64,000 bases of DNA from a virus: IMG/VR virus record IMGVR_UViG_3300024358_000010; one strand, given 5' to 3'. The notes beneath the pieces are model-generated. The model made no database searches. It worked only from the letters and a program-made list of their open reading frames with translations, and was not told where the DNA came from. A program made the position numbers and the translations under genes. Position 1 is the first letter of the stretch. Every line of letters starts with the position of its first letter. Of this stretch, positions 1 to 64,000 are shown one piece after another.

Positions 1-1
1 T

Positions 2-640
2 ATGTCTCAAGAGGGGCAGCCTAATTTCCAATACGCCATGTTTGACTACGTAACGGGCGCACTGAACAAACCGTTTATAGACCGCCTGGCGGATCTTAAG
101 GCCATGCTGGAATCATCATCGCTGATGGGCAAACACTTCACTATCGTCAACCACGCCATCGTCAGCTGTGTCAGCGATCTGCTTGCCTTAGAGCAACAGA
201 TGGTCGATCAGGGATACGAAGGATTGATGATAAGGTCACTTAGGGGGCCCTATAAATGCGGCAGATCTACGGCCAAAGAAGGCTATTTGCTCAAATTAAA
301 GCGCTTCGAGGACTCTGAGGCCATCATCCTCGACTATGAAGAGCAGATGCACAACACGAACGAGGCCAAAAAAGATGTGCTCGGTCGGACCGAAAGATCC
401 ACTGCCAAAGATGGACTCGTTCCTAAGGGGGTTCTCGGAACCATAATAGTTCGCGATATCCATTCTGGTGTGGAGTTTAAGATAGGCACGGGCTTTGACG
501 ATACTCAGAGGGCTAAATTCTGGAAAGAACGATCATCTTTACCAGGCCGACTGGTAAAATACAAATACCAGCCATCGGGCGTGAAAGAGGCACCTCGTTT
601 CCCCACCTTCCTCTCACTTAGGCACCAAGATGACCTTTAA
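2..640 (+). CDS. lig: ATP-dependent DNA ligase (probably 5'-partial)
   Basis: Ligase motifs GYEGLMIR, LLKLKRF, FKIGTGFDD and PRFPTF; the KxDG motif is absent, so the gene probably starts upstream of the window. Confidence 0.93.
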   Translation: MSQEGQPNFQYAMFDYVTGALNKPFIDRLADLKAMLESSSLMGKHFTIVNHAIVSCVSDLLALEQQMVDQGYEGLMIRSLRGPYKCGRSTAKEGYLLKLKRFEDSEAIILDYEEQMHNTNEAKKDVLGRTERSTAKDGLVPKGVLGTIIVRDIHSGVEFKIGTGFDDTQRAKFWKERSSLPGRLVKYKYQPSGVKEAPRFPTFLSLRHQDDL

Positions 641-655
641 TTTTCGGAGTCGCAT

Positions 656-892
656 TTGCTGTCCATAAGGTTAGAAAGAGGTAAAAATAACCTTTGGGCG
701 ATAAAGGTACCGAGTACCGGTGCAGTTATCTCAGAAAGACGATGGGTCTCGCAGGTAGACGCGGTTCAGTGGTGCAGAGCGGTAATGTCGTCATTCGGCG
801 TCAACTACTCGATCGAGGTGGCAGATGGAAGATCATATATCGAACAGCCGGGTGTTACGCAAGCTGCGAGCCCTAGAGACGATAAACAATAA
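656..892 (+). CDS. hypothetical protein
   Basis: TTG start with GGAG RBS, packed after the ligase. Confidence 0.55.
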   Translation: MLSIRLERGKNNLWAIKVPSTGAVISERRWVSQVDAVQWCRAVMSSFGVNYSIEVADGRSYIEQPGVTQAASPRDDKQ

Positions 893-1139
893 ATCAATAC
901 ACCCGCTAGACATGGCAGGTGAGCTATACACGTATGGCGTGCTGTCGGCAAAGCAACTCGAAGAGATAAAAACTTCAAACAATAAATCTGAGCTACTGTT
1001 TAGGGCTCTAGAGCTTGCCAACAAAGAAGGCCGCGTAGATCTTTTAGACTACGAGTGGCAGCTGCTGCCAATGCAGAGGATCACGATAACGATCGTGACG
1101 TCCTCAGGCATAAAAGAATACAGACACGAGGAACCATGA
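825..1139 (+). CDS. hypothetical protein
   Basis: ORF with GAGG upstream; ATGA overlap with the next gene. Confidence 0.6.
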   Translation: MEDHISNSRVLRKLRALETINNKSIHPLDMAGELYTYGVLSAKQLEEIKTSNNKSELLFRALELANKEGRVDLLDYEWQLLPMQRITITIVTSSGIKEYRHEEP

Positions 1140-1426
1140 AAAGAAGAAAAATATCTAGAGTACGGATATTCGATCCGATGGTTGACAATCCAACCAGCGT
1201 CGACGGCCACGAGTATGCGGCGACAAGATCTTTTCCAGTGTCTAAGAAGCTGAACGGCCTCAATTCTCCTCTGTCAGAGGAGTCAAAATCCCTGACGCGA
1301 GACGAGACAATACCAGCAGATTACAAAGGCTCGTACGGCATCAGGTCAAGTGCGTTCTTCGCCTTCTCGTCGGGCGACGACATCGACGATCTTAAGTATC
1401 TAATTAACAGATCCCCAGACATTTAA
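1136..1426 (+). CDS. hypothetical protein
   Basis: ATG at 1136 with GAGGA RBS, overlapping the previous stop. Confidence 0.6.
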   Translation: MKRRKISRVRIFDPMVDNPTSVDGHEYAATRSFPVSKKLNGLNSPLSEESKSLTRDETIPADYKGSYGIRSSAFFAFSSGDDIDDLKYLINRSPDI

Positions 1427-1451
1427 TAAACACCCATAGACCGGGGCGCGC

Positions 1452-2453
1452 ATGGATTCCAACTTCAAACTGATATGCAAGACAAAATTCTCAGATATCA
1501 CGGAAGACACGGTGCTGCCAAAATCTGATTTGGCGTTGCAGTCCGATGACACGCTTTTTCAATTTAAATACGTACGCGTAAACGAGAAGGTTAAGAAGAA
1601 GATCATCTTTCCAGGCACCTTCATGATGAAGTATGTGTCCGGCGGTCTTAAGTTGTCGCCTGTTGTGCTCGGTAAAAAGCGTCTACTGTTAGATGCGGTG
1701 GGCTCAAAAAGCATAATCGATGAGGCAAGCCGGTTCTTCTCGAACCTGCACGTATACGAGCAACTAGATCGCCAGAAGAAGCGTGGAGTACTCATATACT
1801 CGACCCCAGGGATGGGGAAGAGTTCCACGATAGCGCACTTCTGCGCAGAGGCTGTCGCCGCCGACCCCGGCACTGTAGTAGTTGTGTGGCCAACTTCAAA
1901 GGTTGAAGCAGACGACGTGACCGACTTCCTCGCCACTGGAACAAAGTTCAGTAAAAGGGCTACACGCATGATCCTTATCCTTGAGGACATCGGTGGCGCT
2001 GAATATGAAAACGGCGGCGGTGCTAGAGGTGTTGATTCTGGGATCCTTAATCTGCTCGACGGTGTTTCGATGAACTTTAAAGTACCTACGTTCATCGTGG
2101 CGACTACAAATCATCCAGAAAATCTTCTAGCTTCTCTGGCAGACAGACCAGGACGCTTCGACCTTATGATCGAGCTCAGAGCCCCGGCGTACGACGAGAG
2201 AATTAAATTATTAGAGTTTATTGCCAAACGCTCGCTCTCCGACGAAGAGAAAGACGTCTTCAAGCACAAAGATTGTGACACTTTGAGCATTGCGCACCTG
2301 GACGAGATTGTCGTTCGATCTTTGCTGCATGGCAAGTCTTTAAAACAAACTCTCAAAGAGATCTTAGACCACAAGAAGAATGTGGCAGAAGCTTTTGAGA
2401 AAGCAAGAAAAACAGGTGGAATTGGGTTCTCAACGTCTGACGACGGCTTCTAG
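1452..2453 (+). CDS. classical-clade AAA ATPase with C-terminal IGF motif
   Basis: Walker A STPGMGKS, Walker B ILILED, SRH TTNHPENL..LADRPGRFD; ends ...GGIGFSTSDDGF. Confidence 0.9.
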   Translation: MDSNFKLICKTKFSDITEDTVLPKSDLALQSDDTLFQFKYVRVNEKVKKKIIFPGTFMMKYVSGGLKLSPVVLGKKRLLLDAVGSKSIIDEASRFFSNLHVYEQLDRQKKRGVLIYSTPGMGKSSTIAHFCAEAVAADPGTVVVVWPTSKVEADDVTDFLATGTKFSKRATRMILILEDIGGAEYENGGGARGVDSGILNLLDGVSMNFKVPTFIVATTNHPENLLASLADRPGRFDLMIELRAPAYDERIKLLEFIAKRSLSDEEKDVFKHKDCDTLSIAHLDEIVVRSLLHGKSLKQTLKEILDHKKNVAEAFEKARKTGGIGFSTSDDGF

Positions 2454-2465
2454 GAGAAGCATTTT

Positions 2466-2759
2466 ATGACGTTCTTAGAGGCTTCGCTTTCTGGCTATAA
2501 GTTTAAGCGTGCTAACCATAAAAAGTATCTCATTTTTGATGAGCGAGGCGGTCTATCCTGGGAAGACGGTGAGATTGCGGCTCTGAATATCGACTGGCTC
2601 AGGGCAAACGACTGGGAAGTATTAGAACCACAGGTCACTATCACAAAATCCGAATTTATGGATGCCTACGCGAAGGCCTGCGACAAGGTGCATAGCGGTG
2701 CTAACTTCGTGAGCGTACTTGAAGTTGTATCTGAGATGGCTAAAACACTTAAACTGTGA
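2466..2759 (+). CDS. hypothetical phage protein
   Basis: AGGAG RBS; phage-type MTFLEA...ANDWEV pattern. Confidence 0.7.
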   Translation: MTFLEASLSGYKFKRANHKKYLIFDERGGLSWEDGEIAALNIDWLRANDWEVLEPQVTITKSEFMDAYAKACDKVHSGANFVSVLEVVSEMAKTLKL

Positions 2760-2766
2760 GGCGTGT

Positions 2767-3051
2767 ATGAATACTAAATGGCTAGCATGTGCTGCGATCT
2801 TGGCGACATCTACTGTGAGTCTAGCGAACTTAGATAAACCTAAGTTCGCAAAGGGAGACTGCGTCCAGAGAACAGCCGATGTGGAGCGCTGGGAGCAACC
2901 GGAGCCTATTATCAAGATTTTAGAGGTTGGCCGTAAAAAATATCGCACCATCGAGTGGAACCTAGAGACAAAGACGTTCGACCCAAACTGGGAGTCTCAC
3001 GCGTTCCTTATCATCGATACCTTCAACACTAAAGTGAGGTGTCCAAAATGA
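2767..3051 (+). CDS. putative exported protein
   Basis: ATG at 2767 with GAGG RBS; signal-peptide-like N-terminus MNTKWLACAAILATSTVSLA. Confidence 0.6.
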   Translation: MNTKWLACAAILATSTVSLANLDKPKFAKGDCVQRTADVERWEQPEPIIKILEVGRKKYRTIEWNLETKTFDPNWESHAFLIIDTFNTKVRCPK

Positions 3052-3233
3052 GAATTATGCTAGCACTTGCCCTGTTGACCTCGTGTACAGCTCCAGTTTC
3101 GCCAACATCTGCACAGGCATCAAACTTAGAGTGCTCGGTTGTAGCCGAGCACCAGCTGACGATCTGCCAGGATAAATTTGTGAGATGCTACATGCCGACA
3201 CATGGCGGCATATACTGCATGCCTATCAGGTAG
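3048..3233 (+). CDS. small putative lipoprotein
   Basis: GAGG RBS; lipobox-like LLTSC; Cys-rich. Confidence 0.55.
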   Translation: MRIMLALALLTSCTAPVSPTSAQASNLECSVVAEHQLTICQDKFVRCYMPTHGGIYCMPIR

Positions 3234-3999
3234 CTTCTTCAGAGATAGAGTCGTCTATCTCCTCTTCTCTCAGCTCGTTGAGCGAGAGTTTTGGTATCGA
3301 CTTCTTACTTATCCGCTCGTATATGCTTTTGATAGTTTTCTGCATCGTTTTGTTGTCGACTCGCTCGCTGAGCGCAGCATTTCTCGTGCGCCTTACTGAG
3401 CCTCTTTTGCGCTGCTGTATGACTTTGTCGGCCAAACCTAGTAAAACTGTCTCTTCTGCGGTTAAATACAAATCGCGCTGGCACACGTCCTGCCAAAACG
3501 CCTTAGGCATTCTAGAGTTTTGCTCAAAAATGTCATAAAGCTTATCTTGAAGATTTTGAAAGTGCTTGCTGGTGATCTGAAAGTCGGTGTGCCGGTCCTC
3601 TAACTGATCTGATCCGTCATGGACGAGAACGTAAGTATTTTTGTGCAGCATACGCAGATCGCATACCGCCATGATCCATGTGGCGGCAGACGCTATGAGA
3701 CCGCTGCCAACGAACTTAACTTGAACAGGGGACGCTTCGATCTCGTCTACTAATCTGAGCATCTCGTACGGATCGCCACCTGGACACGACATATGGATCT
3801 CGATGGGTGCCGAGTTCTTCTCATACATCCTGTGCATGCCGCGCACTACGGCCTCTATAGACCCCCAGCCGACGTCTGATCCATTATCCGAATCAATTAT
3901 TCCAAAGTATATGCGACGCTTTTCGATGTCAATACCGAAGGTTAAGATTTCATCTAGTGAGTTTTTGTCAGACACGGCATCCTCCATCAGCTTGAACAT
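3226..3999 (-). CDS. clpP: ClpP-like serine protease
   Basis: SCPGG motif, catalytic Ser in IASAA, His in VHDG, Asp in RDLY, LGLADKVI; the only - strand gene in the + block. Confidence 0.88.
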   Translation of the reverse strand: MFKLMEDAVSDKNSLDEILTFGIDIEKRRIYFGIIDSDNGSDVGWGSIEAVVRGMHRMYEKNSAPIEIHMSCPGGDPYEMLRLVDEIEASPVQVKFVGSGLIASAATWIMAVCDLRMLHKNTYVLVHDGSDQLEDRHTDFQITSKHFQNLQDKLYDIFEQNSRMPKAFWQDVCQRDLYLTAEETVLLGLADKVIQQRKRGSVRRTRNAALSERVDNKTMQKTIKSIYERISKKSIPKLSLNELREEEIDDSISEEAT

Positions 4000-4024
4000 A
4001 TTTTACCCTTACAAGGAGAAAACC

Positions 4025-4345
4025 ATGAACGAAACAATCGAGCAATTCATAGCCCGAGGCGGCAAAATATCCAAGTTTGAGCCTCAAGAATCGCCAGAGA
4101 CTAAGCATATTTTGTCAGTAAAATTAACAGGTTCTATGGACATCATAGACCTGGCGGAGGGTGCTGATTTATATTCCGAAGCAGCTATGGCTGCTAAAGG
4201 TATCCGCAAGGTAAAAATAGATAGGAAGAAAAGGATTAAGATAAATCCAGATCTTCTACCCCCGGGTTTGCTTGGGTTACTAAATTCTTTAGGAGACGAT
4301 ATCGATGCAGCGCGACAACAAGAAGAAACTGTTTCTGAAGGATAG
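4025..4345 (+). CDS. hypothetical phage protein
   Basis: AAGGAG RBS before ATG 4025; EQFIARGGKI motif. Confidence 0.7.
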   Translation: MNETIEQFIARGGKISKFEPQESPETKHILSVKLTGSMDIIDLAEGADLYSEAAMAAKGIRKVKIDRKKRIKINPDLLPPGLLGLLNSLGDDIDAARQQEETVSEG

Positions 4346-4571
4346 TCGAGGGTTTGTCGAGCTGTACTTTACACCTGATGAAGTTCTTTCAATGCTAGAA
4401 ATTTTAGCATTTACGCGTAGGTTATGCAATTCACTAATGACTCAGGAAAATTCCAGCATATCAGAAGACACTAAGAATCTTTTGCAAGATAAAACTCTCG
4501 CAGCTTCTCTTCTAGAAGAGAAGATTAAGATGGACGCAGACCCTGGAAAACCAGACGGACCGCTGCACTAA
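4305..4571 (+). CDS. hypothetical protein
   Basis: AGGAG RBS, helical ORF. Confidence 0.65.
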   Translation: MQRDNKKKLFLKDSRGFVELYFTPDEVLSMLEILAFTRRLCNSLMTQENSSISEDTKNLLQDKTLAASLLEEKIKMDADPGKPDGPLH

Positions 4572-4660
4572 ACCATGCACTTGCTGCATGCGTGTGGCCC
4601 CCAGGTATAAAACCTAGGTTGGTTTATTGTCGGCTAATTTTAGCTAGATTTCCAGGTTAT

Positions 4661-4679
4661 TTTTCCGATTCTAATCATC
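4661..4679 (+). promoter_or_regulatory. conserved upstream motif (variant TTTTCCGATTCTAATCATC)
   Basis: 15/19 match to the identical 19-mers at 8929 and 12597; ~30 nt before the MoxR ATPase start. Confidence 0.55.
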
Positions 4680-4707
4680 ATAGACAATTTCCAACGAAGG
4701 AGACGCA

Positions 4708-5829
4708 ATGAAACCATCTCGCATCCAAGAAGTTCTCGATCTTTCCCTTCAAGCTCGCTCTGTTGGTAAAAACCTAAACCCATTGTTTGCAGGCGCAGCT
4801 GGTATCGGCAAGTCAGAGATTTGCCAAGCTTGGGTCAAAAAGCAGCAAAAGACAAGAAATCCAAACTTTGGTTTCATTGACCTTCGGTGCGCGTATTTGG
4901 AGGCCCCTGATTTTATCGGCTTCCCAGGCGAGTCAGTCGATGCACACGGCGCCGTGAGAACATCCCACCGCCTCCCAGAATTCTGGCCAACCGACCCGGA
5001 ATCAGAGGGCCTTATCCTTCTCGAGGAACCTAACCGCGGCACGACAGCGGTCATGAACTGCCTGATGCAGCTCCTCACCGATCGAAAAGTTCACAACTAC
5101 ACCCTCCCAAAGGGATGGATCATCGCCGGCGCGATCAACCCGGATTCTGCCGAGTACGATGTAAACACGATGGATACTGCGCTCAAAAATCGTTTCGCCT
5201 CGTTCGAAGTTGAGTACGACCACAACACGTTCGTCTCCTTCATGGAAGAGAACAACTGGTGTCAGCATATCGTGTATTTCGTCAAATCAGGTACTTGGAC
5301 ATACAAGGACGCATCATCCGTCGGCAAAGACGCGGTCTACGTCTCCCCAAGAACATGGGCACAGCTGAACGCGGCCCATGCCGCTGGCGCCCTCGGCGAT
5401 AAGCAGCTACACCGCATCATCGCTACTGCAGTTCTAGGCAAAGACATCGGCAACGAATTCTGGAAATTCGTGCACGATGACGCGCCTGTCACAGCGCACG
5501 ATCTACTTAAGAGTAAAAAGAAAGCTCTGTCTAAGCTCAAGGAGCAGTCTAAGCCTGACGCGTACCAAGGCGACAAGATCGCGGTGACCGTTGAATCTAT
5601 TATCAAAGAGTATGGCGGCATCGAGCCTAAAGATGATCAAATCGGCGAAGACGTGATGGTTGAAGTTGCGAAGATCATCTCTTCTGACCAGGCAGTCAAC
5701 CTTCTAAAGGGTTGTGGCCTTAAGTCTCACAACGGCAACATCACAGACTTCTTCAAAGACTTTTGCAAGCGTCATCCAGATTTGGTTGACGTGCTCAAAT
5801 CAAACATCAAACTAAGCGGCAACAAGTGA
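4708..5829 (+). CDS. MoxR-like AAA+ ATPase
   Basis: Walker A GAAGIGKS, Walker B ILLEEPNR, AGAINP, DTALKNRF and SPRTW motifs of the MoxR-like family partnered with VWA proteins. Confidence 0.9.
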   Translation: MKPSRIQEVLDLSLQARSVGKNLNPLFAGAAGIGKSEICQAWVKKQQKTRNPNFGFIDLRCAYLEAPDFIGFPGESVDAHGAVRTSHRLPEFWPTDPESEGLILLEEPNRGTTAVMNCLMQLLTDRKVHNYTLPKGWIIAGAINPDSAEYDVNTMDTALKNRFASFEVEYDHNTFVSFMEENNWCQHIVYFVKSGTWTYKDASSVGKDAVYVSPRTWAQLNAAHAAGALGDKQLHRIIATAVLGKDIGNEFWKFVHDDAPVTAHDLLKSKKKALSKLKEQSKPDAYQGDKIAVTVESIIKEYGGIEPKDDQIGEDVMVEVAKIISSDQAVNLLKGCGLKSHNGNITDFFKDFCKRHPDLVDVLKSNIKLSGNK

Positions 5830-6230
5830 GATCGAGAAATCTGCGAGATAAGCGTCGTCATGTGTGGCGGGGGTCAACGATTTCCCCGTCTGACGCGAGA
5901 AAGATCTCCGCCACACAGGTTAGACACTCTAACGTGGTGCTTTGCATCCAGGCGTCCACCATCGATAGTATCGCCCTCCATCTCGGTCTATCAAAGATAG
6001 ACGCGATGGCCAAGATTATGCAAGAAGTTAACAGCGTCGAAGAAAAACGCGGCGAACACCAGATTAAAATCATCAACACGCCGGTTGTCATGTGGATAAG
6101 CTTCAGAAAATACGAAAGCAAAATATGTGCTGAGATACAGCTCAGCACTAAAAATATCATAGTGTCTGTTGACAAGCTTTCATCTCTAGTTGCGGACGAA
6201 GCTCTGAAACGCGAGATGGATAGCCTTTAA
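5826..6230 (+). CDS. hypothetical protein
   Basis: GTGA overlap with the upstream stop. Confidence 0.55.
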   Translation: MRSRNLRDKRRHVWRGSTISPSDARKISATQVRHSNVVLCIQASTIDSIALHLGLSKIDAMAKIMQEVNSVEEKRGEHQIKIINTPVVMWISFRKYESKICAEIQLSTKNIIVSVDKLSSLVADEALKREMDSL

Positions 6231-6247
6231 CCCAGATAGGAGTAGAG

Positions 6248-6985
6248 ATGTTTACCAAAACCCTAACCGCAATCTGCGCAGTCCTGGCTCTGTCGTGCAA
6301 CTACGAGCCACCTGTTAACAGTGGGATTGTTGAGTCCGCCAAAAATGTTACAACCTCTGATAGAGAATCAAAAGAGCTTGGCGATTACGCCCTCCTGATG
6401 ATGCGGATTGTTAACGCAAATCTTTCTGATGTCAGGAGAAATGTCGTTGCGCGCAGCATCGTGAACGTCGCCAACGATATCTTCTCATCCCTGGACGAAA
6501 AGAAGCAATTTGTGGTGATGATCGCTATTGAGTCCAAATTCAATACCGATGCCAAATCGTCAGCTGGCGCACTCGGGCTTACGCAGATCATGCCTCAGTA
6601 TGCCCGAGAATTCGGCACAGCGTGTGGTATAAAAGACTTAAGGGATGAAGACATGATTCACCCGGACGTCAACCTGATACTTGGGGCGTGTCGTTTCAAG
6701 GCGCTACTTGACGCTTTCAACGGTCAACCGGTACCTGCATTGGTAGCTTATAACGCAGGATTGGCATCTAACCAGTTAAAACAACTACAGTCTTTGAGAG
6801 AAATAACAAACACGGAGACTGCGTCATACGTAGTGAAATGGATTTATGTCAAAGATCAAGCGGACAAGCAAACCGAAAAGCGCAAAGTCCGGGTCAAAAC
6901 CGCCAGTGGATCTGAGCAAGGCTCGAAGAAAGAAGATATACGCGCGCAAGAAGGTAATAAAAAACAGGAAGAATCTGGGACTTAA
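6248..6985 (+). CDS. lytic transglycosylase (SLT family), putative lipoprotein
   Basis: IESKFN..AKSSAGALGLTQIMP, AYNAG, ETASYV; N-terminal lipobox LALSC. Confidence 0.88.
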   Translation: MFTKTLTAICAVLALSCNYEPPVNSGIVESAKNVTTSDRESKELGDYALLMMRIVNANLSDVRRNVVARSIVNVANDIFSSLDEKKQFVVMIAIESKFNTDAKSSAGALGLTQIMPQYAREFGTACGIKDLRDEDMIHPDVNLILGACRFKALLDAFNGQPVPALVAYNAGLASNQLKQLQSLREITNTETASYVVKWIYVKDQADKQTEKRKVRVKTASGSEQGSKKEDIRAQEGNKKQEESGT

Positions 6986-7115
6986 AAATAAGTGCGAGAC
7001 GTATACTTCGTATTCTAACTATCTCGAAAATATAAAGAAAAAGGTAGCTAGAATACAAGCCATAATCGATCAGCTGAAGGAACTAGCGGATGACCAATCT
7101 AGATTCGACGAATGA
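6846..7115 (+). CDS. basic hypothetical protein
   Basis: Lys-rich ORF filling the gap before thyX; overlaps the SLT gene tail by 140 nt. Confidence 0.4.
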   Translation: MSKIKRTSKPKSAKSGSKPPVDLSKARRKKIYARKKVIKNRKNLGLKNKCETYTSYSNYLENIKKKVARIQAIIDQLKELADDQSRFDE

Positions 7116-7749
7116 ATTTTCGGTCAAAGTGATATCGGTTACGCAGCCAGTCGACCAGTCCTTAGATCATGAGCAAATTATAGCTTACTGCGCTCGGGTT
7201 TCTAACCCAAACAACCAGAACAACACAGAGACAATGCCTAAACTCCTGAAATATCTTCAGGATCACAAGCATTGGTCTCCGTTTGAGATGGCCCACGCGG
7301 TACTCGAGATTGAGACTTCCAGGGGCATATCGCCCCAGATCCTTCGCCACCGGAGCTTCTCCTTTCAAGAGTTCTCTCAACGATATCAATCGGTTGATGA
7401 TTCTGGCGTGGTGATATACGCGGCTCGACGGCAAGACAAAAAGAACAAGCAAAACTCCATAGACGATCTTCCGGATGAAATAAAGCTGGAATGGCAAGAT
7501 CGCCAGCTCCAGAACTGGAAAACTACTTTTGAGCACTATACCTGGGCCCTGAACAACGGTATTGCCAAGGAGTGCGCTCGCTTTGTTTTGCCATTGGGGT
7601 CTAAAACTCGTCTTTATATGTCTGGTACTATTAGATCTTGGATGCACTTTCTCGAGACTCGAACCCACGAGTCCACGCAGAAGGAGCACCGAGATATAGC
7701 GATTGCATGCCGAGAGGCTCTAAGAGAACACTTCCCAAGCATATTCTAG
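7090..7749 (+). CDS. thyX: FAD-dependent thymidylate synthase
   Basis: HWSPFE, RHRSFSFQEFSQRY signature, ECARFVLP, TQKEHR. Confidence 0.96.
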   Translation: MTNLDSTNEFSVKVISVTQPVDQSLDHEQIIAYCARVSNPNNQNNTETMPKLLKYLQDHKHWSPFEMAHAVLEIETSRGISPQILRHRSFSFQEFSQRYQSVDDSGVVIYAARRQDKKNKQNSIDDLPDEIKLEWQDRQLQNWKTTFEHYTWALNNGIAKECARFVLPLGSKTRLYMSGTIRSWMHFLETRTHESTQKEHRDIAIACREALREHFPSIF

Positions 7750-7757
7750 AGGACACG

Positions 7758-8048
7758 ATGTCAGACGATAAAGAGAAATCAAACGTAGTCGATTTATCGT
7801 CTAGGCGCACAAAGCCCGAAGAAAACGATCCCGAAGTCGAAGCCGTACTTCTTCTGTCCGACGATATCGATGATGTGCTGAACCGATATATCGCAGCTGG
7901 CACCCCTCCCGATCTAGTCGCAGCGGTCGTGTCTAACAGACTTGGAACCTTGCTAGCAGCGATGGAGGCTGCGGGTATATCAGATCCCATAGATGTGTAT
8001 CTTGATATCGTGGCTCAAGAAGCCGCGCGGAAGCACGACGAAGATTAA
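7758..8048 (+). CDS. hypothetical protein
   Basis: GAGGA RBS before ATG 7758. Confidence 0.65.
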   Translation: MSDDKEKSNVVDLSSRRTKPEENDPEVEAVLLLSDDIDDVLNRYIAAGTPPDLVAAVVSNRLGTLLAAMEAAGISDPIDVYLDIVAQEAARKHDED

Positions 8049-8068
8049 AATCTCACTGAGGTCTAACT

Positions 8069-8200
8069 ATGAAACTGTCGTTTAAAGATGGGTTTAAAGC
8101 TGGACTGGGTTTAGCTGCGGCGCAGCTCGTGTCTGGCGTGCTCTCGGTTTTGGTTATTATCGGCGTGTTGCTGGCGCTTTCTGTTTTCTTTGCTGGCTAG
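8069..8200 (+). CDS. 43-aa membrane protein (below ORF-track cutoff)
   Basis: GAGG RBS; MKLSFKDGFKAGLGLAAAQLVSGVLSVLVIIGVLLALSVFFAG. Confidence 0.65.
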   Translation: MKLSFKDGFKAGLGLAAAQLVSGVLSVLVIIGVLLALSVFFAG

Positions 8201-8207
8201 TCAGACC

Positions 8208-8366
8208 ATGATCACGAAAATACCACCTCACAGTATTATCGGGTGGGCGGTGGCTCTGGCGAAACCGGTGATCGAAGAGGATATAACTCGGGCTTACACG
8301 ATCATACCCTTCGCGTACTGTCTGTGGAAATTAAAGCTTAAAGGAATCAAGGTTGAAACGTTGTGA
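8208..8366 (+). CDS. micro-ORF A (52 aa) of a paralogous family
   Basis: Hand-translated; WAVALA...FAYCLWKLKLK. Confidence 0.55.
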   Translation: MITKIPPHSIIGWAVALAKPVIEEDITRAYTIIPFAYCLWKLKLKGIKVETL

Positions 8367-8496
8367 TTGGCCAGATTTTGACTCATGGCCGTGGAGCATA
8401 GCTTTAGCGTCATCTCCTCTTCTTAAGAAGAGGAACTTCTTGCACCATGTAGGATACAAGCTCATGCGCTCCATGTGGAGGATGAAAGTTATATGA
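8353..8496 (+). CDS. micro-ORF B (47 aa) of a paralogous family
   Basis: TTG start with AAGGA upstream; WSIALA...LMRSMWRMKV. Confidence 0.5.
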   Translation: MKRCDWPDFDSWPWSIALASSPLLKKRNFLHHVGYKLMRSMWRMKVI

Positions 8497-8503
8497 GATC
8501 TAT

Positions 8504-8647
8504 ATGGTAAGAATAACCTCCCCAAATACAGATGATTGGATGAGAGCGCTGATGGTGCTTGCTAGAGTTTCTTCGCACGGAGACAGCAGTGTTATGCCAA
8601 TGCTGCTGTTCGCTAGAGCACTATGGCATTTGCGACTTAAAGAGTGA
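8504..8647 (+). CDS. micro-ORF C (47 aa) of a paralogous family
   Basis: Hand-translated; WMRALM...FARALWHLRLK. Confidence 0.55.
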   Translation: MVRITSPNTDDWMRALMVLARVSSHGDSSVMPMLLFARALWHLRLKE

Positions 8648-8668
8648 TCACTTAACAAAGTAGGCTAC

Positions 8669-8899
8669 ATGAAATATAATTTAAAACCTTGCCCGTTTTG
8701 TGGAGGCTCTGCTCAGATGGTTGAGCGCTCACTTATGAGCATACTCGGTCATATTAAGGCTTACTCAATACACTGCGAAAGTTGCTATGTCTCAACATCA
8801 GAAATAGACGAATCAGATGACATAAAAGACAAATCGATTCAAAATCATCTCATAAAAATATGGAATACAAGAAAAAGTAAATACTTAATTGCCGATTGA
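8669..8899 (+). CDS. Lar-family (restriction alleviation) zinc-ribbon protein
   Basis: LKPCPFCGG...CESC...WNTR pattern. Confidence 0.8.
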   Translation: MKYNLKPCPFCGGSAQMVERSLMSILGHIKAYSIHCESCYVSTSEIDESDDIKDKSIQNHLIKIWNTRKSKYLIAD

Positions 8900-8928
8900 A
8901 ACACACGCGCGGTTACATTTTTAAATAT

Positions 8929-8947
8929 ATTTCCGAATCAAATGATC
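8929..8947 (+). promoter_or_regulatory. conserved 19-bp motif ATTTCCGAATCAAATGATC
   Basis: Identical copy at 12597-12615; lies just before the RBS of the VWA gene. Confidence 0.7.
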
Positions 8948-8969
8948 CTCAAACCCGAGGAGGAGATGC

Positions 8970-10757
8970 ATGAGCCAGGCCAATCCGAGTACGAATACGA
9001 AGAAAGCTGCATTGAAGTCCGTCGTAAAGGACGACGTTTCGGCGGAACTCATGCAACAATGTCTCAACACGTCGTTGTACGAGTTGACCCGCATGCATCC
9101 GTTTGTCGGATCGACCCTGCAGGTCATGAACATTATGTACTCGTATATGCTGCCAACTGCCGGCGTGACATTTAACGCGGACATGAAACGCTATGAAATG
9201 TACATAAATCCCTATTTTTTCTGCCGTTCTTTGAATGATAAACAGCGCGTCGCCGTGCTCATCCATGAGATGGCCCACATCCTCAATCGTCATCTTATCC
9301 GCGTGCCTTTCATGAAAGTGTCTGATCACAAGCGGATGTTGCTCAACGTGGCAGGCGATCTCGCGATAAACCAGACAATCCAGCATCTTCCGCGCGGCTG
9401 CAAACAATGCCCTCCCCTCGAAGACCAGAAGCAAGGCGCTACCTGCGAGAATGAGTTGTGCCCCGGCATGTGCCTCGACGTGGCCGACTACTACGATGAA
9501 GACGAAGCCACCGGCAAGAAAACACCGTGGCCCAAAAATAAGCCGATGGAGATCTACTTCGAGAAGCTCATGGAGATGTACGAGGAAAACCCAGAAGATC
9601 CCGACACCAAGAGCATCCTCGTCTCGTCTGCTACCACTGACAACCTAGACGTCTCTCCTTCCGGATCCAAGCGCGGCAAAACCCTCACGTTCAACGGCAA
9701 CGGCGCGCAAGTCGTTGATGGCCGTGACCTCAAGATTGGCCAGAACGTCCTCGTCAAGGATCAAACTGATGCCAGGGATAACGGCATCTACGTCGTGACG
9801 GCCGAGGGCGACGATTCTTCTCCTGCGATTCTTACCCGCCTCGAGGCTCATGACGGCTTCGACCAGACCGGCGTCGTGAAGCGCGGCGACGTCGCGGCAC
9901 CCAGATACGGCACGAGTAACGTCGGTAAACTCTTCAAAATTGAAGGCGAAGCCGGTGAGATATTCGACGTCGACACTCAAGACATGATCTGGGAAGAGAC
10001 GAAGGCTAAGGCCGGTAAGGGCAAAGGCAACGGCAAACCCCGCCAGTTCGACGTCCATGACTGGCACGCGAACGCCGAGGAGTCTGAGGTGCTAGACGCG
10101 ACCGAAGACCTCGTCAAGCGCGCCATGGTCAAGCAGGGTCTCGGCTATGACGACCTCCCCTCGTCCATCAAAGAACTCCTGGACGACATCAAGTCTCGCA
10201 AGTCCGAGCTCAACTATAAAGGCCTGATCCTGTCTGCGATCAAGCGCTCCGCGTCTGGTCACGACCGCGACTACTCCTGGACACGCCGAAGCCGCAGGTT
10301 CGGCAACAAAGCCCCAGGCACGAAGGAAGGCGCACTGCCGAAGCTTTCCCTGTTCCTCGACACGTCTGGTTCGATCTCAATCGAAGAGCTCACCTCGTTC
10401 CTCGATATCGTCGATGAGTTTCTCAAGGTTGGCTCTAGGAAATGCGAGCTTAATTTGTTCAGCGATACCAACTACTACACCGATAAGTACAAGCTCGCCG
10501 ACCGGTCGATGCAAGAGAAGATCCGCAAATCTGTCAGCATGGGCGGCACGTGCCTAGAATCAACGCTCAAGCGCATATACGAAACCAAACCTAACCTTTC
10601 GATCATCATCACCGACGGCTGCTACTCTGACGTCAAGTACGAAGAGTGGATGAAACCCGGTCAGCACATGCCTCAGGTTCTATGGATCATCTCCAAGGAC
10701 GGCGTTGAAGATCATCCATTGAAAAGATTGGGCAACACGGTAAAGATACCTAAGTGA
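8970..10757 (+). CDS. DUF2201-type metallopeptidase-VWA protein (MoxR partner) with internal insertion
   Basis: HEMAH (HExxH), NVAGDLAIN, MIDAS DTSGS, GGT, IIITDG; ~130-aa insert at aa ~214-343. Confidence 0.88.
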   Translation: MSQANPSTNTKKAALKSVVKDDVSAELMQQCLNTSLYELTRMHPFVGSTLQVMNIMYSYMLPTAGVTFNADMKRYEMYINPYFFCRSLNDKQRVAVLIHEMAHILNRHLIRVPFMKVSDHKRMLLNVAGDLAINQTIQHLPRGCKQCPPLEDQKQGATCENELCPGMCLDVADYYDEDEATGKKTPWPKNKPMEIYFEKLMEMYEENPEDPDTKSILVSSATTDNLDVSPSGSKRGKTLTFNGNGAQVVDGRDLKIGQNVLVKDQTDARDNGIYVVTAEGDDSSPAILTRLEAHDGFDQTGVVKRGDVAAPRYGTSNVGKLFKIEGEAGEIFDVDTQDMIWEETKAKAGKGKGNGKPRQFDVHDWHANAEESEVLDATEDLVKRAMVKQGLGYDDLPSSIKELLDDIKSRKSELNYKGLILSAIKRSASGHDRDYSWTRRSRRFGNKAPGTKEGALPKLSLFLDTSGSISIEELTSFLDIVDEFLKVGSRKCELNLFSDTNYYTDKYKLADRSMQEKIRKSVSMGGTCLESTLKRIYETKPNLSIIITDGCYSDVKYEEWMKPGQHMPQVLWIISKDGVEDHPLKRLGNTVKIPK

Positions 10758-10766
10758 GGACAGGCG

Positions 10767-11063
10767 ATGGCCGACATTACCAAATGTCCCGGTGTATACT
10801 TAACAGCGTCTGGGGCAAAGTCTTGCCCCTACGCTAAGGGGTGCTACCGTTACACCGTAAAACCATCCATGATGCAGTCGTATATGATGTACGGCCCGTA
10901 TTCCTCTAAAAATCCACTTGGATGCGATTCGTTCTGGATTGATAGAAACCTTAGATTTACTCGAACAGATGAAGAGATAATGTTTGCAAGGTATATATCT
11001 CTTATTATTATGGATAACGTACCTAAAGTTGAATACGACGATGCTCGCGTTAAAATTCTTTAA
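10767..11063 (+). CDS. hypothetical phage protein (Cys-rich)
   Basis: MADITKC...CP...CYRYT pattern. Confidence 0.65.
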   Translation: MADITKCPGVYLTASGAKSCPYAKGCYRYTVKPSMMQSYMMYGPYSSKNPLGCDSFWIDRNLRFTRTDEEIMFARYISLIIMDNVPKVEYDDARVKIL

Positions 11064-11086
11064 ACTCGTTGAAGAACAGGGATAAA

Positions 11087-11605
11087 ATGATACTAGAAAT
11101 TCGAAAATGGCCGGACCCAATTTTACGCCAAAAAACCGTAGCAGTGTCAGTGTTTGACGAGGACTTGGAAAAGTTGGCGCGCGACATGATCGAGACTATG
11201 CGCTCCGCGTCCGGCATTGGGTTAGCAGCTAACCAGGTCGGCGACTCGCGCTGCATGGCGGTCGTGGAAGTCCCATATCTACCTGGCGATAAAGTCGCAG
11301 AATATTTGGGCAAACCTATCGTGCTCGTCAATCCCGCCGTTGTTGAGACCGATGGCTCGGTGCTCAGCGTTGAGGGATGCCTATCGCTGCCGGATACGCA
11401 GGATACGATCCGCAGGTCTAAGACGGTTAAGGTGCGGTACCAGAATCTTTCTGGAGAACACTTAGAGATGGATGCTGAAGGACTCATGGCGCTCTGTCTG
11501 CAGCACGAAATTGACCACCTGAATGGTAAAACATTGATAGAGAAGGCATCGCGGATTAGAAAAGACATGATGATTCGGCGCCTTAAGAAAACAGGGAATT
11601 TGTGA
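11087..11605 (+). CDS. def: peptide deformylase
   Basis: GIGLAANQVG, EGCLS and QHEIDHLNG motifs. Confidence 0.96.
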   Translation: MILEIRKWPDPILRQKTVAVSVFDEDLEKLARDMIETMRSASGIGLAANQVGDSRCMAVVEVPYLPGDKVAEYLGKPIVLVNPAVVETDGSVLSVEGCLSLPDTQDTIRRSKTVKVRYQNLSGEHLEMDAEGLMALCLQHEIDHLNGKTLIEKASRIRKDMMIRRLKKTGNL

Positions 11606-11612
11606 GGAAAAC

Positions 11613-12113
11613 ATGAGTTTAGTAGATAAGATCTGGGATTTTGTAGAAGAATTGATAAAATCTAAGTGCGTCCGATGCGGAAATTCTGTCTCTGGTGGAT
11701 CTAAAGGATCTAGGTGCTCTGAGTGCCGCGCTAAGTTGAACCGGGCGCGCCAAACGCCTGGCCACCCAGAGCGTGCGCAAAACAAGGCTCAGCAGGCGAT
11801 CCGCCGCGAAAAGCACGGCAATGGAACTGCGACCCCGAAGTCTAAAGGTAAGGCAAAATCCAATAAAGAACTTGCGGCTAAGATCCAGCGTGCCGAGAAG
11901 AAGACAGGTCAGAAACTCTCCCCTGATCGCAAGAACAATGGCGAAGGTTACAATTCTAAGAATACCAGGGCCGTGCCAGAAAAGCTTAACCGCGGACGCC
12001 ATAAAGTAGACGGCAAAAAGCTCCGCGAGTGGAAGAAGCGTCTAGCAAAAACTGGCATAACTGAACAAGAACTTAAAGTACTGCTAAAAGCAAAGCTTGA
12101 GGAAAAAGAGTAA
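11613..12113 (+). CDS. basic zinc-finger hypothetical protein
   Basis: CVRC/CSEC pairs; very Lys/Arg-rich; GAGGA RBS. Confidence 0.65.
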   Translation: MSLVDKIWDFVEELIKSKCVRCGNSVSGGSKGSRCSECRAKLNRARQTPGHPERAQNKAQQAIRREKHGNGTATPKSKGKAKSNKELAAKIQRAEKKTGQKLSPDRKNNGEGYNSKNTRAVPEKLNRGRHKVDGKKLREWKKRLAKTGITEQELKVLLKAKLEEKE

Positions 12114-12328
12114 TGATTTTTCAAGTAATCGCACTTACTGCCCTAACCATCGGCGTATCCATGATCTCCTACTGGGTAGGTAGAACAGTAGCCATGAATC
12201 AGATTAAAAGGTATTTGGAAAAATACTTGATGATTGAGAGGGTCTCAAATCAAGTATCAAGACCGTCAAAACCTAATTTGTACGTTTTTAACGGCGGTAA
12301 AAAATCTGAGGATAGACCGTCTAAATGA
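12113..12328 (+). CDS. small membrane protein
   Basis: N-terminal hydrophobic helix; TAATG overlap. Confidence 0.6.
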   Translation: MIFQVIALTALTIGVSMISYWVGRTVAMNQIKRYLEKYLMIERVSNQVSRPSKPNLYVFNGGKKSEDRPSK

Positions 12329-12597
12329 ATTTTGAGTTTAAAGTGTTCGCCGCATGGATCGCATCGTTTATCTTTGCGATCCTCCTCTTTCCCAAAGAGC
12401 GCGGCCGCGATAGTAGCCTTATATGGCTATTCTTCGTGGCGCCTTTGGCATTTATCTTATTGCTGGGTTACCGCGTTTCGAGACTGGACGAAGAACCTAT
12501 AACTGTATCGAACAATGAGTTTATAGTCAAATATAAACTTTTTATGTCGCTGCACAAGCTTAAGGTCCGCAGCATAAACAAGATGATCCAGCGTTAA
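12325..12597 (+). CDS. small membrane protein
   Basis: Two hydrophobic segments; ATGA overlap. Confidence 0.6.
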   Translation: MNFEFKVFAAWIASFIFAILLFPKERGRDSSLIWLFFVAPLAFILLLGYRVSRLDEEPITVSNNEFIVKYKLFMSLHKLKVRSINKMIQR

Positions 12598-12615
12598 TTT
12601 CCGAATCAAATGATC
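12597..12615 (+). promoter_or_regulatory. conserved 19-bp motif ATTTCCGAATCAAATGATC
   Basis: Identical to 8929-8947; ~30 nt before ORF 12645. Confidence 0.7.
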
Positions 12616-12644
12616 TATATCCGTAAACCTGCGAGGTATAAATC

Positions 12645-12932
12645 ATGCTCACTCAGATTCACTTAAAGCTGATCGAGCTCGACCGCCGGAAAGAAGAAGT
12701 AAAGAAGTTCTTCGAAGAATACAAATCTGCCGTAGATGCACTGGTCTCACAGCACGGCATCAATCACGCTTTTCAAGATGACCAGGGCATCGTTTATCAA
12801 TTGGTCGAATTAGACGGCAAATGGGTAAACTTTGAAAAGTTTGGCGTCGAGCGGACTAAGCGCCCCGGTGAGGCGAGAGGATCCCTCTCCGTCAAGAAGG
12901 CCAAAGAACTCGGCTTCAACGTAAAAGAATAA
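12645..12932 (+). CDS. hypothetical protein
   Basis: GAGG RBS; follows the conserved motif. Confidence 0.7.
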   Translation: MLTQIHLKLIELDRRKEEVKKFFEEYKSAVDALVSQHGINHAFQDDQGIVYQLVELDGKWVNFEKFGVERTKRPGEARGSLSVKKAKELGFNVKE

Positions 12933-12941
12933 GAGGAAAAG

Positions 12942-13709
12942 ATGGTTATTCTTAAAGATTCTTACTATGAATCCATGGACCCGATATCGCAGATGGTTGA
13001 ACCGCTCATTTCGCCTCTGCTAGATGTGGCAGAGATCATACCGCATAAATATGCTATACCATTTTCTCAAATAAGAGATCGTGTTCTTGAGTCGTTTAAT
13101 CTTCTCAATCATAAAGATTCATCTATTTCACTGCAAAACGTATATAACAGTGCATATTTCTCAGCGGCCGAGCTGCTAATCGAGCACACCGACGCAGAGA
13201 AACATCTACTGAAACTGGATAATGCGCACCGCGGGTACTACAAAGATCTCTGGGACGTCACCATGCCCATGGATAATATATCGTTTGAGTTGACGCAAGC
13301 TGATTCTGCAGACTTCGGAGAAGTCATCCTGCATTTCGACGATAGCGGTCTAAAGCCAGAAATACTAAAAAATAGATTTTTACTTATTTTTCGAGAAAAA
13401 ATCAACAAGGCGTACGCTAGCAAAGAGCAAGTAAAGCTACTCGTCGATAGCCTATCCTTAAGTCCCAGCCTGGTTAAAGGCAAAACTCACAACGCCGTTT
13501 ACCGTATCGCGTGCGAGCTTAGCGAACTTATCGATGCAGATAAGTGGCGGATTAGATCTACATCTGTGATGGTGGATACCGCAGATGCTATTGTTAGGGT
13601 TTTAGAAGCTAAGCAGGGCTGGGGAGAAGATCTTGCAAATCTTGTGCATCTTAAAATAATGACCCATAGCAACAGTCCGATTTATACTTTCACAAAGGTA
13701 AAAGAATGA
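12942..13709 (+). CDS. hypothetical protein
   Basis: 255-aa ORF with GAGG RBS. Confidence 0.7.
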   Translation: MVILKDSYYESMDPISQMVEPLISPLLDVAEIIPHKYAIPFSQIRDRVLESFNLLNHKDSSISLQNVYNSAYFSAAELLIEHTDAEKHLLKLDNAHRGYYKDLWDVTMPMDNISFELTQADSADFGEVILHFDDSGLKPEILKNRFLLIFREKINKAYASKEQVKLLVDSLSLSPSLVKGKTHNAVYRIACELSELIDADKWRIRSTSVMVDTADAIVRVLEAKQGWGEDLANLVHLKIMTHSNSPIYTFTKVKE

Positions 13710-14197
13710 ACTACGTTCAAAGCCTTAAGGCAGATATAGCAAATCTCTCTGTCAAGGTGCTTATGAAAGCAGACCATCGCCACACCTGGACAGGTAGGAA
13801 TAAGTCAATTCGCTTCGAGACGTGCATAGAAATAGATACGCCAAACAAATTCATTGACTCCCTCTTTATAAGGGGTACCATCGACGGCGGCGTCAGTCTT
13901 GAAGACACCTACATCCGCGTAGTAGAGAATGCGACTCAGCGATGCGTAGATTTTCTAAAACATACACCTAAAAAAAGCAAAGTCGCCCAAAAAGGTGCAG
14001 AAGATCTGCGCGCCATATACCGAATAATGTGGAAACTAGCAGCAGACGACGTGATATCCGAAATTATATTGCGCACATGCGACGTGATCGAAAAAGATCC
14101 TAAATTCACTGTCAAAGACATGCTTAACGTAGTTAAACTGCTCAAGGTTCGGGCATCCCAGCACGTATCAAATCTTTTTACCGAGGAACAAAAATGA
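13706..14197 (+). CDS. hypothetical protein
   Basis: ATGA overlaps on both sides. Confidence 0.65.
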   Translation: MNYVQSLKADIANLSVKVLMKADHRHTWTGRNKSIRFETCIEIDTPNKFIDSLFIRGTIDGGVSLEDTYIRVVENATQRCVDFLKHTPKKSKVAQKGAEDLRAIYRIMWKLAADDVISEIILRTCDVIEKDPKFTVKDMLNVVKLLKVRASQHVSNLFTEEQK

Positions 14198-14571
14198 GAA
14201 AAGTGACCAACGAAGACATTAAAAAATATTACGGCATGGTTGACCATTACATTCGCAAGTCGGTGGTTAAAAACTGGAACGAAGCATCAATGGTTAAATC
14301 CAAACAAAATGTTGCACTAGGCAATTCCGGTCTGACCGTGGCAGATATCCGCCAGTATCTCCTGATGGAGGTGGTCGTCGGCCTGCAGAAGTATAACCCT
14401 GAGTACAGGACGGCAGAAGGCTTGCCTGTCAAAGAGTCAACCTTCATATTCCGGCACCTTCAGAATCGCGGCGGCCAGATGATGAAACGCGTCACCAAGC
14501 GACGCTCTGGCTACGGGTTCTGGACCGTTCAGATTGAGAAGGCCTTAGGCGAGACCAAGGAAGAAGCATGA
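14194..14571 (+). CDS. sigma-70 region-2-like protein
   Basis: DIRQYLLMEVVVGLQKYNPE..KESTFIFRHLQNR resembles sigma region 2.2-2.4; no region 4. Confidence 0.5.
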   Translation: MRKVTNEDIKKYYGMVDHYIRKSVVKNWNEASMVKSKQNVALGNSGLTVADIRQYLLMEVVVGLQKYNPEYRTAEGLPVKESTFIFRHLQNRGGQMMKRVTKRRSGYGFWTVQIEKALGETKEEA

Positions 14572-15332
14572 GAACTTACAATAACATACATCAAGCGTAT
14601 TTAGGCACGATCCAAGATGTCCTAGACAATCCAGATTTTATCTGTGCTCCTCGTAGCCAGAGGATACTAGAGAAGACAGACTATTCATTTCGAGTGCGAG
14701 TGCCGTCTTCTGAGCCGGTCGTCACAGCCGATCCAGAAAGAAACCGTATCATAGCAGAGTATACGGCAAAAGAGATGGCCCTATACGATTCCTGCTCAAA
14801 TTCAGTTGAGGACTTCGCTAAAGCTTCTAAGTTTTGGGAGAAGATCGCCAACCCAGACGGGACGATCAACTCGGCTTACGGGTATCTGATTTGGAGTAAG
14901 AGATCTCAAGGCAACCCTGAGATGGAAAGATGGATAAACCCGTACATACATCCAAAACTTACAGATCGCACTCCCTGGGAGTGGGCAAAGCAGACTCTCA
15001 TTGCCGACAAAGACACACGCCAGGCTGTAATGGCATTCGCACTACCCGAGCATCGCTGGGCAGGCAACAAAGATCAGGTTTGCACCCTGCACGGGAACTG
15101 GCTGATCCGCGATGATTTGCTAAATTTGTCAATCGTTATGAGGAGTAACGATTTGTCGAAGGGGCTAGTGTACGATCTGTCGTGGTTCGTGAGCCTAATG
15201 GATAAGATGGTTCAAGAGCTAAAACCTACTTACCCAAACCTCCACAAGGGAACTTACACGCACACTGCGCACTCAATGCATATCTATGAACGCGATATTC
15301 CGCAGATGAAGAAGATGCTGGGACGCAGTTGA
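14568..15332 (+). CDS. thymidylate-synthase-fold enzyme, dCMP (hydroxy)methylase type
   Basis: TRQA, catalytic Cys in QVCT, MRSND, SMHIYE; Asp 31 residues after the Cys (GLVYD) as in T4 gp42 D179, not Asn as in ThyA. Confidence 0.82.
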   Translation: MRTYNNIHQAYLGTIQDVLDNPDFICAPRSQRILEKTDYSFRVRVPSSEPVVTADPERNRIIAEYTAKEMALYDSCSNSVEDFAKASKFWEKIANPDGTINSAYGYLIWSKRSQGNPEMERWINPYIHPKLTDRTPWEWAKQTLIADKDTRQAVMAFALPEHRWAGNKDQVCTLHGNWLIRDDLLNLSIVMRSNDLSKGLVYDLSWFVSLMDKMVQELKPTYPNLHKGTYTHTAHSMHIYERDIPQMKKMLGRS

Positions 15333-15386
15333 GCTGATTAACTTGGGTATAAAAAATCAAAGGTTAATCAACGTTTCGGAGAAATC

Positions 15387-16103
15387 ATGAAAAAGATCGC
15401 GTCATTTCTAATGTGCATTCCGCTGTTCTTGGGGGCAAACGCTGCCGCGGCGACTACTCGCCACGTGGTTCCTAAAGGTGAAAGAACTTTTTATATCACA
15501 GGGCAAATCGACCCATCTGCTCTACCTGTAGCAAATGGCATCGAAAGGGTGTCTGCTGCAAGTTCAGATCCAATTCATTTAGTTATTAACTCTCCCGGTG
15601 GCATGGTGCTTGTGGGTTTTCAGGTAGAGCAGGCGATGGATATCGCACGCAGCCGTGGAGTTAAAATTGTGTGTACTGTTGGCGTTATGGCGGCAAGCAT
15701 GGCTTTTCAGATCCTGTCACACTGCGACGAGCGGTACGCACTAAAGAAAACCCTTTTGTTATTTCATCCAGCTCGAGTGATTGTTAGAGATCCGATGACT
15801 GCCGACCAAGCACTCATGGTTGGCCACGAACTACGAAAAGTAGACAAGCGAGCCGACAAAGAAAACACCGAGATGATGGGCGTAAAAGATCCAAAATGGC
15901 TTGAGCTGCACAATCGCAACGAAACCCTTTGGGTCGCAGAGGATCTCGTGGAAGAGACGCCTAAAAAATGGCTCAAGATCGTAGATGAAATTGAAACGCC
16001 AGATGGCATTTTTAATCTTGAAACTAGAACTGGTTCTAGCTCTAATCTAAATGAAAAATCTCAAGAACTTAGAAATCTACCGTGGATCATAGTGAACGAC
16101 TGA
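15387..16103 (+). CDS. ClpP-like protease with signal peptide
   Basis: INSPGG, AASMAF (Ser), LFHPA (His); N-terminus MKKIASFLMCIPLFLGANAAAA. Confidence 0.78.
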   Translation: MKKIASFLMCIPLFLGANAAAATTRHVVPKGERTFYITGQIDPSALPVANGIERVSAASSDPIHLVINSPGGMVLVGFQVEQAMDIARSRGVKIVCTVGVMAASMAFQILSHCDERYALKKTLLLFHPARVIVRDPMTADQALMVGHELRKVDKRADKENTEMMGVKDPKWLELHNRNETLWVAEDLVEETPKKWLKIVDEIETPDGIFNLETRTGSSSNLNEKSQELRNLPWIIVND

Positions 16104-16104
16104 T

Positions 16105-16401
16105 ATGGTTTCAGAAACGTCTGCAGCTCAATGGTTAGCAGATCACGTTGGTGCCGATTGGCTTAATGTGACGCGAAAGTCTAATGACGTCGTCGGTACC
16201 AACTTTTTAGTAACGCTTAGATTCAATAAAGATTATTGTCAAAGTCTGATGAAACTACACTGCGATTACTCATCTCATGCAGAGTTGCATCAAACTTTGA
16301 TAAAACACATATCTCAGATGCGCGACGAATTCTTCCTGCTTAACATGCACGCTCTTCCCAATGAAGAGGGTGTAGAACTCGAAACTCGGTCAAGGAAATA
16401 G
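16105..16401 (+). CDS. hypothetical protein
   Basis: Packed ORF. Confidence 0.55.
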   Translation: MVSETSAAQWLADHVGADWLNVTRKSNDVVGTNFLVTLRFNKDYCQSLMKLHCDYSSHAELHQTLIKHISQMRDEFFLLNMHALPNEEGVELETRSRK

Positions 16402-16402
16402 C

Positions 16403-16966
16403 ATGGGGTGCGATTCTCACTTCTTTCTAGAAAGAAGAGTAAATAACGGCCCATGGCACTTAGACCCAGGGCATAAGTTTCTTGAAGATCCTAGGGATGG
16501 AGGAGTCCATCCTTTGGAGATACCCTCTCTCTCTGGGAGAAGTTATTATTTGTTTGGCTTGATTGCAGGAGTCAGGTCCTACGACGTAACTCCTATCGCA
16601 CAACCTCGTGGCTTGCCCAATGACGTTAGCAAAGAAATCTTATCTTATTTTACAGATTACAAGCCAGACTTTCACACGCCGACGTACTTAACGCCTAAAG
16701 AGCTCGAAAAAGCTTTAAATAAATACTATAAATATATAAGAAAAGCGCATCCTGAAACTGATGAGCTCTATCTATCCTCGCTAATTGACGCCCCTGCAGA
16801 AGACGCTTTTAGATACAACACGCGACTAAGTGATGATTTCATCAGGATTAACTCGTCAATCATAAAATATATCCGATCCCATCTTGATTGGGAAAAGGTA
16901 GAGAATAAATTATTAGGCGCAAAGAACAAAACCGAGTACAGAATAATCGTCTGGTTTGATTCGTAA
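16403..16966 (+). CDS. conserved phage hypothetical protein
   Basis: MGCD.H...LFG.IAGVR...PRGLP.DVS...WFD pattern common in phages. Confidence 0.75.
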   Translation: MGCDSHFFLERRVNNGPWHLDPGHKFLEDPRDGGVHPLEIPSLSGRSYYLFGLIAGVRSYDVTPIAQPRGLPNDVSKEILSYFTDYKPDFHTPTYLTPKELEKALNKYYKYIRKAHPETDELYLSSLIDAPAEDAFRYNTRLSDDFIRINSSIIKYIRSHLDWEKVENKLLGAKNKTEYRIIVWFDS

Positions 16967-17386
16967 TTGATGGAGATTTCTATGAGCTCTTCCGATGGGT
17001 TTGTGCCTCAGATCGAGTCTATGGACCTTAGATCGCTATATGATCAACTTTTTATCGTAGCAGTCTCAACTGGCGCCAGAGATGATGGACGTCTTTTGGC
17101 GAAGACTATCCATGGCCCGTACTCATTCGACGAGATGCTGGGTGAAGTTGGAAGAATGTGGAACGAATCGCAAGATAACGCGAAAGTGTACATCCTAGAA
17201 AAAGATTATAAAAAGAAGCCTAAATGGCTAGACGCCAAAACTATTGACTATATTCAGGCAAAATACGTGGATATAATCATGGAGCGCATGATTGGATCAG
17301 ATGACAAGCCATATACGGTTGTAGCTGGCGTGGTAGAAGATCGCGAAACAGAAGAAACAAAACAGCAGGAGAATACTGATGTCTGA
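16967..17386 (+). CDS. hypothetical protein
   Basis: Packed ORF; true start may be ATG 16982 after GGAG. Confidence 0.65.
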   Translation: MMEISMSSSDGFVPQIESMDLRSLYDQLFIVAVSTGARDDGRLLAKTIHGPYSFDEMLGEVGRMWNESQDNAKVYILEKDYKKKPKWLDAKTIDYIQAKYVDIIMERMIGSDDKPYTVVAGVVEDRETEETKQQENTDV

Positions 17387-18185
17387 TTTAATTAAAGAAT
17401 ACGCTGGCGGTATGCCATGCAAAGGTCACGCAGAAGACGGCGATTCTTTGCTATGGGCCGGTCTCCTTCATGCATCTGGGATGAGGTTGGATGAATCTAT
17501 TGTCGCATCCCAAACAGATGATGGGCAATTTTTTAGATCCCCTCTGCGTGCAGAGAACGCTCGCCACGGTTTAGTTGAACTGAATTCATTCAGTCGAGAT
17601 ATGTCAACTGGACTTAATTTGGCCGCCGCTGCGGACTCTGCGCCATTTAAAGTTATTGATGCGTACGAGGCGTGGATTGATTATATCCGTAAAAATGGAT
17701 GCAGGGCATGCAAAGACACCGATGGCAGATGCATAATGACGCCAGCTAACTTCTGGATGGCTTCGTACGCCGGAGCAGACAACATCCCAGTTGGGTATGA
17801 GCTTACAAGATGGTTAAATAAACCCTATTTGCTTGTGGCGTCTACTTTTAACCCCAAAGGGTTCCAACTTCATCTAGTTGGCGTAAGCATATTCGCCATG
17901 GTTTTCCATTATGGTTCGCGAAAAAAGCTCCCTATCTCGCTGAGATTGGCCTGCGCGATGCTTAAACGACGCCAACCAAAAAACGCTTTCTTCGCATGGC
18001 TAGCTGGTGACAACGAGCATGCTAAAAAAATTAATGACGCTATCAAAGCACACCTAGCGGTCAACGGCCAGGGCGACAGAAGGCACCAGTGGTGCTGGGA
18101 GCGCGACGACGCCGAAGAAGCTTGGCGCGATTCTTGCGGGTGGGATGTAGAGTTTATTGATAATTTACTAAAACTGTCTATATAA
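17379..18185 (+). CDS. hypothetical protein (helical, Trp-rich)
   Basis: AGGAG RBS, 268 aa. Confidence 0.7.
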   Translation: MSDLIKEYAGGMPCKGHAEDGDSLLWAGLLHASGMRLDESIVASQTDDGQFFRSPLRAENARHGLVELNSFSRDMSTGLNLAAAADSAPFKVIDAYEAWIDYIRKNGCRACKDTDGRCIMTPANFWMASYAGADNIPVGYELTRWLNKPYLLVASTFNPKGFQLHLVGVSIFAMVFHYGSRKKLPISLRLACAMLKRRQPKNAFFAWLAGDNEHAKKINDAIKAHLAVNGQGDRRHQWCWERDDAEEAWRDSCGWDVEFIDNLLKLSI

Positions 18186-18199
18186 CATAGAGTAAACGT

Positions 18200-18964
18200 A
18201 TGGTACGCTCAGCGATCGCAGTTGCATTGCTCACCTTTTCGACAAGCGCCTTCTCTTTTGAAGAGCCAAAATGCTTGTCGAAGAACGTTGATTTCTGGTA
18301 CGACGTGTACACGAAATTTGATGAAGGTGACGCGCTGATACTGGACGCCGAGTCTCCTGATCTTACCGTAATAAACAAGGCAAAACTGCCGCTGGACGAA
18401 AAACAAAGAAAACGGTTTCTCAAAAACCTAAAAAAGTCATACGAGAAAGATTCTAAGAAGGTTAGGATCGTGACCGGTATACGGTCTAAGTTTGTAGAGG
18501 GTCTCAAGAGGGACGCCAAATACCGCAAAGACGTGGAACACCAGATTAAAAAACTAAATCTGCCAATCGAACTTTCGGCGCTTCCGCATGTTGAGTCTAG
18601 CTATAACCCGAGGGCAAGATCTAAGGTGGGCGCAGTCGGCATGTGGCAAGTCATGCCCGCGACAGCCAGGATGCTGGGATTCAATCCTAAAAATTTGTTC
18701 TCGCCCAGCTATAACACTAAAGTAGGTCTAGCCGTCTTGATGGACGCCTTTTCTAAGCTCGGATCATGGCCGCTCGCGATAACAGCGTACAATCACGGCG
18801 TCAACGGCGTGTCAAAGGCAGTAAAAGAAACCGGCAGCACAGATATTTGCACAATAATGTCAGAGTACGATGGTCCCAGGTTTGGAGTATCGAGCAGAAA
18901 TTTCTACGCGAGCTTTCTTGCCGTTTTGAGAATCCTGAAGGATGAGGGCGTACTGGATGAGTGA
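18200..18964 (+). CDS. MltD-like lytic transglycosylase
   Basis: Signal peptide; LPHVESSYNPRARSKVGAVGMWQVMP; WPLAITAYNHG. Confidence 0.9.
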   Translation: MVRSAIAVALLTFSTSAFSFEEPKCLSKNVDFWYDVYTKFDEGDALILDAESPDLTVINKAKLPLDEKQRKRFLKNLKKSYEKDSKKVRIVTGIRSKFVEGLKRDAKYRKDVEHQIKKLNLPIELSALPHVESSYNPRARSKVGAVGMWQVMPATARMLGFNPKNLFSPSYNTKVGLAVLMDAFSKLGSWPLAITAYNHGVNGVSKAVKETGSTDICTIMSEYDGPRFGVSSRNFYASFLAVLRILKDEGVLDE

Positions 18965-19523
18965 AGTTGGCAAAATACCCGCTCTCGACAAGGGTTTTGT
19001 GCAGCTTAGATGCTGCGCGCCAAACTTTCACGATTTAGAAGTAATGAAGTCTGAACTGTTCCGCGGAAACCTGACACCACAGCTGATAGAAACTGTCCAC
19101 GTCTACTTAAATGTTAAGTGTCCATACTTTCTTCTGATACCTTTGCTGTCGTCCGGAATAAAGGCGATATCTCGCCCTGGAGCGCCCAGCGACGCGTATG
19201 TGCCTAGGGTAGACGACATAAAGTCCGGAAACCATGAATCGGATCTAGAGATCCAATACTCTATGAATCTGACCATAGATTCGTTAATGCTCAACCAGAA
19301 AGCTTATGCTAAAGATGGCTGCAACCCGTTCGTTGCGTCGGTGACCACGCCAGTCGCCGCATACTGGGAAGGAGTGATGTTTGGCCTGATGAGAGACTGG
19401 GTGCGCTTCGCTGCCGCACCTGGGCTGCACCCTCTGGTAAAAGAGTACCAGAAATCAGTTGTGGATGCACTTTCTGTAGAATACAAAAACATTAACGATA
19501 TCATGCGTATAATACCAAAATGA
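18957..19523 (+). CDS. degenerate ThyX-like protein
   Basis: LDKGFVQL, VKCPYF, ASVTTPVAAY..LMRDWVRF echo the ThyX fold; no RHRxxSxxxxSxR motif. Confidence 0.5.
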   Translation: MSEVGKIPALDKGFVQLRCCAPNFHDLEVMKSELFRGNLTPQLIETVHVYLNVKCPYFLLIPLLSSGIKAISRPGAPSDAYVPRVDDIKSGNHESDLEIQYSMNLTIDSLMLNQKAYAKDGCNPFVASVTTPVAAYWEGVMFGLMRDWVRFAAAPGLHPLVKEYQKSVVDALSVEYKNINDIMRIIPK

Positions 19524-19723
19524 AGAAGACTAAAAAGCCCAAAAAAGTCGATGCCAGCGAGCCAGAGCTAACATACTGGACCGAGATAACGTATATCTGT
19601 CCAACTCGCGGCAAAGTGACTGAAAAAGTTCAAGTGAAGAAACTTAAACCGCAGCCCGTACCCGATGTGGGTCAGAAATACGAGCTAGAAATTCTTAAAG
19701 AAGCGGCGGAAGATGACGAATAA
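19520..19723 (+). CDS. hypothetical protein
   Basis: ATGA overlap. Confidence 0.6.
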   Translation: MKKTKKPKKVDASEPELTYWTEITYICPTRGKVTEKVQVKKLKPQPVPDVGQKYELEILKEAAEDDE

Positions 19724-20432
19724 CATCTTAAAAAAGACGCTAGAAGCTAGTCAGATTGACTACAAAACGTACATAAATCTCAGCGCCTATTTTAGGACCT
19801 ATTTGTCCAACTGCGCCAAATTTGGTATCCCAAATCCTAAGAGCTCATTTGGGACGAACGACGTAGTTATTAGAAATATAAATAAATCGCCAGAAACAGA
19901 CGCGTATGGTGTGACTAAGAAATGGAAAGTTGTAGCATGCGCGTATGGACTAATTATTGGTCGAAGAATACTTCCTAAGCGATTGGGCCGGATAGAAGTC
20001 ATAAACGATATAGCGCGCTCGCAGCATCAGGTGACGGTAGAGCCAGACCCTGACCTTATCGACAGCTTCTTGCTCGGCGAAGAATCATTCGATCCAAACT
20101 CTAGACTGAATAAAAGTCTAAAACTTAGAAAACAGGCCTCAAAGTATAATAAATCTATATCCAAAAAGATCACTGCTCACAACGAGGCAGAAGATTATTT
20201 TGAATCACTTTCCGAAGGCGATGTCATATACTCATCGTCTTCTTTGATAGGTCTCACCACGCATCCGCGGTCTTTTACCGTGGTAAAGATTATACGCACC
20301 ATGAAGTGCGTAGACTTCATAATAGTTCGTCTCAAATCATCGACAGAGATATCTATAAGGCCTCGATCGATATTGAAATGTTTTGTAACGACGCAGCAAC
20401 CGTACCCATTATCCAAGATAATCTCAAAATGA
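19713..20432 (+). CDS. hypothetical protein
   Basis: 239-aa packed ORF. Confidence 0.65.
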   Translation: MTNNILKKTLEASQIDYKTYINLSAYFRTYLSNCAKFGIPNPKSSFGTNDVVIRNINKSPETDAYGVTKKWKVVACAYGLIIGRRILPKRLGRIEVINDIARSQHQVTVEPDPDLIDSFLLGEESFDPNSRLNKSLKLRKQASKYNKSISKKITAHNEAEDYFESLSEGDVIYSSSSLIGLTTHPRSFTVVKIIRTMKCVDFIIVRLKSSTEISIRPRSILKCFVTTQQPYPLSKIISK

Positions 20433-20878
20433 GACCATCAAAACTGTCGTTCTACATGGCCATGGCCGAAACAGCCGCATCTAGGTCGCATGACTTAGAA
20501 ACTAAGGTTGGCTCGGTGTTGGTTAAGGCTGACACTGGGGCTATCATAGCCACAGGCTGCAACGGCTTCGTTCGCGGCGCAGACGATGAGAAGCTTCCGG
20601 GAACGAGACCTAAGAAGTACGACTACATAGTGCACAGCGAGATGAATCTGATCGCCAACTGCGCGCGGCATGGGGTTTCTACAGAAAACTGCTTCGTGGT
20701 GTGCACGATGACGCCGTGCAAAGTCTGCATGAGGATGCTGTGGCAATGTGGGATAAGCCGAGTGGTGGCTAAGAATAAGTATCGCGACTTTGATTCTATA
20801 CTGACGATGGGCGACCTATCGGTCTCAATAAAAGAAGTTGAAGGTCTTATAGATCTAGAGTACGGAGGCAAGAGATGA
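20429..20878 (+). CDS. dCMP deaminase
   Basis: KVGSVLV, GCNG, VHSEMN (HxE), TPCKVC (PCxxC); start at ATGA 20429. Confidence 0.93.
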   Translation: MRPSKLSFYMAMAETAASRSHDLETKVGSVLVKADTGAIIATGCNGFVRGADDEKLPGTRPKKYDYIVHSEMNLIANCARHGVSTENCFVVCTMTPCKVCMRMLWQCGISRVVAKNKYRDFDSILTMGDLSVSIKEVEGLIDLEYGGKR

Positions 20879-21291
20879 AGGTACTTTTTGTTGGTTCAAA
20901 TCCTGGATTCGCAAGCCCAGACAACTCTGCATTTCATCCAAGTTCTAAAACCCGTCTAACATTAGACTCATGGCTCAGGGGCATAGATTGCGAACGTCAC
21001 TACGTCAACGTAGCAGACTATAAAACCCCTAACAACCGAGCGCTGACATCTAAAGAGATCAGATCGCTTCTGCCGTCTTTAGAGGCAAAAATTTCTTCAC
21101 ATAAAGATTGCAAGATCGTAGCCGTAGGTTCAGCAGCCGCAAAGGCGCTGAAACTTATTGGCGCAGATTTTCTTGCCATACCGCACCCGTCGGGTCGCAC
21201 TCGGCAATACAACGACAAGGCTTTTAAAGCCGCTACGATAAACGCTTTGATTTTATTTATAAAAGGGTATAATATCAATACGGGTGTTTGA
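20875..21291 (+). CDS. uracil-DNA glycosylase superfamily protein (minimal)
   Basis: VLFVGSNPG N-terminal motif, IVAVG..A, IPHPSGR C-terminal motif. Confidence 0.75.
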   Translation: MKVLFVGSNPGFASPDNSAFHPSSKTRLTLDSWLRGIDCERHYVNVADYKTPNNRALTSKEIRSLLPSLEAKISSHKDCKIVAVGSAAAKALKLIGADFLAIPHPSGRTRQYNDKAFKAATINALILFIKGYNINTGV

Positions 21292-21475
21292 TCTGCCTGC
21301 AAGTAGATCATGAACGATGCGACCGCTCCGTCTTTGCAGAGAACCTGTGCGCATCTTAGCCTGCTATTAAAAGGGTGGAGAGGAAGTCAGGACCCTTTTA
21401 TCAAATGGAGTACTTATGGGTTTCCATGTTCCTAGTGATTTCGCTGATTTTAATCTCTTTAATCCTTTTCATTAT

Positions 21476-21494
21476 TCATCCGAATCAATTAATA
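21476..21494 (+). promoter_or_regulatory. variant of the conserved motif (core TCCGAATCAA)
   Basis: Core 21479-21488, upstream of the AAGGAG RBS of ORF 21527. Confidence 0.5.
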
Positions 21495-21526
21495 GACACA
21501 ACGCGCAATCAAAAAGGAGAAAGCGC

Positions 21527-21886
21527 ATGGTTACTCCCCGCAATCTTTCCAAAGTCAACAGCAAAAACTACACCGCAGCTTTTGACGGCCTCCGCGACAG
21601 CGTGAAGTTCACCCTCGCGTCCTCAAAAGACCGGTTTCCAACCGTCACAGCTGGCCGTCTCGGCATCCCCGCTCGCAAAAATCTGAACAAAATTAAAGTC
21701 ATCTTGGCTTCCAAGAAGACCCTGGCCTCTGGCGCCGGCACTACATACGAAGTAGAATTTCGCCTAAACCGCTTCGTCACTAGCAGCAACGCTACCTTCA
21801 TCGCTACCAACTGGCCAAAAGGTCTCCGCAAACCTAAGGTTGGTCAACCTTACGAGTTCGCAGTTCTTTCGATCGAGTCTGCCTAA
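21527..21886 (+). CDS. basic hypothetical protein
   Basis: AAGGAG RBS before ATG 21527; C-ending codon bias like the MoxR/VWA genes. Confidence 0.7.
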   Translation: MVTPRNLSKVNSKNYTAAFDGLRDSVKFTLASSKDRFPTVTAGRLGIPARKNLNKIKVILASKKTLASGAGTTYEVEFRLNRFVTSSNATFIATNWPKGLRKPKVGQPYEFAVLSIESA

Positions 21887-21905
21887 TTCAGATAGGGGTT
21901 TCGCC

Positions 21906-22400
21906 GTGAACATCTTTTTTACGTCCGCTGATCCAATCGAATGCGCAATAGCATTAGATGACAAGCGCCTAGTTAAGATGCCAGTCGAGTCTGTGCAGAT
22001 GCTATCGTCTGCTATGGCTCGACACGGCGGAACCCCTGTATACCGCGTCGCCTGGACCAAGCATCCATGTACGATCTGGTCCGGCGACTCCCGCGAGAAC
22101 TTCGAATGGCATCTAGAGCATTTGAAAGCGATGAATGATGAATTTAGAATTAGGTATGGTAAAGACCACGGGTCGTTTAATGCGGGTTACGCTGCGCTTA
22201 AAGCTCAGATCCAGAGGATACCCGGCATCGGTCTTACGCAGTTTCCTAATTGCTCACTGTTCAAAACTGTATCCGACGTTCACGAAGCTTACCGATTAGG
22301 TTTCCACGAGAAATGGAAGAACGATAAGCGCGCTCCGCGGTGGACTAACCGCACGCCACCATCGTGGTACAACCCCCAAGAATATAAGGGGACAGCGTAA
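21906..22400 (+). CDS. pyrimidine-dimer DNA glycosylase (DenV/endonuclease V)-like protein
   Basis: GTG start; MNIF...DKRLVKM.VESVQMLS...HPCTIW pattern. Confidence 0.78.
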   Translation: MNIFFTSADPIECAIALDDKRLVKMPVESVQMLSSAMARHGGTPVYRVAWTKHPCTIWSGDSRENFEWHLEHLKAMNDEFRIRYGKDHGSFNAGYAALKAQIQRIPGIGLTQFPNCSLFKTVSDVHEAYRLGFHEKWKNDKRAPRWTNRTPPSWYNPQEYKGTA

Positions 22401-22594
22401 TGATCGATAAATTAAACGCGAGAATGATCGATCTCTCTGAAGAGGCAGAAGTTCTGATCAACAAAAGATCAGAGCTACACGACGAGATCGAAAAAATAAA
22501 TGTTAGATTAGCCCACTTAGTGGGCGCCATGCAAGAACTGGATTCACTTAAAAGGAGTTTAGAAGATGGTAACGCGGAAGAAAAGCAAGTCTGA
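22400..22594 (+). CDS. small coiled-coil protein
   Basis: TAATG overlap; heptad pattern. Confidence 0.6.
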   Translation: MIDKLNARMIDLSEEAEVLINKRSELHDEIEKINVRLAHLVGAMQELDSLKRSLEDGNAEEKQV

Positions 22595-22829
22595 ACCTAA
22601 GAAAGTCGCAAAAAAGGTTCGCGAACCTAAAGTTCGAGCGAATAAAGCAGAACAATCGTCCGCGGCTTGCGCAGTTAGCGATTGCGTAAAAGCTGCGCCA
22701 CAAGGCGCAAAAGAGCTCTTCTCAGAGCTTCTAGCTATTTACGGCAATAAATACTATATTTTGCTGCTTGGCGCTGCGGTGGGCTTTGCCGCCGGCGTGG
22801 TAATTGATCACTTGTTTATTAAAGGGTGA
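22566..22829 (+). CDS. small protein with C-terminal TM helix
   Basis: AGGAG RBS; basic N-terminus, hydrophobic C-terminus. Confidence 0.6.
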   Translation: MVTRKKSKSEPKKVAKKVREPKVRANKAEQSSAACAVSDCVKAAPQGAKELFSELLAIYGNKYYILLLGAAVGFAAGVVIDHLFIKG

Positions 22830-22851
22830 TCTACCTTAATAAGGTAAAAAT

Positions 22852-22874
22852 AAAGGCGGCTTATAGCCGCCTTT
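22852..22874. terminator. bidirectional intrinsic terminator
   Basis: AAAGGCGGCT-tat-AGCCGCCTTT hairpin with A/T tails at the convergence of the two gene blocks. Confidence 0.85.
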
Positions 22875-22898
22875 TACAGTTTATAAACCGTAAATCAA

Positions 22899-23207
22899 TT
22901 ATTGAGCGCGAAGAGCGATGTAGAGATCGTCGACAACTGCGAGACCAGCAGTTAAAACGTTGGAAGGCAAGGTATCCGCGGCAGTAACGACGTCAAAAAC
23001 TGCGCCGCCGGTGGTTCCTTGCTTTACGCGGACGACGATATCGCCAACTTCAAGTTCGGCCCATTGAGCACCGCTAGCAGAAGTTCCGGTGGCTTTTTTG
23101 GCCATAACAACAGCATGGGATCCCAGGGCGGCAAGAAGCTCATTCTTGGCCGCTCGGTTTGCTAAGGCGACTTCTAGGACTCTTTTGGTTTTGGTAGACA
23201 GGATCAT
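22899..23207 (-). CDS. putative virion protein
   Basis: GGAG RBS before ATG 23207; Ala/Gly/Val-rich. Confidence 0.6.
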   Translation of the reverse strand: MILSTKTKRVLEVALANRAAKNELLAALGSHAVVMAKKATGTSASGAQWAELEVGDIVVRVKQGTTGGAVFDVVTAADTLPSNVLTAGLAVVDDLYIALRAQ

Positions 23208-23270
23208 AGTGACTCCGATAAAGTTGAGGCGCTGCAACATGCAGCGGCACTATGGTATCAATATATCACG

Positions 23271-23684
23271 TTATTTACTTAAGATCTCATACATCAAAGA
23301 TGCAAAACCAATCAAACCGCCAATGAAAGCGCTTATTTTTGCTACCACTTTTATGATTGTCTGCTTTTCTATGTGCGACTTCTCAAGCGGTTCTAGTCTC
23401 GAATCCATCTTGTCGTTCATAGCCTTAAGTTCGCTTAGAGCTGCCTCATTTAGCTCAGTTCTGCGCATGTGCTCTATCAGAGATTCTGTATTCTTTTCAA
23501 GCGTTTTTCTGATATAGGTGATCTCGTGGCCCATCTGGCGGTCTGTGGCGATATGCTCGCTAAAATCTTTATGAAAATCCGACATTGATGATTCTAGGCT
23601 CGAAATACGCCGCCCAGTTTCCTGGACGGTATCTTTCACAAACTCTAAGTCCTTACTAATCAAATCAACTTTATCGTTTTCCAT
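23271..23684 (-). CDS. coiled-coil protein with C-terminal TM (holin/XhlA-like candidate)
   Basis: Long heptad region then ISAFIGGLIGFASLMY; AGGAG RBS. Confidence 0.55.
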   Translation of the reverse strand: MENDKVDLISKDLEFVKDTVQETGRRISSLESSMSDFHKDFSEHIATDRQMGHEITYIRKTLEKNTESLIEHMRRTELNEAALSELKAMNDKMDSRLEPLEKSHIEKQTIIKVVAKISAFIGGLIGFASLMYEILSK

Positions 23685-23713
23685 AAAGATCTCCTACGCG
23701 CGCATAATATCTA

Positions 23714-26700
23714 TTATGTCACACTAATGCTCCAGCTTTGTGAGTTCAGGATCGAAGACGCGGGCACTGCGACGAAGTTGTTATTCTCGTCCTCGACGAT
23801 GATCTTGTGTATGACGAACTCTTCTGTGTCGCGGGTTATGAACTCTCCAGACATCTGTGAAAAGTCTGTGATAACAACAACAACGCGCTTGCTCGACGTT
23901 ATTGATTTATAGATCATGTGCACTTTTTTCCAGTTTGATGGCTTAGAGAGTGTTGGGTGGCTTGCAACCGCTGGAAGTGTTTTGATCTCGTCCTTGTTGG
24001 ACGCGATGACAACAGGTTGGTTGATCTCTACGGATTGTGTAGGTATTTCGACCAGACTGTTAGCCGTTTTCTGAGCGGCGGCAACATACACACTCTTGTT
24101 TCCAGCGGCGTCCTTTGCGATCACGTTAAAGTAGTAGGTCGTATTAGAAACGAGATTACTAATCAATGCGTGCGTTGCGCTAGAATACGCTTTAACGATG
24201 GTTCCATTTGCCTCAGTGTCTGCAACTGTTGAAAAGTCAGGGGCGACGCCTAAGTTAGACATAGCCATTCTTAATTGATACTGAATCTGCGAACCAGTGG
24301 ACGTATTGTCTTCTGCAGGGTTCCAAGTCACGATCATGCTATCTTTATCAACAGAGTTAAAAATAATAGCACCACCGCCGCCTGGTGTTGGGCCTGTTGT
24401 ATCGGCTAATGTTGTCATAGAAACGGCATTATATGCAGACATGTTACCGAAAGAATCTCTTAACACAACATTAAAATAGTATGTAGTTAGAGGACTAAGA
24501 TTTGCAATCGTAACGACCGAAATATCCTTAGTAAAGGACTTTACTTGCGTGCCATTACTCAACGTGGTAGGGAGATCCTCCATATCGTTTGAATACGACA
24601 TATACACCGCATATTGCAGCGAACCTTCGGAGGTGATGTTATCGCTACCTTTTGTCCAATTTAACACGCAGCTATCGGCTGTCACCATTGACGCACTCAA
24701 TATGCCCGAATTACCTGGCGACGGAACTGTTGTGTCTATGATTGTTGTCGCATAGGTTGGTGCGTATGCAGCCTCATTCATTGAGCGATCTTCAACTATT
24801 AGGTTGAAGTAATACGTAGATGATGGATTTAAACCTGTAACTGTATAACTTGTTTCACCGTTTACAAATAAAGCACAAAATGTTCCGTTTGTTTTTGCCT
24901 GAGCGACAGTGGTAATGTTATTACTTAGCGATCTATAGAGCCTGTATTCAAAATCTGAATTAACATCGACGTCATCAGACGCAGGCGACCAAGACAACGA
25001 AACGGACGTTTGCGTTATGCCAGTAGTCAAAATAGCACCATTAGCGCCAGGTACAGGCGGGGTGACATCTGCTGCAGTGTATACGGCTCCAGCTGTGTAT
25101 GCTGTTTTGTTTCCAAACTCATCCTTCGCAACAACATTAAAGAAGTACTGAGTTCCAGGTTCAAGATCGGTTATTATAGCATACGACACGTCTGCTAAAT
25201 AATCTTGCACCAAAACTGAAGCCGATTCCATTTGATTTACGCTTGCAACAGCCGTAAGAAGTTGAGACATATACACCGCGTATTGTATCTCATCTTGTGG
25301 TGTTGACTTATCAGTTGCCTTAACCCAAGACACGCGAAGCTGTTGTTTTTCAATCTGACTAAATGTCAACGAACTGTTTGAAGGCAGCAGCGGACCAGAA
25401 ACGTCTGCAGATGTTGCCACCGTTGTGGTTTGGTATACCGCTTTGTTACCGGCGACGTCCATGACCATAACGTTTGCATAGTAAGTAGTATTAGGCATCA
25501 ACCCGGCAACGGTCGCTGTATTCACATCCGACGTGAAAGGCATAGCAATTATGCCATTTTTAAATGTATCAACCGTGTTTATGTTATTTTGCGTAGATAC
25601 GCGAACTTCATAACGTAGACGATTCTGAGCAGAATAATCGTCAGAAGCCTTATTCCACCCTAAAACAAAACTAGATTCATTAACGTAGCTAGTTGTAAGA
25701 GCTCCGCTTACCCCTGGCGTTGGCGCACTAGTGTCATTAAATGTCCAAACCCTAGCCGCATTGTATGTGGTATGTGCCGCAGTGGCATCTCTGACAACTA
25801 CGTTCACCATATATTCAGTGGCGGGAAGAAGGTTGGTGATCGTGAACGACGTCATGCCCTGAGTGTACGGTGATGCTTGTGTAACCAGTCCCTGCTGAAC
25901 ATGTACCTCAATGTTATCAGCGTTGTTCATCGCAGGGAATTCATTTTTCAAAAAAGCATTAGTTTTACGAGTCGCATAGTAAACAGCATACTCAAGAGAT
26001 GAGGCCGCTTGAGATTCATCAGATGCGGGAGACCAAGATAGATTTAATGAGCCAGATCCGGCAACGACAACGTTAATCTTGCCGCTATTGCCGACGACAG
26101 GTGCAACCCACTGAGAGGATGTTTTTGCAAACACTGACGCATACCCGGATCTATTACCAGCAGCGTCGACTGCCATGATGTTGTAGTAAAAACCAGTATT
26201 GCCAGGCAGATTAGAATCACGGAACTGGACATAGCGAGTTGAATTGTAAATTAACTCATACGTATACGGATTAATCCACGGGACTACAACAGCATTGCCG
26301 ACGTAGGTGCCGTTTGAAATCATCTGAGCAACAGTTGAAATATTGTTACTAGACGAGCGGTATACGCGATAAATTACGTTTTGTATGGGCGTAACGTTAT
26401 CAACAGCGACAGTTGCGTTTAAGTTGATGTAATTATAGCCAACGTGAGTAATCTCGATATTGCCGACACCAGGAACAACAGGTGCGGAGGTGTCGTTAAG
26501 TGTTAGCGCATTCACTGGTGCATAAACTGATTTATTGCCAGCTTGATCTCGAACAACAACGCCAAAGAAGTAACGAGTGTTTCTATTCAGTTCGGTTGCC
26601 GTATAGCTGCCGGTGTTAACAGTCCAATCGAGAATCTTAGTGCCAGCTTCGACAGACGCAACTGTTTGCGACATTTGACTGGTTGAACGATACACTGCAT

Positions 26701-29700
26701 ACTCTAACAGGTTGGAAGCCGTCTTGTTGTCTGTTGCCAATCCCCACGTCAACGATATTGTGGTATCGGTTACGCTACCGGTGCTCAGCGAGAGCGGCGC
26801 AATTACCGGCGGAATGTTTTCATTAAGCGTGGACGTAGCCAAACCTGTATACGCAGTTCTGTTTCCAGCCCCGTCGCGTGCGATTACGTTAATATAATAC
26901 GGAGTTCCATCTGTTAAACCGGTAATTGTGTAGCCATTTGTCGCAGCTATACCCAATCCACTATAAGTACCAGATATAACTAATATCCCGTTTGCCAATA
27001 TATTTGACACGCTGCCGATATTGTTAGAAGTGGAGTAATAAAGATCATACTGTACGGTAGATGGGGAATGAATATCCGTTGCTTGACCCCACGAAACTTT
27101 GATACTGTTTGGCGTTCTGTTTACAAGAGTTAATAACGTGGAATTGTTCAGTATTGGTGGGTAAATATCACCCGGCGTAGTAAATGTAATTTTAGAATAC
27201 GCGGTTTTATTGCCCAAAGAGTCTTCTGCGACAATGTTTACAGAATACTGCGTACTCATTGCGGCGGTCGCATCTGGAAATTGAAATTCAGTTCCATCGG
27301 TGCCCATCACAACCCAGCGTCTTACATTGGTGATGCTTTCGATCTCTTGAACGGTCGACATCGAAGGGCTGCCAGGCGCAATGTATACGGAATATTTGAT
27401 ATTGCCTTGCGATGTCTGATTGTCCGTTGCGGCATTCCAACTTATCTTTACAGTGGGCGACATAGAAAGTGGAGAAGAAATGGAATTTGTTATTAAAGAT
27501 ATGTTTGAATTGCTTACCGAAGGAGCGGTGACATCAACTTGCGATCTGCCTGCTTTCGACACGTATGCGGCCTTATTACCCTCGGTGTCTCTTACGATAA
27601 CATTAAAGAAATAAAATTGACCGGGTACAGGCACGATTACGTCGTAAAAACCGCCGTTGGTAAATGTAGCCCAATCGCGTACCACAATACCGTTAGCTTC
27701 TGCATCCGCAACCGTAGATATGTTGTTTAGCGGAGAAATTACGATCTTGTATTGATTTTGTGAAAAGTGCGAAAAATTATCAAGAGCCAGTCCATGCTGA
27801 ATCGTGACAGCGCTATATCCATTAGGCGTTAACGTCAAAATTCCTGAGTTTCCTGGAACTGGAGCCGAAATATCTGACGAGTTTCTGCTGCTGACAGTTT
27901 GATATTTTGCCTTATTCCCACGGGAATCGCGCACAACAACAGTATAGTAACGCGTTAATGACGCGACTAGGCTGATATTTGCGGTCACCAAATCTTTAGT
28001 GAAAGGAATTTCAAATGCCGCGCTAGATCCAGGCGCAGAAATTGCATCTAACGAACCTAAATTAGATTCATCAGAACTATAGTATAAGGCATACTCTAGA
28101 TCAAGCGAGTTGGTTATGTCGTCTGTGGCTCGAGACCACGACATCGTAAAACCAAAAGATGTTACATTGGATTTTGTAATAAAACCACTTGCACCCGGCA
28201 CTGGTGGCACAGCGTCTTGCTGAGTTGTCTTTGAGAAAGACGAGTATAGTGTTTTATTGCCGGCTTCATCTTTTCCAATAAGAGCAAAATGATACGTAGT
28301 GCCGGAGTTTAAATTCGGCACGACGATATCAGAAGTGCTGGCTATATAATCTCTTGCTAAGATCCCGTACTGCTCAATGTAAGCTATACTAGTTGAGCTG
28401 GTGGGCACTCTATATAAGGCATATTGTATGTTTTGAGAAGAAGTGAGATCGTCCTGGGCGGCCGAGTAGGAAACAGTGATTGAATTGTAGTCTGCCGTAG
28501 CGGTTGGCTGAGAGCTGTAAGTTGGACCAGTTGTATCTGCGAGCGTACTAACAGAGGCAGACGTATATGCAAGCTTGTTTCCTGCGGCGTCCCTGGCGAT
28601 TACGTTATAGTATTTGGTGGAGTTTACAGATTTACCTGTAACGCTAAAAAACTGTGAAGCAGTGTCAGCACCAAAGAACTGAGCTATCGCTGTGCCATTT
28701 GATTCTGCGGCTGCAACAGTGCTAATGTTATTAGAACTAGATTCATAAACTAAATAATAGATGCTGGTTCTAGAAGAAAAGTCGTCAGAAGCAGAGTTCC
28801 AAGTTATTTTGTATCCAGTGAAAGAGTGCTCACTGAAAGACAGCGACGCGTTCGATACGGTTGGCGCGATATCATCAGCCTGCGTGGTTGCGCCAACTGG
28901 ATTATAAGCTACCTTATTGCCGGACGCATCCTTAGCTATAACGTTGTAGCCATACAAACTACCGGGGAGAAGAGAGGAATCTGTGTATGTCGCTATATTT
29001 GCTGTGTACGGCATCAATAGCGTACCCATTGATTCCGTTGTGGCAACGCTACCGGTGTAACCTGCCGTAAAAATTGGCACACTATAAACTGCATACTGAA
29101 TTAGCGGCTGCTGGGTGACGTTATCGCTTGCAAGCGGCCATGTAAGAGTTACACTAGTTTTTGTTGATGTGTAAGATATTGGGGCGCCGTCGGTAACAGG
29201 TATGGGCGGCGTCAAGTCGGCCAGGGTGGCGCTTGATATAGTGTCGTATTTAACTTTGTTGTTAGCTAAATCGCGACCGATAATTGTGAAATAGTATGTG
29301 GAGTTCAGAGCAAGATCGGATACGGTTGCTTCTATTACAGACGAGCTCACACCGGTCACAGTTTGCGAAAGAGTGCCATTTGCCTCAGCGAGTGCCAGAG
29401 TTGACATATTGTTAGAGGAAGAGTAGCGGATATCGTAGCGCATACTTGACGCAGACGAGATGTCGTCTACCGCAGCAGACCATCTTAAGGTGATAGAAGA
29501 GTATGTTTGATCTTTAGCGACAATAGAGGAGTCGGAAATCGTTGGAGAAATAAGATCAGACAGTCCAGAAACTTGGATTAAAGAAACAGCGCCAGCAGAG
29601 CTTGCGGTAAAATTAGGCAAAAAGACGCGCGCTGGTTTAGAAGAATACCCTAAAGAATAGTTAGCGCCATCTAATACTGTGTCGCTTCCAGTCCACTGAG

Positions 29701-30757
29701 CGCCATCGTAATCAAAAACGTTGTAATAAAAGTAATCTTTTGCTGTTCGACCGTAAGACGTATAGCTAGCAGAATATATTACTGCTACAGAGTTTGAATT
29801 TACAGACATCTTGACGTCGATTATGTTATAAAAATACACAGAAAGCGACGTCATGAAGGAATTGGAATCAAGAGACCAAACGCCAGCTGATAACTTATAA
29901 ACAACGAGCGGTTTGTTTAAGTTTGAACCATAATCCACGCTGGCCGCGACAGAGTATTCCGTGTCGTCTTTTCCAGCTGCACCGATTGCGAGTCGCTGGC
30001 CGTTTCCTGCCATAGATACAGAACTACCAAAGTAAGTTCCTGCATCGCACTCATCTGCTGTGATTTTCTTAACAAGCGAATTAGTGCTTAAATTATATAT
30101 ATAAACTGCACCAGTTCTTGTGGCGGATGGGTTGTCTTCGCCAACAGAACCAATTGCCAAAGTAGAACCGTCATTTGAAAGCGAAACATCGTATCCAAAA
30201 TAATCTTCCAAACCTTGGTTTGGGTTTGATATCGTGTTGGAGAGGGCCCAAGTGCTGCCAGATCTAGAATAAACAAGAACAGAGCCAGAATTGTCAACGC
30301 TCTGCGACTGATTGTTTGTGATAGTTGCGCCAGGAAAACCGACAGCCAACACGTTTCCGCTGTCGGAAAAAGATAAGGACTCGCCAAATCCGCGAATCGA
30401 ACTGGTGAACGTGGCTTGAAGCGTTAGGCTTCCGGTTGTGGCACTCGTCATGTTGAGGGCGTAAATTTTGATAGAATCTTGCGTTGCGCCCTCAAATTTT
30501 GCAGCCACTGTTGAGCCGTCTGGCGACATGGCAACCAAAACATCACCATCGGCTGCGGAGTTATCGCCAAGAACCGTGGCCACAAGTGAACTCTGCGTAG
30601 CGCTATCGCTTTCTCTAACGTATACGCGCATTCCGCTAAAAGATCCCAACACAAAACGTCTTCCGTCTGTCGAAACAGAAATCGATGTCGGTTGAGCGTT
30701 GGTTAGTAAAGAATCATTTAAAACGAGAGATGACGTTAAAGTATTAAACGAGGGCAT
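23714..30757 (-). CDS. giant virion surface protein: FG-GAP beta-propeller + 16 fibronectin type III repeats + C-terminal domain
   Basis: FG.S.S.S..G..LAIG repeats at the N-terminus; 16 W..A.D...Y...YYFNVIA.D.AGNK repeats; likely start ATG 30757 (AAGGA RBS), 2347 aa. Confidence 0.85.
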   Translation of the reverse strand: MPSFNTLTSSLVLNDSLLTNAQPTSISVSTDGRRFVLGSFSGMRVYVRESDSATQSSLVATVLGDNSAADGDVLVAMSPDGSTVAAKFEGATQDSIKIYALNMTSATTGSLTLQATFTSSIRGFGESLSFSDSGNVLAVGFPGATITNNQSQSVDNSGSVLVYSRSGSTWALSNTISNPNQGLEDYFGYDVSLSNDGSTLAIGSVGEDNPSATRTGAVYIYNLSTNSLVKKITADECDAGTYFGSSVSMAGNGQRLAIGAAGKDDTEYSVAASVDYGSNLNKPLVVYKLSAGVWSLDSNSFMTSLSVYFYNIIDVKMSVNSNSVAVIYSASYTSYGRTAKDYFYYNVFDYDGAQWTGSDTVLDGANYSLGYSSKPARVFLPNFTASSAGAVSLIQVSGLSDLISPTISDSSIVAKDQTYSSITLRWSAAVDDISSASSMRYDIRYSSSNNMSTLALAEANGTLSQTVTGVSSSVIEATVSDLALNSTYYFTIIGRDLANNKVKYDTISSATLADLTPPIPVTDGAPISYTSTKTSVTLTWPLASDNVTQQPLIQYAVYSVPIFTAGYTGSVATTESMGTLLMPYTANIATYTDSSLLPGSLYGYNVIAKDASGNKVAYNPVGATTQADDIAPTVSNASLSFSEHSFTGYKITWNSASDDFSSRTSIYYLVYESSSNNISTVAAAESNGTAIAQFFGADTASQFFSVTGKSVNSTKYYNVIARDAAGNKLAYTSASVSTLADTTGPTYSSQPTATADYNSITVSYSAAQDDLTSSQNIQYALYRVPTSSTSIAYIEQYGILARDYIASTSDIVVPNLNSGTTYHFALIGKDEAGNKTLYSSFSKTTQQDAVPPVPGASGFITKSNVTSFGFTMSWSRATDDITNSLDLEYALYYSSDESNLGSLDAISAPGSSAAFEIPFTKDLVTANISLVASLTRYYTVVVRDSRGNKAKYQTVSSRNSSDISAPVPGNSGILTLTPNGYSAVTIQHGLALDNFSHFSQNQYKIVISPLNNISTVADAEANGIVVRDWATFTNGGFYDVIVPVPGQFYFFNVIVRDTEGNKAAYVSKAGRSQVDVTAPSVSNSNISLITNSISSPLSMSPTVKISWNAATDNQTSQGNIKYSVYIAPGSPSMSTVQEIESITNVRRWVVMGTDGTEFQFPDATAAMSTQYSVNIVAEDSLGNKTAYSKITFTTPGDIYPPILNNSTLLTLVNRTPNSIKVSWGQATDIHSPSTVQYDLYYSTSNNIGSVSNILANGILVISGTYSGLGIAATNGYTITGLTDGTPYYINVIARDGAGNRTAYTGLATSTLNENIPPVIAPLSLSTGSVTDTTISLTWGLATDNKTASNLLEYAVYRSTSQMSQTVASVEAGTKILDWTVNTGSYTATELNRNTRYFFGVVVRDQAGNKSVYAPVNALTLNDTSAPVVPGVGNIEITHVGYNYINLNATVAVDNVTPIQNVIYRVYRSSSNNISTVAQMISNGTYVGNAVVVPWINPYTYELIYNSTRYVQFRDSNLPGNTGFYYNIMAVDAAGNRSGYASVFAKTSSQWVAPVVGNSGKINVVVAGSGSLNLSWSPASDESQAASSLEYAVYYATRKTNAFLKNEFPAMNNADNIEVHVQQGLVTQASPYTQGMTSFTITNLLPATEYMVNVVVRDATAAHTTYNAARVWTFNDTSAPTPGVSGALTTSYVNESSFVLGWNKASDDYSAQNRLRYEVRVSTQNNINTVDTFKNGIIAMPFTSDVNTATVAGLMPNTTYYANVMVMDVAGNKAVYQTTTVATSADVSGPLLPSNSSLTFSQIEKQQLRVSWVKATDKSTPQDEIQYAVYMSQLLTAVASVNQMESASVLVQDYLADVSYAIITDLEPGTQYFFNVVAKDEFGNKTAYTAGAVYTAADVTPPVPGANGAILTTGITQTSVSLSWSPASDDVDVNSDFEYRLYRSLSNNITTVAQAKTNGTFCALFVNGETSYTVTGLNPSSTYYFNLIVEDRSMNEAAYAPTYATTIIDTTVPSPGNSGILSASMVTADSCVLNWTKGSDNITSEGSLQYAVYMSYSNDMEDLPTTLSNGTQVKSFTKDISVVTIANLSPLTTYYFNVVLRDSFGNMSAYNAVSMTTLADTTGPTPGGGGAIIFNSVDKDSMIVTWNPAEDNTSTGSQIQYQLRMAMSNLGVAPDFSTVADTEANGTIVKAYSSATHALISNLVSNTTYYFNVIAKDAAGNKSVYVAAAQKTANSLVEIPTQSVEINQPVVIASNKDEIKTLPAVASHPTLSKPSNWKKVHMIYKSITSSKRVVVVITDFSQMSGEFITRDTEEFVIHKIIVEDENNNFVAVPASSILNSQSWSISVT

Positions 30758-30812
30758 ATAAAGATTCCTTTTCAGGAAGTAAGAGTTTAATTTAGATGCA
30801 AACCTAGGAAGG

Positions 30813-30836
30813 GGACCGGCCAATTAAGGCCGGTCC
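30813..30836 (-). terminator. hairpin, probable terminator or attenuator
   Basis: GGACCGGCC-aattaa-GGCCGGTCC; a second hairpin GCGGATG...CATCCGC lies at ~30852-30875. Confidence 0.55.
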
Positions 30837-30890
30837 ATCGCTTAAACTGGCGCGGATGCTCTCTCACACATCCGCTAAAATAACTTTAAA

Positions 30891-33812
30891 TTAGCCTTGG
30901 TAACGATACATTACGCGAACAATGTCACCAATCATTAACTCTTCGTCGCCGTTCTGAGCAAGACTTCCAGCGAAGGTGATTCTGGTTACACCGCCAACCA
31001 CGGACAAGGTGTAATCGTCGCCAGCATGAGCAACTAGACGATCAACAGTGACCATGATAGACTTTTCGATTGCCATGTGGGCCAGATTAATGTAGCCATT
31101 AGATACGTCAGCGCTTGCGAGCACAAACTTCTCTTTTTCATGGACAACGGCGTTAATCGTGTCGATCTGATCTTGAAGAGCATTGTCAGCGGTTGTGCGC
31201 TCGGAAGCTTCATTGGCAACTTCGCTGTCGGTGTAATCTTTGGCGTCTTTGAGAGCTTTAGCAACCGAACCAGCAACGCTGTCTGCGCCCTCAAGGATAT
31301 CCAAACGAGCGTCAAGGGCGTTATCAGCAGATTCGCGAGCGGATACTTCTGCATCCAAGTTGTCTTGGAGAAGATCGTCGGCAGCGGCGCGCGTAGATGC
31401 TTCAGAGTTAATCGCGGCAATGCGAGCAGACTCTTCGGCATCGATGTTGCTTTGCAGTACACCTTCGGCAGCAAGAGCACGAGTTTCTTCAGCAGAAACT
31501 TCGGAATCAGTATAATCTTTAGCGTCTTTAAGAGCTTTAGCAACAGAACCAGCAACGCTGTCTGCACCTTCAAGCACGTCGAGACGGGCATCAAGGGCGT
31601 TATCAGCAGCTAGTCTAGTAGCAGCTTCAGTGTTAAGATCGGTTTGAAGCGCAGTGTCACCGGCGATGCGGGCAGCTTCTTCAGCAGAAACTTCGGAATC
31701 AGTATAATCTTTAGCGTCTTTAAGAGCTTTAGCAACCGAACCAACAACGCTATCTGCACCTTCGAGGACATCGAGACGGGCATCAAGAGCGGAGTCAGCG
31801 GATTCACGAGCAGACTGCTCGGCGTCAATGTTACCTTGGAGCACACCTTCGGCAGCCATAGCGCGAGATTCTTCGGCGTCAATGTTACCTTGGAGCACAC
31901 CTTCGGCAGCCATAGCGCGAGATTCTTCGGCAGAAACTTCAGCATCGGTGTAATCTTTAGCATCCTTAAGAGCTTTAGCAACCGAACCAACAACGCTATC
32001 TGCACCTTCGATGATGTCCAAGCGAGCATCAAGGGCATCATCTGCAGCAATACGAGCAGCTTCTTCAGCAGAAAGATCGGCCCCACTGGAGGATTCGAGG
32101 GCATCGATGGCAGCGTTGATAGAAGCCAGTTCTCCAGAAATCGTAGCAGCATAGTTGGCGTCATCGCCAAGAGCGGCAGCGAGTTCGTTCAAGGTGTCTA
32201 GCGCGCCAGGAGCCATGTCGATGATTTCAGCTACGCGGGTGTCCGTGTAGTCTTTAGCATCTTTCAAAGCCTTAGCGACAGAGCCAGCGGTGTTTTGATC
32301 GCCTTCGAGCACGTCCAAGCGAGCGTCAAGGGCGTCATCGCCAGCGATGCGGGCAGCTTCTTCAGCAGAAACTTCAGCATCGGTGTAATCTTTAGCATCC
32401 TTAAGAGCTTTAGCAACCGAACCGGCTACACTGTCGGCGCCTTCAAGGATATCGAGACGAGCGTCAAGAGCAGAGTCAGCAGCTTCACGAGCAGACTGCT
32501 CAGCAGAAACAGCGGCTTGACGTGCAGATTCTTCAGCAGAAACAGCGGCAGCGCGGTCAAGGATCTCTTGATCGAGGTCGCCACGCAGGTCAAGGGTGTA
32601 GCCGTCAAGCTGGTCAATTTGACTTTGCAGGACTGCTTCGCGGGCGTCGGTGTAATCTTTGGCGTCTTTTTCAGCTTTAGCAACCGAACCCTCTACGGTG
32701 TCAGCACCTTCAAGGACGTCGAGGCGAGCGTCCATCGCATCATCAGCAGCGATACGAGCAGATTCTTCAGCAGAGACTGCGGCGATACGAGCAGATTCTT
32801 CAGCAGAGACCTCGCTATCAGTATAGTCTTTAGCGTCCTTAAGAGCCTTAGCGACGGAACCAGCAACGGTGTCAGCTCCCTCGAGGACATCGAGACGAGC
32901 ATCCATTGCGTCGTCTGCAGATTGGCGGGCAGCAGCTTCGTCAGCAACTTCAGCGTCAGTGTAGGCTTTGGCGTCGAATAGAGCCTTAGCAACTGAGCCT
33001 TCGACCGCAACGCCACCTTCGATGATGTCAAGACGAGCATCCATTGCGTCGTCTGCAGATTGGCGGGCAGCAGCTTCGTTAGAAACTGCAGTCTCGCGAG
33101 CGTTTTGCTCAGCAAGAACTTCGGCATCAGTGTAATCTTTAGCATCTTTCAAAGCTTTAGCAACAGAACCTTCAACACTATCAGCGCCTTCGAGAATATC
33201 GAGGCGGGCATCAAGGGCCTCATCGGCTGCCATTCTTGCAGCTTCTTCAGCGGCAAGATCGCCAGAGCTAGCGTTCTCGAGATTGGTGATGCTAGATTCG
33301 ATGCTAGCAAGCTGGTTAGCGATCGTGGTTGCGAAATTTTCATCACCGCCAAGAGCGTCGCTTAATTCCTTAAGGGTATCAAGTACGCCAGGAGCGCCAT
33401 TGATAAGGTCGGCGATCTTTTGGTCGGCGTAGTCTTGAGCGTCTTTTTGAGCTTTAGCGATAGAGCCAACGACGGTGTTTCCGCCTTCGATGACGTCTAG
33501 ACGAGCGTCCATGGCGGAGTCAGCAGACTCCATTGAGCTTTGAAGACTAGAAATAGCAGAAGCGCGCGCTGAGGCTTCGGCAGAAATTTCAGCATCAACG
33601 TAGTTTTTACGAACGAGGTCGTTAGCGCCTTGAGGGTCGACGGACAGCTTTGGAGTGATACTAAATTGCCACTCGTTACTGCTGTTAAAGTAGAAAAGAT
33701 CACGGTCAGCACCGGTTGTATCAACGGCGCGAACTGCTTGACCATTAAGCAGTTGCAGTTTGGATCCGTCGATTGCATTATTCTCAATAAACTTCTTTTT
33801 AATCTGAGACAT
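30891..33812 (-). CDS. long coiled-coil fibre protein with repeated neck motifs
   Basis: About 11 copies of DARLD.LEGADSV.GSVAKA.KDAKDYTD; two P2-gpH-like PG.LDTL.EL..ALG.D.N.A motifs; C-terminal DYTL...IGDIV.V.Y domain. Confidence 0.82.
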   Translation of the reverse strand: MSQIKKKFIENNAIDGSKLQLLNGQAVRAVDTTGADRDLFYFNSSNEWQFSITPKLSVDPQGANDLVRKNYVDAEISAEASARASAISSLQSSMESADSAMDARLDVIEGGNTVVGSIAKAQKDAQDYADQKIADLINGAPGVLDTLKELSDALGGDENFATTIANQLASIESSITNLENASSGDLAAEEAARMAADEALDARLDILEGADSVEGSVAKALKDAKDYTDAEVLAEQNARETAVSNEAAARQSADDAMDARLDIIEGGVAVEGSVAKALFDAKAYTDAEVADEAAARQSADDAMDARLDVLEGADTVAGSVAKALKDAKDYTDSEVSAEESARIAAVSAEESARIAADDAMDARLDVLEGADTVEGSVAKAEKDAKDYTDAREAVLQSQIDQLDGYTLDLRGDLDQEILDRAAAVSAEESARQAAVSAEQSAREAADSALDARLDILEGADSVAGSVAKALKDAKDYTDAEVSAEEAARIAGDDALDARLDVLEGDQNTAGSVAKALKDAKDYTDTRVAEIIDMAPGALDTLNELAAALGDDANYAATISGELASINAAIDALESSSGADLSAEEAARIAADDALDARLDIIEGADSVVGSVAKALKDAKDYTDAEVSAEESRAMAAEGVLQGNIDAEESRAMAAEGVLQGNIDAEQSARESADSALDARLDVLEGADSVVGSVAKALKDAKDYTDSEVSAEEAARIAGDTALQTDLNTEAATRLAADNALDARLDVLEGADSVAGSVAKALKDAKDYTDSEVSAEETRALAAEGVLQSNIDAEESARIAAINSEASTRAAADDLLQDNLDAEVSARESADNALDARLDILEGADSVAGSVAKALKDAKDYTDSEVANEASERTTADNALQDQIDTINAVVHEKEKFVLASADVSNGYINLAHMAIEKSIMVTVDRLVAHAGDDYTLSVVGGVTRITFAGSLAQNGDEELMIGDIVRVMYRYQG
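31819..31931. repeat. exact 54-bp tandem duplication within the fibre gene
   Basis: 31819-31877 equals 31873-31931; encodes EESRAMAAEGVLQGNIDA twice. Confidence 0.85.
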
Positions 33813-33838
33813 GCTAGATTCTCCTAGTTGTTAGTGCA

Positions 33839-34249
33839 CTAGGAATATTCTATCACGAGAATGTCTCCGATCTCTAGAAGTCCGTCTAAGCCCATGTTTC
33901 CCCACATAATTATGTTAGGAGACACGACCGTAAAATCTGTAGCATATATCTGCGCTGGGCCACCTTCTGGAAAAATCTTAGTCCTTGAAGGGTTTTGTAC
34001 TATTTTTGAAAGTATCAAAGTTTTAGTAAGCAGATTAACGCCGGTTATGACAACCGTCTCGGTGTACGAGGCGTCGTTGAGTTTTACTATACCGCCAGAC
34101 TTGGCAACATTAATAGAATTATTGGCTAAATTTAGCCAAAGTTGACCCTCAGATGGCGTAGCGGGATCCGCCGTGCGGATCTGCAGGCCTTTTTCTTGAA
34201 TTGTTTCTTCTTGTCTAGCGATGTGAACTTTTTTAGGCATTTCCGTCAC
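33839..34249 (-). CDS. fibre-associated virion protein
   Basis: DPATPSEGQLWLN motif; C-terminal DFTV...LEIGDILVIEY resembles the end of the 973-aa fibre. Confidence 0.65.
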   Translation of the reverse strand: MTEMPKKVHIARQEETIQEKGLQIRTADPATPSEGQLWLNLANNSINVAKSGGIVKLNDASYTETVVITGVNLLTKTLILSKIVQNPSRTKIFPEGGPAQIYATDFTVVSPNIIMWGNMGLDGLLEIGDILVIEYS

Positions 34250-34970
34250 CTGACGTTATAACTGGCGCGTCTGTGTTAAAGTAGCGCCACACCTGACCAT
34301 CGAAATAGGCTGGCTTTTGAACCTCGCCATCCTTAACGAATATCCACGGCGTCGTATTGTTTATACCAACAGGGGACAGGGGCAAACTTGCTATATCGTA
34401 CACGGGCATATAATTTAAAGCAAGATCATTTTGCTGAACAGTGCTAAATAACACTTGATCAGTTTGATTTACAATCTTGAACGAAGGGAACGGATTGGAA
34501 GCGGTGCCGGTGATGAATTCGCCATCATCAGAGACGCTTAAAGCAAATATGTAGCCAGAAGGGCTTTGAAGAAAAATAGTGGCGATGTCAACGCCGTTGG
34601 TATCTGGCGGATTCACCATAATAACTTCGCCATCTTCATCGATCTCAATAGCTGCTATAGAACCATCTTTTCTTTTAAATCGCCAGTAAGTTACTACGCC
34701 GACTTCTTCATCGGAAAGCAACTCCGATACGATCTCGCCCTCGTCGGTTGCCGTGATTTTCCAGCGTCCAACTGGACTTGGAAGGACGACAGACGTTGGC
34801 GAAGCACCGATGCGCAAGACAATATCGCCGTCTTGGTTGAGGAGATTTGAAGCTTGAGTAAGAAACGCTAATTTGTTCAATGCTTCTTGCAGGTTTGTCG
34901 CGCCAAGACCGTTCAGTATTGATGAAAATGGTATTGATTCTGCTGTCGGGGTGAAGAACGTATTGAACAT
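34233..34970 (-). CDS. putative fibre/virion protein
   Basis: ATNLQEAL motif; three repeats of L.SP.G..(F/W).(L/I)...D.GE. Confidence 0.65.
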   Translation of the reverse strand: MFNTFFTPTAESIPFSSILNGLGATNLQEALNKLAFLTQASNLLNQDGDIVLRIGASPTSVVLPSPVGRWKITATDEGEIVSELLSDEEVGVVTYWRFKRKDGSIAAIEIDEDGEVIMVNPPDTNGVDIATIFLQSPSGYIFALSVSDDGEFITGTASNPFPSFKIVNQTDQVLFSTVQQNDLALNYMPVYDIASLPLSPVGINNTTPWIFVKDGEVQKPAYFDGQVWRYFNTDAPVITSGDGNA

Positions 34971-35719
34971 TATCCAACCTCCCAGACTCTAGCTTCTGCG
35001 GTTCCAGCGTTACTATGCATCAACCAAATCTTCATTGAAGCAGTGGCCGGGATGTACACCATCTGGTTGATAAAAATGGGTATCCCATTGGTCGCGTTTA
35101 CGGTGTCAGCGAACCCCATGTACAAATTTTTGTCGATAGGCATAATAAACACGCCTTTGCGGTTTGCCAGAGTAGTAGTGCCACCCTTAGCTTCTACGGG
35201 CGTCGGACCAACTATTACAGCCGCACCCTGCGCAGAACCTTGAAGCGAATCAGATACTCTAGCCTCACTGAACGACGTAAACGAAAGTTTATCGACTGCA
35301 ACAGCTAAACTTTTTGCCTCCCCTGGAGCATTTCTGACAAACTTCAACACATTGCCAGTGTCGTCTACAGCTATACTTCTGCGCGCCACGATTGGCGCTT
35401 CTTCGTAGGTGAAGCGCTCAATGTCCTGAGTGGCTATGGTTGGGCGCTGTTGCTCAGGTGCACTGATGGTAGATGAAATGTCATAAGTAGATAAATCGAT
35501 TCGCATATTTGGGTTAGACCCCTGCGGACCTATCGCCATCTGAGTCTCAGAAAATATAGCCTTAATCTCGCCGGCAACCGACGGCTGGCTGGGATTTAGG
35601 ATAACTACGAGCTGACCTAGTTTAAACGAGACAGTTGATGCAATAGTAACCACGCCGTTAGATGTACCATTTGCGGTAAACAGCTGCGACGGGATTTCTT
35701 TGTAAAACTTCTCGAGCAT
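34970..35719 (-). CDS. putative virion structural protein
   Basis: Beta-rich composition in the structural block. Confidence 0.6.
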   Translation of the reverse strand: MLEKFYKEIPSQLFTANGTSNGVVTIASTVSFKLGQLVVILNPSQPSVAGEIKAIFSETQMAIGPQGSNPNMRIDLSTYDISSTISAPEQQRPTIATQDIERFTYEEAPIVARRSIAVDDTGNVLKFVRNAPGEAKSLAVAVDKLSFTSFSEARVSDSLQGSAQGAAVIVGPTPVEAKGGTTTLANRKGVFIMPIDKNLYMGFADTVNATNGIPIFINQMVYIPATASMKIWLMHSNAGTAEARVWEVG

Positions 35720-35723
35720 CCTA

Positions 35724-36764
35724 TCAATACCCTAAATCTTGTTCTTTTTCGTTAACCATAGAATTATCAGCAAGATTCTGCTGAATCTTACTATTATAAT
35801 CCAATAATACCTCAAACTCTGCGTCAGTAGGCTGCCTAACTGATACTTCTTTAAGAAGATTTTGAATGCCATCCGATTTAAACATACTAGTGTATTTCAT
35901 CTTCATGGCGCCAATCCGTTGATCTTCAGACGGTTCAGGTTTTTGAGCGTACTTTTGCTTTATGTCTTTAACTTGCTGGTCAAACGATTTTTCCTTAGGT
36001 TGTGAATACTTAGCTTTAATGGCTACGATCTTATCGTCAAGATCGGTCTTTGCTGCATATCTGGCCTTTATGGCATTAAGTTCGGCCTCTGACATCTCAG
36101 CCATTGATCTTACAGGATTTTTGGCAGATTTCTTTTTATCACTTTTGGCCTGAGATGTAGCTTGTTGTGCCGCCGTGCCATACTTTGAAGACGTGTATTG
36201 GCGCACGGCTTTATTTTGACCGACGTCTTCTCGAACCTCGCCGGTACGGGTACTTTTGCGCTTTATGTTATCAGTTGGATTGTATAGATCCATGCCTTTT
36301 GGACCATAATTAGACTTCTCAATATCTTCTTTTCTAATATTCACCGGTCCGCGCTTTGGCGATATAGTCAAATCTTCCACCTGATCGTGGTGGACTTGCG
36401 TGCCGTCATGCAAGACATACGAGTTGTGCTGCTGAGGCCCCATATCTACTACGTCTTTTACGTCATGATAGCCCGGTTTGTTTTTAATCTTTATCTGCCA
36501 GCCTCTACCCGATGATTCTTCTTTTTTAACGGGTTGACAAGATCCCTTTTCATAAGGTTTCTTTCCAGGCGTCGGCTCGTATCCTTCCCAACAGCGATCG
36601 GCCTTGCCGACCATCTCTTTAAGTTCTTTTAGCTGGCGCTCAGCTTCTTTGATCTGCTCTTTCTTCGAACCACTTCTAAGAACGTCAACTAAGCGCTTAT
36701 GCTCTTCGATGAGTTCTGGTTTTGCCTTGTAGAGATTTTTAAGTTCTTCTTTCAGCATTTCCAT
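35724..36764 (-). CDS. putative internal head protein (modular, charged)
   Basis: CWEGY module; multiple [LIM]xK[SA] sites. Confidence 0.6.
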   Translation of the reverse strand: MEMLKEELKNLYKAKPELIEEHKRLVDVLRSGSKKEQIKEAERQLKELKEMVGKADRCWEGYEPTPGKKPYEKGSCQPVKKEESSGRGWQIKIKNKPGYHDVKDVVDMGPQQHNSYVLHDGTQVHHDQVEDLTISPKRGPVNIRKEDIEKSNYGPKGMDLYNPTDNIKRKSTRTGEVREDVGQNKAVRQYTSSKYGTAAQQATSQAKSDKKKSAKNPVRSMAEMSEAELNAIKARYAAKTDLDDKIVAIKAKYSQPKEKSFDQQVKDIKQKYAQKPEPSEDQRIGAMKMKYTSMFKSDGIQNLLKEVSVRQPTDAEFEVLLDYNSKIQQNLADNSMVNEKEQDLGY

Positions 36765-37744
36765 CTCCTTAACGCGAGCGCTTTTCTAGTGGGTTTTCCG
36801 TTCTTATCTTTCATAGGTCCTTTTACACCAGACATCCTAGCACAAAACGAACGGCGACGCTTTGCCCGCTTGCCCGTTGGCTTATCTTCAGTTACAGCTG
36901 TTTGCAACTTAGAGCCCGGATTTTTGCGACGATAAGCCTTCACACCAGCAGCAGTCATCCCGCCCTTTTTTGATTTATGCTTAGCCTTAAGACCTTTTTC
37001 TAGAACTTCGTCATATCCTTGAGACTGCAAATAAGCAACAACGGTTTTTTCAAGTATGTCAGAAACATCTTCACCAAAGATAACGTCGATAGATCCGTCA
37101 GAGTACAGTTGTGCGTCGATGTTTGCGTTTGATTTTGTTAAATCAGGTTCTTTAACATACGCGCCACCGCCTGATATGTGGACATCATACAATCTTTTGG
37201 CCTCGGCGCGCTGCGACGGGTTTTTTGAAAAATGAAGCTGATTTATGTATCCGGCCATAGTTGTGCGATCTTGGTGATTAGCCGGGATGACGGCCTTGTG
37301 ACGAGCCATAATATTTTTAATATGATCCGGGTGGTCAGAAAGATCTTCCTTGCCAAAATGTTTTTTAGTTTCTTGTATTGCTAATCTTTCTAACTCGGTT
37401 AATTTTTCAGGTTTAACTTTAACCTTAGGCCCCGCAAAGCGACTGAGCTCAGCTGCCACATCTTTAAGAGATCCAGCCATAGGGCGTGGACCGGTAGGTG
37501 TAGTATCTGGATTAAGGCGTTTCTTTGAGTTCTCATCTTTTTTAAGAGACTCTTGGCTCTGCGATTTTAAGCAATCATCGCACAACCACTGTCTTGGACT
37601 TAATTCTTTTTGTTTGTTAGTGTTTCTGTCAAAAACAACGTTGCGAATAGGTGTAGCGGTAAGTTTAGATATTTTCTTCTTACAGCCCGGCCCAGAGCAT
37701 TCAACCACGCTAGATTTAACTGCACCTTTGCGCAACGAATTCAT
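36752..37744 (-). CDS. putative internal head protein with DUF6321-like C-terminal module
   Basis: GGMTAAGVKAYRRKNPGSKLQTAVT...RRRSFCARM...ALRRWKC; start ATG 37744. Confidence 0.65.
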   Translation of the reverse strand: MNSLRKGAVKSSVVECSGPGCKKKISKLTATPIRNVVFDRNTNKQKELSPRQWLCDDCLKSQSQESLKKDENSKKRLNPDTTPTGPRPMAGSLKDVAAELSRFAGPKVKVKPEKLTELERLAIQETKKHFGKEDLSDHPDHIKNIMARHKAVIPANHQDRTTMAGYINQLHFSKNPSQRAEAKRLYDVHISGGGAYVKEPDLTKSNANIDAQLYSDGSIDVIFGEDVSDILEKTVVAYLQSQGYDEVLEKGLKAKHKSKKGGMTAAGVKAYRRKNPGSKLQTAVTEDKPTGKRAKRRRSFCARMSGVKGPMKDKNGKPTRKALALRRWKC

Positions 37745-37745
37745 C

Positions 37746-38066
37746 TTATTTACCTTTCGCTTTTTTGCCCTGAATATAATGCGCAACGCCGGAAAGATTC
37801 TGCGCCGCCTCGGTGACCTGCGCCTTTAGCCAGTCAGGGGAGTCTTCGGAGGCTTTCATATGCTCCCTGATTTCTTGGACGTGGTGGACAATCTGTTCAA
37901 GATCAGAGAACATCATTTCTGACCCTTCTTCTTTGGCCATCTCGTTAACGCCTTCTCCACCTTTAATTGGGTTGGATGGCGATGGGACGATGGAAACATC
38001 TTCTTTAGACATTTCGTTTTTAACTAGCGACCATTGACCATTTTGGGATTTAATTAGCTTTTCCAT
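37746..38066 (-). CDS. small putative internal head protein
   Basis: LIKSQNGQWSLVK, EGVNEMAKE and DWLKAQVTEAA..L..VAHYI modules. Confidence 0.62.
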   Translation of the reverse strand: MEKLIKSQNGQWSLVKNEMSKEDVSIVPSPSNPIKGGEGVNEMAKEEGSEMMFSDLEQIVHHVQEIREHMKASEDSPDWLKAQVTEAAQNLSGVAHYIQGKKAKGK

Positions 38067-38922
38067 CGATTTTGCCCTTATTCTTTAGATGTTCTAGTTT
38101 GGTCTTAAGCTCTTCCTCGAGATGCTTGATCCGGAGATCCTTCTCCTTCTTGGCGTGCTCATATTCTAGATCGGCCATACGCTTAGCGTGATCGGTTTGA
38201 ATATCAGTCTGATCTTTTATGCGATCCATGTGATGGTCGTGCTTTTCCTGTTGGCGCTGTTGCTCGAGATCCATAGCTCGAGCTTCGTGGTCGCCACCGC
38301 CAGGCGTGTGACCGTGAACGATATAAGCTATTTCAGAGTCAGAGTACCCCTCTTGACGAAGAAGGTCGATTAACTTCTCCTCGTCGTACTCGTCTGTATC
38401 TTGGCTGGGCGCGCCTTGCTCAGGCGCAGCCTCTTGAGCGTCAGCATCAGGACCCTGATCTCCCTGGAGAGATGAAATATCCACTGCGTCTGATTGGTCC
38501 TCGGCATCTGGGTCCTCTATGGGTTGCTGTGCGCTTTGATCTACCTCTTGACTGCCAGCAGTTTGAGCTGTATCAGCGTCATCAGGAACCTGACCTCCAG
38601 CTGACGCTCCTTGATCGTCTTCATTTTGTTCTCGCATCGGCATGAAGGCCATCTCGTGGCTGATCTGCGCCTTAAGTAGTTCCCACCTTTCGATGAGCGA
38701 TTTTTTGAGCGGTTTGCGTAACGGTTCTTTGCCTGGGCCGCGGGTGATCGAGCCATCAGGGTTGGTGATCTCATGAGTATCTTCTTTGGAGAAGTCGAGG
38801 TCGTCGATCTCGCGGTGGTAAACCTTACCGTCTACGCCGTCGAGCTGGTAAGTAAAGCCATCTTCGCACTTCTCGATGCCCTTGATGTCTCGCCATTTGT
38901 TTTTATGTAGCGCTTTTGGCAT
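38050..38922 (-). CDS. acidic putative head protein
   Basis: Disordered acidic middle; PLKKS and LLKA sites. Confidence 0.6.
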   Translation of the reverse strand: MPKALHKNKWRDIKGIEKCEDGFTYQLDGVDGKVYHREIDDLDFSKEDTHEITNPDGSITRGPGKEPLRKPLKKSLIERWELLKAQISHEMAFMPMREQNEDDQGASAGGQVPDDADTAQTAGSQEVDQSAQQPIEDPDAEDQSDAVDISSLQGDQGPDADAQEAAPEQGAPSQDTDEYDEEKLIDLLRQEGYSDSEIAYIVHGHTPGGGDHEARAMDLEQQRQQEKHDHHMDRIKDQTDIQTDHAKRMADLEYEHAKKEKDLRIKHLEEELKTKLEHLKNKGKIDGKAN

Positions 38923-38944
38923 TGGTTTACCTTAAGTATTTCTA

Positions 38945-39778
38945 TTAGAAAAAGTCGATCAACAGCTTCTTTTGATAGTAATTGCGAGCAGCATCTAGTT
39001 CTTGTTGTACCTGCTCTTTTAGGTCAGCGATACGACCAGTAAGGAACTGGATACCAGGTGTACCTACACTTTGCGAAGTTCCGTCGAGTCCGATGCCGAT
39101 TGAGCTGTATGGAAAAATTAGGTGACCTAAAGCACTGAGCGCCATTAGCGCGGCCATCTTCTCTATCAAGCCAGAAACCATGGCGGGGACTTTGTCTGGC
39201 TCAAAGCCGGCGCGGTATTTAACTAAAACTGCACCCGGAAAATTAAATACGCCCATAGCCATAAGCGCCATGAATTGCGCGCCGGCGAACGATGACAATA
39301 CAAAACCAGATGTAGCTGTCCCCAGGACCGGCACTAGACGTATCGCACCCTCTTGACCGTTGACATACACAAATTCTAGCGGAAACTCGACCAGCGGCGG
39401 TAGCGGAGTTCCATTACCAAAACTTAACTGCACGGATTGACAATTCAGTATGGGTGAGTTGTTAAGTTTAATCCAAGCGTACTGCTGAGTCCAGATCTCG
39501 CGATCATAGTCGTGACGCTCTTCAAATGCCACGGGCGTAATAAAAATGTTGAGCTCGTGCTCTAATCTAGAAATAGCCTTAGTGATATAGTCATTAAGCG
39601 TGGTGTCGGAGATGGTCTGACCAGTAAGCGCAGACTTCAAAGGGATCCCAAACAAACTTGTCTCTTTTAAGGTTTGCGCAGTCGGCAGGGGGAGATATCT
39701 TGTTACCGACGGCTGTTCCTGCTCACTGTTCATGAACGGGAAGGGCGGATTTAATGGTGAGTTAGATATTCCCATCAC
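38945..39778 (-). CDS. head completion/neck protein
   Basis: YITKAISRLEHELNI, ERHDY, VKYRAGF and SIGIGLDG.SQS patterns; downstream of the capsid gene. Confidence 0.68.
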   Translation of the reverse strand: MMGISNSPLNPPFPFMNSEQEQPSVTRYLPLPTAQTLKETSLFGIPLKSALTGQTISDTTLNDYITKAISRLEHELNIFITPVAFEERHDYDREIWTQQYAWIKLNNSPILNCQSVQLSFGNGTPLPPLVEFPLEFVYVNGQEGAIRLVPVLGTATSGFVLSSFAGAQFMALMAMGVFNFPGAVLVKYRAGFEPDKVPAMVSGLIEKMAALMALSALGHLIFPYSSIGIGLDGTSQSVGTPGIQFLTGRIADLKEQVQQELDAARNYYQKKLLIDFF

Positions 39779-41287
39779 TTAGTCTTTCTTTGTTTGGAGC
39801 GACATCTTAGCCGCATCAATGCGCTGCATGCGTTCGTGCTGATCTGGTTTTGCCGCGCGACGAATTACAACTTTTGGTTTTTCTGGCGCAGGTGCGGGCG
39901 CTGCACCGGTTTCAGCCGGTGTCTGCGGCGCAGAAGCTTGAGTTTGAGGTTTTAATTTTGCCTGAGAAGCCTGAACCTCAGGTTTAAGTACTGATTCAAT
40001 GTATTTGCCATGTCTCTGTTGAAATAGTGAATATGGATCCCACTCTTCAGAAACGCCAGAACCCTTTTCGTCGTCGTCTTCTTTAGACTTATATCCCATA
40101 TGTTGAGCAGCAACCGCTGCAGAACCGGCAAAAGAAGGTTCATCTTCTTTTATTCCCTGTTTCTCGGATTCTTTGATCTGAGATTCGCTTTGCTGTATTC
40201 CTTCGACTGGTTCTTCGATACCTTCTGATTGCCCTAAGCCTTCAGATTGTGCCTGAGGAGTTTCGCGGACAAAACCTAAAGCTAGTCTTTGCTTCTCTTC
40301 TTTTAGACGCTGCTTTCTTGCTTCGCGACTTTCTTGAAACACCTGACCAGCTTTAGCGGATCCTAGAATTTCTTTGTTTCGATCTGCGTTCTGTCGGTGC
40401 CAGTTTTTCTTCCATTCTGAAATTCGTTTAAGCTTATCTTCGGGGCTCGCATTCTTGAGCTCATCAGAGCCTAAAAAGTTTTCATATGCCTTGTTATAAT
40501 CTGAATAAACTTGACTATGTGCCTGCTGTCGTTTGTGTTGCGCATACAGTTCAGGATTTTCCTCGGGAACGAGCGATTCTGCTTCTCTAGCCTTTTGCGC
40601 TTCAAGCAGTTGAGCTGCCATTGGACGCAATCTTTCTAAGATTTTTGGCGATAATTCTGTTGGGTTTATTTGCGACCTTAAGGCGTGCTCGTATGTCTCT
40701 GCCTCGCCTCGTCCGCGCTTATTAGATCCAACCTTTTTAATCGAGACCATGTGTGCTGCTTCGCGGGGATGGTATCCCGCTTGGATAAGCTTTTGCATCT
40801 GCTCAAGCTCTTGCGGGGTGTGATCCGGGTGCTGGGCCCAATCCCTACGATAACTTTTCTTTACGTCATCTGCTTTAGACAGATCTTCTATTAATTCTGA
40901 CTTTAAAGCGCTCAATGCAATTTGAAGACTTTGCAAGTATTCAGCTTTAACTAAGTGCATGCCAGCGCGTTTGGTTTTAACTGATTGTATGTCTTTGATC
41001 TTTTGTTTCTGCTCTGGTGACAGCAGTCGATCTTTGTTAGATTGCCACCAGGCATGTAGAGCTTCGTGAGCTTCTTGCGGAATGGTGGTCTTTTTCCCCT
41101 GGGCAGCTAATGCACGCTCTACTAAAATATTTTGATGATCTTGATCAGCTTTAGACATCCCGCCCATCTGCTTGAAGATGTGCATTATTAAAGGCCAACG
41201 CTTAGATTTGCCTTGCTCTGCGGCAATCTCTTTGGCCTTTTCCCACTTCTTCTCTTGTGATGGTGTTTCTATGACGCCTTTTGGCAT
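39779..41287 (-). CDS. putative internal head protein
   Basis: EKKWEKAKEIA..WPLIMHIFKQM module; MSKA, LVKA and LSKA sites. Confidence 0.6.
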   Translation of the reverse strand: MPKGVIETPSQEKKWEKAKEIAAEQGKSKRWPLIMHIFKQMGGMSKADQDHQNILVERALAAQGKKTTIPQEAHEALHAWWQSNKDRLLSPEQKQKIKDIQSVKTKRAGMHLVKAEYLQSLQIALSALKSELIEDLSKADDVKKSYRRDWAQHPDHTPQELEQMQKLIQAGYHPREAAHMVSIKKVGSNKRGRGEAETYEHALRSQINPTELSPKILERLRPMAAQLLEAQKAREAESLVPEENPELYAQHKRQQAHSQVYSDYNKAYENFLGSDELKNASPEDKLKRISEWKKNWHRQNADRNKEILGSAKAGQVFQESREARKQRLKEEKQRLALGFVRETPQAQSEGLGQSEGIEEPVEGIQQSESQIKESEKQGIKEDEPSFAGSAAVAAQHMGYKSKEDDDEKGSGVSEEWDPYSLFQQRHGKYIESVLKPEVQASQAKLKPQTQASAPQTPAETGAAPAPAPEKPKVVIRRAAKPDQHERMQRIDAAKMSLQTKKD

Positions 41288-41296
41288 AAGTAAATC

Positions 41297-42499
41297 CTAC
41301 GATTTTTTTCCTGGCAATAAATCCCAAAGAGCTTGCACATCAGGGGAGCGGGTATATTCTTCTTTTTTAGCCGGCGCAGCAGGTGTCGCTGACGGAGCGG
41401 TAGGCGCTGAAGCAGACGTGCCGTATTTTAATATCTGCTGAGCAGAGCGCATAGGATCGGCGCTCTTGCCAGAAGATTTTTTAGACCCTTTGGATTCGTA
41501 CCATGGATCAACTTTTTTAGATGTAGGGTGGACTGGTTCTCCAACTTGCTGACCACGCGATTCGTGCGCCCCTGATTCTCGCAGTGAGTTTTGATGAGCA
41601 GTGTGAGCAGCAAAATGAGGTGTATCGTAGAAATCCTCGTGATCAATCATGTACTGCATTGCCCGATCGCTACCGTCTGGTATTTCGCTTTGCTTAAGGT
41701 CGCTTAGCTTCATGATTGGATGGTTGTCGAATGCGTGAGATTTGTTTCCGTCAAATAAGTTTTCAACTGGGTCAATAGATATATGCTTGCCATTGATTGC
41801 GACATGCTCCATTGGATATGCGCCAACGTGACCGTGGGTGCTTACTTCTGCCATTTCTGATTCATGGGGATCGTTCTGTAGGAACGACCAATCGTTACCT
41901 GCAGGTTCAAATCTAAAAGCACCCTTAGTGTCGTTTATGTATGCGTTTGGCGTTAAAAGACCTTGGTGCATCTTTCCCTTTCCCTTGCCGCCGGGCAGAT
42001 GCCAAGTGTTAACTTTTTCCGCATATGCAGGGTCTCTAGCTATTCGCTGGGCGAACGTTTCTAAATTTCTTGGATGTCCTCTTTCCCACGGTTTTATGTC
42101 AACTCGATCAATCTGCAGCGCACCGCCGGTGTGTGGTTCTGCTTGAACACCGAATCTAAGTATCTTAAAAAAATTACCGGCATGCTCATTGGCTAGCTTT
42201 TTATTACCGGTTGCCAAAGCGGCTTTATAGCGCGATGCATGGTGGCTTAAAGCTTCGCGAATCATGTCTGGAAGACGACTGGATGTGGCAGGATCTTTGG
42301 TGTCGTTTTTGATCTCGTTGGCAAAATGCTTGATTGCGGCATTGGCAGCGCCACCTGAAGCTTTATTTTCCGCCATCTTGCGCAAAGATTCTATGACCTG
42401 ATTAGTCAACACCTCGTCTGCGATAACTTGAATAATAGTTCTTAACGACTCATCTTCAGTCTTGCGGAGAAGAAGCTCTTTTAGAGAAGATAAGCTCAT
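41297..42499 (-). CDS. hypothetical, probably virion, protein
   Basis: 400-aa His-rich ORF in the head block. Confidence 0.6.
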   Translation of the reverse strand: MSLSSLKELLLRKTEDESLRTIIQVIADEVLTNQVIESLRKMAENKASGGAANAAIKHFANEIKNDTKDPATSSRLPDMIREALSHHASRYKAALATGNKKLANEHAGNFFKILRFGVQAEPHTGGALQIDRVDIKPWERGHPRNLETFAQRIARDPAYAEKVNTWHLPGGKGKGKMHQGLLTPNAYINDTKGAFRFEPAGNDWSFLQNDPHESEMAEVSTHGHVGAYPMEHVAINGKHISIDPVENLFDGNKSHAFDNHPIMKLSDLKQSEIPDGSDRAMQYMIDHEDFYDTPHFAAHTAHQNSLRESGAHESRGQQVGEPVHPTSKKVDPWYESKGSKKSSGKSADPMRSAQQILKYGTSASAPTAPSATPAAPAKKEEYTRSPDVQALWDLLPGKKS

Positions 42500-42500
42500 G

Positions 42501-42806
42501 TTAGTCCCTGTCTACTTCTAGACCGATCTGCACGTACGCCGCACCTGAAACAACGAGCGTTACTGTGTCTTTTTTGTCAGAGTTTGTTCCGCGACCAGCA
42601 TTGAGATAAAAAATCTCACCCGCAGTAAGCCCTGCCGCAAGTACACCATCTAGAACTACGTTTCCAGCGGCTGTAGCTCGGACTCGAATTGCGCAGTACT
42701 TTGGCACTTCCCAGGTTCCTGAAAAACCAGAACTTATCTCACGCCACACTAGACCGACATCCGCAACTCGGCTGGCACCTGTGGGTAAATTGATGGCTCT
42801 TGACAT
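42501..42806 (-). CDS. small putative virion protein
   Basis: AGGAG RBS; GTATAAT upstream. Confidence 0.65.
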   Translation of the reverse strand: MSRAINLPTGASRVADVGLVWREISSGFSGTWEVPKYCAIRVRATAAGNVVLDGVLAAGLTAGEIFYLNAGRGTNSDKKDTVTLVVSGAAYVQIGLEVDRD

Positions 42807-42868
42807 GCAGTCTCTCCTCGTTAAGCTGAAGTAATTATACCAGCTTCCGAGGTTGACAACTTCGGAAA

Positions 42869-43492
42869 TCAGATCTTATTTCTAAGTACCGCTTTAAGCT
42901 TAAGATCTTGTAATTGTTTAGTAATTTTAACATCGCACTTAAGATCGTTGTCGGTCAACCAATCCGGATTGGCCGACACATACGCGTGTACTTCGTCAAC
43001 GTGTACAGATTGGTGATAACCCATATCGGCCACCTCGAGGAAGAGGTGCGCGAGCTTGTCTAGGTTGTCACTGATTATCTTCTGCGCGGCGGCGCGGTAC
43101 TCAGGATCCACGTAGAACAGCGCGTGGCAGATCTCGTGCTCTAGAGCGTCTGAACCCTCGTTGGCGCCGATTACGTAGAACGGCTGGGGCTCGTCCACGA
43201 ACGCAGCGATCAGTGCTTTCTCCCTATCAGACAGCGGATCAAAGTTACCGCGTTTAAACGGATCAAACATCGACGACGGGATATTGAAGCCAGACCAGTC
43301 ATCGACGTACGAGAACGATCCGTTCTCGGCAGCGTACCATGCTTTAAACTCATCTAATGAGAATGCTTGGCCACGAAATCTCGGCGATTCGTAGCACTCT
43401 TGAAAGCGCAAAAACGAAAGGGCCAGATCTTCCTGGGTATCGAAAGACACGAGCCACACGTTCTTGAGTATTTGAGTCTTCTTCATGATCAC
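42869..43492 (-). CDS. HExxH-containing putative metallopeptidase
   Basis: HEICHALFY with downstream DEVHAY; FLRFQECYES and WSGFNIP motifs. Confidence 0.55.
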   Translation of the reverse strand: MIMKKTQILKNVWLVSFDTQEDLALSFLRFQECYESPRFRGQAFSLDEFKAWYAAENGSFSYVDDWSGFNIPSSMFDPFKRGNFDPLSDREKALIAAFVDEPQPFYVIGANEGSDALEHEICHALFYVDPEYRAAAQKIISDNLDKLAHLFLEVADMGYHQSVHVDEVHAYVSANPDWLTDNDLKCDVKITKQLQDLKLKAVLRNKI

Positions 43493-43863
43493 TCAGGATC
43501 TGAGGCGGAGAAATCTAAAGCAGAGATGTTTGGCAGCAAACTAGCCAACGTCTCCCTGGTCAGGGTTAGAGTTCCACCGTCGAAGTCAACCAGAACTAGC
43601 ATATCTAAAGAATATACAGATCTCGCACGCAAACTGAGCGAAAGCGATGCTTCCGGTGCCGCCGGCGAATAGTCGAACGTTAGAATCTTTCTCTGATTGC
43701 CCTCGTCAGAGGAGTAATGTGCGACGACTCTGCTGATGTTGGCGTCAACGGTCCAGTAAAGATCCGTGGCCACTGGCGCAAGCGCAGATAAGGCAGATTT
43801 ATCCAGAGTCAATGTTGTTGGCGTACCTTTTACTACAGATCCAGAGAAGTTTAGTAAAGCCAT
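43489..43863 (-). CDS. small protein similar to the C-terminal domain of the giant Fn3 protein
   Basis: GAGG RBS before ATG 43863; 12/50 ungapped identities to the giant protein's C-terminus. Confidence 0.6.
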   Translation of the reverse strand: MALLNFSGSVVKGTPTTLTLDKSALSALAPVATDLYWTVDANISRVVAHYSSDEGNQRKILTFDYSPAAPEASLSLSLRARSVYSLDMLVLVDFDGGTLTLTRETLASLLPNISALDFSASDPE

Positions 43864-43892
43864 GGTGGTCCTCGAATATATGGGCAATATTG

Positions 43893-45086
43893 TTATACTT
43901 TGGGGTAGAGAGAACGTAGATAGTTTAAAACCTCAGCTGATGTTCCAGAAAAATGAGATTTGGCGACCGTAGATCTGTGGCGCTTTACGGCCTTCGCTAT
44001 CTCGTCGCGGTCTGGGACCCCGCCGCGACTCGCTATTCTCTCGCAGATCGTGTCTAACGATTCATCTATCGCGATAAGTTCGCATGGCCAAACTTGGCTG
44101 TATCTAGAGAATATAGTCGACGCCTTTCTAAATGGATCATAAAGTACTGGTTTGTCTGGGCATTGACTCGCGAGCTGCATTACCTTCAGGAGGTGCTGTT
44201 CCTTGGGCACCTTGTCAAAGGACACGTAGGAATAATGGTCTGAGAGCTGATTGCAGACCCATGATTTTCCGCTGCCAGAAGGCCCGCACACGATAATCAA
44301 CCTGACTGGTGCGCTGTAGTTCGCGCGCATCCTTGCTATCCATTCATCGAACTGCGCCTCGGTGTTTTCGCGTCGACCGTACTCGTCATGAAACTCTTTA
44401 TGATGTGCGTGGCATAGCGTGACGCCATTGCTTACGTCAAATCTACGCTCGACGCACCAGTGGAAGCCGTCTTTATGATGAACGGTTAAGTTGCTTTTAC
44501 GCTTAACTATGCAGGCGGGCGCTGTGCACCTATTTTTATCGCGCTGTAAAACAGCGATCTCAAAAGCTTTATATTCTGGTGAGCTTCGTTCTTTGCGCTG
44601 CCCCTCAACAGCCCATCCATCAAAATCTTCAACCTCAATACTACGAACAGTGCACGAAGCCTTTATCGCTCTTCGTAAAACTTCTTCTTTGGGGGCATTC
44701 TGATACCAGACCTTAGTCGCTTGAGATAGTTTTCGTTTGGCGGATTTAGTGTGCTTCCGACCTTTAAAGGGAGACTCCATCCCTTGTTTAGACCAGTGAC
44801 TTTCACTCATCTTCCTTTTAGATTCTTCTGAGACAAACTTACTTTGGTTTCGCTTTGCCTTGATCATTTCTGGTCGGTTGTGGTGACACTTATAGCACAG
44901 CGCGTTTTTGCGCGACGCGCGCAATGTGATTACTCGCTCGACGCCGCAGGATGGGCAATTATCGATCACCTTTAGTTTCTTCTTGGAGATTTTGTTGGCG
45001 GATGCAAACTCAGCGTTCGTGCGGCGGCGGACTGACGGATCGATGTCGTATCCGAATACTTCTTTTGTACGTTCACGATTTAGCAT
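43893..45086 (-). CDS. NUMOD3-HNH homing endonuclease fused to a P-loop kinase
   Basis: CPSC/CYKC zinc ribbon; SEESKRKMSES and HTKSAKRKLS; VHH...NGVTLCHAHHKEFH; C-terminal CGPSGSGKS. Confidence 0.8.
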   Translation of the reverse strand: MLNRERTKEVFGYDIDPSVRRRTNAEFASANKISKKKLKVIDNCPSCGVERVITLRASRKNALCYKCHHNRPEMIKAKRNQSKFVSEESKRKMSESHWSKQGMESPFKGRKHTKSAKRKLSQATKVWYQNAPKEEVLRRAIKASCTVRSIEVEDFDGWAVEGQRKERSSPEYKAFEIAVLQRDKNRCTAPACIVKRKSNLTVHHKDGFHWCVERRFDVSNGVTLCHAHHKEFHDEYGRRENTEAQFDEWIARMRANYSAPVRLIIVCGPSGSGKSWVCNQLSDHYSYVSFDKVPKEQHLLKVMQLASQCPDKPVLYDPFRKASTIFSRYSQVWPCELIAIDESLDTICERIASRGGVPDRDEIAKAVKRHRSTVAKSHFSGTSAEVLNYLRSLYPKV

Positions 45087-45188
45087 ATAAAGAACCCTCT
45101 TTGTCTATTATACACGAAGAGCGGTCAGTATATTGTTAAAGTTGAAATCTTTACATAAGGTGCGTTGTTTGTGTAATGATAGACAAAA

Positions 45189-45212
45189 AGGGCACCCTAT
45201 AACGGGTGCCCT
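45189..45212 (-). terminator. intrinsic terminator after the major capsid gene
   Basis: AGGGCACCC-tataac-GGGTGCCCT followed by a U-tract on the - strand. Confidence 0.85.
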
Positions 45213-45243
45213 CAGTATCACTTTAATCAGTGATCTTAATAAC

Positions 45244-46698
45244 TTACTTGCCAGCGTTCTTCATAACACCTTGGAAGCGAGGTGCGTAAACAAATAGCGC
45301 TCCGTACATGAGCAAAAGGAACTCTAAAGCCGTAGTCACGACGGCCAGGTTCATTTTTGCGAGAGGGGCAAGTTGCTTGAACTTCATCGACTCAGAGCTG
45401 AGGTCCAGCAAGAAAGCTTCGCCAAGTCCTGGGCGCTTCTTACCGGCGTCGACGATCGCGGAGATCCCGAGGCGGTAGTTGCCGATGAACTGAGCGGTCG
45501 TAGCTGCTCCACCGTTGGTGGTACGGTACAGCTTGAAGTACTTCACGCTGGAGGGGACGGCGCCCGTGATCGCGATGGTGACGCTTTGGCCAGCGGTGGC
45601 GGTAACAGCGGAAGTGGTGAGAACTGGGGCAGACTCACCAAAGTCATTGCACAGCGTCAAGGCGTAGTGGTACGTACCGGCGGCGAGGTCGGAGCCTGCG
45701 CCAGCGGCAGTTCCAGCGATGCTGAGACCAGCAACGCCAGGAGCATTGGCGTTCACGGCAGAGGCGCGAACCTGCTGACGAGGACGGAGGAAGAGGTTTG
45801 GCTTGAGGTCGATCGCGCCAGCGGTCGTGGTCACTTTCGACACGTCGTAGCCGACAGTTTGACCGCTGAGACCTGGCTCAGAGCGGAACTGAGGATAGAA
45901 CTGACGAACGAAAGCGGAGATCACGATTGGCTCAGCGTGGAACTGAGTAGGCGAACCGAAGTTCTCAAGAGCTTTAACAGCGAGGGTCTCGATGTCGTCT
46001 TGAGCGAGGGTTGCACCGGCGAGGTCAAGAACGATCGAGGAGGACTCAGCGCCCCAACCTTGGAAGTCCTTGGAGATGAATTGGCTGTCGGTGTCACCTT
46101 TGAGGATCTGCTGGAGCAGACCAGACATCGCGATGGTGTTGACCGGAAGGTCAGCAGTCGCGCCGGTTTGTGCACCGGTGGCGTCGGTGAAGTGCGCGTT
46201 ACCCCAGTAGAGTTCGCGCTCGACGTTTTTCAGAAGGTCCATAGTTCCTTCTTTTGCTTGCTGAGCAACGACGTCGCCCACAGAGGTGCGGACGAGGGTC
46301 ATCTGGTGGCTCACCTTACGACGCTTACTGAAGAAGGCGATCCTTTGACCGTCACGTACGTACGTGGAGTCTTCTTCTTGGCCAGCGCCACCTTCACCGA
46401 TGTAAGGCGAAGCGTCAGAGCCGTAACCGACGAGACGGTTGTACTGCTCAAACAGGTTGTAGGCTTTGTCGATGCTGAGGGCAGGCCACAGCTTCAGGTT
46501 TTTCATATCGAAGGTCACGACTTTAAGGGTCGATTCCAGCGATTCCGTTTGGATCACGCCACCGTAGGTGAGGTCGGTCGGGCGACCAGCGTAGCCGTAG
46601 CCAGCGCTGAGAGCCTTGTTGAGGTTTTCGACTTCAGCCTGGGAGACGAGACCTTGCTCCAGACCTTGCATGATTTGATTAAGTGCGTCTTGATACAT
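45244..46698 (-). CDS. major capsid protein (SPO1/Twort-like)
   Basis: N-terminal LNKALSAGYG...QTESLE like the Herelleviridae MCP KS/FTTGYG processing site; ELYWGN, QLAPLAKMNLA, LMYGAL; strong codon bias. Confidence 0.9.
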   Translation of the reverse strand: MYQDALNQIMQGLEQGLVSQAEVENLNKALSAGYGYAGRPTDLTYGGVIQTESLESTLKVVTFDMKNLKLWPALSIDKAYNLFEQYNRLVGYGSDASPYIGEGGAGQEEDSTYVRDGQRIAFFSKRRKVSHQMTLVRTSVGDVVAQQAKEGTMDLLKNVERELYWGNAHFTDATGAQTGATADLPVNTIAMSGLLQQILKGDTDSQFISKDFQGWGAESSSIVLDLAGATLAQDDIETLAVKALENFGSPTQFHAEPIVISAFVRQFYPQFRSEPGLSGQTVGYDVSKVTTTAGAIDLKPNLFLRPRQQVRASAVNANAPGVAGLSIAGTAAGAGSDLAAGTYHYALTLCNDFGESAPVLTTSAVTATAGQSVTIAITGAVPSSVKYFKLYRTTNGGAATTAQFIGNYRLGISAIVDAGKKRPGLGEAFLLDLSSESMKFKQLAPLAKMNLAVVTTALEFLLLMYGALFVYAPRFQGVMKNAGK

Positions 46699-46716
46699 AT
46701 TCTCTTATCTCCCTTA

Positions 46717-47457
46717 TTACTTAATGCCGTATTTGGTTGCGATTTCTTGCAGCTCGGATGCGGATCCGATCTCTGCCTTGAGGACATCCTCAGTAGGAAC
46801 TTCCTTACCTGATTTCTTTAGCGTGATGAGTTCGCCGAGAACTTGAGACTTGTTAAGCGGCTCAGCTTCGACTGATCCTTTTGCTAGGGGCTGAACGTTT
46901 TTATACGTCGCGCCGCGAGCAGGAACCGGAGCATCTGCGAGCTTCTTAACAGCTTCGAGAACTTGGCTGATTTGACTTTCAAGAGGAGCGACGCGAGCCT
47001 CGATTGACTTGGCAAGCTTCTTCTCCATCTTTTTCATCTTCTTCTCTTTATCTTCTTTGGCCATTTCGTTGACGCCTTCGGCTTTTTCAGCTTCTTCTTC
47101 GTCTTCTTCGTCGGCCTTGCCCATGTGTTTATCGTGTTCTGCTTTGCACATCTCACGCTTTTTCATGGCTTCTTTGTAAGCTTTTTCAGCTTTCTCGCAC
47201 TCTTCCTCTGCCTTTTTATAAGCGTGTTCTGCTTTTTTGGCTTCGTCTTCGTGCTCTTCTTCTTCGTCTTCTTTATCTTCTTCTTTCTCATCTTCTTCGT
47301 CGGCTTTGCTGACCGCGTGAGTTTCAGTGGATCCGTCTGCGCCGTGATCCAGTTCAATCTCTTCCGCGGAAAAGCGATCGCTCTTCTTCAGAGCTTCGAT
47401 CTCAGCAAGCGTCTCGTCGATAAGATCGGTAAGACTTTTAGCGAGATTCTTTTCCAT
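46717..47457 (-). CDS. capsid scaffolding protein
   Basis: Highly charged coiled coil directly upstream of the MCP; many LxK[SAG] sites. Confidence 0.75.
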   Translation of the reverse strand: MEKNLAKSLTDLIDETLAEIEALKKSDRFSAEEIELDHGADGSTETHAVSKADEEDEKEEDKEDEEEEHEDEAKKAEHAYKKAEEECEKAEKAYKEAMKKREMCKAEHDKHMGKADEEDEEEAEKAEGVNEMAKEDKEKKMKKMEKKLAKSIEARVAPLESQISQVLEAVKKLADAPVPARGATYKNVQPLAKGSVEAEPLNKSQVLGELITLKKSGKEVPTEDVLKAEIGSASELQEIATKYGIK

Positions 47458-47476
47458 GGTAGTTGCCTCCTAAGCC

Positions 47477-47860
47477 TTATTGGCCCATCATCTTAAGGTC
47501 AGGGTGGCCAGCAAGACGAGCAAGTTCAGTAGCAGTGTCGCCAGCTTCGACAACGACGTCGTTAGCAAAACGGGCGCAGCAAGCTAGAACTGCTAGGTCG
47601 GAAGCATTCACAAAAATGGCGGCGATAGAGTTTTCACCAGCAGCGCCTTTAACCTTAAGCGTGCCGGGGTTGCCGATGCCGATGCCGAGGAAAGGCGAAG
47701 TGTCGCCGTTCACACCGCCCATCGGGCTTTGGATGGAAGCGTCAACATAGCTGATGGTCAAACCAGCTGCGGTGACTGAGGTTGCGTTTCGAGTAGCCGC
47801 AACGCCAACTGCGTCGAGGTTTCTCTTAATCTTGTCGAGGACTTGCACTGGATTGCTCAT
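47477..47860 (-). CDS. putative head structural/decoration protein
   Basis: AAGGAG RBS; Ala/Gly-rich; first gene of the scaffold-MCP run. Confidence 0.6.
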   Translation of the reverse strand: MSNPVQVLDKIKRNLDAVGVAATRNATSVTAAGLTISYVDASIQSPMGGVNGDTSPFLGIGIGNPGTLKVKGAAGENSIAAIFVNASDLAVLACCARFANDVVVEAGDTATELARLAGHPDLKMMGQ

Positions 47861-47972
47861 CTCACTTTTCTCCTTAAAATCGAATGCACTAACATTCGTA
47901 GTTCAATATATCATGCTGCTATAGTTAAGCAGCAAATAACTCAAAAGTTATACTGTAAAAGTCATATTAAAA

Positions 47973-49610
47973 CTATTTTGCTTTTTCTTTATTAATCTTT
48001 TTTAACTCCCTAAGACGATTAAATGCTTTTTGCGCAACCTCATCGTCTGAGTGACTTAAAAGTCGTTCAATCACAGACTGATTTCCGTGCTGAAGAAAAG
48101 AATCTATGACTTGATTTCTGACCGCCGGATCTGGATGGTTGACCAGTTGATCAAGTGGATCGCCTGGTTGTTCTGCTTCTTTTGCCGCTTTAACACTCGG
48201 TATTTCACTTCTTAATTTCTTAGTTTCTTCAGAAATTTGTTTCTTTTGTTTTTGCGGAGCAGCTGGCGCGGCAGCAGTGCGTTGACTCGCTAAAGCTTGC
48301 TCGCGACTAAACTCCTTAAGAGGCGCCTTAGGCGTGACATTAGCAGAGGTTGGATCTCTCTCTTTTTGATATTCTTTAATATTTTCGCGAAGTTCTTTTT
48401 GTTCCCGTCTTACTGCTTCGGGATCAGATTCATCTATGGTCGACGTGCGCGATCTTTCTGGTCTTAGTTTTTCAATCTCTTCAATTTCTTTAGATGGTTT
48501 ATCGTAAGCATTCATCTGCTGTCTAAATTCTGGACTCTTCAAATGCTCAGCAATAGCGGTTTTGACTTCGTTTTCTAGATCTTGTCTTTCGTGCATCTTG
48601 ACTTTAAAATAAGGCTCTCCACCTGAAGCACCTTTGTGATGCACTTCTATTTCACCCACTGGTTTTCCATCGTAGTGCACGAAGTGTCTACTTTTAGAAG
48701 GGCGCTCGGAGGACTTACCATAAGCTTCCATAATCGGTTTGCCAGCCAGTTGGAAGGAAAGACCTTGCTCTGATGACTCTCCGGAATAGCTGCGAACATA
48801 ATCTTTTATTTGCGATTTTTCAGCTTGCTTCGCAGCGACTTGCATCGGTGACATTTCGCCCTGAGAAACATAACGCTTAAGTTTTTTCTTATCTTTAGGC
48901 GTGAGTTCGATCTCGTTGCTTGGTGATCCGCCAATTCGGCGTCTTATATCGGCGAATGGATTAGCTTGCTCAGGGGTCAAACTTTCGAGGTAGTTAGCAC
49001 GTTCAACTATTGCGTTTTCTAATCTTTTAGTATCGTTGGTAGTGTGGTCTGAACTGCCAGAACTAAGACTTTTAATGTGCGCCTGATGCATATCGCGCAA
49101 AGCCTGTATTTGAGGATCGTAAGAATGATTCTCCATGGCTGCTGCGGCTTGTTTTGATATCTCGCCGTGCTTTCCCTTTAAATCCTTTATACGACTATGC
49201 ATTTTTGATTCTACAGTATCAAACACTTCTTCAGGAATGGCGCCGGGATTGTCCTTGATTCTGTTGTTTGCTTCCTGGTGGAAATTGTGCAGATCTTTTA
49301 GCTCTGCGTCGTCCGCGTAGTGATTCTGTATCAGGTTTGCCAAATCTTCGGGCAAGGGACGCTGAGCTTTTGGTTGTCTTAGGGAACTGTATTCTGCTGG
49401 TTGTTCTTTCGAAGGGGCGCGGGCGGGCTGTGCTTGAGCTGGAGTGAAAATTCTTGGCTGTGCAGCTTCTTGCGGTGTCGCGCTCTCAGTTTGCGTGCTC
49501 ATCTGCCTGAGACGTTGGCCCATGGTTTGAGCCTTAACAAGCAGTTGAAATTCTTGGAGTTGTTTCTCCAAAGCGTTTATTTCTTGAAGTGCTTTTAGGT
49601 TCGAATCCAT
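47973..49610 (-). CDS. putative internal head protein
   Basis: Charged 545-aa ORF between protease and scaffold; LLVKA site. Confidence 0.6.
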   Translation of the reverse strand: MDSNLKALQEINALEKQLQEFQLLVKAQTMGQRLRQMSTQTESATPQEAAQPRIFTPAQAQPARAPSKEQPAEYSSLRQPKAQRPLPEDLANLIQNHYADDAELKDLHNFHQEANNRIKDNPGAIPEEVFDTVESKMHSRIKDLKGKHGEISKQAAAAMENHSYDPQIQALRDMHQAHIKSLSSGSSDHTTNDTKRLENAIVERANYLESLTPEQANPFADIRRRIGGSPSNEIELTPKDKKKLKRYVSQGEMSPMQVAAKQAEKSQIKDYVRSYSGESSEQGLSFQLAGKPIMEAYGKSSERPSKSRHFVHYDGKPVGEIEVHHKGASGGEPYFKVKMHERQDLENEVKTAIAEHLKSPEFRQQMNAYDKPSKEIEEIEKLRPERSRTSTIDESDPEAVRREQKELRENIKEYQKERDPTSANVTPKAPLKEFSREQALASQRTAAAPAAPQKQKKQISEETKKLRSEIPSVKAAKEAEQPGDPLDQLVNHPDPAVRNQVIDSFLQHGNQSVIERLLSHSDDEVAQKAFNRLRELKKINKEKAK

Positions 49611-49648
49611 ACCCTACCGCCCAGTGTTACCAGTATATAATACCAAGA

Positions 49649-50545
49649 TCACTTAGATAAGAAGAACTTAGTCAACGTGTCAAATGGAAAGCTCTTGTTG
49701 CATGATCGGCACTTTGTCTGGTGCGCCATGTAGACCTGCTCCTTGCCGCAGTTGGGGCAATCTATATATCTGAATGATCGACCTTGGTCTAAAGATTCAG
49801 TCTGAAGCACAGATCCACCGGCTCTAAGATTTGGCGTCTCTGCCCCACCGTAGCCGGCAGTGAGGGCTTTATCTAACGACTCGGGCGAATTATTGTTTTT
49901 TTTTAAAGCGCTGACGGTCTCGTGTATCTTCTCGACGTTCTCGCGGATCTTGGCGATCGAGGTTCTTTGAGAAAGATCGATCAAGGCCGGAACATTGATC
50001 ACAGCGTGCGGCGCGTAGGATTTGATGAGGTCGATCTCTTCGGCGGTTGGTGCAGACTTGGCGAGATCAAGGCCTTCGACCAAAGTATTTGAATTTGCTG
50101 GCGTAAATGTGAGCGCTAGCCCCCTAATCTTGGTTCTTGCTAGAACTCTTGGATCTTTCTTTCCTCTTTCTAAGATGCCGCCTTCTACTGAGCATTTTAG
50201 TTTGAGAGGAGAGTCGGTGCGGAATTGGTGCTTCAGGATCGCGGCTGCAGCCTTAGCGGAGCGATGATCTTCGTCGTCATAAAGCGTACCGGCAACATAA
50301 ATATAGGGCGATTTAACTTTGTTCCAATAATATCGATGCCTATCATTCTCGCAGTCTTCTGGGCCGAAAATCTTCTTTGCTTCAGTTATTCGACCAACGA
50401 CATCTGGCAGTTTGTTGCTATGGTTGTCGTTGACGATTCCGCGACCCGCCAATAGGTCAGAAATATCAGCACCTTGGATGTCTAATATCTCTGACTGCGT
50501 ATCCCGAAGCGCGTTCGTCGCACAGGAATCAAATTTTGTGGCCAT
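49649..50545 (-). CDS. prohead maturation protease
   Basis: RDTQSEILD..G.D, NDNH (His), CSVEG (Ser), ALTFTPAN; C-terminal MCP-like peptide and zinc ribbon. Confidence 0.85.
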   Translation of the reverse strand: MATKFDSCATNALRDTQSEILDIQGADISDLLAGRGIVNDNHSNKLPDVVGRITEAKKIFGPEDCENDRHRYYWNKVKSPYIYVAGTLYDDEDHRSAKAAAAILKHQFRTDSPLKLKCSVEGGILERGKKDPRVLARTKIRGLALTFTPANSNTLVEGLDLAKSAPTAEEIDLIKSYAPHAVINVPALIDLSQRTSIAKIRENVEKIHETVSALKKNNNSPESLDKALTAGYGGAETPNLRAGGSVLQTESLDQGRSFRYIDCPNCGKEQVYMAHQTKCRSCNKSFPFDTLTKFFLSK

Positions 50546-50569
50546 AGTAAAATCCTTAATTCATTACTC

Positions 50570-51487
50570 TTATGATTCTACTGCGTAAGAAAACCTAAAT
50601 CCTTTATACGGTTTTCCATTCTTAGCATAATATGAAATTACCCCAGGTTTAACGTTCAACCATTTAGCGGCGGCATGAACTGACTCAAATCGCATATTGT
50701 TATTTAAGCAAACAACAGATTTACGATTTACGGGCGTTAAGTTTATTTTATTTTTATGATTTGGGTTTTGCCACATTTGTTTTGACTTTTGAGATAAAAG
50801 CAATCTAGTCGATTCTGTTGCCTTTTTACCTGTTGCCGCTTTTCTTAATTTCTCAATGGTTTCTGGTCTGCATTTTAGACCCAGCGATCCTCGACCACCG
50901 CCTGTCGCTATGTTGACAATTGGAATATTTAAAAAACGCATCAGACAGATGGTTGCTATTTCTGCTTGCTCTAGTTCCTGCCTAGAGTTGAAACATTTTA
51001 TTATTTTAACGAACCAGCCGCCCGCCTCGTTTACTGTTTTGTGCCAGTTGGTGTTTCTGCCTTTATTTACTAAATACCTCCTAAATTGAGGACCGTGTTC
51101 TGAAGAGATGCCGACGTAGAAAAGTTTACCATTATCCACGCGATAATGTGCATAAAGATAATGCGTAAGTTTTTTAGATTCAATTATTGATATTGCAGTA
51201 CGATCTCGTAAAGTCTTGGCAATTCTAAAATCTTCCCATCTCTTCGCGTTATAAGCAATAGTTTTTGCTCGACTTTCCGGCGAAGATCTGGTTTGTTTTA
51301 TGGCTTTTTGATGCTTTTCTATGTATTCTGGCGAATACCTTACGCAATCCAGACAAAGTTTATAAACTTTATTTTTAGGTTGATAGCCTCTATCAAGGCC
51401 GCACTTATCGCAAGAACATTTGAATTTCTTTATTACTTGACCAGATCTTTTTGTGTGCTTTATGAAGTCGTTAAAATCAACAGCCAT
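50570..51487 (-). CDS. GIY-YIG-like homing endonuclease with NUMOD3/NUMOD1 domains
   Basis: YLYAHYR...FYVGIS; ETIEKLRKA and ESTRLLLS; VVCLNNNMRFESVHAAAKWL; AT-rich. Confidence 0.8.
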   Translation of the reverse strand: MAVDFNDFIKHTKRSGQVIKKFKCSCDKCGLDRGYQPKNKVYKLCLDCVRYSPEYIEKHQKAIKQTRSSPESRAKTIAYNAKRWEDFRIAKTLRDRTAISIIESKKLTHYLYAHYRVDNGKLFYVGISSEHGPQFRRYLVNKGRNTNWHKTVNEAGGWFVKIIKCFNSRQELEQAEIATICLMRFLNIPIVNIATGGGRGSLGLKCRPETIEKLRKAATGKKATESTRLLLSQKSKQMWQNPNHKNKINLTPVNRKSVVCLNNNMRFESVHAAAKWLNVKPGVISYYAKNGKPYKGFRFSYAVES

Positions 51488-51561
51488 CTCACCCTCCAAA
51501 TAGCTAAACAGCCAGATTTATTATACAAAATCCGACAGTTAACCGTTGTAGAGCGACACTG

Positions 51562-51978
51562 CTAGTCGCAATAGACCGTCTCATCATCTAGCGAAAATGA
51601 GGACTCGACGACGGGTTCGTCTTTGTGCGACTCGCGTATTTCCTTGATGGCTTGGCAGGCTTGCAACTTATTGATGGCACGTTCAGCGGTCTTCTTGACG
51701 GTGTCAGTGGAGACGTGCAGCATGGCTGCGATGTCGACATCTGACGATGGGGTTTCCGGCATGTGGTTGGCCTCGTACGAGAACCAGCAATATCCCGAAA
51801 GTTGATCATCTATAGCCCACGGACAACCTGGCAGAACTGCCTCTTCAGCCTCAGTGAGTTCTTTCTTAGAGGCTCGCAAGGTTTTAAGTCTGAGCACCGC
51901 CAGTGGACACCACTCGTTTGTTGGTTTGTCCAGCTTCCTGGGGCATCTAGATTTGAATCTTTCCTTTAGATCGCTCAT
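51562..51978 (-). CDS. HTH protein resembling sigma region 4
   Basis: SDVDIAAMLHVSTDTVKKTAERAINKL; Cys-rich N-terminus; likely start ATG 51978. Confidence 0.6.
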   Translation of the reverse strand: MSDLKERFKSRCPRKLDKPTNEWCPLAVLRLKTLRASKKELTEAEEAVLPGCPWAIDDQLSGYCWFSYEANHMPETPSSDVDIAAMLHVSTDTVKKTAERAINKLQACQAIKEIRESHKDEPVVESSFSLDDETVYCD

Positions 51979-52033
51979 CTTTGACTCGCAGCTGTTTGCT
52001 CTAGACGTTATACTCCGCAAGTCAATATAAAAA

Positions 52034-52058
52034 ACCAACCCCGATGTTGGGGGTTGGT
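52034..52058 (-). terminator. intrinsic terminator
   Basis: ACCAACCCC...GGGGTTGGT stem with a U-tract on the - strand. Confidence 0.75.
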
Positions 52059-52079
52059 CTCAACTAGGTTTCGCTAGTG

Positions 52080-52637
52080 TTATGCCTTTGGCGTGGTTCT
52101 TACGCCAAGAAGTTCTACTACGTGTCGCGAGCCGTTGATGGTGGTTTCTACAGTCGCCCCCACAGATTTGCTTAGGAGACCGGAAACAATATCTTGGTTC
52201 GCGATGTCTTTAAGCAAAGACTTAGACCGGAAGATCCCCTTATCTTCTGCTTCATCTGGCGTCGTAGAAGCGATGATAACGATGTCTTCGTCTGAAGACA
52301 CGGTGTCTGCAGGAACGAGACCTCGGGTTTGATCATCTTTGTCAGATGACTCTTGCCAGTCTGCTAGTTTGAGCTTGTCTGCTAGGGTTGCGATCTGCTC
52401 TCTAGAGACGCCAGGCACAGAGTCCAGGAGGGCACTTGTTTTGTATTGGGTGTCGTTGAGGGCAGCATAGAAGCGCGTCAGATCTTCCTGCATGGGGCGA
52501 ATCTGCTCCATGAACTGCTTAAGCAGTGCTTGAGAAACTCTCACCGCCATTGTTAAGTTTGCAACTTCGCGCTCAAGTTCTGCGACGCGGTTGACGGTGG
52601 GTTTGCTGCGCTTCTTTTGCGAATCTACGATTTTCAT
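52080..52637 (-). CDS. coiled-coil protein with GreA/GreB-like C-terminus
   Basis: N-terminal coiled coil; IVSGLLSKSVGATVETTING..VELLGV resembles the Gre C-terminal domain. Confidence 0.45.
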   Translation of the reverse strand: MKIVDSQKKRSKPTVNRVAELEREVANLTMAVRVSQALLKQFMEQIRPMQEDLTRFYAALNDTQYKTSALLDSVPGVSREQIATLADKLKLADWQESSDKDDQTRGLVPADTVSSDEDIVIIASTTPDEAEDKGIFRSKSLLKDIANQDIVSGLLSKSVGATVETTINGSRHVVELLGVRTTPKA

Positions 52638-52652
52638 GCGTTACTCCGTATT

Positions 52653-53486
52653 TTACGCTCGTTTATCTTTTACACGATTTGCGAGAGCTTTAAGTAGCGT
52701 GATCTCTTCGCTTGTGAATGGGAGGGAGACTTGGGGCTTATCTGTCCCTAGAAGTTTTGCCAATTCTTGGTTGAGAAATTCCCGAACGCGGATCTCAATC
52801 GAGTCGTATTCTGACCCTTTTTTCTTCACGATCCTGGAGGAAAGGATATCGTTGATAGCGTTGGCTTGCTGAAGCTTTTGCTGCTCTGGCGTAAGCTTGG
52901 TTGGCGTATCCATCTTGACGACATTTGTGGTTTCGCTGGTTGAAACTGACGCAGCGAAAACTTTAGATTCTAATTTTGGTTCTGGGCTCATCTCTTTGAC
53001 CTCTGGTTCTTGAGGGACAAAATCGTGTTTGGTCTTTATACTGAAACCATAACGATCCGCCATTGCGGCATAAAGTTGATATGCAGATTTAAACTGCGAC
53101 AAAGATAGAGGCTCTTTGTTGTCTAAACATCTCTGCCAGTGTGCCTCAACATTAGTGTCAACCATTAGAATACGAGTGGTACTATTCTGGTCTTCAATGT
53201 CGCGCAGAACATCGATATCTTCGTCGCTAAGGAGCGGATTTCGACTATAGATAAACGGCCAAATTGTTTCACCGTACCAAGATCTATCGAAGACGATATC
53301 TTGACCTGATAGACCGACAAGCATCTCCACAAGATCATCTAGGTAGGATGGGCCGGTGTAACCGGTCCGAGAGTATTTCTTATCAGGTGCAGAGAAGTGG
53401 ATGGATTTGTATCCCTGAGACTCGTAAAGCTTGGCGAGTGACGACTTAAAGCTTCTATCTACACCCTCGAGTATCACGAATGCCAT
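52653..53486 (-). CDS. thymidylate/dNMP kinase-like P-loop protein with C-terminal extension
   Basis: ILEGVDRSFKSS, IVFDRSWYGE. Confidence 0.75.
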   Translation of the reverse strand: MAFVILEGVDRSFKSSLAKLYESQGYKSIHFSAPDKKYSRTGYTGPSYLDDLVEMLVGLSGQDIVFDRSWYGETIWPFIYSRNPLLSDEDIDVLRDIEDQNSTTRILMVDTNVEAHWQRCLDNKEPLSLSQFKSAYQLYAAMADRYGFSIKTKHDFVPQEPEVKEMSPEPKLESKVFAASVSTSETTNVVKMDTPTKLTPEQQKLQQANAINDILSSRIVKKKGSEYDSIEIRVREFLNQELAKLLGTDKPQVSLPFTSEEITLLKALANRVKDKRA

Positions 53487-53536
53487 AACATATCCCCCAA
53501 TAGAGATATTTATACAAATTGTTTAATTTAATAAAG

Positions 53537-55474
53537 TTATTCTTTTTCGGTATCTGCGGCAACGTTGATTGGGTTTCTTGTCATCTTGCCTTCAACGTTT
53601 GAGGCGCGAGTCGCGCCAAATTCTTTGGCAGTCTCTTGCAATTGCTGCACGGGCGATTGGCCTGCCTTTACTGCGGCCTCAGCTGCTGCTTGTTTTCTAC
53701 CTTCGGTATCGTGATCAACCTGCTGGCGCTGAAGATCTTGCTCGTGTTCCATTTGCTGCTGCTGCATTGCCATCTGTTGTTGCTGCTGATCTTTTGCTTC
53801 TTTCTGAGCCTGTTTAGTCATAAGCATATTTTGCCACTGCAGGAACATTGGATCGCCAGGAAGATATTGGAGTTCTTGTCGTTGAGTCGCGCCTGCATCG
53901 CCTAAGAAGACTTCTCGCTGCTCGCCTTTGGTCATCATCTTGTCGACCAGTCCCCAAAATGCTTGATTAAGCGGCAAATTCGCAATCGGATGGTCAATAG
54001 GTTTACGATCTTCATTCTTAAGCAGATCGTTCATAGAAGAAAACACGGTCATCTGCGCTTGACGAAGCGAGATATCGGTTTGCGCCGTGTCGTCTGTGTA
54101 CCCTACGAACTTAAATTTATATTTAGATGCGAGCTCTTTATCTAAAGCAGGGACTACGTCTTGGTTGATCAGATCTTCAATAAAGTAAAGAATTGGCAGC
54201 AAACCTCTCTCGCGAGAGTACGTGATCTTGAATTGTCCAGATTCTTTAGCTTGAGATGCGGCACGACCGTTGGCGGTTGTAAGATAATCTAAACCTACTT
54301 CGATGGGGTCGATCTGAAACTGAGCACAGATGGATCGCATGACGTGCGAATTGAAGTTGATGTACTCCATCTCGCGTGCAGACCCTGACATTGGTATCCA
54401 CTGGACATCATCCAGCCCTGATACAATCGGTGTGCGCCAAGCGTTATTCGAGCCCGAAATAGTATTGTAGAACTGACGACGGAAAGACGCCAGAGTGTTT
54501 TGAGTAACTGTTCCTTTGAGATGCAGGATCCCTCTAGCCGCATATCCGTGCGTAAAGTAGTTTGCATTGTAGGATTCAACGTTGAGATGGTTTGTGATCA
54601 TGATCACGGCTTGCTCGACCATCGAGATCGCGTAGCCGTTGGAGTCGGCAAAGTTCTTTGGGTTGAAGAGTTTGAAGACCATGTCTTCATCGCCAAACAC
54701 GTTTACGACGCGCATGTCCATGGTCTGCTGAACGTACTTTAGGTACTCCATGTCAGGAGTATTGATCTGACCGTCACCCCTTGGGTCATTGTCAGAGCGC
54801 TTTTTGTGGTAAAGCTCCAGCGCGACTTTTGCCTGATTCTCAACCGCATCCTTGGAGACGTTTGGGTTGACACGGTAAACAGTCTCTGCGGGAAGAGGGC
54901 GAAAGCGATGGAGAGAACCTTTGCGAGTAAGCACCTTCTCTACGGCGATATGGCCAAAGGTTAGTGCGTCCCAGGTGATCAACTTTACGAACTCACCGAA
55001 CAGCATCTCCTCGCCGCGGGGCGTTGCGTCGGTACGACCACAGTGATAAATATAGTCTTCTAGCATCCGGATGTTATCGATATCTTCTTGGGTAACTGGT
55101 TCATTTTGGTTGGCCTTAACAAACCGGTACCCCATGTCATACTTCTTCTCCTGAGGACGAGAGAAGCGCAGAACTGTATCGCAACGAATCTGCAAAATTG
55201 CATTTACTAGCCAATCTCGCATAGAGATTTCTCTAAGGGTGCGGTTGGCTATTCTAGAGATTTTTGATTTAGAAAGAAAGTAATTATGAGCAGCGTGATC
55301 GTAATACGGATCGGTAAGTATAGCTTTGCTGCCAACGAGCTGACCCTGATCTTGAGCTTCATTTTTAGGCTGAGAAGAGTCGGATAGACGGTCGGCTTCA
55401 GACTTAGTTAAGTCCTCGATATCTTTACGAAGAGAATCAGTAACTGCTTTTTTAATATCTTCAATCCAAGACAT
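53537..55474 (-). CDS. portal protein
   Basis: DALTFG, YGISxVE-like YAISMVE, NYFTHG..ARGIL, NAWRTPI, REMEY, FQIDPIEVG; located after the terminase; GGAG RBS before ATG 55474. Confidence 0.9.
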   Translation of the reverse strand: MSWIEDIKKAVTDSLRKDIEDLTKSEADRLSDSSQPKNEAQDQGQLVGSKAILTDPYYDHAAHNYFLSKSKISRIANRTLREISMRDWLVNAILQIRCDTVLRFSRPQEKKYDMGYRFVKANQNEPVTQEDIDNIRMLEDYIYHCGRTDATPRGEEMLFGEFVKLITWDALTFGHIAVEKVLTRKGSLHRFRPLPAETVYRVNPNVSKDAVENQAKVALELYHKKRSDNDPRGDGQINTPDMEYLKYVQQTMDMRVVNVFGDEDMVFKLFNPKNFADSNGYAISMVEQAVIMITNHLNVESYNANYFTHGYAARGILHLKGTVTQNTLASFRRQFYNTISGSNNAWRTPIVSGLDDVQWIPMSGSAREMEYINFNSHVMRSICAQFQIDPIEVGLDYLTTANGRAASQAKESGQFKITYSRERGLLPILYFIEDLINQDVVPALDKELASKYKFKFVGYTDDTAQTDISLRQAQMTVFSSMNDLLKNEDRKPIDHPIANLPLNQAFWGLVDKMMTKGEQREVFLGDAGATQRQELQYLPGDPMFLQWQNMLMTKQAQKEAKDQQQQQMAMQQQQMEHEQDLQRQQVDHDTEGRKQAAAEAAVKAGQSPVQQLQETAKEFGATRASNVEGKMTRNPINVAADTEKE

Positions 55475-55515
55475 CTTGGTCTCCAAGCTGACGGTAAGAC
55501 AACCATATTATACGA

Positions 55516-57042
55516 TCAAAAGGTCCATATAAAACCGCCGTCCGACCCTTGATCTTCGTTATCCTCTATATCAGACAGCCTTCCTATTTTACCCATCTTA
55601 TCCAGGTTAACTTCCGGATTAAACGGAATGTTGTTTACCTTAGCGTACTCTTCAGGTGTGGGCGGTTTAAAGAAGCTGCCGGTAGAATCAACTAATTTAG
55701 CCATGTCTACGTCTAAGCCAGCCGAAGAAAGGATGACAGCTGACTTGCTGAATAAATTAGTCATCGCATAGCGCAAAGCGTCAATCCAGTGATCGTGCTC
55801 TGTATCAGGATCATCCGTGATTTGACCTGATGCATCTACTTTGTAATGGTAGAGCTGGAACTCCCTTATCAAGGGCTGACAAGTTTCTTGTGCAAAAAAT
55901 ATCTTTGGCTCCCCGGTTCCTGGGACTTTTAACCATTTCTTTATGACCTGGATGCCAGTGTTTACTTGGCCCTTGTCAGTGTTAGTTGATGTGGGAAGAC
56001 CGAGCTTTCTCATCTCGACTGCGTCACCCGGATCGGCTTGATCTGGGAAGTAGAGCTGAACCCGATAAGCCTGGTGCCACTTATTCTTGACGTGGTGCAT
56101 CCAGGCAGGTCGAGATATGTACGTCATACCGTCGCATCTGACGACGTAGATGTTTTCCTTAGAGTCTACGAAAAAAGTTACCAAAGTATGAGGGTTAGAC
56201 CATCCCCAGTCGATACCCGAGTATGCTGGCAAACCCATTGCTAAACATTTCTTAACAAAGATATCGTGATTGCACTCGCCAGGAAATTCCTTGCCGGTAA
56301 GAGTGAGCCACATCTGATTCCATGTCCTGACGTGCGTACGCTCATCAAATTCCTTAAACACAATTCCCTCAACTGATGGTTTAAGATTCATCAGCTGTGA
56401 CATTGCCCAATCAGGACCTTCGGAAAGTATCTTCTGGGCAAGTTCGTCAATCGACTTGAGCATCGGCGATGTGGATGTTTGATTTTTGGCGTCACCTAAG
56501 CAGATTGGCGCAAGAGGGCACTTGTGGCAACCAGAATACATCTCGTACGGCGCGTAGTCTTTTTTCTTCTGCTCGCTGAGTTTATTGTATTCAGACGGAA
56601 GACGCATGTCGAATGAATTTTGGTCGATATAGTATTCTTGCTTAGTCGTACCGGATCTAGAGTCTGGGCAGCGCTCAGTAAACTCGAACGCGGTCCAGCG
56701 GCGAACATGTCTCCCCTGCTTCTCGGCATTCTCGATGGCTTGATTCATTAGCCCGTATCGAGATTTTCTAGTTGAGATACCCACTCTTAGCGGCTTCTTG
56801 CCCCGCTTGGAGTCGAGCATACCAGATATCTCTTTGTATGCCTTTAATCCTTCGCCAGAAACTGTGTCGATTTCATCGACCACAACCAGCGGTACGTGAG
56901 GTCCGTTGCAGTTGTGATTTATAGTGCCATCGATCGTAACAAATGAATTAGACATCGGATTTGTCGGATCCGAATTAGAACGAACCTCAAGTTTCGCTAT
57001 TTGTTTGACACCGGTTCGCTCGAGCTTTTTAATTTTAGCCAT
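55516..57042 (-). CDS. terminase large subunit, C-terminal part, fused to IntC of a split intein
   Basis: aa 1-44 IntC ending HN, then +1 Cys; Walker B VVVDEID, ISTRK coupling motif, nuclease GIDWGW, DQAD, DHWIDALRY. Confidence 0.92.
   Translation of the reverse strand: MAKIKKLERTGVKQIAKLEVRSNSDPTNPMSNSFVTIDGTINHNCNGPHVPLVVVDEIDTVSGEGLKAYKEISGMLDSKRGKKPLRVGISTRKSRYGLMNQAIENAEKQGRHVRRWTAFEFTERCPDSRSGTTKQEYYIDQNSFDMRLPSEYNKLSEQKKKDYAPYEMYSGCHKCPLAPICLGDAKNQTSTSPMLKSIDELAQKILSEGPDWAMSQLMNLKPSVEGIVFKEFDERTHVRTWNQMWLTLTGKEFPGECNHDIFVKKCLAMGLPAYSGIDWGWSNPHTLVTFFVDSKENIYVVRCDGMTYISRPAWMHHVKNKWHQAYRVQLYFPDQADPGDAVEMRKLGLPTSTNTDKGQVNTGIQVIKKWLKVPGTGEPKIFFAQETCQPLIREFQLYHYKVDASGQITDDPDTEHDHWIDALRYAMTNLFSKSAVILSSAGLDVDMAKLVDSTGSFFKPPTPEEYAKVNNIPFNPEVNLDKMGKIGRLSDIEDNEDQGSDGGFIWTF
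56911..57042 (-). other. split intein C-fragment (IntC, 44 aa)
   Basis: MAKIKKLERTGVKQIAKLEV...NSFVTIDGTINHN|C; blocks F and G. Confidence 0.88.
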
Positions 57043-57050
57043 ATATCACC

Positions 57051-57088
57051 TGGGTATATAGATCCCATGTCTAGTATCTATATACTCA
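57051..57088 (-). promoter_or_regulatory. 13-bp inverted repeat abutting the RBS of IntC-TerL
   Basis: TGGGTATATAGAT (57051-57063) and ATCTATATACTCA (57076-57088), one mismatch; AGGTG RBS at 57047-57051. Confidence 0.6.
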
Positions 57089-57109
57089 AAATGATAAGTA
57101 TTTATAGTT

Positions 57110-58009
57110 TTATAGACCGTGATGATGTTTAAAATGTGCAACACCGCGATCTACGACCGCGTCTTCGTGTGCTTTCAATTTACGTAGATCGCCACTCAGA
57201 GCATCTTCATACGTACTAGAAACCTTGTCGTTAAGCGCCTCGTGGCGAGCTGTTGTCGCGTCGTCTTTAGGTTTAGCGTTGCTATTATCGTACTCGTAAT
57301 AAAGAATATCACCGGGGGATGTAGCAGAAACAGTCTTGTGATGACCGTATGCGCCCAGATTCAAAGCTTGAACATCGCCAACTAGATGGGGTTTTAGTGC
57401 CAAATTGTCGTGATCGTGAAAAACAGTAGGACCATGTTTGCCCTCATGATAAGGATCGATATTTGCTCCTATTGCTCTACTTAAACCCTTTACAGCCTCA
57501 ATGCCGTGATGATCATGCACATCTTTTAAATTTTTAACAGAATCATCCAGATGACGATCAAAGGCATTGCGTAGATCTTCATGACTAAATCTTAGTCCAC
57601 CATGATGGGGCATATCTGAGGCTTTAAAAGCATCTGCAGCCTTATTTTGCAAGTAACTAAGGTGCCCTAAATCAATGGATCCAGGGCTAGCATTGTTTAC
57701 TAAATCTCTTATAGCACCAGAATGCTGCTGCAACGCCCGCGGAGACTTAGCATCAAGAGCGTCGTGATAATCAGCAAACATTTTATTAAGTTTAGCATTG
57801 TATTGAGTTTTGTTAGGTGCAGAATTCGCATCCACACAGGTGTAGTGGTGCATTTTGTCGTTTCTCATAGAGCCACCGCATATACATGCGTTTTGAGAAA
57901 TATGAGGTGCTTTTTCCCATATGGCTTTACTTAAAAGCTGCCATTGACCGTTTGATTTTACGAGCAATTCTTCTTTGTGCGTTTTTAACGACTTGATTAA
58001 ATTATTCAT
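57110..58009 (-). CDS. His-rich putative internal head protein
   Basis: N-terminus NLIKS..LLVKSNGQWQLLSKA shares the NGQW motif with ORF 37746. Confidence 0.6.
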   Translation of the reverse strand: MNNLIKSLKTHKEELLVKSNGQWQLLSKAIWEKAPHISQNACICGGSMRNDKMHHYTCVDANSAPNKTQYNAKLNKMFADYHDALDAKSPRALQQHSGAIRDLVNNASPGSIDLGHLSYLQNKAADAFKASDMPHHGGLRFSHEDLRNAFDRHLDDSVKNLKDVHDHHGIEAVKGLSRAIGANIDPYHEGKHGPTVFHDHDNLALKPHLVGDVQALNLGAYGHHKTVSATSPGDILYYEYDNSNAKPKDDATTARHEALNDKVSSTYEDALSGDLRKLKAHEDAVVDRGVAHFKHHHGL

Positions 58010-58541
58010 ATCGATCTCTTGGTGGCTTTGTTTTCAAATTTAAAAAATTAAAGAAATCGTTTTCGCTTTTAAATGTCAACTTTTCATTGGTTGATTTAAT
58101 CAATATAAAAGCTGGATTTTTCCACGACATTCCTTGACTTTCAAGGCTGTTTCTAATTCTACCATTATGGGCAGCCGACCCGGTTGCAAAAACTAAAACA
58201 TTTCCAAGGTTTTCATCAGTGTACGGAAATATATCTAATACTATTATCTTTCTTATATTAAAAAATTTAATCTTTTTAAGATACTGTCTGCTAAGAGTTG
58301 CATTGTGATTTCTCATAGGGTTCAGGAACCAGCCCATGCTTTTCATTTTAGAATCAAGATCTTGCATAAGATGTGCTGGAATTACGAGATCGATATCGCC
58401 GCAAATAAATTTAGATCTCCTATACGAACCTGCGATTAGGTATCCGTTTATGTTAAGTTTAAAAGTTATAAACTTTACAATAAGATATACGATAAATCTT
58501 GGTAATTTTAATTGCAAATTATTTGGCACCGATATAGCCAT
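58002..58541 (-). CDS. minimal DNA polymerase X (Pol beta-like nucleotidyltransferase)
   Basis: AGSYRR..CGDIDLVI, third Asp in VLDIF, FATGSAAHN..IR, SENDFF.FL...PRDR; 179 aa; very AT-rich. Confidence 0.88.
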   Translation of the reverse strand: MAISVPNNLQLKLPRFIVYLIVKFITFKLNINGYLIAGSYRRSKFICGDIDLVIPAHLMQDLDSKMKSMGWFLNPMRNHNATLSRQYLKKIKFFNIRKIIVLDIFPYTDENLGNVLVFATGSAAHNGRIRNSLESQGMSWKNPAFILIKSTNEKLTFKSENDFFNFLNLKTKPPRDRYE

Positions 58542-58566
58542 AATGCACTCTCTAATATTAATAATA

Positions 58567-59514
58567 TTAAATCGTTATAACGTCATCGATATCAGTAAGA
58601 TGCTGCAATTCTACCCAACCTCGTTGAGTCCAAACCTTATGGTCAAGCGTTCCTTCGATTATTCTTCCATCTTCTAACTCTACTCTGACACATTCCGCAT
58701 CTTCAAGTTGATTGTCTATTACTTCAACAAAACCAATAGTATTTTTAATTAAATCCCCTGGTTTAAAATCCGCTAATATTTTTGGCACACCATTGCCATC
58801 GATTGACATAGTACAAGAAGTTAAACAGGCTTTTAATGTGCATGGAATCACTTCAAGTGTGACCTTCTCACCCGTAACATTAAATACCGATTTTTCCATC
58901 GTAAATTTTTCAAGAATACGGTCGGCTTCTTGTGTTTTAGGTGGCAAAATTAACGGTTTAATTCTGTCGGACATCAGAAACTTTTGCTGATACTCGTAGC
59001 ATCGTTTTGCCTGTGATAGAATCGCACCCACATGAACAACATCGCGCTGATCGTGCAAAAGTATTAGAAGTTCGGCGATAGCCATGCCAAGTGTTTTTCC
59101 AGAGCCCCTACCGGCAACGTATAGCAACTCTTGCACATTTTGCGGATTATCGTTGTTAACGCAAATATTATAAGCTTCCCATATCGCGTGAAAAGGCGTC
59201 GTATCCGCATAGCGGGAAACCTTGCAATCTGGCAGCTGGAGGTTAAAAAAGTATTTAATATAGTTCTTTAGATCTTTCTCTGTTCGGCACGGCGTAAGAA
59301 AGATCTTTTCGAGCTGCGCCATTGTCAGGTGTGCGGCTCTCTCAGACATTCTCTGAGAAGCTTGCTGCTGCTTTGCGACCTTAGTTAAGGCCGTCTGCTC
59401 GGCGCGCTTCTTAGGAAGCTCGATAAACTTCTTATAATGGTTGCCGCAGTAACCTTTTGCCTTGATCGGCTTACCGCACCCGGTGACTGAGCAAAACTTA
59501 GACTCGTCACTCAT
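58567..59514 (-). CDS. terminase large subunit, N-terminal part, fused to IntN of a split intein
   Basis: Walker A AGRGSGKT, GAILSQA; aa 230-315 are IntN; N-terminal CxxxGC..GYCxxHY finger. Confidence 0.9.
   Translation of the reverse strand: MSDESKFCSVTGCGKPIKAKGYCGNHYKKFIELPKKRAEQTALTKVAKQQQASQRMSERAAHLTMAQLEKIFLTPCRTEKDLKNYIKYFFNLQLPDCKVSRYADTTPFHAIWEAYNICVNNDNPQNVQELLYVAGRGSGKTLGMAIAELLILLHDQRDVVHVGAILSQAKRCYEYQQKFLMSDRIKPLILPPKTQEADRILEKFTMEKSVFNVTGEKVTLEVIPCTLKACLTSCTMSIDGNGVPKILADFKPGDLIKNTIGFVEVIDNQLEDAECVRVELEDGRIIEGTLDHKVWTQRGWVELQHLTDIDDVITI
58570..58827 (-). other. split intein N-fragment (IntN, 86 aa)
   Basis: Block A CLTSCT..., block B GTLDHKVWT, GWV...L...D, then stop. Confidence 0.88.
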
Positions 59515-60124
59515 CTTCTGGGTCCTGGACTAATTGGGCCAAGAGAACAGACTCGTCGGCTGGTTCTGGTTTGGGTAGGGCTTTAGGTTTGCTTGATTTA
59601 GACAAAAGTTTAGGTTGATCAGTCTCTGCAGGAGCAGAAAGGGCTCTAACTGAGTCTGCGACTTTCGCCAGCATCTCTATTACCTGCTGGTATTCTTTTA
59701 AACTTTTGATTCTCATCTGAGGAGGAGGCGCTTTAGAAGGATCTTGGAGATACTTGCGCATCTCCTCCATGTTCTCTGTGGTAGAGACAGACACCATGTC
59801 TGTAAGAAACTCAACCTGCTCGACGGTGGATTTAACTATGCGGGCCCGAATCCTGTCATATATTGAGTTGGCTAACTTTTCACGATCTTTAACCCACCCG
59901 TTTAAGGCAGCCGTCAGCGAGATTTTTCCCAAAGAATATTGGGGAAATTTCCTGCTTAGATCTTCTAACGAATAGCCAAGCAGGAAAAGTTCGTAAACGG
60001 GCATAGCCTCTTGCTTGCCCATGGCGCCTGCGGTCTTATGCTGACGAAGATACTTTTCGGCCTCGCGGACCTGATCGAAACTAAGTCCGTAGCGTTCTTC
60101 AGCGTTCAGTCTCTTTTTTAGCAA
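59507..60124 (-). CDS. putative terminase small subunit
   Basis: Helical/HTH-like protein directly upstream of TerL-N. Confidence 0.5.
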   Translation of the reverse strand: MLKKRLNAEERYGLSFDQVREAEKYLRQHKTAGAMGKQEAMPVYELFLLGYSLEDLSRKFPQYSLGKISLTAALNGWVKDREKLANSIYDRIRARIVKSTVEQVEFLTDMVSVSTTENMEEMRKYLQDPSKAPPPQMRIKSLKEYQQVIEMLAKVADSVRALSAPAETDQPKLLSKSSKPKALPKPEPADESVLLAQLVQDPEDE

Positions 60125-60506
60125 GCGCTTTCTCCCATATAGGATGGGTAGAGATGTTGTTTATCATCTGCTGCAGACGTAACATCTCGATCATCTTATA
60201 CTTGGAAACTTGCTCTTTTGTAAACCCTATAACAAGCAAGATCATAACTGATCTTTCCAGTTCGGTAAAATTATCTAATAATTCCAACATCTCGGACGTT
60301 GGTGGTGACTGTAAGTAATTAATAAGATTACTTATTATGATGTCGTTGGCGTCATTCCTGCTCTTAATCTCGATGAATCTAGACGACAGGTCGAAGTAGG
60401 GATCTTCCAAATAGGCTACCCACAGATCTTGTCTCTCGTCCTCATCTTGGGACAGAGTCTCGATCTTTCTTTGAATCATCATTAAATGTGGGTCCTTGAT
60501 CCTCAT
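60099..60506 (-). CDS. minimal sigma-like/HTH protein
   Basis: DEDERQDLWVAYLE and FTELERSVMILL..GFTKEQVS resemble sigma regions 2 and 4. Confidence 0.45.
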   Translation of the reverse strand: MRIKDPHLMMIQRKIETLSQDEDERQDLWVAYLEDPYFDLSSRFIEIKSRNDANDIIISNLINYLQSPPTSEMLELLDNFTELERSVMILLVIGFTKEQVSKYKMIEMLRLQQMINNISTHPIWEKALAKKETER

Positions 60507-60888
60507 ACTCCGAGCTTTCTTTTAACTCAAGATCGACACTCCAAGTCGGTCCGCAGTAGGTTTTTACAAAACCGTTCAATATCTTTAAAAATTCTAAATT
60601 ACCATGGCGCTTAAGAAGTCGCTTAAGCTTCCACATACCGAGTATGGAGTCGGTGTTTTTAAGCGCAATATATCTATTATAATCTTTTAGTAAAGAAAGA
60701 TCAGCATAGAGTGTGTATTTTATGAGCTTAGTGTTTGAATCTACAGACAATTCTACTGCTGTAATACCTTTATTTATTATGGCCCCATAAAGGTACAAAC
60801 TGTCTTTAGTTTGATCAGTAAACAGACCGTTATTGAGGAGCCACCTGTGCTGATCTAGCAGCTCGTGTACGTTGGCGTTGGTGTTCAT
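60442..60888 (-). CDS. hypothetical protein
   Basis: ATGA overlap with the upstream gene. Confidence 0.65.
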   Translation of the reverse strand: MNTNANVHELLDQHRWLLNNGLFTDQTKDSLYLYGAIINKGITAVELSVDSNTKLIKYTLYADLSLLKDYNRYIALKNTDSILGMWKLKRLLKRHGNLEFLKILNGFVKTYCGPTWSVDLELKESSEYEDQGPTFNDDSKKDRDSVPR

Positions 60889-61862
60889 TGCTGCTCCGTG
60901 TACCTTTTAAGTATACTCTTAAGTTCATATTTATCAATCGCGCCTGAGTAAATTTTGTCTACGTACTGTTCAGCCATACTGTAAATAGTAGGCGCAGATA
61001 TTTGCGTGCGATTTGACTTAATCGTGTCTGTGAATTCAGTTTTAAAGACAACTTGAGTTCTTCGTTTTAAATCTAAAATCTTATCGGACTCCAGTAGAGC
61101 TTTGATCTCAGCGCGTGGACCTATTAGTTTTACTACCCAACGATCTGTTTCATTTAGCTCTAAAGAAGTAGATTCAGCTAAATCAAAATCTAAGGTACGC
61201 CACATAGGGAACGGTGACTCAATAAACGTCCAGGACATAGAATCTGTATCTAAGAAGGAGATTCCTTTGACCTGGTTTGCATCAGAAGCCGTGAGACTCG
61301 TCGGAGTTCCGGGATATACAACATGTCCCTCATTGAGCGACTGTTTCTTGTGGATATGTCCAGAGACCACAGTGTATCCCTGAACCTGAACAAGTGGTAT
61401 ACCATCGTCTGCAAATTTGAACCCATAGTCAGCGCCTATAAATGTGTTGTGAGTTACAGCTATATCCGTTTTAATATCTGGCCAATCTAGAGGATTGGGT
61501 AGATAAGGGATGTAGGTAGCACCGTCTAATTGAATTATTGAATCAACTACTGTTACGCCCTTAACATCCCTAAAAACCTCTAAAGCGTGATATTTGCTGC
61601 AGTTAGGCTTCCACATATCGTGGTTACCGAGCAACATAACCATCGGTATCTTCATATCAACCACACGAAGGATATGAGAGTTAACCAGAGACAAGACTTC
61701 AGCACGTATAACGGCGTGATCGTCAAAGGTGTCGCCGAGATTGACGATCAGATCTGGCTTATGCTCCTCTGCCGCACTTTCAATCCAAGAAAGAAGCTTC
61801 TCACCCTCGGAGAGATGGGTATGACGGATATGTGGGTCACCTATGAACATAATCTTAGACAC
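60885..61862 (-). CDS. metallophosphoesterase nuclease (SbcD/Mre11/gp47-like)
   Basis: GDPH, LGDTFD, GNHD, SGHIH and YPGT motifs. Confidence 0.9.
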   Translation of the reverse strand: MSKIMFIGDPHIRHTHLSEGEKLLSWIESAAEEHKPDLIVNLGDTFDDHAVIRAEVLSLVNSHILRVVDMKIPMVMLLGNHDMWKPNCSKYHALEVFRDVKGVTVVDSIIQLDGATYIPYLPNPLDWPDIKTDIAVTHNTFIGADYGFKFADDGIPLVQVQGYTVVSGHIHKKQSLNEGHVVYPGTPTSLTASDANQVKGISFLDTDSMSWTFIESPFPMWRTLDFDLAESTSLELNETDRWVVKLIGPRAEIKALLESDKILDLKRRTQVVFKTEFTDTIKSNRTQISAPTIYSMAEQYVDKIYSGAIDKYELKSILKRYTEQQ

Positions 61863-62007
61863 GGTATTTCTCCATGCGCTCTGCCCAGCGTATCAATCTT
61901 GGATCTAATAACTTTGGCGGAACAGTCAACTTTAACTTGAAGAACACAGTTATGCCGCGCAGGACAACTAGCCTTATCGAGGGTCTGCTATGTTGAATCT
62001 GATCCAC
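61855..62007 (-). CDS. 50-aa hypothetical protein (below ORF-track cutoff)
   Basis: GTG start; MDQIQHSRPSIRLVVLRGITVFFKLKL...; overlaps the start of the next gene. Confidence 0.45.
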   Translation of the reverse strand: MDQIQHSRPSIRLVVLRGITVFFKLKLTVPPKLLDPRLIRWAERMEKYRV

Positions 62008-62173
62008 GATCCGTCGCCTTTCTAGTTGCGGCTATAATAACAGCATCATATATGCCGCTATTAATCTGGCGCGGATTGCCAACAGATAAGCGCAACTTAC
62101 ACGCCACGTCCATAACATTCATTATGAGCGCAGCGTTCAGCCAAAACAAGGTTTCCCTGTCGTGAGGGCTCAC
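61988..62173 (-). CDS. hypothetical protein
   Basis: GTGA overlap with the recA stop. Confidence 0.5.
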   Translation of the reverse strand: MSPHDRETLFWLNAALIMNVMDVACKLRLSVGNPRQINSGIYDAVIIAATRKATDRGSDST

Positions 62174-63270
62174 AGAGCTTCCTCAAGCCCGTCATCAACA
62201 AAACCAAGAGAATCTGTCTCCACTTTTACGTCCTGATACTCATAACAGGCACTAAGGATGCGGTTTTGGAGATCTTTGTCTGCCACAACCATGTTCTTGA
62301 TATTCTGCTCGCCGCGTACTGGTGCGTCATTGCCGAAACACCACATTTGTGGATTTTCGCGACCGGTTTCAGGATTAACTGGATGCCTGATTACGCCTAG
62401 CGCTTTTGCCAGTTCGAATATCTCGCCGCCGGTGTCGATGACGCCAAGATCATAGTGAAAAGTAAACTCGGCCTGGCGGGCGGGTGCGCCCATGCGATTC
62501 TTCTTGACCTTAACACGAACTTTATGGCCAACCTGTGCAGCAGCGCCGGTAATTGTCTCACCGTGCTCAATCACGCCTTTCTTTGAGTCGACGCGGGTGA
62601 TCTCAAGCATCAAATCCGCAGCATGCTTGAGGGCGTGACCCTCAGAGATAACGTATGGGTTGCGGAGAGCCTTCATTGGATCCATTTGCGCAGTTACCTG
62701 CTGTATAAAGAAAGTCAACAACTTATGCTCTGCGATTACAGGTATGACGAGTTTAAGAGCGCTGCCGAGATACTGGGAACCGCTGCCGCCCATAATCTGA
62801 TCAGTGGTTTGCTTGCGGACGTCTTTTGGATATCTGATTGCCTTGATTGAATCAATCACAATGGCCTTAATTGGTGCGCCATCTTGAATCAATTCAAGCA
62901 TCTCGCCGCCAATATAATCAAAGATTTTGATCGGATCATTTGATTTTCTGACTACGAGACGATCCGGATCACCGCCCAACTTGGTGAACATCTGCGCATT
63001 AAACGAGTATTCGGCGTCAAACCAGATAGCAAGCGCCTCTGGGTCTCGTCTCTGCATCTCAATTAGACCCATCATAGCAAGCATAGACTTACCGGATGAC
63101 TCTGGTCCGTAAAGAATATTCACCTTGCTAGGAAGAAAGCCTCCCTGGCAGGTTGCCCAGTTTAAAGATGGGCTCCAAGATGGTATTGGATCAGGTCTTT
63201 GCATCTTTAGTTTAGATGCGGCGACTCCAAGATCTGATGTTAATTTAGACATCCATTTATTAGTACTCAT
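62170..63270 (-). CDS. recA: RecA/UvsX-like recombinase
   Basis: YGPESSGKS, FDAEY, IVIDS, VKKNRMGAP. Confidence 0.93.
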   Translation of the reverse strand: MSTNKWMSKLTSDLGVAASKLKMQRPDPIPSWSPSLNWATCQGGFLPSKVNILYGPESSGKSMLAMMGLIEMQRRDPEALAIWFDAEYSFNAQMFTKLGGDPDRLVVRKSNDPIKIFDYIGGEMLELIQDGAPIKAIVIDSIKAIRYPKDVRKQTTDQIMGGSGSQYLGSALKLVIPVIAEHKLLTFFIQQVTAQMDPMKALRNPYVISEGHALKHAADLMLEITRVDSKKGVIEHGETITGAAAQVGHKVRVKVKKNRMGAPARQAEFTFHYDLGVIDTGGEIFELAKALGVIRHPVNPETGRENPQMWCFGNDAPVRGEQNIKNMVVADKDLQNRILSACYEYQDVKVETDSLGFVDDGLEEAL

Positions 63271-63281
63271 ACCAATTTCCT

Positions 63282-63752
63282 TTATTTCATCCCTTCCCAG
63301 GGCGTCATGTAACCGTCTTCTGACAACTTTTTGACGGCATCGATTGCGAATCTAAACTCTTGAACCTTGTTTCTCAACAGCAAAGATAGAGCTTGAGCTC
63401 TCGCGTATATATCTTTAGCTCTCTGAACATCAGGGTCTAAGGCAACATAGGCCTTACGCGACTCAACCGTGGGCTTTTCCCCTTTAACCTTAAAATAATC
63501 CGGTGCTCGGTCAAGATACGCGATAGCCTCTGCCGTATCCAAAGCTGCCTTAGCGTTGAGTTCGGCTTGGACTGCTTTCGCGTGCATCACGGATGACACA
63601 TCGTAGGCGATGATGAAGTCCCGCAGATACACGGGAGCCATCATCTTGTTAAAGCCTTGGCCAATATCGCTCAGCTTGCGAGAAAAAGCTGCTATATGCT
63701 TTAGGTCGATCGAGTCCAGATTAGACTCGATGACCTGAAGATCGTGACTCAC
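63282..63752 (-). CDS. UvsY-like recombination mediator
   Basis: Helical; KPTVESRKAYVALDPDV; sits between the SSB and RecA genes. Confidence 0.55.
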   Translation of the reverse strand: MSHDLQVIESNLDSIDLKHIAAFSRKLSDIGQGFNKMMAPVYLRDFIIAYDVSSVMHAKAVQAELNAKAALDTAEAIAYLDRAPDYFKVKGEKPTVESRKAYVALDPDVQRAKDIYARAQALSLLLRNKVQEFRFAIDAVKKLSEDGYMTPWEGMK

Positions 63753-63760
63753 GATTCACC

Positions 63761-64000
63761 TCAATTGTCGAGGAGTGACTCTGCGAATGCGAAAATTTCG
63801 TCGTCAGATGACGGCTGCTTAACACTCTTCGCTGGCGCTGCGACTTTTTTAGTCTTGGCGACTGCAGGGACTTCCTGCTCATCATCCTCATCGTCAAAGC
63901 GAATATTCAGGGGCTTCTTGACTGGCGCCTTATATTCTTCAACTTCCTCGTCTTCAACCCTTGCGGTCTTTACCGCTTTAACAGGCTTAGGCGCCTCAAC
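63761..64000 (-). CDS. C-terminal part of a probable ssDNA-binding protein (partial)
   Basis: Hand-translated ...RFDDEDDEQEVPAVAK...SSDDEIFAFAESLLDN*; acidic-hydrophobic tail, upstream of uvsY/recA. Confidence 0.6.
   Translation of the reverse strand, partial: VEAPKPVKAVKTARVEDEEVEEYKAPVKKPLNIRFDDEDDEQEVPAVAKTKKVAAPAKSVKQPSSDDEIFAFAESLLDN

Follow-up and report, generated by a model that had tools for sequence, protein, structure and literature searches.

A large terminase gene of an uncultured riverine phage interrupted by a predicted class 1 split intein, with a minimal PolX gene and an orphan gene between the halves

In an uncultured riverine phage, distant kin of Myxococcus phage Mx1, the motifs of the large terminase (TerL) are spread over two open reading frames (ORFs) with two other genes between them. 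This raises the question whether the two ORFs represent one terminase interrupted by a split intein, and what the genes in the gap are. The window analysed here is a 64,000-nucleotide stretch of the IMG/VR record IMGVR_UViG_3300024358_000010. According to its ORF listing the four ORFs from TerL-N to TerL-C all lie on the minus strand, as first described, and the ORF coordinates, Cys1, TxxH motif and HN/C junction reported in the initial annotation were all reproduced from the sequence. The features of the locus are as follows.

58567..59514, minus strand: TerL-N gene, N-extein then the intein half IntN, 315 aa (ORF listing)
58828..59514, minus strand: N-extein, 229 aa, ending PCTLKA
58570..58827, minus strand: IntN, 86 aa (stop codon at 58567-58569)
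58002..58541, minus strand: cargo gene 1, minimal PolX-family nucleotidyltransferase, 179 aa
57110..58009, minus strand: cargo gene 2, ORF for a 299-aa helical orphan, neighbour of PolX
57043..57109, minus strand: intergenic leader of TerL-C with Shine-Dalgarno sequence, in-frame TGA and AT-rich hairpin
55516..57042, minus strand: TerL-C gene, the intein half IntC then the C-extein, 508 aa
56911..57042, minus strand: IntC, 44 aa, ending TINHN
55516..56910, minus strand: C-extein, 464 aa, with the +1 Cys, Walker B and an RNaseH-like nuclease domain
56908..58837, minus strand: whole insertion (IntN, two cargo genes and IntC), by blastn against the related locus L048
53537-55486: portal gene, directly downstream of TerL-C (ORF listing)

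TerL-N carries a Walker A motif (GRGSGKT), matches the Mx1 TerL (BLASTP, 2e-19) and terminates in PCTLKA/CLTSCT...GTLDHKVWT...DVITI before the stop codon. At the N-terminus of its extein lies a zinc-finger-like CxxC...GYCxxHY motif with a match to phrog_5351, and the homologous region of a relative (P0009) matches Zf_WRKY19. The first 44 residues of TerL-C end in TINHN/C, then NGPHVPLVVVDEID. Its C-extein contains Walker B (VVVDE), matches phrog_5653 at 2.4e-22 and aligns with Mx1 TerL at 4e-44, and the protein scores above the Pfam Terminase_3C cut-off (28.7 bits vs 26.7). The features of a large terminase were hence found divided, with Walker A on TerL-N and Walker B and Terminase_3C on TerL-C.

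That the two ORFs make up one TerL, as initially proposed, was supported by collinearity with intein-free terminases, by the IntN profile, by co-folding of the halves and by a contiguous intein at the same site in a relative, P0017. The joined exteins (229 + 464) amount on recount to the same 693 aa as first given, which is the length of the intein-free homologue P0001. The junction aligns without gaps to P0001 (...TMRA-L-NGPHV...) and to Mx1 TerL (...TLAGANSEHVSFMVLDELD). The N-extein is 92% identical to P0001 residues 1-229 and the C-extein is 98.5% identical to residues 230-693 by direct count, or about 99% over the matched part. The split-TerL pattern is far beyond chance because this intein-free homologue of exactly 693 aa reads across the junction. 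Furthermore, the phage contig L048, 92-94% identical to the window, has an uninterrupted 693-aa TerL, and blastn of the window against it revealed one clean 1.93-kb insertion with collinear flanks of 91.6% and 93.7% identity. On both sides the identity of the flanks decays toward the junction, to 0.59-0.77 beside it.

A GC content that falls to 0.32-0.36 over IntN (0.364) and PolX (0.317), compared with 0.45-0.47 in the exteins, could suggest that the 1.5 kb of cargo separating the halves was joined in by chimeric assembly. We regard this as exceedingly unlikely, since DNA contigs of two runs span the whole of positions 55448-59700 with zero differences, contigs separately assembled from RNA libraries cross the IntN/PolX and the 299-aa/IntC junctions, and the same gene order recurs in L016 and L017 at 56% and 36-39% protein identity. 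The concern over misassembly raised with the initial annotation is thereby settled. RNA libraries can contain DNA, therefore their contigs are no proof of transcription.

We next consider the intein halves themselves. IntN holds 17 D/E and 7 K/R in 86 aa and IntC 4 D/E and 7 K/R in 44 aa, in agreement with the charge counts first noted, giving net charges of about -10 and +3. Cys1 of IntN (Cys230 of TerL-N) stands right after TLKA and is invariant in the 9 aligned sequences. Block B TxxH was located at T60-L-D-H63 (GTLDHKVW); its His is invariant in 9/9 aligned sequences, and its Thr occurs in 8/8 split alleles, the contiguous intein of P0017 having Lys instead. The HN of the IntC end (TINHN/C) and the downstream NGPH are invariant among the aligned alleles. 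In a profile search IntN matched the gp41-1 intein (6qaz, E 4.4e-6) and also DnaE, DnaB, RecA and NrdJ-1 inteins. The IntC profile aligned end-to-end with two intein C-termini at marginal E-values, those of Mxe GyrA (E 0.047) and of Npu DnaE IntC (E 0.15), and neither half reached E 1 with the Pfam Hint and intein models. Thus the Hint assignment proposed for both fragments holds for IntN by profile, is marginal for IntC and finds no match among the Pfam models. The co-folding proposed at the same time succeeded: IntN (224-315) with IntC (1-52) gave an ipSAE of 0.64, while the best of 3 controls gave 0.00. Runs agreed in at least 93% of contacts with a partner pLDDT of at least 69, and residues 264-278 of IntN contacted residues 7-20 of IntC. 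The ipSAE mark is reached by 51/78 solved complexes and by 2/108 mismatched pairs; solved split-intein complexes exist, and the pass may reflect likeness to them. Taken together, sequence, fold and complementing halves place the pair among predicted class 1 split inteins of the HINT superfamily.

The Asp and His of block F, which are common in inteins yet not universal, are replaced by Lys and Asn in the split alleles. Moreover, the penultimate His is A, R or K in the siblings P0024, P0053 and P0056, and the co-fold supports association, not chemistry. These observations would suit intein halves that no longer splice and hold TerL-N and TerL-C together non-covalently as a two-chain terminase. 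Nevertheless, 8/8 split alleles, at 40-79% overall identity, retain Cys1, T..H, the terminal Asn with its HN and the +1 Cys, a conservation that simple dimerisation would not require. The low dN/dS also speaks against it, as does the Mxe GyrA intein, which is splicing-active and whose residue aligned with the IntC Lys is Ser rather than Asp, in a column that we take to be the block F Asp position. A non-splicing pair is accordingly considered improbable, and a genuine class 1 split intein that is predicted to splice, with PolX and the orphan as cargo in its gap, is in our judgement very probably the correct reading.

Both halves are under purifying selection, with dN/dS of 0.04-0.23 wherever dS is unsaturated, which together with the essential role of the host gene indirectly favours trans-splicing activity. 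The selection also bears on whether the TerL gene has simply lost its function, the phage being defective or in decay and the intein-like ends relics, as might be suspected from a record only about 53% complete and from cargo lacking a nuclease that would explain upkeep by homing. Against such decay, the architecture recurs across many diverged lineages, both frames being intact, and sibling alleles showed neither a frameshift or stop codon in their exteins nor dN/dS near 1. The stretch occurs in 14 DNA runs, which may include the source sample, with a contig depth of 68-96 in the two examined. In addition, TerL-C has its own start and a strong Shine-Dalgarno sequence (AGGTGA, 57046-57051), with a TGA in frame two codons before the ATG. 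An AT-rich hairpin (~57047-57088; MFE -20.5 kcal/mol, z -3.8 in RNA folding) pairs with this Shine-Dalgarno sequence, and no Rfam intron families were found in the region. Decay is therefore very unlikely, and we return to the split intein.

Relatives show three states of the TerL site: some have no insertion, some have a contiguous LAGLIDADG intein there, and some are split. The insertion point is the canonical endonuclease-insertion point, where P0017 carries its contiguous LAGLIDADG_2 intein. About 20 of the best 120 TerL homologues are split and over 90 are without an intein at the site; split alleles were found in L003, L004, L006-L008, L016-L018, L020 and L038-L045. Intein and extein identities disagree between alleles: the window and L003 share 98% identity in the exteins, 73% in IntN and 84% in IntC, and L003 and L038 share 95% in IntC and 82-89% in the exteins. 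The gap in relatives holds genes for HNH/EndoVII-like or Vsr-like endonucleases (the latter in L004, L007, L018 and L038), a serine protease gene, or nothing, and L056 has a gap without an endonuclease. The PolX and 299-aa pair occupies the gap in the window and in one diverged lineage (L016, L017). Pfam, PHROG, PDB profile and structure searches revealed no nuclease family match for the gap genes of the window; a free-standing homing endonuclease between the halves was found in sibling alleles. The gap of the relatives is an endonuclease site, therefore the pair in the window is unrelated cargo, which agrees with the original suggestion that such a site had been taken over.

The first cargo gene, initially called PolX, passes both Pfam models of the family (palm 25.5 vs a cut-off of 25, thumb 34.7 vs 25). 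Only palm and thumb match, and 179 aa are too short for the 8-kDa and fingers domains. The Asp triad (D49, D51, D103) is invariant in 5 diverged homologues. The protein matches Pol lambda at E 1.7e-4, and its AF2 model (pLDDT 88.5) retrieves Pol beta/lambda in Foldseek (E 5e-13, TMq 0.63-0.75). The palm with three catalytic Asp and the thumb thus predict a family X DNA polymerase. African swine fever virus (ASFV) Pol X is a minimal 174-aa family X polymerase, and the cargo PolX is likewise minimal, with palm, thumb and intact Asp triad. In contrast to it, the cargo PolX has no direct ASFV match, its best matches being Pol lambda and Pol beta, and is a phage gene always beside a partner of 285-319 aa. 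In the window this partner, the 299-aa protein, has no Pfam, PHROG or PDB match and 43 relatives among 1.84 billion representatives. Conserved are an N-terminal LIK...GQW motif, D113, H153 and G169, and its AF2 model (pLDDT 80) matches only generic helical folds. A PolX gene accompanies its relatives in L016/17, L053, L054, L055 and the P0128 contig, and the two genes also adjoin each other away from any terminase gene. The N-terminal motif recurs in a small ORF of the structural gene block; this common motif is the sole basis of the earlier label "head protein", which is unproven.

According to the reading we favour, the break in TerL precedes the Walker B strand by eight residues (…TLKA / C-NGPHVPLVVVDE…), and TerL-N and TerL-C would be translated separately, the latter from its own AGGTGA ribosome binding site with a stop just upstream of the ATG. 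A long antiparallel pair of beta-strands would join acidic IntN and basic IntC in the HINT fold. Splicing would then follow the standard class 1 route: Cys1 undergoes an N-S acyl shift, trans-thioesterification transfers the chain to the +1 Cys, the terminal Asn cyclises, and an S-N shift completes the reaction. This would yield a 693-aa TerL that unites Walker A and Walker B in a single chain. Since one half bears Walker A and the other bears Walker B and the nuclease, DNA packaging should depend on trans-splicing, or at least on tight association of the halves. The element appears to be mobile DNA, as near-identical backbones are empty or carry a different split allele with an HNH endonuclease gene, and the divergence gradient of the flanks resembles what co-conversion leaves behind. 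The break coincides exactly with the site of the LAGLIDADG domain in the contiguous relative and of the endonuclease gene in other split alleles. In the window it holds a conserved module of minimal PolX and 299-aa helical protein, also present elsewhere in phage genomes; with these two genes instead of an endonuclease, the gap therefore acts as a tolerated cargo site. A further step, which we consider possible yet doubtful, is that the gap is a portable cargo bay spreading non-nuclease genes between co-infecting phages, with PolX/299-aa here and a serine protease elsewhere as candidates. The homology arms would be the two intein halves, and empty sites would be cut by endonucleases of sibling alleles. 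The PolX/299-aa pair would itself be an undescribed two-protein phage module, and might travel with the virion given the motif common to the structural-block ORF.

The locus does not change what is known of how split inteins work. Its family does present all stages of intein evolution at one site, from empty through contiguous LAGLIDADG to split, the last with an HNH/EndoVII-like or Vsr-like endonuclease gene, an empty gap or non-nuclease cargo. It is thus a good natural system for intein breakage, colonisation of the gap by genes and cassette movement between near-identical phages. In addition, it provides some ten diverged intein pairs of the Cys1/Cys+1 type, split canonically and only distantly related to gp41-1, that could be screened for speed and orthogonality, and a conserved pairing of minimal PolX with an orphan partner in phages.

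Previous work has described both fractured terminase genes and naturally split TerL inteins (PMC2677866; PMC11766414). Fractured phage genes with split inteins were described in 2009 by Dassa, London, Stoddard, Schueler-Furman and Pietrokovski as two ORFs with complementary intein halves and coding DNA between them, phage terminase being one of eight host types (PMC2677866). The TerL of the window has this organisation, the sibling alleles L004, L007, L018 and L038 resemble it further by their Vsr-like endonuclease genes, and L056 parallels their locus gp41-7, which lacks an endonuclease; the window differs by a gap with minimal PolX and the orphan 299-aa gene. Among solved structures the IntN profile matches gp41-1 (PDB 6qaz, 6riz) best; gp41-1 shares the canonical split position and similar half lengths, and the opposite charges of IntN and IntC fit the salt-bridged interface modelled between its halves (PMC2677866). 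Nevertheless, the sequence kinship is distant, the gp41-1 host is a helicase rather than a terminase, and the window intein has Cys at +1 and lacks the block F Asp and His. AceL-TerL and GOS-TerL are likewise natural split inteins in phage large terminase genes, known from metagenomes and shown to trans-splice; they are split atypically, with an IntN of 25 or 37 aa and an IntC of 104 or 115 aa (PMC11766414), whereas the window intein is split at the canonical endonuclease site into 86/44 aa. The contiguous TerL inteins of mycobacteriophages occupy seven sites, all in the ATPase domain near the P-loop and Walker B, contain in-frame endonucleases and have intein-free partner phages (Kelley et al. 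2016, PMC5050341). Relatives of the window similarly have intein-free partners and carry a P-loop K/T intein (P0014, L007, L011, L018, L038); in contrast to the mycobacteriophages, they also have a nuclease-domain intein (P0003, L038), and in some of them a single TerL contains up to three inteins, one of which is split.

The virus record containing the window (IMG/VR) spans 87.5 kb, with an estimated completeness of 53%, and the stretch is present in public riverine metagenomes and metatranscriptomes. An ORF listing returned four minus-strand ORFs at the terminase locus, exactly as in the initial annotation (slash, extein-intein junction):

58567-59514, minus strand: TerL-N, 315 aa, with GRGSGKT and the C-terminus PCTLKA/CLTSCT...GTLDHKVWT...DVITI-stop
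58002-58541, minus strand: PolX ORF, 179 aa
57110-58009, minus strand: 299-aa ORF
55516-57042, minus strand: TerL-C, 508 aa, with 44 N-terminal residues ending TINHN, then CNGPHVPLVVVDEID

A portal gene (Pfam Phage_portal) directly follows TerL-C. The annotated lengths and charges of the intein halves (IntN, 86 aa, 17 D/E and 7 K/R; IntC, 44 aa, 4 D/E and 7 K/R) and the 693-aa product of the joined exteins were all reproduced. GC content was 0.45-0.47 in the exteins, 0.364 in IntN, 0.317 in PolX, 0.419 in the 299-aa gene and 0.394 in IntC. The TerL-C start has a Shine-Dalgarno sequence (AGGTGA) 3 bases 5' of the ATG and an in-frame TGA 2 codons upstream. Its leader contains an AT-rich hairpin (57047-57088, minus strand; MFE -20.5 kcal/mol, z -3.8), the extending stem of which pairs with AGGTGA; the hairpin, which may control how the C-half is translated, is not kept where the cargo differs.

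By megablast the locus had no match among GenBank phages, and by tblastn the only full-length relative there was Myxococcus phage Mx1 (169.6 kb), in which the gene order around TerL resembles that of the window (phosphoesterase, small ORFs, TerL, portal) and TerL is one 667-aa gene. The Mx1 protein aligned to residues 70-189 of TerL-N (2e-19) and residues 29-508 of TerL-C (4e-44); across the junction Mx1 reads ...IIIATLAGANSEHVSFMVLDELD and the joined exteins ...VIPCTLKACNGPHVPLVVVDEID. Furthermore, a large protein database contains P0001, a TerL that is uninterrupted and exactly 693 aa long, with the junction ...TMRALNGPHV... and 98.5% and 92% identity to the C- and N-extein, respectively. 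The P0001 contig (L048) and the window are collinear (nucleotide identity 91.6% and 93.7% on the two sides), the sole difference being a 1.93-kb segment (56908-58837) found in the window only. Identity to L048, about 0.9 or more further off, declines steadily toward this segment (0.63, 0.72 and 0.59 in the terminal 150 nt of the N-extein, 0.77 in the initial 60 nt of the C-extein), the pattern expected of a mobile element copied in along with donor flanks. The collinearity with Mx1 and P0001 and the clean insertion relative to L048 thus bear out the reading of a terminase gene split by an intein.

TerL-N opens with a zinc-finger-like motif of ~40 residues (CSVTGCGKPIKAKGYCGNHYKKF; 59400-59514, minus strand; phrog_5351; Zf_WRKY19-like in the homologue P0009). 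Mx1 TerL aligns only from about residue 48 of TerL-N, hence the motif is without an Mx1 counterpart. It also occurs in several repeats within the gap HNH endonucleases of the related contigs L003, L018 and L038 (L038:4745-4852), and a domain exchange between endonuclease and terminase is possible.

Misassembly, named at the outset as an explanation that would undo this reading, was ruled out. Contigs from two DNA runs cover 55448-59700 with zero differences, and separately assembled RNA-library contigs cross both junctions, IntN/PolX (58169-59700) and 299-aa/IntC (55448-58122), although presence of the locus in such contigs is no proof of transcription. In addition, the gene order of the window recurs in L016 and L017, contigs of other metagenomes, at 73-85% identity in the exteins, 56% in PolX and 36-39% in the 299-aa protein. 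An RNA intron was likewise unsupported, as Rfam matched no intron family over the region at E up to 1. The RNA-library contigs of two runs both end at about 58122-58169 inside PolX, where the DNA contigs continue; a promoter-like site lies there at 58144-58116 on the coding strand (window 58116-58169, minus strand; TTGAAA, 17 nt, AAAAAT, with TG), a faint indication that transcription of the 299-aa gene may begin internally.

Assignment of the two halves to the Hint fold stood for sequence profiles and not for Pfam models, which gave no Hint or intein match to either half at E up to 1. Searched against PDB sequences, a profile built from nine IntN sequences matched the split intein gp41-1 (6qaz) at E 4.4e-6, followed by DnaE, PolC, DnaB, RecA and NrdJ-1 inteins, and a 49-column IntC profile matched marginally, over its whole length, the C-terminus of the Mxe GyrA intein (E 0.047) and that of Npu DnaE IntC (E 0.15). 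At the same site the contiguous relative P0017 carries an intein (TIKS/CNDPES...VSHN/TNGPH) matching Pfam Intein_splicing and LAGLIDADG_2; its endonuclease domain starts where the IntN of the window ends, which places the split at the canonical position. IntN (224-315) and IntC (1-52) were also predicted to associate on co-folding, with an ipSAE of 0.64 versus 0.00 for the best of 3 controls, a mark that 51 of 78 solved complexes attained, against 2 of 108 mismatched pairs; since split-intein complexes have already been solved, this result indicates resemblance to them and is not independent proof. Contact agreement between runs was at least 93%, partner pLDDT at least 69, and the closest contacts paired IntN 264-278 with IntC 7-20 as antiparallel strands.

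Cys1, T..H, HN and the +1 Cys are kept in 8 split alleles from separate metagenomes (IntN identity 40-79%), and dN/dS was 0.04-0.23 in both halves wherever synonymous sites were unsaturated. Block F is atypical, with Lys replacing Asp and Asn replacing His. In the Mxe GyrA intein, which splices efficiently, the column aligned to this Lys is occupied by Ser. Judged from the residues, the unusual block F lowers the certainty of splicing, with which it would still be compatible. More distant split alleles (P0024, P0042, P0053, P0056, P0084) terminate in HAN/C, HRN/C or HKN/C and are thus without the penultimate His of block G.

Among the best 120 TerL homologues, about 20 were split C-halves, one had a contiguous intein and more than 90 had no intein at the site, 59 of the latter with Cys at +1. 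Comparison of related phages yielded empty (L048), contiguous (P0017) and split alleles of one site, and the proposal that unrelated cargo occupies the endonuclease position was corroborated by the gaps of the siblings:

Contents of the gap between intein halves in the window and related contigs
L003: 298-aa HNH/EndoVII-like gene
L004, L006, L007, L008: Vsr-like homing endonuclease, 550-560 aa (phrog_3339)
L018: HNH/EndoVII-like and Vsr-like genes on opposite strands, the Vsr-like copy matching DUF559
L038-L045: HNH/EndoVII-like and Vsr-like genes on the same strand
L057, L058: EndoVII-like genes, 197-232 aa
L056: empty, 70 nt
L020: trypsin-like protease (Trypsin_2, 1.5e-6)
Window, L016, L017: PolX and 299-aa gene

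The exteins of the window and L003 are 98% identical, while IntN and IntC are 73% and 84% identical and the cargo differs; L003 and L038 are 95% identical in IntC and 82-89% in the exteins. Taken with the empty site of the sibling L048, these mismatches show exchange of intein-plus-cargo units among phage backbones. In L020, a 126-kb relative, the endonuclease is replaced by a 247-aa trypsin-like serine protease (TAAHC, GMSGGP; L020:6251-6994). Relatives also carry a P-loop intein (GSGK/C...HN/T; P0014, L007, L011, L018, L038) and a nuclease-domain LAGLIDADG intein (KK/CFSDD...SGN/CHNMG; P0003, L038-L045), so that some TerL genes carry three with the split intein included, as observed in L038-L045 (e.g. 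L038:2233-9661).

The 179-aa cargo protein is a family X polymerase of which palm and thumb are left. Its two Pfam domains scored above their cut-offs, the sequence matched Pol lambda (E 1.7e-4), the model (pLDDT 88.5) matched Pol beta/lambda in Foldseek (E 5e-13, TMq 0.63-0.75) and the Asp triad is invariant. The 299-aa protein matched no family or fold in Pfam, PHROGs, PDB sequences or Foldseek PDB/BFVD, and a function search including VIA-align wide, ESM Atlas and atlas features returned generic helical bundles only (best Z 9.3, below the meaningful level for helical proteins). Word-indexed protein searches gave almost no matches, pattern-based locus searches with both alignments gave the L016 and L017 contigs only, and the 43 representatives of the 299-aa family were found solely by exhaustive profile search. 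The family conserves LIK...GQW near the N-terminus along with D113, H153 and G169. An HD-domain identity was abandoned, since the HD pair varies, and equivalence to the Mx1 hypothetical gene between TerL and portal was rejected for lack of similarity. Within the block of structural genes, a 106-aa ORF (37746-38066, minus strand), beginning MEKLIKSQNGQWSLVK, has approximately the N-terminal motif of this family (MEKLIK..LGQW.LVK in L054 and L055). This common motif is the sole basis of the putative "head protein" label initially given to the 299-aa product, and may be a shared targeting tag. The PolX and 299-aa genes also adjoin in L053, L054, L055 and the P0128 contig with no terminase or intein nearby, which argues for capture of a pre-existing module in the gap. 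In L053-L055 the minimal PolX lies beside a 285-319-aa partner in unrelated phage contexts, downstream of a Band_7 gene in L055 and followed by lysine-rich CxxC proteins in L054 and L055.

Fractured genes were defined by Dassa et al. 2009, with phage terminase among eight host types, Vsr-like and GIY-YIG endonucleases in the gaps and a single endonuclease-free locus (PMC2677866). Mycobacteriophages commonly carry TerL inteins close to ATPase motifs (PMC5050341), and among natural split inteins of TerL, AceL-TerL and GOS-TerL have been characterised (PMC11766414). Fractured terminase genes (PMC2677866) and natural TerL split inteins (PMC11766414) were thus already known. AceL-TerL and GOS-TerL are atypically split (PMC11766414), whereas the intein of the window is split at the canonical position. 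Our data provide good support for a family of canonically split TerL inteins with interchangeable cargo, which in the window is non-nuclease.
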